The notes under the pieces: generated by a model
The model's database searches: none
What the model was told of the DNA's origin: nothing
What the model saw: the letters and a program-made list of their open reading frames with translations, nothing else
Made by a program: the position numbers and the translations under genes
IMG/VR virus record: IMGVR_UViG_3300033388_002469
Span: 1-24,492 of that record
Strand: one strand, 5' to 3'
DNA length: 24,492 bases
Origin: a virus
Part shown: positions 1-24,492 of the stretch, one piece after another
Layout of the letters: the number at the start of each line of letters is the position of its first letter
Numbering within the stretch: position 1 is the stretch's first letter

Positions 1-2556
1 AAAAAAATTAAGGCTTTCAATCTCACTAAAGACCAGATTTCAAAAGGTAAGAAAGATTCTCTTGACAGGCTAAAAAAAGCTCTTAAAGGAGGTTCATTAA
101 CTTCTGGAGGGATAAACGTAGAAGCCCTCGAAGCTTTAACTGATTACGGTTTTTACATATTTGCAGACGGCGTTAGAAACTTTAAGAGCTGGGCGAAAAG
201 AATGGTGGAAGACACAGGTGTTAAGGATAAAGCTGTTCTTGAAAGTATCTGGATGAATCAGAAGCAAAACAATGGAAAAACGCTGAACGATCTTTCAAAA
301 GAGTCAAATATAGAAGAAGTGGTGTCTGATTTCTTTACTGAAAGTTCTGACTCAAACGCTTTATCTAAAAAAATCCAAGAGGCTTTTAATCTGGATAAAA
401 AAATGTCAGACGAGTTAGCAAAAGAGCTTGTTTCTGAGTTTGAGAGGATAGTGATAAAAAATCGTAAGGCAGAAATAAAAAGCAAAAGTCCTGTCTTAAC
501 CACGAGAAAAGTGTCAAAAGCAATCAATGAAATCTCTAATTCTGACGGCTTGACAGATCTTGAGATTGAAGAAAAAATAGAAGAAGCTTTTGGCGTCAAG
601 AACCTTACTGATGATCAAGTGAAAACAATAAAAGATCTTGGGAAAGAGAGAAGTTCTCGTCCAGAAGGTTTCCTGCAAGATGAAATTACAAGAGAAATGC
701 TATCAGCTTTCGCTAAGTTTGAAGGGATTCCTAAGAAAGATATATTATGGTCTTTATGGTATTCAGGAGTGTTATCTGGGTATGAGACACAACTCTTAAA
801 TGTTGGTGCTAATAGTATAAATATAGGGATGGAGTCTTTTGTTTCCTTGATTGAGCAATCTCTCGTAAACAAAGATCCAGCCGCATTCGGTCAAGCAATG
901 TCGGGTCTAATGAAAGGCATGAAAGATGGATCTAACGAATTTATGCAGGTAATCACTAGCGGTTACTCACCTTCTAAGATAAGCCAGAAGCTTGAAGTTA
1001 AAGATACTTTGGAAAATGTTGATTTTTGGGGTGGAAAATTCAATCCTTATAATTACTATAAGTTTGTAGGTAGGCTAATGACAGCTGTAGATTCTGCGTC
1101 TTACATGGCTGCTTATGGAATGAGAAAACAAGAAGCAGCTAGGGAACTCTATAGAAAAGAAGGTCTTAGAGGAGATGATTTAAGAAATAAGGTGACAGAA
1201 GTCACAAGCAATGACAAAGAGGCTTATAATGAAGCTTTTGATCAGGCTACACAAGAAATAAATGATTTATCCATTAGGGAAAACCTATCATCATCTCAAA
1301 AAAGAAGATTAACACGGATAAGAGCGAATGAAATATTAAACAAGAAACTCCCTGAAGAAGTAAGGTTGGAATCTGAGAAATTTGCTGCATTTGCTACATA
1401 CAACTATGATCCAAAGGGAATCCTGGGGGTTATAGCTAAAACTTTATCTGGTCTTGGAGAGAAGAAGGGTTTAGGATTATTTAAGCTTATCGTTCCATTC
1501 ACAAGGGTTGTAGCAAATGTATTGAATCAGCAAATTGATTATACACCTTATGGATTCTTAAGAGCTATGGGATTGAATGCTGGTCGAGGAATGAAGGAGT
1601 CAACAACAGCAAAAGATTCAAGAGAGAGAAATAGACAAATAATCAAAGCTTCTATTGGTCTTATTAGTGCTTGGGCTATAATGAGATTAGCAGAGTCGTA
1701 CAGTGATGATGATGACCCTTGGTTTGATGTGTCAGGAAAAGGACCTAGCAACTACAACAAGAGAAATCAACTTTATTCTCAAGGATGGAAGCCGTATAGT
1801 GTAAAAGTCGGGGACAGATGGGTTAATTATCAATATTCCCCAATAGGTCTGTGGTTTTCACTTGTTGGAAATTGGAGGGATGCAGAAAAATACGAAGGCC
1901 TTTCCGAAGCGGAAAACTCAGCTAGATTATCTTACGCTGTCCAGGCTTCAGCATCTGGAGTTTTTGATATGTCATTCCTGACAGGTCTTGGATCTTTCTT
2001 TGATGCGTTATCAACGGTTGGAGATCCTGAAAAAACAAAAGAAAAGCTGTTAAAAACACTTGGAAAAACAGGGTCTTCTTTCTTGGTTCCTAACGCTATT
2101 AAGCAAGTAGATAATATATATGATCCAACTGTGTATGATAAAACTTCAGTATACGCTGCTGTATTGTCTGAAATTCCAATAGTAAAAAGATACTCAGGGT
2201 TAAGGCCTAAGCTAAACTCTTTCGGTCAGCCTATAGAGAAGCAAGGGAATAGGTTTACAACTAAAGTTGTTGATGATCCTGTATGGAAATTTATGGCTAA
2301 AAACAGTTTGTTTGCCCCAGGGTTGTCTCCAAACACAAAAATGCTTGATGGGGAGGTGATGACAGAAGATGAGTTTTATGATTACGCTAAAGAGTCTGGA
2401 CAAATTGCTTATAAATCTATAAATGATCTTATGTCAGAATCTGAACTGGAATTTGAAGCTCTTGATAATATAGGGAAAAAGAAGATAATATCAGATATAT
2501 TTAGAGATGCAAGGATGCAAGGTAAAATTATTGTTTATGATAATTATCGAAAATAA
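1..2556 (+). CDS. 3' part of a very large virion-associated (internal virion/ejection or 'large polyvalent') protein; 5'-truncated
   Basis: Frame is open from base 1 (KKIKAFNL...GFYIFADGVRNFKSWAKRMVED), so the ATG at 202 is internal. The motifs 'IVPFTRVVANVLNQQIDYTPYG' and 'GWKPYSVKVGDRWVNYQYSPIG' are of the kind seen in C-terminal helical regions of giant phage internal-virion/polyvalent proteins (recognised by eye). Confidence 0.6.
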   Translation, partial: KKIKAFNLTKDQISKGKKDSLDRLKKALKGGSLTSGGINVEALEALTDYGFYIFADGVRNFKSWAKRMVEDTGVKDKAVLESIWMNQKQNNGKTLNDLSKESNIEEVVSDFFTESSDSNALSKKIQEAFNLDKKMSDELAKELVSEFERIVIKNRKAEIKSKSPVLTTRKVSKAINEISNSDGLTDLEIEEKIEEAFGVKNLTDDQVKTIKDLGKERSSRPEGFLQDEITREMLSAFAKFEGIPKKDILWSLWYSGVLSGYETQLLNVGANSINIGMESFVSLIEQSLVNKDPAAFGQAMSGLMKGMKDGSNEFMQVITSGYSPSKISQKLEVKDTLENVDFWGGKFNPYNYYKFVGRLMTAVDSASYMAAYGMRKQEAARELYRKEGLRGDDLRNKVTEVTSNDKEAYNEAFDQATQEINDLSIRENLSSSQKRRLTRIRANEILNKKLPEEVRLESEKFAAFATYNYDPKGILGVIAKTLSGLGEKKGLGLFKLIVPFTRVVANVLNQQIDYTPYGFLRAMGLNAGRGMKESTTAKDSRERNRQIIKASIGLISAWAIMRLAESYSDDDDPWFDVSGKGPSNYNKRNQLYSQGWKPYSVKVGDRWVNYQYSPIGLWFSLVGNWRDAEKYEGLSEAENSARLSYAVQASASGVFDMSFLTGLGSFFDALSTVGDPEKTKEKLLKTLGKTGSSFLVPNAIKQVDNIYDPTVYDKTSVYAAVLSEIPIVKRYSGLRPKLNSFGQPIEKQGNRFTTKVVDDPVWKFMAKNSLFAPGLSPNTKMLDGEVMTEDEFYDYAKESGQIAYKSINDLMSESELEFEALDNIGKKKIISDIFRDARMQGKIIVYDNYRK

Positions 2557-2602
2557 TAATATTGAGATGATGTATTAATTACATTATAATAAAATAATTT
2601 AG

Positions 2603-2610
2603 TAAATTTG
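2603..2610 (+). promoter_or_regulatory. Bacteroidota-type -7 promoter element (TAAATTTG)
   Basis: Matches TAnnTTTG in the 61-nt intergenic gap, 7 nt before the ATG at 2618. No good -33 TTTG at 19-21 nt spacing. Confidence 0.4.
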
Positions 2611-2617
2611 GAGAACA

Positions 2618-3806
<1,189 letters not shown>

Positions 3807-3817
3807 AAAATTAAACT

Positions 3818-4282
3818 ATGTGCAAATGCAAAAGTGGGTGTAATATCCCTGTAGGACCTCAAGGCCCTCAAGGGCCTCAAGGACCTCAAGGACCTCAAGG
3901 ACCAACTGGACAAACTGGACCTCAAGGCCCTCCAGGTCAAAACGCTGTTATTGAGCCATTATCTTGGAATAATTTTACATTAAAAAATGATTGGCAAGCT
4001 TCCTTTGGTCAAACACCTCAGTATGCTGTTCAAAATGGATTATTATACACCAGAGGAAGAATATTTGTTGGTCCAACCACTGCTTCAGGAGCTTTTGCTA
4101 ATTTAAACCTTGGAGCTATATCTGCGGGAATTATATCTTCAATTTCAGACACTGACTCTCCTGTAACTACAAGTGCTTTAAGTTGGTCGAACTTTTCTCT
4201 TGATTTAAACATAACAGACTGGGCTGCATCAGGGAATGGAAATTTTTCCTTAGATTCTGTGCCTCCAATTAGTATTAGATAA
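3818..4282 (+). CDS. Collagen-like fibre protein 2 with tail-fibre-type C-terminal domain
   Basis: MCKCKSGC, 10 Gly-X-Y triplets, then 'WNNFTLKNDW...PQYAVQNGLLYTRGRI', typical of phage fibre tips. Confidence 0.85.
   Translation: MCKCKSGCNIPVGPQGPQGPQGPQGPQGPTGQTGPQGPPGQNAVIEPLSWNNFTLKNDWQASFGQTPQYAVQNGLLYTRGRIFVGPTTASGAFANLNLGAISAGIISSISDTDSPVTTSALSWSNFSLDLNITDWAASGNGNFSLDSVPPISIR
3854..3943 (+). repeat. Collagen repeat, 9-nt tandem ggNcctcaa x5
   Basis: ggacctcaa ggccctcaa gggcctcaa ggacctcaa ggacctcaa read directly. Confidence 0.9.
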
Positions 4283-4650
4283 TGAGCATGACTTCAGAGG
4301 AAATATGCTGTCTTAAGCTTAAAGCTGAAGCTTGCGCTGCTGAGTTAGGTGTTGAGATCTGTTTAAAAGAAAATGCAGGATACTGCGTTGATGCTCTGTA
4401 TGAAAAACTCAAGTATGTATTAAGCTTGGATAGGTTGATATCGGAGAAAATTTCAGCAGGTACCAAAACCATAAAAAATAATATAATTCACTTTTGTAAC
4501 AAAAAAGCTTTCGCTTCCAAGAATAATTCGCTATTTTTGGACAACGTAGATTCAAAAGACGCATGTAAAGAATCGGAGCTAACAGAAGAGTGTTGTATTA
4601 CTATATGTGATATAAGAGCTAAGCTAAACGAAATTTGTAATAACTGTTAA
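4282..4650 (+). CDS. Cys-rich hypothetical (probable virion) protein
   Basis: 122 aa with 12 Cys; TAATG-coupled to the upstream gene. Confidence 0.7.
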   Translation: MSMTSEEICCLKLKAEACAAELGVEICLKENAGYCVDALYEKLKYVLSLDRLISEKISAGTKTIKNNIIHFCNKKAFASKNNSLFLDNVDSKDACKESELTEECCITICDIRAKLNEICNNC

Positions 4651-4660
4651 CCATTAGAAT

Positions 4661-5293
4661 ATGCCTTTTGATGATCAAAGTACTTATATAAAGCACCAAT
4701 CAGATTGTGATTGTGAAGACAATTGCTCTTGCCAGTCAGAAGACTGTGGATGCTGTCCTCCAGGTCTTGTAGCACACAAGAACTGTGATGGAGATATATC
4801 TTGTGTAACACCTAATGACTCCGCTCAACTGGATGTTCAATCTCATATCCCTGCTGAGGGTTATGTAAAATTGTTTAATCCGACAAATGGGGAATATCTT
4901 GGTGATGTTACTCCTACTGAGGCTTTAACATTTATTGCGGCTCTTGATGATAATGTAGATCCACCTTCTCAGGGTGACGAATACAATATCACCACTACTG
5001 ATTCTGTGGCTCTATCAGCTCCTGCTGACACTGAGACAGATAGCGCAAATGTTGCGTTCTCAGTAGATAGAATTTCTTGTGATCAAAACATAGCTGTTTC
5101 ACTTGCTGGAGCACCTTCTGGCGTTACATTCTTAGGTGGAGCTGTGTCTATTAATATACCAGCAGCAACTTCATATATAACTGACGGTATTCGAATTACT
5201 GATGAAATCGATCCAGGCAATTATAACATTACAGTTTTATATGATGGATGCACGAATCAGAAAACTAAAACACTTATCTTAAACGTAACATAG
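4661..5293 (+). CDS. Cys-rich N-terminus plus C-terminal Ig-like beta-sandwich, probable virion decoration protein
   Basis: 9 Cys within ~34 aa near the N-terminus. C-terminal 'VSLAGAPSGVT...PGNYNITV...KTKTLILNVT' fits an Ig-like fold pattern. Confidence 0.65.
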   Translation: MPFDDQSTYIKHQSDCDCEDNCSCQSEDCGCCPPGLVAHKNCDGDISCVTPNDSAQLDVQSHIPAEGYVKLFNPTNGEYLGDVTPTEALTFIAALDDNVDPPSQGDEYNITTTDSVALSAPADTETDSANVAFSVDRISCDQNIAVSLAGAPSGVTFLGGAVSINIPAATSYITDGIRITDEIDPGNYNITVLYDGCTNQKTKTLILNVT

Positions 5294-5295
5294 TC

Positions 5296-6078
5296 ATGGA
5301 CATTACAAAATACCCATTAATACAAAGGTCGGAAGCTCAAATGCCTCCTTCAGCAGAGTTTCAGTTTCTATTTAGAGACAAAGGAAATGGTGGTATGTTA
5401 ACCGCTAAAAACTTTGATTGTTCTTTTGATATTATATCTGTAGGAGAAGTTAGTCAAGAGGCTCTTGTTTTGTTGAATAGTCACATTGAAACAATTCTTG
5501 AAGATGCCGGATGTGCATTAAAGAAAGGTCAAATGACTTCTGATGATTATCAGGAGACTGTTACCAACTTGAATATGTGTGTTGAAGTAAATGTAGATCC
5601 TTTAACTGGTTCTCAGCAGATTTGTGTTACTAATACTCCGACTTTATTTGTTGCATTATCAACATCTGATGTTCTTTGTAATGGTGGAAACACTGGTTCT
5701 GCATCTGTAATTGTTACAGGTGGAACTGCACCGTATAATGTTGATTGGGGTGGGGCTGATGAAACTGCTTTAACAGCAGGTTCATATATGGTTACTGTTA
5801 CTGATGCAAACGCTAAGTCAAAAGCTTTAACGTTTATTATCAATGAGCCGGCAGCACTTTCAGTTAACCCTGTAGTTGTGGATGAGTCTGGTGGAGGGAA
5901 CAATGGTTCTATCACGCTTAACGTGATCGGTGGAACTGCACCATATACATACTTATGGGATGACGGAGCAGTTCAGACTACTGATCCGGCTGTTAACTTA
6001 TCAGCGGGAGACTACAATTGTGTAGTCACTGATGATAATGGATGTGTATTAAACGTAGGACCGATTACGGTTAATTAA
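5296..6078 (+). CDS. SprB-repeat-containing protein
   Basis: Two repeats, 'VLCNGGNTGSASVIVTGGTAPYNVDW...LTAGSYMVTVTDAN' and 'GSITLNVIGGTAPYTYLWDDG...LSAGDYNCVVTDDNGC', match the SprB repeat consensus (PF13573, from memory). No signal peptide and no T9SS CTD. Confidence 0.85.
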   Translation: MDITKYPLIQRSEAQMPPSAEFQFLFRDKGNGGMLTAKNFDCSFDIISVGEVSQEALVLLNSHIETILEDAGCALKKGQMTSDDYQETVTNLNMCVEVNVDPLTGSQQICVTNTPTLFVALSTSDVLCNGGNTGSASVIVTGGTAPYNVDWGGADETALTAGSYMVTVTDANAKSKALTFIINEPAALSVNPVVVDESGGGNNGSITLNVIGGTAPYTYLWDDGAVQTTDPAVNLSAGDYNCVVTDDNGCVLNVGPITVN

Positions 6079-6800
6079 TGAGATGGCTAAAAGAAAATAT
6101 CGTTTCCTCTCTATGTATCGTTGGATGCATTGTGTTGAGCCTGTTTTTATTACAGGAGTGTAAGAACTCTTCTAATTTACGTCAGAATCTAAATTCAACA
6201 AGTAGTTTTTTGGAGATTGAAAAACAACAGTCTATATCGAGGGATTCTATCCACGCTCAAGATGTGAAGATAATGGAGCAAAACCTGATGTCTGAAACAG
6301 CAGCTCGGATACTCCTTCAAGATGAGTTTGAAAGATTTAAAGAAATCTCATCTCATGTACGGGCCGAAACAATTACTCGGATTGATACAATGTTTATTGT
6401 GTATGAGTCCGAAAGTGATGATATAATTAACGAATACACAGACTGCATACCTATTGATACAGTTAGGACGTATTTCATTCAGTCTCCTAAAAGAGTAAGG
6501 TACGCTGATACGTGGTTCGCTTTTGCTGGTATTGTTGATACTATAGGTTTGAATATAGAGTCAATGTCAATGGTTAATAAGTTTGATGTTACTGTAGGCT
6601 GGAAGAAGCCAGACAAACCTTTTAAATTTTTAAGAAGAAAGAAGCCAGTTGTAGAACTTACAAGTTACAATCCGTATACTAAGGTAAACTACGTCAACAA
6701 TATAGTTGTTGAGAATAGGCAAAGTAATTTATTTACAAATGTTATTCTTCCATCAGCTGCATGTTTTGTGGCTGGGTATGGAGTTGCAAAAATAAAATAG
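6078..6800 (+). CDS. Membrane-anchored protein, spanin candidate
   Basis: N-terminal hydrophobic helix ending LLQEC, helical/coiled-coil segment, beta-rich region, C-terminal hydrophobic segment ILPSAACFVAGYGVA followed by KIK. Confidence 0.5.
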   Translation: MRWLKENIVSSLCIVGCIVLSLFLLQECKNSSNLRQNLNSTSSFLEIEKQQSISRDSIHAQDVKIMEQNLMSETAARILLQDEFERFKEISSHVRAETITRIDTMFIVYESESDDIINEYTDCIPIDTVRTYFIQSPKRVRYADTWFAFAGIVDTIGLNIESMSMVNKFDVTVGWKKPDKPFKFLRRKKPVVELTSYNPYTKVNYVNNIVVENRQSNLFTNVILPSAACFVAGYGVAKIK

Positions 6801-6801
6801 A

Positions 6802-7224
6802 ATGGGAGTTTTTATAAAGCTTACAGCGTTAAAGAGAAATGAAATTGCATTCTCAAAGGAAATATTGGTTGATGTTAACGATATCGTTACTCCAATTGTT
6901 GAGAATGAATTAGGTCAATCTATCATTGAAGTGGATACAAATGTGTCTTACTCTGAGTCATATTTCGAATCACGAGAAAAATATGTTGTAGCTCAAGATC
7001 TTGACGCTATTGACGCTTTAACTGATGAAGTTTTTAAAGGTACAATAATTACTTACAAAAAGAGGGCTCCGTACACTCCTGAGGCTCTATTCGTAAAGAG
7101 TAGAATTGTAGGTACAGTGAAGTCTGGACCGGATGATGTATCTGAATTTGATTATAAAATAATGTCAATGAGCAGCCCTGAAACTTATGTCGTATCAGAA
7201 AGTCTTGACACTATTAATTCATAA
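6802..7224 (+). CDS. Hypothetical protein with internal two-fold repeat
   Basis: 140 aa; the halves end in REKYVVAQDLDAI and PETYVVSESLDTI. Confidence 0.7.
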   Translation: MGVFIKLTALKRNEIAFSKEILVDVNDIVTPIVENELGQSIIEVDTNVSYSESYFESREKYVVAQDLDAIDALTDEVFKGTIITYKKRAPYTPEALFVKSRIVGTVKSGPDDVSEFDYKIMSMSSPETYVVSESLDTINS

Positions 7225-7236
7225 AAATTACTTGAA

Positions 7237-8625
7237 ATGGCAAACCAAAAAATAGAAGTAGGTTTTGTAGGTAAGAGTTTAACTCTTAGGATGACTAATA
7301 CTAAAACTGGTGTTGTAGGGAGTGTTGAGTACTATCCTGTATGTAACTTTGTATCATTAAATGGACAAGCTTTCATAGGTTTCGCTACTCGTAATCCTCA
7401 AACCAACCAAAGAAGACAGAGGTATTCAAGTGACAACATGACTAAGATTTTCATTGAAACAAATGGGACTCATCAGTTAGACATTGAATTTGATCTTAAT
7501 GATGTTGAAAACCAGCCTACATGGACTCCAGATGCTGCAGGTGTTGAACAAGCTAAGCTTGAAATTAACACTTGGATATCCACATGTTCTGACGCTTCTG
7601 CTGCACCTCCTTTACCTCCAGGTATATCTACAGAGGCTAAGCAAGACTTGATGATTGCGGAGTTAATGAAAGACTCTGATTTCGAGTTGGCGTGTGTTCA
7701 AGATATAAATACAGGTGTACACTACATTATGCGTGTATACAGGCTTGATACTGACGGAAGTATAGTAATTGATTACATAGATGCTACAGGTTCGGTTGTT
7801 GTTCCTCCGGTGCCTTCAGACTTAAGGGTTTGTAATCCAAACGCTGCTTTGTCAGCTATTTTGGCTGAGATTCAAGCTACTAATACAGCTCTTGCTACTA
7901 CAAACGCTATACTCCAAGATATTGATGATAACACGGACGATCTTGAGTCTTTAGCTACAAGTTCATTGACTGAATTGCAAGCTATAAATCTAAATACAGA
8001 CACTCTTGAAGCTTTAATTACGGACGGCAATCTTGATTTAGCAGCGATAGAAGCCGAAATACTAGCTCAAGGAACTCAATTAGGAACTATAATCACTGAA
8101 TTGATTTCTGCTAATACAGCTTTAGGAACTATTAACACTTCGATAGGCACAGCTGACACGAATAATGTTACGGAGCTTCAAAATATTCAGACTCAACTAA
8201 CAACAGCACTTGCTTCTTTAGCTGCAATTGACGGAAATACAGCTCCATTAGAAGCTTCTTTAACTGCTATTGAAGCAGCTATTAATACAGGTAATTTAGA
8301 TTTAGCATTAATTCAAACGAATACTTTGAATACTGTTACTGAATTACAGACGGCAAATGCTACATTAACACTATTGAATGGTCAGTTCTCAGGGACTCCA
8401 TCAATCGTTAGAGTTGATATCTCAGGAAATGCCGCTTACGTGGTACCAGCTGCAACTTACAACTCAGTTCAACTGATTGTAGCGGCTAATACTGTATCTG
8501 ATGGGACTATTACTCATCCGGTAGGGGCTTTTGAGGAAACAGTTCCAATCAAAGGAGCTACGCATCCAGGTGTTACTTTTGACGCTACTGGAGCAACTGC
8601 TTATGTTAAATTAATGACAAATTAA
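7237..8625 (+). CDS. Long coiled-coil fibre/stalk protein
   Basis: Residues ~200-385 are Ala/Thr/Leu/Asn-rich heptads with recurring TELQ, (D/N)NT.xLE and GNLDLA motifs; globular N- and C-terminal parts. Confidence 0.7.
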   Translation: MANQKIEVGFVGKSLTLRMTNTKTGVVGSVEYYPVCNFVSLNGQAFIGFATRNPQTNQRRQRYSSDNMTKIFIETNGTHQLDIEFDLNDVENQPTWTPDAAGVEQAKLEINTWISTCSDASAAPPLPPGISTEAKQDLMIAELMKDSDFELACVQDINTGVHYIMRVYRLDTDGSIVIDYIDATGSVVVPPVPSDLRVCNPNAALSAILAEIQATNTALATTNAILQDIDDNTDDLESLATSSLTELQAINLNTDTLEALITDGNLDLAAIEAEILAQGTQLGTIITELISANTALGTINTSIGTADTNNVTELQNIQTQLTTALASLAAIDGNTAPLEASLTAIEAAINTGNLDLALIQTNTLNTVTELQTANATLTLLNGQFSGTPSIVRVDISGNAAYVVPAATYNSVQLIVAANTVSDGTITHPVGAFEETVPIKGATHPGVTFDATGATAYVKLMTN

Positions 8626-8628
8626 TAT

Positions 8629-10089
8629 ATGGGATTCGGAGGAAATATATCTGGAGGCGGTGGTGACACTATTTGGACTGGGGTTATAATGATTGATCCT
8701 GTAAATGGAAGTGATGGATCTGGTCAAAGAAATGTTGTAAGTAAACCCTTTGCTACAGCAGCAGCAGCTTATGCAGTTTATCAAGAAGGTGATGTAATGA
8801 GATTTCTTCCTGGAACTCACACTTTTACTTCAACATTATTATTGACTCTCAACAATGAGGTTCATATGGATTTTTTCAGTGATGCATTAATACAAGGAGA
8901 TATTGCTGGGCCGTTAATTAATTCGGACACAACTGCTTTAAAGCTCTTCATATATGGTAGAGGTTCTTTTGAGAACACTAATAATACCATAGGTGCTAAC
9001 TCAGCTGCTATTATAGCTTCTACAAAGGCTAACATCTTAGGTGCTAAATACATACATGCTGTAACAGGAACTTTATTTGGAGCATCCAATGGTTTTGAGG
9101 TGTTAGAAAATATTGATGAAATGGTTGCTGATGCATCATATGAAATCAATGCTACATCTAATGATTTCACTACTGTATATCAAGGCATAGTAAGAAATTG
9201 CAAGAAGATCGGAAGCTTAACAACTCCAAGAGGCTTGTTTCTTCAGATAGGAACTAACGATTCTATTGTTTTTGAAAACTGTAACTTCATTTCGAGTGGA
9301 GCTGGTAATGGATACGCTGCTTTTATAGCTGGTGGTAGACCTCAATTTAAAGGGTGTAATTTTATTAATGAAGCATTTAGACCTGTATTTATAGGGGGAA
9401 GTGCTTCTGCGGATTTCATTAATTGCCATTTCCAGCAAAACTCAGGAGGCTTTGAGGCTTGTAATGTGTTTGGTGATGGAACAGCTTTTGAAAACTGCAC
9501 ATTTGCTCATTATGGAACGGGTGTTGCAATCAGAACAAGCGGTAACTGTGAATTCACTGGGTTGAATAAGTTTTATGCTGAATCAAATGTACAGGCTTGT
9601 GCTGGGACGGATGCCGGTGTAGGATTGGTGAGTGGAACTTTATTAGCAAACATAATGAATGTTGCTGCAGCTCCAGCTTCTCAGACTTGGATTTTCCAAG
9701 TAAATGAGAATCCACCAACTCCAGGAGAAACATATACCATTACAGCTCCTAATGGAACTGAATCAATAGATTATATTATTCAGGTAGCTGACACGAGAGA
9801 TGACGCTATAAACGGATTATTCGCAGCATGGGATGCTGAAGTATTAGCTAACCCAACTGGATACTTTGCTGATTTTGACAACAAGAGTGTTGTTTTAGGA
9901 CCAGCTGTTTGGAGGTTACAATGTGTAGCTATTAATCCAGATGATAATCTTGATCCTGATAATGGATTTGTCTTCACTACTGATGGAGGTGATTCTATTC
10001 AAACAATTTTAATTGCTCTTTCTGAGTTTGCTTGGAAAGGAAATGGTCAATTTATCATTGACGAAAACATGACTGTACCTAACTTATAA
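8629..10089 (+). CDS. Tailspike-like right-handed beta-helix (pectin-lyase fold) protein, putative depolymerase/receptor-binding protein
   Basis: N-terminal 'IDPVNGSDG...KPFATAAAA' cap motif; repeated FENCNF / FKGCNF / FINCHF / FENCTF rungs. Confidence 0.75.
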   Translation: MGFGGNISGGGGDTIWTGVIMIDPVNGSDGSGQRNVVSKPFATAAAAYAVYQEGDVMRFLPGTHTFTSTLLLTLNNEVHMDFFSDALIQGDIAGPLINSDTTALKLFIYGRGSFENTNNTIGANSAAIIASTKANILGAKYIHAVTGTLFGASNGFEVLENIDEMVADASYEINATSNDFTTVYQGIVRNCKKIGSLTTPRGLFLQIGTNDSIVFENCNFISSGAGNGYAAFIAGGRPQFKGCNFINEAFRPVFIGGSASADFINCHFQQNSGGFEACNVFGDGTAFENCTFAHYGTGVAIRTSGNCEFTGLNKFYAESNVQACAGTDAGVGLVSGTLLANIMNVAAAPASQTWIFQVNENPPTPGETYTITAPNGTESIDYIIQVADTRDDAINGLFAAWDAEVLANPTGYFADFDNKSVVLGPAVWRLQCVAINPDDNLDPDNGFVFTTDGGDSIQTILIALSEFAWKGNGQFIIDENMTVPNL

Positions 10090-10091
10090 TT

Positions 10092-10871
10092 ATGGCAAGC
10101 GCAAGAGAAGATATAGATGCTTTAGTAAGAGCAAAAAGAGATCCTAATGGAAGCGGTTCGAATGTTAAGTGGAACTCATTAGGCCAATACCTTGTTAATG
10201 ATGAGGAATTAGTTGGTATAAGGAATGTTTTAATTGCAAGAAATGAGACTTTCACTGAAGAGTTTTACAATATAGAAAATGAGACCTACTTGGTTTGGAG
10301 TTTTAACGAACAAAAGTTTGTTAACAAAATAACTGGAGAAGATTACTATATTGAAATTCTTATTGATGATTTTGAATCAGGTGATTTTACTGGTGCTCCT
10401 TGGGTTCTTGCTAATGGTGGTGAAAATGATTGGGAAGTCGGAACTGCTGCAGTTGCAGAAGGAACTTATGGAGCTTACATATCGAATGATGGTGGTACCA
10501 GTAATGTTTATTCTTCTATTGGTGGAGGCTTAGATGTTTCTCATTTATACATTGATATTCTAATGCCTAATGCTACAGGTGAATTAATTCTTTCTTTTGA
10601 TTGGAGATCTGAAGCTGAATCTGGGTTTGATTATGCTAATGTTTTTGATGTTACTACCGGAACCACTCCTGTAGCTAATACAGAATTAGGTGCTGGCTTA
10701 GTTGGTCAATCTGAATATAATGATCAATCTACATTTGTAAATGAACAAATATCTTTACCAATAGGTGAAGCTGGTACGACAAGAAGAATAGTTTTTAGTT
10801 GGAGAAATGATAACTTTATAGAGAATCAGCCTCCAATGGCAATTGATAACGTTAAAATACTTTATTTATAA
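10092..10871 (+). CDS. Virion protein with C-terminal ConA/MAM-like adhesin domain
   Basis: 'DDFESGDF...W...NDWEVG.A...G.YGAYISNDGG...SHLY.DI', 'LSFDWRSEAESGFD' and 'RRIVFSWRND...PPMAIDNV' resemble a domain common in Bacteroidota T9SS cargo surface proteins (recognised by eye). Confidence 0.65.
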   Translation: MASAREDIDALVRAKRDPNGSGSNVKWNSLGQYLVNDEELVGIRNVLIARNETFTEEFYNIENETYLVWSFNEQKFVNKITGEDYYIEILIDDFESGDFTGAPWVLANGGENDWEVGTAAVAEGTYGAYISNDGGTSNVYSSIGGGLDVSHLYIDILMPNATGELILSFDWRSEAESGFDYANVFDVTTGTTPVANTELGAGLVGQSEYNDQSTFVNEQISLPIGEAGTTRRIVFSWRNDNFIENQPPMAIDNVKILYL

Positions 10872-11122
10872 TGGAGAAATTCGTAAAAGAAATATCGACT
10901 AACCTATACAGGGAGATTTCTCAATCTGATTATGATGCTAACCCAGATTTGTATTATGATAGAACTGATCGTCCGAAGTATATTTTAGATCATTATATAG
11001 ATGCAGGTGTATCTTATTGGAGAGCTAGAAGACACTGCGTTCTTTTAGCTGACAATGCTACTAACGGTATTAATGACTTTAATGATCAAGACAAAGCTGC
11101 TTTAGGATGGACAGCAGATTAA
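10871..11122 (+). CDS. Hypothetical protein (possibly the N-terminal part of a split gene)
   Basis: 83 aa, TAATG-coupled; the +1 frame is open from 11106 into the next ORF. Confidence 0.6.
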   Translation: MEKFVKEISTNLYREISQSDYDANPDLYYDRTDRPKYILDHYIDAGVSYWRARRHCVLLADNATNGINDFNDQDKAALGWTAD

Positions 11123-11126
11123 TGAG

Positions 11127-11570
11127 ATGAAGTTATTCTTCGAATCCTTCTATGGGATATCTGATATTGAATCGAGTGAAATGTATCTTAAAAGCGCAGC
11201 TTTAAATAGGTCTAATATGGCTGAAGACGCAAGAGAAATAGTATCTTCTCCTAAGTTAATGGAGATTGGAATTAAATACCTCACTGTTGAAATTGCTGGT
11301 GAGCTAGATTCTTCCCAGGCTTTTGATTTAACAGAAGCTATTGGTGGGTATCTTGGTGATTACGAAAGATTTGCTGTGCTCGGTATTGATCATGGTGACG
11401 AACATGAGGGTATTATGGATTATTTTAGATCAACTAACGGTCATTCTGGAGGTGGATTATTAATGTATAACTTAAATCCCGCACTGATAGATCTATATGG
11501 TTCAGAAGAGTCTGTTAGAAACGCAATGATAGCAGAGCTTGATGACTTATATGTAGAAGGAAACATTTAG
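11127..11570 (+). CDS. Hypothetical protein (possibly the C-terminal part of a split gene)
   Basis: 147 aa, protein-like composition; starts 4 nt after the upstream stop. Confidence 0.65.
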   Translation: MKLFFESFYGISDIESSEMYLKSAALNRSNMAEDAREIVSSPKLMEIGIKYLTVEIAGELDSSQAFDLTEAIGGYLGDYERFAVLGIDHGDEHEGIMDYFRSTNGHSGGGLLMYNLNPALIDLYGSEESVRNAMIAELDDLYVEGNI

Positions 11571-11574
11571 AATT

Positions 11575-11889
11575 ATGGCAAGAACAAGAAGACATAACTA
11601 CGATTTGGCTACTTTAGCTGCTAAAATAGTCCCTAATGGTAATGGGGGTTATAAAAATGCTATTATAGGAACTCTAATTATATTTGAAGATTCTGACGGT
11701 AATGAAGTCAAAAAAGAAGTTTTAGATTGGCACTTTAGTTTAGGAACAAGAGAAATACATCTTATATTTACTGATGGTGACAGTGATGTTTGTGTGCTTA
11801 CAAGAAGATATATTGTTGAGATTGAAGACACTTATGAAAGTGTCAAGTCTAAGAAGAAGAGAAGAAGGGCGAAAAAAAATATTTCATAA
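11575..11889 (+). CDS. Hypothetical protein with basic C-terminal tail
   Basis: 104 aa, ends KSKKKRRRAKKNIS. Confidence 0.65.
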   Translation: MARTRRHNYDLATLAAKIVPNGNGGYKNAIIGTLIIFEDSDGNEVKKEVLDWHFSLGTREIHLIFTDGDSDVCVLTRRYIVEIEDTYESVKSKKKRRRAKKNIS

Positions 11890-12050
11890 GTCTAAATTGT
11901 TAAATATTCTTATGCCTTAGATATCAATCATTGATCGGAACGATTAAACCTACTATTTCAGATTTATTTATCTTATCCGGTTGATTTATAAACAGAAGAG
12001 ATTGATGTTTGGGTAGAAGCAACTTTACAACAATACGAAATATAAACAAG

Positions 12051-12281
12051 ATGGATAAATACATAGTGATAAAAGAATCAGAATTAACAAGAAGGTTAGA
12101 AAATTTGTCAGACTCAAAAGAGGTTATGTCAGTGCTTAGAGTGCCGCCTTCAAATGTTTCTCAGGCAATGACAGAGCTATCTTCGATAGATAAAGAGAAC
12201 TGGATTTCTAGCGATACACTGATTCAACCAAAAGGTGAAACAACAGAAATAAGAGTGCCAAAGAAGGCTATAACAGGCTAG
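12051..12281 (+). CDS. Hypothetical protein
   Basis: ATG at 12051 with A-rich leader (tataaacaag) preferred over the TTG at 12009; TAG overlaps the next GTG. Confidence 0.6.
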   Translation: MDKYIVIKESELTRRLENLSDSKEVMSVLRVPPSNVSQAMTELSSIDKENWISSDTLIQPKGETTEIRVPKKAITG

Positions 12282-12658
12282 TGAAAAAGGACAAAACAAT
12301 ATGGGATTATATCATACAGTACACACCTATTTCGGTGTTTTTGGTATGGTACTTCATAGATCTTTATGCTAGAACAATGTCTGAAGAAGAGTATTTATTA
12401 TTTTATTTTAAAGAGGTTGAATGGCTGAAGGTTGGTTTAATTCCCAATGTTTTCTTCATGGCTGTAGCCTTTAGGAATAAACTATGCTACTACAATAAGG
12501 TTTCCATAGGTGGGATGATGCTAATGAATATTAGTACTCTTTTGTTTATTGGTGCCGGAACAGAGGCGGCTTATGATTGGTATTCTATTTTAATAAGTAT
12601 TATAATAACTTCAATTATAGCGTTATTAGCATTAATCCTTTTAATAATAAATATATAA
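12281..12658 (+). CDS. Multi-pass membrane protein, holin candidate
   Basis: GTG start; about four hydrophobic segments; upstream of the endolysin. Confidence 0.55.
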   Translation: MKKDKTIWDYIIQYTPISVFLVWYFIDLYARTMSEEEYLLFYFKEVEWLKVGLIPNVFFMAVAFRNKLCYYNKVSIGGMMLMNISTLLFIGAGTEAAYDWYSILISIIITSIIALLALILLIINI

Positions 12659-13017
12659 TGAGCACAGAAGACATTGAAATCATAATTAGAGCACTTAATA
12701 GTGCTGTCCCAGATAGTTCTAATAATATTCCTATCTATCTTTTGATTTCACTAATACCATTAGCAGCTAGATTTTATAAAAGATATCAGGAAAAATCTAT
12801 TAAGGAGGTTGTCGATTCCAGTAATGAGAAATTCAACAAGATAATAGATCAGCATTCTGAATCAATGGACCAGGTTATTAGAAGTATGGAAATGTATACA
12901 GAGGAGATAGTGGCAATACATGAAAATCATGAAGAGCTAAAAGAAGAAGTTAAGCAAGTAAAAGAAAAAGTTAATAATAATAGTAGTTGGATAGAGAAGA
13001 TAAAAGACAAGTGTTAA
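12658..13017 (+). CDS. Single-TM plus coiled-coil protein, holin/antiholin candidate
   Basis: Start at the TAATG overlap (MSTEDIE...), TM IPIYLLISLIPLAARFY, C-terminal coiled coil. Confidence 0.55.
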   Translation: MSTEDIEIIIRALNSAVPDSSNNIPIYLLISLIPLAARFYKRYQEKSIKEVVDSSNEKFNKIIDQHSESMDQVIRSMEMYTEEIVAIHENHEELKEEVKQVKEKVNNNSSWIEKIKDKC

Positions 13018-13022
13018 AGGAT

Positions 13023-13583
13023 ATGAAAAAAATACCAAATCTCATTGCTGATCTTTTAGTATCAATACTTCTATTCGTATTAGCATTCTTCCCAGCAATC
13101 ATACTAACAGTTTTAATAATACCATTTACTTTTGTGTATTATGCGATCAGGTTTGATAAGTGGAACGAAACTATAAAAAGGTTCTCTAAACACTTACACG
13201 GTATCGCCCTGTCTGCAGATCAATTTGCATGCAAATCACTAGCTCCATTACTTAATATTTCAATGGTTAAGAATAAAACCAGAAAAGCTTATGAGACTGA
13301 CGAGGAAGTTATAGATAGCGAATTGTTGTTCTTACCTTTCGGAGATGAAGATGACACTCTTAGTTATTGTATAGCGGTAAACTATAAAGATGGAACACTT
13401 AGCTCATTTGGAATTTTCTGGGCTAAATTTCTTATATTTATTGATTATAAAGCTAAAAGACAAGGAACCAATCATTTAGACAAAGCTATCTTGAACAAGA
13501 AGCTTAGAGATATTGAGGCTTACGAAAGACTTGAAAGACAGGGTTTTATTGATCAATTAGAAAACGGAACAATTAAAATGTAA
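13023..13583 (+). CDS. Conserved Bacteroidota-phage-type membrane protein
   Basis: N-terminal TM pair, then 'ALSADQ...FGDEDDTLSY...N...GTLS.FG....L..ID....NH', a pattern recalled from Flavobacteriia phage lysis regions. Start could be GTG 13011 or ATG 13023. Confidence 0.6.
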   Translation: MKKIPNLIADLLVSILLFVLAFFPAIILTVLIIPFTFVYYAIRFDKWNETIKRFSKHLHGIALSADQFACKSLAPLLNISMVKNKTRKAYETDEEVIDSELLFLPFGDEDDTLSYCIAVNYKDGTLSSFGIFWAKFLIFIDYKAKRQGTNHLDKAILNKKLRDIEAYERLERQGFIDQLENGTIKM

Positions 13584-14257
13584 TGGCAGAAGCAAAACCA
13601 AATATACCAAGTCCAGAATATCTATCAGAGAGATTCCCTAAGAATTATCCTGTAATACTTTTTGATCCAGGACATGGGGGTATTATTGATGGTGTATACC
13701 AAACAAGCGGAAAGAGATCTCCTAAATGGAAAGATGGAAGGCAATTGTTTGAAGGTGAATTCAATAGAGATATTGTTGAGCGTATAACTATAATGATGGA
13801 TAGACACGGGTTTCCTTGGGTTGATGTTGTTGACACATTGGAAGATAAGCCTCTTCATAAAAGAACTGAAGAAGCTAATGAATTCTATCACAATGTAACA
13901 AAGGATTGTATTCTTTGTTCTGTTCACGCAAATGCCGGCGGGGGAACTGGCCATGAAACATTTACAAGCCCAGGTGTAACTGATTCAGATGCTTTTGCTG
14001 AAGTAATTATTAAGCACCTTGTAGAAGGGTTTCCTGAATTAAGACTTAGAAAAGATACTAAGGATGGGGATAATGACAAGGAAGCTAAGTTCTGGATGGT
14101 CACGAAGACGAATATGCCAGCATTCTTAATTGAATGTGCATTTATGGATACTTTAGATCCTGATTGTGAACTTATGATGTCATCAGATGGGAGACAAAGA
14201 TTTGCGAATGCAATCTTCTTTGGATTAAAGGAGATAATTTTGAACTATAAAAAATAG
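13583..14257 (+). CDS. Endolysin, N-acetylmuramoyl-L-alanine amidase (Amidase_3)
   Basis: Zn/catalytic motifs DPGHGG, EGEFN, SVHANA and LIECAFM are all present; no cell-wall-binding domain. Confidence 0.92.
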   Translation: MAEAKPNIPSPEYLSERFPKNYPVILFDPGHGGIIDGVYQTSGKRSPKWKDGRQLFEGEFNRDIVERITIMMDRHGFPWVDVVDTLEDKPLHKRTEEANEFYHNVTKDCILCSVHANAGGGTGHETFTSPGVTDSDAFAEVIIKHLVEGFPELRLRKDTKDGDNDKEAKFWMVTKTNMPAFLIECAFMDTLDPDCELMMSSDGRQRFANAIFFGLKEIILNYKK

Positions 14258-14259
14258 AT

Positions 14260-14520
14260 ATGCAAGACGGGATGTATAGTCAATTAAGAGTAAAACCAGC
14301 AGAAAATGGCTGGACACTCTGTTGGGAAGAAAAGGTAATGAATCCAATGGCTCCTATGAGTACTTACGGAGATAACTACACTTATCATAGTAAGAAGATG
14401 GTATTCGAGACATCTAAGGACGTATCTATGGAGCAAGCCTTAGATAAGGCAATGGATAAGTACAAGTCATTGTTATTGGCTGATATGCCTTCACAAATGG
14501 ATGAAAAAAAAGGAGCTTAA
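14260..14520 (+). CDS. Hypothetical protein
   Basis: 86 aa with 'VKPAENGWTL' motif; last gene of the + strand block. Confidence 0.65.
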   Translation: MQDGMYSQLRVKPAENGWTLCWEEKVMNPMAPMSTYGDNYTYHSKKMVFETSKDVSMEQALDKAMDKYKSLLLADMPSQMDEKKGA

Positions 14521-14963
14521 AATAGCTCCTCTTCATCATCTTCAACTTTCATTTCTTCTGAGACGGGATCTTCAGAATCAATTTCTTGGAATCTATCATC
14601 TTCAGTCTCTTCGATTTCTTCAACTTCTTCAATTTCTTCTAAGGCCCCGCCTACAGGTTCAGGCATAGAAACTGGAATATCTCCTTTTTCTTGATGCTTA
14701 ACACAAAAGAAATCTAATGATCCATCAACAATAAGGACTAATCCTAATTCAATACAAGTCAAAGACAATCCAGTAATGTTCATTGGTGGCTTGTTGACTT
14801 TAACCATAGGTCTCATATCAGAAAGCTTTCTTTTGTTTAAAGAACAAACTTCTCTAAAGGCTTCTTCAATGTCTCCTGGCTGAGATAAACGACCTTTTAA
14901 GTTGCTTTCTCTGTTGTCGTCCCAGCGTTTTTCGCCTGGAATCTGAATGTTGTAATTGCTCAT
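14517..14963 (-). CDS. Hypothetical protein with highly acidic C-terminal tail
   Basis: 148 aa ending EEIEEVEEIEETEDD...EDDEEELF. Confidence 0.7.
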   Translation of the reverse strand: MSNYNIQIPGEKRWDDNRESNLKGRLSQPGDIEEAFREVCSLNKRKLSDMRPMVKVNKPPMNITGLSLTCIELGLVLIVDGSLDFFCVKHQEKGDIPVSMPEPVGGALEEIEEVEEIEETEDDRFQEIDSEDPVSEEMKVEDDEEELF

Positions 14964-14976
14964 AATTTAATTTTAG

Positions 14977-15051
14977 TCCCACCGGCAGGACTCGAACCTG
15001 CGACACTCGCAATCGGAATTGCAATCCTCTGACCAACTGAGGTACGGCGGG
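14977..15051 (-). tRNA. tRNA-like gene with non-canonical 8-nt anticodon loop (AUUCCGAU); identity undetermined (Arg-CCG or Gly-UCC reading possible); no encoded CCA
   Basis: Minus strand: CCCGCCG-TA-CCTC-AGTTGGTCA-GAGG-A-TTGCA-ATTCCGAT-TGCGA-GTGTC-GCAGG-TTCGAGT-CCTGC-CGGTGGG-A. All four stems pair; GG in the D-loop and TTCGA in the T-loop are present. Confidence 0.9.
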
Positions 15052-15065
15052 CAGCCATTTAATGA

Positions 15066-15647
15066 TTAAAACGGAAGATCATCATCTCCGTCTTCCTCAA
15101 CAGAAACTTCAGCAGATGTTGGTGCTGGTTCTGATTTAGGAACGTTTGAAGTACCACTATTCGGAACTTCTGCTCCAGCATCAACATCATGATGTGAAGA
15201 ACCGCCATCAACAATAACAATTCCATCTTTAACAAGTAGAGCTGGAGTATCATTATCTTGGAATACCTTCCATGAATCATAAGGCTTGTTTCTACCAGTT
15301 TTAGTCTTAGGCTCAACTTTACCAATCCACTTAACCATGATTGAATCACCAGGTTTAACTTTTGTAGGATCAGCTAACATTGAGTTAAGAACTGAAGTTC
15401 CAAAAACCTCATACTCCTTACCTGGCTCCAAATCTTCTGATAAGTGCTCATGGTTTCCACATTCCAAAACTTTGAATTTATGAATTGTGTAAGTATTGCT
15501 TTCGATTGTTGCTTCTCTCGAAGAGATGAAGTGTCCAACAATCCAACTATCTTCAGTTGGTTCCAGAGATACTCTCTCTGCTTTCTTTCCTTTAAAACGA
15601 GGGTCCCACATTGGTAGGAAATCGTTTATGTCTGAGAATCTACTCAT
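15066..15647 (-). CDS. ssb: Single-stranded DNA-binding protein
   Basis: Beta-rich core, flexible linker and acidic tip EEDGDDDLPF; located in the replication operon. Confidence 0.75.
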   Translation of the reverse strand: MSRFSDINDFLPMWDPRFKGKKAERVSLEPTEDSWIVGHFISSREATIESNTYTIHKFKVLECGNHEHLSEDLEPGKEYEVFGTSVLNSMLADPTKVKPGDSIMVKWIGKVEPKTKTGRNKPYDSWKVFQDNDTPALLVKDGIVIVDGGSSHHDVDAGAEVPNSGTSNVPKSEPAPTSAEVSVEEDGDDDLPF

Positions 15648-15675
15648 AATTTACTATTTATTTTAAGTTAATAAT

Positions 15676-15981
15676 TTACTCTTTTTTCTTCTTGAAACGT
15701 GTAACGTCTCCTTTGAAGTTCTTGTTTTTCTCTTTTCGACCAGCCATCACTTCATCAAACACTTCCTGTCTAATTCTTCTGCCAAGCGCATTAGTAATCT
15801 TTTCAAGCTCAGCTACAGCTTTTTTAGCCTTCTTGATGTCAACTACTTTATTATCGTATTCTAAATCAACCAGAGAGTGTGACAACTCAATAGCTTTATT
15901 AGTAACATCTTCAAGGCATATAGCTTGACTATCCTTTACTACCAGGTTTCTTATTTTGTGACTTTTTGCCAGAGTATACAA
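15676..15981 (-). CDS. Hypothetical helical/basic protein
   Basis: 101 aa from a TTG start with A-rich leader, overlapping the upstream gene by 53 nt; start uncertain. Confidence 0.55.
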   Translation of the reverse strand: MYTLAKSHKIRNLVVKDSQAICLEDVTNKAIELSHSLVDLEYDNKVVDIKKAKKAVAELEKITNALGRRIRQEVFDEVMAGRKEKNKNFKGDVTRFKKKKE

Positions 15982-16339
15982 ATTTTTCGTTTAACAATTT
16001 ATTTCTATCAACCTCCTCAATATCTCCTGGGAACACCCTAACTCTAATCTGAGTATTCAACAGATGACCCATCTTTATAATATCCTCAGCTCTCAAGCTT
16101 GAGGTTGATAAAAGCTCTTCAGCTTCTACATACTGTTTTCTTAAAACATTGTGACTAATACCGATCCTTAAAGCTACTTCATATATAGAGACTCCAACCT
16201 CGTTACATCTATCTATAAGATGCTTTCTAATTTCAGTCGAAGAAACAATAGGACACCATCTTGTCGCTCGTTTGGAATGAATCCTAACAAGCTTCCTCAT
16301 GTTATTAACTATTCTTCTGTGCTCTTCCTCTGAGATCAT
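15929..16339 (-). CDS. Putative helix-turn-helix DNA-binding protein (XRE-like)
   Basis: 'GVSIYEVALRIGISHNVLRK' fits an HTH pattern. Confidence 0.55.
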   Translation of the reverse strand: MISEEEHRRIVNNMRKLVRIHSKRATRWCPIVSSTEIRKHLIDRCNEVGVSIYEVALRIGISHNVLRKQYVEAEELLSTSSLRAEDIIKMGHLLNTQIRVRVFPGDIEEVDRNKLLNEKFVYSGKKSQNKKPGSKG

Positions 16340-16610
16340 TTACTTCTTTTTCGAGATCCTTTCGGGCTCCTAATACATGAATAGAGGGAGATCTTTTTCC
16401 TTTCGATTCTCCATGAAAGTACAGAACTGAAATATCTCCAGGAATGTCTTTATGGGTTTTCTTGTCCTCATCTTTTGAGAACGTTCTAATGGACTTAATA
16501 GCCCAAACATCAATCGACTCTTCAAAGATCCCCTCCTTAATGATTGGATCCTTACCTTCTATAGGATTTGGTATCTTAACGTCTACTATCTTATTAATTG
16601 TCATTAACAT
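16305..16610 (-). CDS. Hypothetical protein
   Basis: 101 aa, protein-like, preceded by a promoter-like motif. Confidence 0.65.
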   Translation of the reverse strand: MLMTINKIVDVKIPNPIEGKDPIIKEGIFEESIDVWAIKSIRTFSKDEDKKTHKDIPGDISVLYFHGESKGKRSPSIHVLGARKDLEKEVNDLRGRAQKNS

Positions 16611-16628
16611 CTCTTCGATTTATGAATA

Positions 16629-16659
16629 CAATGATAGTTAAAATTTAGGAGATACCAAC
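16629..16659 (-). promoter_or_regulatory. Bacteroidota-type promoter candidate (GTTG-N19-TATCATTG)
   Basis: Minus strand GTTG GTATCTCCTAAATTTTAAC TATCATTG: 19-nt spacer, one mismatch in each box; lies in the intergenic gap. Confidence 0.5.
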
Positions 16660-16669
16660 TACTTTTAAC

Positions 16670-17401
16670 CTATTTTAATGATTTATATGCTTCTCTCGGA
16701 TTTAGATCCTTGATTTCATCAAACCATTCAGCTGAAGTTTTTACTTTAAACTTGATTTTAGAATCACCAGGCTTAATACCCTTCTTGCTATTTGGCCTGT
16801 GATAAATCATGTCCTCGATATATTCCTGCGGGGTGAAAGTCGTTTTGAAAATATCTGGAACCTTCACTGTTTGGACGTACATAGACCATTTATCGAACAC
16901 CCACTTAAGATTCAATGAAAGAGCTCTCTGCTCGTTCTGATTAACAAACCCTCCTTTTAACTCAATTACAGATGAGTGATATGCTTGACTTGAGGAGATA
17001 AATGGAGGTCTATGCTTAGAAAGATGCATTCCAGAATTAAGTAATGAAAATACAACATCTTTGTATTTAGGATCCCACATGATATTGAAGTCAGGAGTAT
17101 AAACATGCCCTTCGAATAAATGCTTTGGAGAAAACTTGGTTTTAGTCTTCATGATCTCAGTAGAGATATGCTGTCTTTTATCAAATAACTCAATTGACAT
17201 CTCATTCTTATCAGCATCAGTAGCTACTCCAAGTTCAATCATTTCTCTCAAATAGCAAGCGAAGTAATACTCCTCCATGCTATCGAGTGGGCCATCTGGA
17301 TTGCATAGAATCTGATTCCCTTTCTTGATTACACAATTCTCCCTTGTCAATTCGTCAATAGGGATGTTCTTGATTTCTTCTTTTTCTTCGTCTTTATTCA
17401 T
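16670..17401 (-). CDS. PD-(D/E)XK endonuclease (DUF1064 / T7 endonuclease I-like), putative Holliday junction resolvase
   Basis: Motifs LDSMEEYYF, YTPDF and VIELKGG. Confidence 0.7.
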   Translation of the reverse strand: MNKDEEKEEIKNIPIDELTRENCVIKKGNQILCNPDGPLDSMEEYYFACYLREMIELGVATDADKNEMSIELFDKRQHISTEIMKTKTKFSPKHLFEGHVYTPDFNIMWDPKYKDVVFSLLNSGMHLSKHRPPFISSSQAYHSSVIELKGGFVNQNEQRALSLNLKWVFDKWSMYVQTVKVPDIFKTTFTPQEYIEDMIYHRPNSKKGIKPGDSKIKFKVKTSAEWFDEIKDLNPREAYKSLK

Positions 17402-17774
17402 CTTTTTTTATTGTTAGTTCTTTACCTGTCAAAGCAAAGTATAGGTTTTGTAATTGGTGTACGTGTTCAATCTTCTTAGTGTAATAAGACCAGCCTCCGT
17501 GAGAATCATCATCTGAACTTATTACATATTCAAGTAAATCATTCTTTCTGTATTTGCCAACAACATCCATAAGGTGGGGGTTTGTACGACTGCTTAAATC
17601 ATGGAGTTTTAACCCAAACTTAATTAACCACTCTTCTGTTAGTGGTATTGGTTTAATATGATGTTCACCTTCTATCTTTGATAGTCTATGTATCATCATT
17701 GGGTAAACCTCTATGTCTTCACGAGTAAAATCATTACAAACCCAATTTCCTATTCTCAACTCTGTAGCTTTCAT
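17394..17774 (-). CDS. YopX-like phage protein
   Basis: MKATELRIGNWV...PIPLTEEWLIKFG...HVHQLQNLYFALTGKEL, a pattern common in Bacteroidota phages. Confidence 0.75.
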   Translation of the reverse strand: MKATELRIGNWVCNDFTREDIEVYPMMIHRLSKIEGEHHIKPIPLTEEWLIKFGLKLHDLSSRTNPHLMDVVGKYRKNDLLEYVISSDDDSHGGWSYYTKKIEHVHQLQNLYFALTGKELTIKKDE

Positions 17775-18703
17775 ATCATTGATTTTTGACCGTTATCTCT
17801 TGTTAAAATCGGTCTTGTCCCAAATTCTGTAGCATTATGATGGTATGCACTCCTTACAGATTGCTTAACTTCATCAAATCCAAGACTTTGGTACGTGGTA
17901 AATATAGCGTCAAGCGCAATGTCTCTATCGACACCAGCGCGGTTAAATATACAACTTAAACAGAAAATGTAGTTATTCCTGTTTCCTTTTTTGTAAGCTC
18001 CTACTCCAGATTCAGCCCATTTCTTAGCTACATCCATTATGTACCTAACATCACGAGACTCAATGTAGCCTGGCCTATCTTCTTCAATAGGCTGGAACCT
18101 ACTACTTATTTCGGAGGTATTAGTCTTTGGAGCATCTTCCTCCAAACTAAAAGCTCTCTTACTCTCAAGATCCAAATACATATCCGGATCATAGCTGATA
18201 AAACAAAGTCTCCCAGGGTTCTTTCCTGAAGGGTCAATCTGAATTCCCCAGTTATCAATAAAGAACTCCTCAACACCTTTAAAATACCATTTATGATCCT
18301 TGGCTCCCATTTCGGAATAAGCTAAGGCCTTGATTCCACCTGAAGGAGATTTGAATGCACAGAATACAAAAGGAGTATCTACAACACACCATAGAGCTTC
18401 ATCATAAGGTATGTTTAGATCCTTTTTGTCAATATCAATCACCAGAATACCGGTGTATGATGAAATATTAGCATCTTTTCGTGTATCCTTGAATGTTCCA
18501 GAGAAGGTAACACCAGGAAAACCCTTTTTTAGGACCTCGCGTTTGTCTTTGTCGGTTTCCTGACGATACTCTTCTATCGGATCCTTCCAACGTCCTTCCC
18601 TAATGGCATAGATGATCTTCTCAACACTAAAAATGTTGGAACAATCTCTATCCAAGACGCCGTTGAATATATTTATACTTTGCCGAATGGTGCGAACATC
18701 CAT
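17771..18703 (-). CDS. BT4734/VirE_N-family primase-polymerase (AEP) with PriCT-1 domain
   Basis: Motifs PGVTFSGTF, YTGILVIDID, FKSPSGGIK, DPSGKNPGRLCFISYDP, then GNRNNYIFCLS (PriCT). Start placed at MDVRTI (18703); 18769 is also possible. Confidence 0.82.
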   Translation of the reverse strand: MDVRTIRQSINIFNGVLDRDCSNIFSVEKIIYAIREGRWKDPIEEYRQETDKDKREVLKKGFPGVTFSGTFKDTRKDANISSYTGILVIDIDKKDLNIPYDEALWCVVDTPFVFCAFKSPSGGIKALAYSEMGAKDHKWYFKGVEEFFIDNWGIQIDPSGKNPGRLCFISYDPDMYLDLESKRAFSLEEDAPKTNTSEISSRFQPIEEDRPGYIESRDVRYIMDVAKKWAESGVGAYKKGNRNNYIFCLSCIFNRAGVDRDIALDAIFTTYQSLGFDEVKQSVRSAYHHNATEFGTRPILTRDNGQKSMI

Positions 18704-19797
18704 ATCTGATTGTGTTTGTTTTCTCCCGAAGGTTTTAGGAATATTTGTTGCTTTGATGTAGTAATACACATCTCAGCAGTATCTGTTTTCATAGCAGATA
18801 AGGCCTCCCTGAGCAATACATGACTCATAGCCACATCAAACTCCAAATCATGATCATTCAGAATATCAATCATTTCTTCAGCTTCATTATTCTTTTTATC
18901 TCTTGCGAATATCCTTAGTATATTGCCTTCCTGAATAGTAAGACGAACTCGATTGTCATCTTCATTGTATGCTGATATCCTTGTTAAGGACTTCATCATA
19001 TCCTCTTTGGTAACCGTAAATTTATTGTCGGGCTCATTTTCAAAGAGAGGTAGATAGTCAGGAATCTTGTTATCAATCATTTTACATGCCAAAGTCAGTC
19101 CTGCAAACTCAAGATGTAGATCACCTTTATTTAATGATATCTTGCATTCACCATCATAGTTGAGGGTAGACATCAGTTTTGATAATATCTTATCCACAAT
19201 AAATGATTCTGGAATATCTGCAGGTAGTGTCATCTTACCCATTATTAGATTATCACCAGTCAACAATGCAAGTTTTCCATTAACATCTTTCAGTAGGGTT
19301 ATGTTACTAAAAGCTGCAGATGGGTTGTTAGCCTGAATATTCTGGCCGGTAATCTTCATCCTATCAAAAAACTCTCTCATAGGAAGTGTGAATCTAATCA
19401 AAGGATTCTCCAATTCAATCTTCCATTTAGGAAAGTCAGAAGGCTTGAAGCAAGCAATTTTATACCTATTCGTCTTACCTTCAGGCTTTAATTCTACAGA
19501 GCCGATATATCCAAGGTCATTCTCTTTAGTGTAAATGTTCACTTCACCATCAGGAAAATGGGATACAGTTCTTGCGAGTCTATGAAGAGTGCATGAAAAA
19601 TCAATATCCTCTTTTGATTCAACAGTTACTGAACCTGTCATTTCACATCCAGCATTTGTAATTCGAATGTTACATTTGTCTCCTCTAATGGAGAAAAGAA
19701 CTAATTGATCAACAGCAACAATACTTTTTCCAGGAATCCCTGGGAGTAGAAATGTCAATATCCTGCTTAGTGGTTCTCTATCTATTTTTATTTTCAT
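18673..19797 (-). CDS. dnaN: DNA polymerase III beta-type sliding clamp (divergent)
   Basis: 374 aa from MKIKIDREPL, with three-domain clamp pattern: 'SDFPK', 'IPDYLPLF', 'KEDMMKSLTRIS' and 'LLREALSAM'. Confidence 0.82.
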   Translation of the reverse strand: MKIKIDREPLSRILTFLLPGIPGKSIVAVDQLVLFSIRGDKCNIRITNAGCEMTGSVTVESKEDIDFSCTLHRLARTVSHFPDGEVNIYTKENDLGYIGSVELKPEGKTNRYKIACFKPSDFPKWKIELENPLIRFTLPMREFFDRMKITGQNIQANNPSAAFSNITLLKDVNGKLALLTGDNLIMGKMTLPADIPESFIVDKILSKLMSTLNYDGECKISLNKGDLHLEFAGLTLACKMIDNKIPDYLPLFENEPDNKFTVTKEDMMKSLTRISAYNEDDNRVRLTIQEGNILRIFARDKKNNEAEEMIDILNDHDLEFDVAMSHVLLREALSAMKTDTAEMCITTSKQQIFLKPSGENKHNQIWMFAPFGKV

Positions 19798-19798
19798 C

Positions 19799-20005
19799 CT
19801 ATTGTAATTTGAAATTATGATACTTACCTCCTGAGAATTCTTCTTCAGGCATACACACGGTATCACCTTGAGTATTTCCATGATAATCTGGCGGTCTTAC
19901 TATTGAATCTTTTGATTCACACTCTTGAATTCCAATGTAATATCCATCAATAAAAGCACCTATAATTAGTATAGTGCAAAAAAATACTATCGCCATTCTT
20001 TTCAT
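19799..20005 (-). CDS. Small membrane-anchored/exported protein
   Basis: 68 aa; basic N-terminus, hydrophobic helix, then QEC. Confidence 0.55.
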   Translation of the reverse strand: MKRMAIVFFCTILIIGAFIDGYYIGIQECESKDSIVRPPDYHGNTQGDTVCMPEEEFSGGKYHNFKLQ

Positions 20006-21708
20006 ACCTCAGTAAATTTGCTGTCCACAATAGCCTCCAGATTGTTATCCTTAGCATATTGACTGATCAGCTTGTTAAACACTTTATTTTCTACATTACC
20101 ATAATGAACAACACCCTTCTTACCTTTGTCAAGGACGCTATTAATATCAGTAGACTTATCAATAATTAGGTCATATATATGTTCATCAATTGAATTCTTC
20201 ACGATTGTATAGTAAACGTTTACAGAACGCTTCTGTCCAATTCTGTGAGCCCTCTTTTGAGGTTGCTCTATATCATCTGGAGTAAATGGAAAGTTCATAA
20301 ATATCACATCAGATGCATTGACGAGGTTAATACCAACCCCTGCAGCTTTTACATTACCCAAAAACACTTCACATTCTGGATCTTTAACAAATCTATCAAT
20401 CAGAGTAGACCTATTCAAAGAGTCTACATCACCAGTAATCTTAACACATTTGTCTTTGTAATGCTCCTCAAGAGCTCCAAGAGCAGACTTGTACGTAGCG
20501 AACACAATTACTTTACGTCCTTCTGATCTAATCTTATCAATCAGCTCTACAATCTTCTTAGACTTAGATGTTGCTAAAATCCTATTAAGACTGTGCACAT
20601 TCTCAGTTAAGTTCTCCAACTGCTCAATATCTTCACCCCCAGCAATGTTCTTTCTATTCTGATACATATCAGCCAGAGTCTGTCTGTACTCATCTGTGAT
20701 ATCACTATCATCCATGTAATACTTGTTGATGATCAGTTCTGGAAGGTCCAAACATTCCTCAGTCTTTTTACGGATCATGAAGTTAGCTTGTCTCATGGAT
20801 AGTTCATCTATGTTTTTGGCTCCAACAATTTTGTCACCTCTAAATCCAGGGACCTTAGCTGTGTATCTATTCAGAAAGTATTTATTGTTATTTCCGAGTG
20901 GGTGCCTTGCCAGTTTCAGGTAAGCAAATAGATCATTTACCCTATTTGTAATAGGAGTACCTGAAAGCATAGTAACTCTTGCTTTGGAAAAATGCCTAAC
21001 CAATTTCTCAACATCTTTATATCTGTTGGTTTTGTGGTTCTTGATTAAGTGGCACTCATCAATGATTATATGGCCTACATCATACTTTGTTAAATGCTCC
21101 CAGTGTTTATCTATTATTTCATAATTGATAACAACGAATCTTTCGAGAAATGCTTTAACACATCTGGTCCTCTTAGAATCAAGAATAGTCCAGTAAATAG
21201 GATTATACCCCCATCCATCAGTCATATCATGATACCAATTCCATTTAACTCCTGCTGGAGCTATGATGATAGTCCTCTTGATTCTCATCACTTTTGATAG
21301 GGTCGCTGATGTAATGGTCTTTCCTAACCCCATATCGAATGATAGGAAATTGTATTGATGGTGAATCATTTCTACAATAGCATTTTGTTGATGCTTGTAT
21401 AGTGTTTTGTCATAATCAATTCTGGAAATAAAGTTGTCTTTAGTCCATTTTCTATGAGCTGCATACATAACCTTCAGGGTTGCGAAAATCTGTTTTTTCC
21501 GCTGGGCCTGATCAGCTGAGTAAAGGAATGTGAAACACTCATATAGAAACTTACTCAAAGCCTCCGGCCATACATTCTTTACATCACCAGAAAAGGAATT
21601 ATGACCATCCTCTGATAAGCCAATACAATGAGCAGAGAAACGATCATTCTCGCTCCAACCATTCTTTGTCAGTCTAAATTTTGTTTCGTCAATTCTTTCA
21701 AATGCCAT
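20002..21708 (-). CDS. SNF2-family (SF2) helicase/translocase
   Basis: Motifs FDMGLGKT, IIIDECH, LSGTPITN, AAGVGINL and QPQKRAHRIGQ. Confidence 0.92.
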   Translation of the reverse strand: MAFERIDETKFRLTKNGWSENDRFSAHCIGLSEDGHNSFSGDVKNVWPEALSKFLYECFTFLYSADQAQRKKQIFATLKVMYAAHRKWTKDNFISRIDYDKTLYKHQQNAIVEMIHHQYNFLSFDMGLGKTITSATLSKVMRIKRTIIIAPAGVKWNWYHDMTDGWGYNPIYWTILDSKRTRCVKAFLERFVVINYEIIDKHWEHLTKYDVGHIIIDECHLIKNHKTNRYKDVEKLVRHFSKARVTMLSGTPITNRVNDLFAYLKLARHPLGNNNKYFLNRYTAKVPGFRGDKIVGAKNIDELSMRQANFMIRKKTEECLDLPELIINKYYMDDSDITDEYRQTLADMYQNRKNIAGGEDIEQLENLTENVHSLNRILATSKSKKIVELIDKIRSEGRKVIVFATYKSALGALEEHYKDKCVKITGDVDSLNRSTLIDRFVKDPECEVFLGNVKAAGVGINLVNASDVIFMNFPFTPDDIEQPQKRAHRIGQKRSVNVYYTIVKNSIDEHIYDLIIDKSTDINSVLDKGKKGVVHYGNVENKVFNKLISQYAKDNNLEAIVDSKFTEV

Positions 21709-21743
21709 ATTCCTCAGTAATTAATAATAAAAAGATAAACATC

Positions 21744-21916
21744 TACCCCTTCATATCGGCACCTATTAATGGTTTTGCGAAGGAGTAAGCCGCCAAATAC
21801 GCATCTTGTCAACCATGCGTGTTGCATTTATCTAAGTTAGGAATCCTCTTTCGATTAAGCATGGTCGCTTTATTGCCTATCCCACCCATGCGTATTATCC
21901 TCGTAAACTTCGGATA
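21744..21916 (-). ncRNA. Candidate structured intergenic RNA / cis-regulatory leader
   Basis: Stems AATACGCAT/ATGCGTATT (9 bp), ACCATGC/GCATGGT (7 bp), TACTCCTTC/GAAGGGGTA (9 bp with a G-U that pairs only on the minus strand) and TATCC/GGATA, within a 211-nt non-coding gap. Confidence 0.5.
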
Positions 21917-21919
21917 TCT

Positions 21920-23371
21920 TTAATCAACAGTTTCAGCAAATTTAATATCCATATCACCTGCATTCCAATCAACCATCTCAATGAATAGTTGATAACCATT
22001 CTTCTCAACCATTGTCAATATGCCATTGTACAGCTTCTTATCTAACAATGATCCATCACGGATGATAATGATTTTTAGGTTTGGATTCATTGCCATAGCA
22101 ATTTTCACTCCAACCCCAATTATAACAGATGTAGGATGCTGATTCTCGTTGAACTCTAATCCTTTATATAAAACTTTATCTTCAGTAAATTCCAGACCTT
22201 TAACCGGTAATGGGTTGTCTATAAATACTTGTTTTTTGTCTTTGACACATTTATTGATCTCCTCTGTCATTTTGACAGATAGATTCTTTTTCTTCTGAAT
22301 CTCAACGTGTCTCTCTTTAATCTTAACAACCTCAGAAGCTTTCTTGTTCCATTCATCAATCGCAGCCTTCTGTTCAAGAAGAGATTCAGTAGAGGGTTTT
22401 TTGTTCTTCTCAAGCCAAGCCTTGAATTTATCCAGATCCTCTTGCTTCTTAGGTAAACTTTCTTTGGCTTCACTCATCAAGCCGATAGACTCTCCAAGTT
22501 CGTTCTTGAATTTAGCTACATTAACAAGCATATTGGCTGTCTTCTGCTCCTTCTTATAAGGCTCCATTGAATCAATGAAATTCTTAACTACATTCCACTT
22601 CTCTTTTTCACCATCCAGCTGCTTGGCAAGATTCTCCATCTCAACAATCTCTCTCTCAATTTCAGAAGTCTTGCTATTTGCCTTCTGCCATTTCTCAATA
22701 GCCTCACCGAGATCATTCAACTTCTTGTCAACCTCTTCTGAAGATTTTAATTCTCCATACTTCTCAAGGTCTACATCAGTAAACTCGTGATTATTCTGCT
22801 CTTCAAGAAATTTAATCTGAGAATTATTCTCAGTTCTCTTTTCGACTATTTCTTTTCGTCTAATATCAATAGCCATCATCTCCTTTTGAGCTTCTTTAGG
22901 GATGAATGCCTTAAGCATTTCAATTTGTTTCTTTACACCTTCCTTAGATTGAGTTCCTGAAGGAGTTTTGGCTAACTGAAGGAATCTATCTACATCAAAC
23001 GAGATATCACCTGTAATCTGCTCCAATGCAGATGCTGGGCTTTTAACTTTAGCTCCATCTTTGTCAGTTATAACCAATCGACCAGCTTGCTTCTCCTGAG
23101 AGAAGTACATATCAACATTGTATTCAACCTGCTCTCCGTTAAGATCACCTCCAATAACAACAGATACAGACCCTCGTTCTTCACCTTCCTTTATTGGTTG
23201 AGTAGGTTTGTACGTCTTCAGGAATGGAGAGAAAACAGCTTGTAAGAAGCTAGATTTACCTTGTTGGTTAGCACCTACAATTAGAGTAGACTTTCCATTC
23301 ATATGAAATGTAGTGTGGCTAAGGTTCTTGAAATTATTAATCTCGGCTTTTAATATTTTAAGTTCACTCAT
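21920..23371 (-). CDS. SMC/Rad50-like (AAA_23) ATPase with long coiled coil
   Basis: N-terminal 'ILKAEINNFKNL', Walker A GANQQGKSS, central coiled coil, C-terminal IIIIRDGSLLD. Confidence 0.82.
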   Translation of the reverse strand: MSELKILKAEINNFKNLSHTTFHMNGKSTLIVGANQQGKSSFLQAVFSPFLKTYKPTQPIKEGEERGSVSVVIGGDLNGEQVEYNVDMYFSQEKQAGRLVITDKDGAKVKSPASALEQITGDISFDVDRFLQLAKTPSGTQSKEGVKKQIEMLKAFIPKEAQKEMMAIDIRRKEIVEKRTENNSQIKFLEEQNNHEFTDVDLEKYGELKSSEEVDKKLNDLGEAIEKWQKANSKTSEIEREIVEMENLAKQLDGEKEKWNVVKNFIDSMEPYKKEQKTANMLVNVAKFKNELGESIGLMSEAKESLPKKQEDLDKFKAWLEKNKKPSTESLLEQKAAIDEWNKKASEVVKIKERHVEIQKKKNLSVKMTEEINKCVKDKKQVFIDNPLPVKGLEFTEDKVLYKGLEFNENQHPTSVIIGVGVKIAMAMNPNLKIIIIRDGSLLDKKLYNGILTMVEKNGYQLFIEMVDWNAGDMDIKFAETVD

Positions 23372-23374
23372 TTA

Positions 23375-24394
23375 TTAGTTGTTAAGTTTTGATTTTAATT
23401 CTTGATATGCTGCATATTGAGGACATACAGAAGCAACTGGACAGAACTTGTCACATCTCTTACGCTCTCCTGGATAGAACTCTTTATACATTCCAATGTA
23501 CTTAAGCTCATTCATCTCCATGAAATCATTAGCAGCTTCTTCACTAATAAACCCAGCCTTAATAGCTCTCTTACGCTCTTTAGTGGTAACTTTCCAAGTA
23601 TCATTAGTGGCCCACATCTCCTTAGGAGTGCATGGTTCTACATCACCATTCATAGCTCTCAAGTGAAGCTCAGCTCTTTTTTTGATCCACTTCTCCATCT
23701 TCTCCTGAGGATGTAAAGGGATTGGAATCTCCATAGCCATAGCCTTAGGATAGTCTCTATTCCTAACCTTCTCAATCTCTTTGTAGTCTTTGAATATAGC
23801 CATGATTTGAGCTTCTTCAACCTCAAAACCACTCTTTCTAAGCATGTATGCATAAGTATTCATCTGAGCATACCACTTCTTCTTAGATTCTTCGTAAAGA
23901 TATCCCCAAACAGAAGTAACCTTATAGTCCTCAAGTAGCTTCTTCTTGACCCAGAACTTATCAAATGTACCAGACAATTCAAGAACACCTATGTCAGTCT
24001 CTATACTTACAGTAAGAGTCTTTTCAGTGATCACATCTTTAGAAAAGGCTTCTGGAAATTTTGCGCGGGCTAATGTATTCAAAAAATCAGCTGCCTTACC
24101 ATTCTTCTCACCACCAATATCCCTAAGAACCTCAACAGCATCTAACAATTGTCTTGCAGAAGCGTGAGCAACCTCAGCTCTATCAATAATATGATGAACC
24201 CCAGTACCGAGTAGCATCCATAATCTCTTAACTACATCTTCCTCTACAGTATGGTTGGCAAGTAAGTAAGATATCTGTGGAGCATCAATGAATTTAGTTG
24301 CAGAAATATCTCCATATCTACGGTGTTTGTCTACAAGACAAGCTCTGGCTAGTACTTCTGGAACTCCGGTTTTATTAACAAGTTTAATTGGCAT
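23375..24394 (-). CDS. Cas4/AddB-like PD-(D/E)XK exonuclease
   Basis: Motifs 'GTGVHHII', LSGTFD, EDYKVT and QMNTYAYML; C-terminal RCDKFCPVASVC Cys cluster. Confidence 0.8.
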   Translation of the reverse strand: MPIKLVNKTGVPEVLARACLVDKHRRYGDISATKFIDAPQISYLLANHTVEEDVVKRLWMLLGTGVHHIIDRAEVAHASARQLLDAVEVLRDIGGEKNGKAADFLNTLARAKFPEAFSKDVITEKTLTVSIETDIGVLELSGTFDKFWVKKKLLEDYKVTSVWGYLYEESKKKWYAQMNTYAYMLRKSGFEVEEAQIMAIFKDYKEIEKVRNRDYPKAMAMEIPIPLHPQEKMEKWIKKRAELHLRAMNGDVEPCTPKEMWATNDTWKVTTKERKRAIKAGFISEEAANDFMEMNELKYIGMYKEFYPGERKRCDKFCPVASVCPQYAAYQELKSKLNN

Positions 24395-24417
24395 ATTTTA
24401 TTCTAATTAGCGGATGA

Positions 24418-24448
24418 CAAATATAGGAATATTTAGGTAACATCCAAA
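24418..24448 (-). promoter_or_regulatory. Bacteroidota primary-sigma promoter (TTTG-N19-TATATTTG)
   Basis: Minus strand TTTG GATGTTACCTAAATATTCC TATATTTG is a perfect -33/-7 consensus with 19-nt spacer, 23 nt upstream of the ATG at 24394. Confidence 0.8.
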
Positions 24449-24463
24449 TGATTTTACCTAAAT
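24431..24463. repeat. 10-bp perfect inverted repeat flanking the -33 box (operator/hairpin candidate)
   Basis: ATTTAGGTAA-N13-TTACCTAAAT. Confidence 0.75.
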
Positions 24464-24492
24464 TTCTTTTACTCTGAATTCATGGAACGACC

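What the first reader, a model, noticed from the sequence alone, without database searches (positions are those of the whole stretch)
14977..15051. tRNA with an 8-nt (or UCCG-tetraloop-sealed) anticodon loop: frameshift suppressor or non-decoding tRNA mimic
Seen: the acceptor, D, anticodon and T stems and the 5-nt variable loop GUGUC are canonical, which fixes the anticodon loop at 8 nt (A-U-U-C-C-G-A-U, 15019-15012) instead of 7. The loop can also zip (A-U, U-A) into a 7-bp stem capped by UCCG, a UNCG-type tetraloop. Identity elements conflict: U20 rather than the A20 used by bacterial ArgRS, A73 rather than the U73 of tRNA-Gly, and unusual C1-G72 and C10-G25. Established: 8-nt loops define +1 frameshift suppressors such as Salmonella sufA/sufB/sufJ, and phage tRNAs have been proposed to counter anticodon nucleases. 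Inference: this is (a) a natural quadruplet decoder (UCCG reading CGG-A/N), (b) a non-decoding decoy for tRNA-targeting defences or tRNA sensors, or (c) a processing signal only. The intact stems argue against random decay.
Basis: partly seen in the sequence, partly recalled or inferred. Interest (0 to 1): 0.85.

Follow-up and report, generated by a model that had tools for sequence, protein, structure and literature searches.

The report
Conserved phage tRNA with eight-base anticodon loop
A group of uncultured marine Bacteroidota phages has long kept a real tRNA gene whose arginine-type (CCG) anticodon loop carries one extra base. It is not a sequencing error, but these phages have no genes written in four-base codons, so its job (a shift-prone reader of the rare codon CGG, or a non-decoding tRNA mimic) is still open.

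Summary
Window 14977-15051 (minus strand) is a clean cloverleaf (Rfam tRNA 50.3 bits) with an 18-nt anticodon arm, UUGCA-AUUCCGAU-UGCGA.

- **Not an assembly error.** Six independent assemblies from other samples carry the identical sequence.
- **Conserved in relatives.** Five diverged relatives keep an 8-nt loop while their stems change by compensatory substitutions. Over ten sequences, 94.6% of cells are paired against 72% in shuffles, and 15 of 21 pairs change on both sides.
- **What the loop is.** It equals a natural tRNA-Arg(CCG) 7-nt loop (UUCCGAU, UUCCGAA or CUCCGAA) plus one 5' nucleotide at position 31.5. That nucleotide stays Watson-Crick complementary to nt 38 (A-U, switching to U-A twice). 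This is the layout of the Salmonella +1 suppressor SufJ.
- **Against simple decoding.** A20 is missing in every lineage, and the discriminator varies (A or U). CGG is rare (7 of 7985 codons) whether or not a phage has this tRNA. No CGG-N-interrupted gene was found in the DNA held from these phages (window 24.5 kb, and all or part of nine related contigs). Some orthologues have remodelled or extended arms.
- **A lead.** Three of the window's seven CGG codons sit at conserved Arg positions in one late membrane-protein gene.

Best guess (about 0.4): a shift-prone CGG reader. Main rival (about 0.35): a non-decoding tRNA mimic or processing element. The scan has noted UCCG-loop phage tRNAs on other DNA; this one differs from them.

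The parts
14977..15051 (-). tRNA gene, 75 nt, CCA not encoded. Acceptor 15051-15045 / 14984-14978; D arm 15042-15026; nt 26 at 15025; T arm 15001-14985; variable loop 15006-15002; discriminator A73 at 14977.
   Evidence: ARAGORN. Rfam 50.3 bits. Covariation across 10 homologues.
15007..15024 (-). 18-nt anticodon arm UUGCA-AUUCCGAU-UGCGA. Stem 15024-15020 / 15011-15007; 8-nt loop 15019-15012. Reading: extra A31.5 at 15019, then U32 U33 C34 C35 G36 A37 U38.
   Evidence: Sequence. The arm is identical in L019 although every other stem differs. L020 has two changed stem pairs. The loops match natural Arg-CCG loops plus one nt.
15066..15647 (-). Upstream gene, 193 aa, ending ...DGDDDLPF (an SSB-like acidic tail). 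Its stop codon lies 14 nt before the tRNA.
   Evidence: No Pfam or PHROG hit. The ...DDLPF tail is conserved in all nine lineages.
14517..14963 (-). Downstream gene, 148 aa (P0001 family). Its ATG lies 13 nt after the tRNA. It has a folded N-terminal domain, an acidic disordered linker and an ...EELF tail.
   Evidence: No PDB fold match. It follows the tRNA or its remodelled orthologue in the eight lineages whose DNA holds the gene; in L020 the next gene was not checked, and one relative has only a 53-nt gap there.
6078..6800 (+). Late gene for a 240-aa protein with a hydrophobic N-terminus (read here as a membrane anchor). It holds 3 of the window's 7 CGG codons: 6306-6308, 6360-6362 and 6378-6380 (codons 77, 95, 101). 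It is a possible client of the tRNA; this is a lead only.
   Evidence: The L020 orthologue holds all 4 of that locus's CGG codons. L021, which has no CCG loop, keeps only codon 77.

Best explanation
**Shown (about 0.9).** This is a real tRNA gene under purifying selection. Its anticodon arm has carried one extra nucleotide since before the sampled phage lineages split.

The loop is a normal tRNA-Arg(CCG) loop (Y32-U33-C-C-G-A37-N38) with an added nucleotide between 31 and 32. That nucleotide pairs with nt 38, as in the frameshift suppressor SufJ.

**Inferred (about 0.4).** The RNA is cut out of the early replication operon and still works on the ribosome.
- It would bind the rare codon CGG as a triplet in the A site, as SufJ does with its cognate codon.
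- Because of the altered 32-38 region, and because nt 37 is A and so cannot carry the frame-keeping m1G37, it would be prone to slip +1 afterwards.

Its likeliest clients are the few CGG codons of the phage, above all the three clustered in the late 240-aa membrane-protein gene. That gene's output, full-length or truncated, would then depend on the phage's own tRNA.

It is not the decoder of a four-base code.
For: **The gene is real and old.**
- Identical sequence in six independent assemblies.
- An 8-nt loop in five further lineages: L008, L009, L011, L019, L020.
- On the SSB tree the AUUCCGAU form sits on both sides of the midpoint root.

**The cloverleaf is selected.**
- 94.6% of cells paired against 72.3% in shuffles (0 of 500 reach it); 15 of 21 pairs change on both sides; slid controls give at most 52%.

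**The anticodon arm is more conserved than the other stems.**
- It is 18 of 18 identical between the window and L019, although all 7 acceptor pairs are not the same and the T and D stems differ.

**The loop looks like Arg-CCG plus one base.**
- The three phage loop forms are exactly natural Arg-CCG loops (UUCCGAU, UUCCGAA, CUCCGAA; 120 genomes) plus one 5' nt.
- The closest natural tRNA in that sample shares C1-G72, the variable loop GUGUC and the loop UUCCGAU.
- Position 31.5 and nt 38 stay complementary: A-U in four lineages, U-A in L009 and L011, which are two separate branches of the tree.

**Precedents.**
- The SufJ structure shows that a 31.5 insertion pairs with 38 and still allows cognate triplet binding in the A site (PMC4238358).
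- A natural 8-nt-loop tRNA that decodes triplets exists in yeast mitochondria (PMC3113583).

**CGG use.**
- 3 of 7 CGG codons (window) and 4 of 4 (L020) fall in one roughly 240-codon gene, at Arg positions.
- L021, whose tRNA lost the CCG loop, has AGG and AGA at two of them.
Against: - **No Arg identity.** A20, the main bacterial ArgRS determinant (own knowledge), is U or C in every lineage. The discriminator is A in some lineages and U in others that share the same loop.
- **No codon-supply case.** CGG use is equally low (0-0.9 per 1000 codons) in phages with and without the CCG loop. L021 still has 5 CGG codons, so its host can presumably read CGG.
- **Weak codon-retention signal.** Retention of CGG between the window and L020 is not special by itself, because rare CGC and CGT codons are retained too. 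The clustering is one shared ancestral event plus one extra gain.
- **No defined frameshift product.** The +1 frames after the CGG sites end at non-conserved places.
- **Non-decoding relatives.** Orthologues at the same site have arms unlikely to decode: L018 carries about 26 extra nt, L012 has A33, and L021 has a weak stem. Relatives also carry a second, clearly non-canonical tRNA-like element elsewhere.
- **Odd features in single lineages.** L019 has U53-A61 in place of the G53-C61 that I recall as near-universal in tRNAs. L011 has three U.U pairs in its acceptor stem.
Confidence: 0.4

Rival explanations
1. It is a non-decoding tRNA mimic. The acceptor, T and D 'top' make it a substrate for RNase P and RNase Z, so it punctuates the early operon between the SSB-like gene and the last gene. 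In addition, or instead, the locked Arg-like anticodon arm acts as a decoy or ligand for a protein that reads tRNA-Arg loops, such as a colicin-D-like anticodon nuclease or another tRNA-targeting defence. The extra 31.5-38 pair buries the 38/39 junction in the helix.
For: - The spacers are only 14 and 13 nt to the flanking ORFs.
- Orthologues with remodelled or extended arms keep acceptor, T and D pairing, and even the 15-48 pair (A15-U48 in L018).
- Second tRNA-like elements with aberrant middles sit in another intergenic gap in L020 and L021.
- There is no A20, and the discriminator varies.
- CGG supply is not needed.
- The free RNA is predicted to fold into a 7-bp stem plus UCCG.
- Phage tRNAs are already linked to anticodon-nuclease conflicts (PMC10264068, PMC11555353).
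Against: - A mere processing signal does not explain an anticodon arm that is identical over deep divergence, nor a loop that keeps Y32, U33, CCG and A37 exactly as real Arg tRNAs do.
- No nuclease partner is known or encoded nearby.
- The element is absent in at least one relative, which has a 53-nt gap, and probably in a second, whose 80-nt gap barely fits a 75-nt tRNA; no DNA was available for either.
- Decoy tRNAs of this kind have no established precedent that I found.
Confidence: 0.35
2. It is a true quadruplet decoder. UCCG would read C+GGR or CGG+N and would be used at programmed sites in parts of the roughly 70-kb genome that were not available here.
For: - The loop can be written N-U-[UCCG]-A-N, the layout of engineered quadruplet tRNAs.
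- Earlier notes of this scan describe UCCG-loop phage tRNAs with genes interrupted by a C before GGN; these notes are unchecked by me.
- 16 of the 19 in-frame CGG codons counted across five loci are CGG-R.
Against: - No site was found with a stop soon after in frame 0 and a long open +1 frame in the window, L013, L020, L021, L018, L019, L009, L012 or L003.
- The only split gene in the window is caused by an 11-nt deletion that is absent from three sister contigs.
- In this register L011 would have C33.
- The Gly identity set is not met.
- The CGG-R excess is not significant against the base composition, where A+G at the next position is 0.68.
Confidence: 0.07
3. It is a decaying or hitch-hiking tRNA gene with no present function.
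For: - Its Rfam score is at the low end for tRNAs: 50 bits, against 33 to 78 (mostly above 50) for the tRNAs of two Bacteroidota genomes.
- L011 has three U.U pairs, L009 has an irregular D arm, and L019 is missed by Rfam.
- The element was lost in some relatives.
Against: - Compensatory change occurs in all four stems.
- The loop is invariant in four deep lineages.
- The 31.5-38 pair was restored twice.
- L008 has six substitutions, and none breaks a pair.
Confidence: 0.08

Closest known systems
Salmonella +1 frameshift suppressor tRNA SufJ (a tRNA-Thr with a C31.5 insertion)
   Same: - The extra nucleotide lies on the 5' side, next to the stem, and the anticodon itself is unchanged.
- The inserted base takes over the pairing with nt 38.
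- The loop is 8 nt as drawn.
   Different: - SufJ is a laboratory mutant of a cellular tRNA with normal identity elements. This is a natural gene conserved across a phage clade.
- Here the 31.5-38 pair is Watson-Crick (A-U or U-A), not C.A.
- Here the anticodon is CCG.
- Frameshifting was not tested here.
Yeast mitochondrial tRNA-Thr1(UAG) with the 8-nt loop UUUUAGGU
   Same: It is a natural 8-nt anticodon loop, conserved across a clade, in a tRNA thought to read triplets.
   Different: - The yeast tRNA reassigns CUN to Thr. Here the CGG codons align with Arg codons in a relative, so nothing suggests reassignment.
- It is organellar, not viral.
Bacterial tRNA-Arg(CCG)
   Same: - Loop nucleotides 32-38 are identical to natural variants.
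- A natural subset also shares C1-G72 and the variable loop GUGUC.
   Different: - There is one extra nucleotide.
- A20 is absent.
- The D stem has C10-G25.
- The discriminator is not fixed.
UCCG-loop phage tRNA-Gly with CGGN-interrupted genes
   Same: UCCG lies in the anticodon loop of a phage tRNA.
   Different: - No interrupted genes were found here.
- Glycine identity elements are lacking.
- The extra base is best placed at 31.5, not at 36.5 or 37.
tRNAs and tRNA-like elements co-transcribed with mRNAs as RNase P / RNase Z processing sites (for example the E. coli tufB operon and mitochondrial 'tRNA punctuation'; own knowledge)
   Same: - It is embedded between ORFs with 13-14 nt spacers.
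- Relatives carry tRNA-like elements with non-functional middles.
   Different: Processing was not shown, and the anticodon arm is conserved far beyond what processing needs.

Membership tests
tRNA (Rfam RF00005) | Cloverleaf scoring above the family's gathering score | tested here: met
   50.3 bits against 29. Seven of the nine site-A lineages also pass: L008; L011, L012, L020, L021. L009, L018 and L019 do not pass.
tRNA (Rfam RF00005) | Four stems supported by covariation | tested here: met
   15 of 21 pairs change on both sides; 94.6% paired; 0 of 500 shuffles reach the observed values.
tRNA (Rfam RF00005) | 7-nt anticodon loop | tested here: not met
   The loop is 8 nt, or 6 bp plus 6 nt. 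The same holds in L008, L009, L011, L019 and L020.
tRNA (Rfam RF00005) | Core tertiary nucleotides (U8, A14, G18-G19, R15-Y48, T-loop UUCRA) | tested here: met
   These columns are invariant. L018 has A15-U48.
tRNA-Arg(CCG) | Loop Y32-U33-CCG-R37 | tested here: met
   The phage loops equal natural loops plus one 5' nt.
tRNA-Arg(CCG) | A20 in the D loop (ArgRS determinant; own knowledge) | tested here: not met
   U20 or C20 in all lineages.
tRNA-Arg(CCG) | Charged with arginine | not testable with these tools
   Indirect only: CGG aligns with AGG/AGA in L021.
SufJ-type +1 suppressor tRNA | Extra nucleotide between 31 and 32, interacting with nt 38 | tested here: met
   Placement by comparison with natural loops. 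The 31.5-38 pair covaries A-U/U-A on two branches.
SufJ-type +1 suppressor tRNA | Causes +1 frameshifting at its codon | not testable with these tools
The +1 frames after the CGG sites are open for 14-62 codons in the window and L020, but they are not conserved.
Quadruplet (CGGN) decoder with recoded genes | Genes that need a four-base step at CGGN | tested here: not met
   None in the window or in eight related loci (L003, L009, L012, L013, L018-L021). The rest of the genome was not seen.
tRNA-Gly(UCC) | U73, G1-C72, C2-G71, G3-C70 (own knowledge) | tested here: not met
   The window has A73, C1-G72 and C3-G70. Only C2-G71 fits.
tRNA-like processing ('punctuation') element | Lies between ORFs of one operon, and its anticodon arm is dispensable | tested here: inconclusive
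   The position fits. Arms are remodelled in L012, L018 and L021, but the arm is strongly conserved in the 8-nt group.
tRNA-like processing ('punctuation') element | Cleaved by RNase P and RNase Z | not testable with these tools
   Read mapping was not available.

The most novel reading that the evidence does not exclude
The phage uses its own SufJ-type tRNA as a switch. Once made from the early operon, it reads the three clustered CGG-R codons of a late membrane-protein gene. By slipping +1 at them it sets the ratio of full-length to truncated protein. This would be a natural, tRNA-gated recoding device. Alternatively, the same locked Arg-like arm is a decoy that disarms a tRNA-Arg-cutting host defence.
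Probability: 0.15. Interest if true: 0.85.

Novelty: new variant of a known kind. Interest (0 to 1): 0.6.

Why it matters
Expanded anticodon loops are known mostly from laboratory suppressors and engineered quadruplet tRNAs. Natural, long-conserved examples are few.

Here the extra base sits at the SufJ position, has been kept under selection across a deep phage clade, and comes without any four-base-coded genes. It therefore poses a clean question: what does a natural 31.5 insertion do?

The sequence set gathered here gives ready-made mutants for frameshift reporters, charging assays and nuclease-protection tests. It contains six 8-nt-loop variants and three remodelled orthologues. It also points to a candidate client gene.

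Tried and rejected
**Searches that gave nothing or could not run**
Independent assemblies were used instead.
- Cultured relatives: none by blastn or tblastn in the phage collection. The helicase reaches at most 29% identity. The 240-aa protein gives one weak hit to Maribacter phage Colly_1.
- IMG/VR: five scans found no relatives, nor did a sixth with the 136-aa family.
- Pattern scans for the 8-nt family: the metagenome scan returned only contigs already held, and the species genomes returned none.
- Host tRNA-Arg(CCG) survey: 56 of 301 Bacteroidota genomes match a strict pattern, but no taxonomy was given, so nothing about the host follows.
- Fold of the downstream protein: confident N-terminal domain, no PDB match.

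**Readings considered and dropped**
- Programmed +1 shift at the two overlapping ORF junctions upstream (window 16328 and 15934, GGA-N). Rejected: the first downstream ORF has a conserved ATG, and the second has an ATG in L012 aligned with CTG in the window.
- The +1 recoding site proposed at 11100-11135. Rejected: it is an 11-nt deletion specific to this contig.
- Codon supplementation. Weak: CGG is rare everywhere.
- CGG reassignment. Rejected: CGG aligns with Arg codons.
- CGG retention as strong evidence. Withdrawn after finding that CGC and CGT are retained too.

Full report
**1.

ARAGORN finds one tRNA in the window, at 14976-15051 on the minus strand. It cannot name it and reports a two-base anticodon 'cc', which is its reading of a 6-bp stem with a 6-nt loop. 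Rfam's tRNA model scores 50.3 bits over 14977-15051, against a gathering score of 29.

The sequence reads CCCGCCG UA CCUC AGUUGGUCA GAGG A UUGCA AUUCCGAU UGCGA GUGUC GCAGG UUCGAGU CCUGC CGGUGGG A. All four stems are regular. The variable loop has 5 nt.

RNAfold closes the loop further into a 7-bp stem capped by UCCG.

**2. It is not an artefact.**

Reads could not be examined. However, the protein encoded just downstream is found on seven other contigs. Six of them come from four JGI samples, one ENA assembly and one Logan run, and they carry the tRNA base for base. The seventh, L008, whose neighbouring protein is 86% identical, has six substitutions. All lie in loops or turn G4.U69 into G-C, and none lies in the anticodon arm.

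**3. Setting.**

The window is an IMG/VR fragment estimated at about 42% complete. Related contigs reach 69-71 kb. A contig overlapping the window's left end encodes a crAss-type muzzle protein domain. There is no cultured relative, and the only hint at a host is a weak hit to a Maribacter phage.

The tRNA lies near the end of the minus-strand replication operon: exonuclease, SbcC-like ATPase, SNF2 helicase, clamp, primase, and onwards. It starts 14 nt after the stop codon of a 193-aa protein that ends DDDLPF like an SSB. It ends 13 nt before the ATG of a 148-aa protein with an acidic tail ending EELF. It is the only tRNA in the window.

**4. Relatives.**

A profile search with the downstream protein and a search with the 136-aa upstream family gave more distant phages with the same gene order. 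At the same site:

| Locus | Anticodon arm or state |
|---|---|
| L019 | UUGCA-AUUCCGAU-UGCGA, identical to the window; acceptor, D and T stems all differ but pair perfectly |
| L020 | UCACA-AUUCCGAU-UGUGA |
| L009 | GGAUA-UUUCCGAA-UAUGC |
| L011 | GUACA-UCUCCGAA-UGUAU |
| L012 | 17-nt arm with A33 |
| L021 | weakly paired arm with loop CUUUCGA |
| L018 | arm longer by about 26 nt |
| Two further contigs (no DNA available) | gaps of 53 and 80 nt; the first is too short for a tRNA |

On a tree of the SSB-like protein, the AUUCCGAU form lies on both sides of the midpoint root. The 8-nt loop is therefore most simply ancestral.

**5. Selection.**

A covariance model built from the six 8-nt sequences recovers all orthologues. 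On the resulting alignment of ten sequences:
- 94.6% of cells form standard pairs, against 72.3% in shuffles (0 of 500 reach this).
- 15 of 21 pairs show changes on both sides.
- Sliding the partners gives at most 52% paired.

This alignment was fitted to the structure, which favours it somewhat, but the margin is large. The anticodon arm is more conserved than the acceptor and T stems. Pairs 2-71 and 3-70 are almost always C-G.

**6. What the loop is.**

I took 120 ordinary bacterial tRNA-Arg(CCG) genes by pattern. Their loops are:

| Natural loop | Count |
|---|---|
| CUCCGGA | 60 |
| CUCCGAA | 27 |
| UUCCGGU | 11 |
| CUCCGAC | 10 |
| UUCCGAU | 5 |
| UUCCGAA | 3 |

(Four further loops make up the 120.)

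The three phage loops are A+UUCCGAU, U+UUCCGAA and U+CUCCGAA. Each is a natural Arg-CCG loop with one extra nucleotide on its 5' side.

That nucleotide is always complementary to nt 38: A with U, or U with A. The switch happened on two separate branches, L009 and L011.

This is the architecture of SufJ. There, an inserted C31.5 pairs with A38, and the stem-loop still binds its cognate triplet in the A site. Its authors argue that the +1 shift comes later (PMC4238358).

The alternative register (U33, UCCG, A37) would give L011 a C33. The inner U32-A37 pair needed for a sealed UCCG tetraloop is C.A in L011. Only the 31.5-38 pair has comparative support.

**7. Does it decode?**

Points in favour:
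- The loop keeps Y32, U33, CCG and A37 while the stem covaries. This is how real isoacceptor families behave.
- A natural 8-nt-loop triplet decoder exists (PMC3113583).
- The nearest natural tRNA in my sample shares C1-G72, the variable loop and the loop sequence.

Points against:
- A20 is missing everywhere.
- The discriminator is A or U in lineages that share the same loop.
- CGG is one of the rarest Arg codons: 7 of 296 Arg codons in 7985 codons in the window. It is just as rare in relatives that lack the CCG loop.

**8. Four-base coding was looked for and not found.**

No CGG in an open frame is followed by an early stop and a long open +1 frame in the window, L013, L020, L021, L018, L019, L009, L012 or L003.
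- The split gene at 10871-11570 is due to an 11-nt deletion that is absent from L002, L003 and L004.
- The overlapping ORFs upstream have their own starts.

Earlier notes of this scan describe UCCG-loop phage tRNA-Gly with many C+GGN interruptions. That is not the case here.

**9. A lead: clustered CGG codons.**

Three of the window's seven CGG codons are codons 77, 95 and 101 of the 240-aa gene at 6078-6800, which encodes a protein with a hydrophobic N-terminus. All four CGG codons of the 20-kb L020 locus are in its orthologue (77, 95, 101 and 187). L021, whose tRNA no longer has CCG, keeps CGG only at 77 and has AGG and AGA at 95 and 101.

By simple binomial arithmetic on those counts, the clustering has a probability of about 9e-4 per gene in the window and about 2e-6 in L020.

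The caveats are real:
- The two lineages share ancestry.
- Rare CGC and CGT codons are also retained between them.
- There is only one contrast, L021.
- The +1 frames after the sites end at non-conserved places.

These alignments also show that CGG stands for Arg, so reassignment is not suggested.

**10. The mimic reading.**

Remodelled orthologues keep the acceptor, T and D pairing. In L018 even the 15-48 pair switches to A-U.

L020 and L021 carry a second tRNA-like element between the ATPase and helicase genes. These score 39.4 and 36.1 bits in Rfam. One has an extended arm capped by UGCG, and the other has an 8-nt loop AAGUAAAG with no U33.

tRNA-shaped RNAs that cannot decode are therefore part of this clade's repertoire. 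That fits RNase P / RNase Z punctuation of the early operon.

It does not explain the strict conservation of the Arg-like arm, which would need a sequence-specific reader. A decoy for a tRNA-Arg-directed nuclease is one possibility, in line with current ideas on phage tRNAs (PMC10264068, PMC11555353). No partner was identified. The downstream protein has a confident but unmatched fold.

**11. Verdict.**

This is a real, conserved, natural SufJ-type tRNA(CCG) in a phage clade. Its function is open between two readings:
- a shift-prone reader of rare CGG codons (about 0.4), and
- a non-decoding mimic or processing element (about 0.35).

A hidden quadruplet code (about 0.07) and decay (about 0.08) are unlikely.

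Noticed in passing
window 10871-11570: The gene is split into 83-aa and 147-aa ORFs only in this contig. An 11-nt stretch (AGTTTTTGCTT) present in L002, L003 and L004 is missing after window 11104 (between ...GCTTTAGG and ATGGACAG). This is a strain deletion or an assembly fault, not a recoding site.
   Followed up: yes
L020 4491-4593; L021 4524-4606; homologous gap in window 21709-21919: Relatives carry a second tRNA-like element (Rfam 39.4 and 36.1 bits) between the SbcC-like ATPase and SNF2 helicase genes, with aberrant middle domains. One has an extended arm capped by UGCG; the other has the 8-nt loop AAGUAAAG. The window's 211-nt gap at this site gives no tRNA-like hit.
   Followed up: partly
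window 6078-6800 (codons 77, 95, 101): Rare CGG codons cluster at conserved arginines of a 240-aa protein that has a hydrophobic N-terminus and a weak DUF6549 hit. The cluster is conserved in L020 and partly replaced by AGG/AGA in L021.
   Followed up: partly
window 15676-15981 (-): This ORF overlaps the upstream 136-aa gene by 35-53 nt in the +1 frame. L012 has an ATG where the window and L009 have CTG, and L009 lacks the window's TTG. The start is therefore probably non-canonical or coupled.
   Followed up: partly
window 14517-14963 (-) and 15066-15647 (-): Both neighbours of the tRNA have a disordered acidic C-terminal region ending in an SSB-like tip (EELF, DDDLPF). The 148-aa family has a confident alpha/beta N-terminal domain with no PDB match.
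   Followed up: partly
L011 428-463: A strong hairpin capped by UUCG and followed by UUUUU, which looks like a terminator, lies between the SSB-like gene and the tRNA in this relative only. Its tRNA also has three U.U pairs in the acceptor stem.
   Followed up: no
L013 1-56 (contig left of the window): A 1478-aa protein with a crAss_MUZ domain and a 2376-aa protein precede the window's first genes. The clade's genomes are about 70 kb.
   Followed up: no
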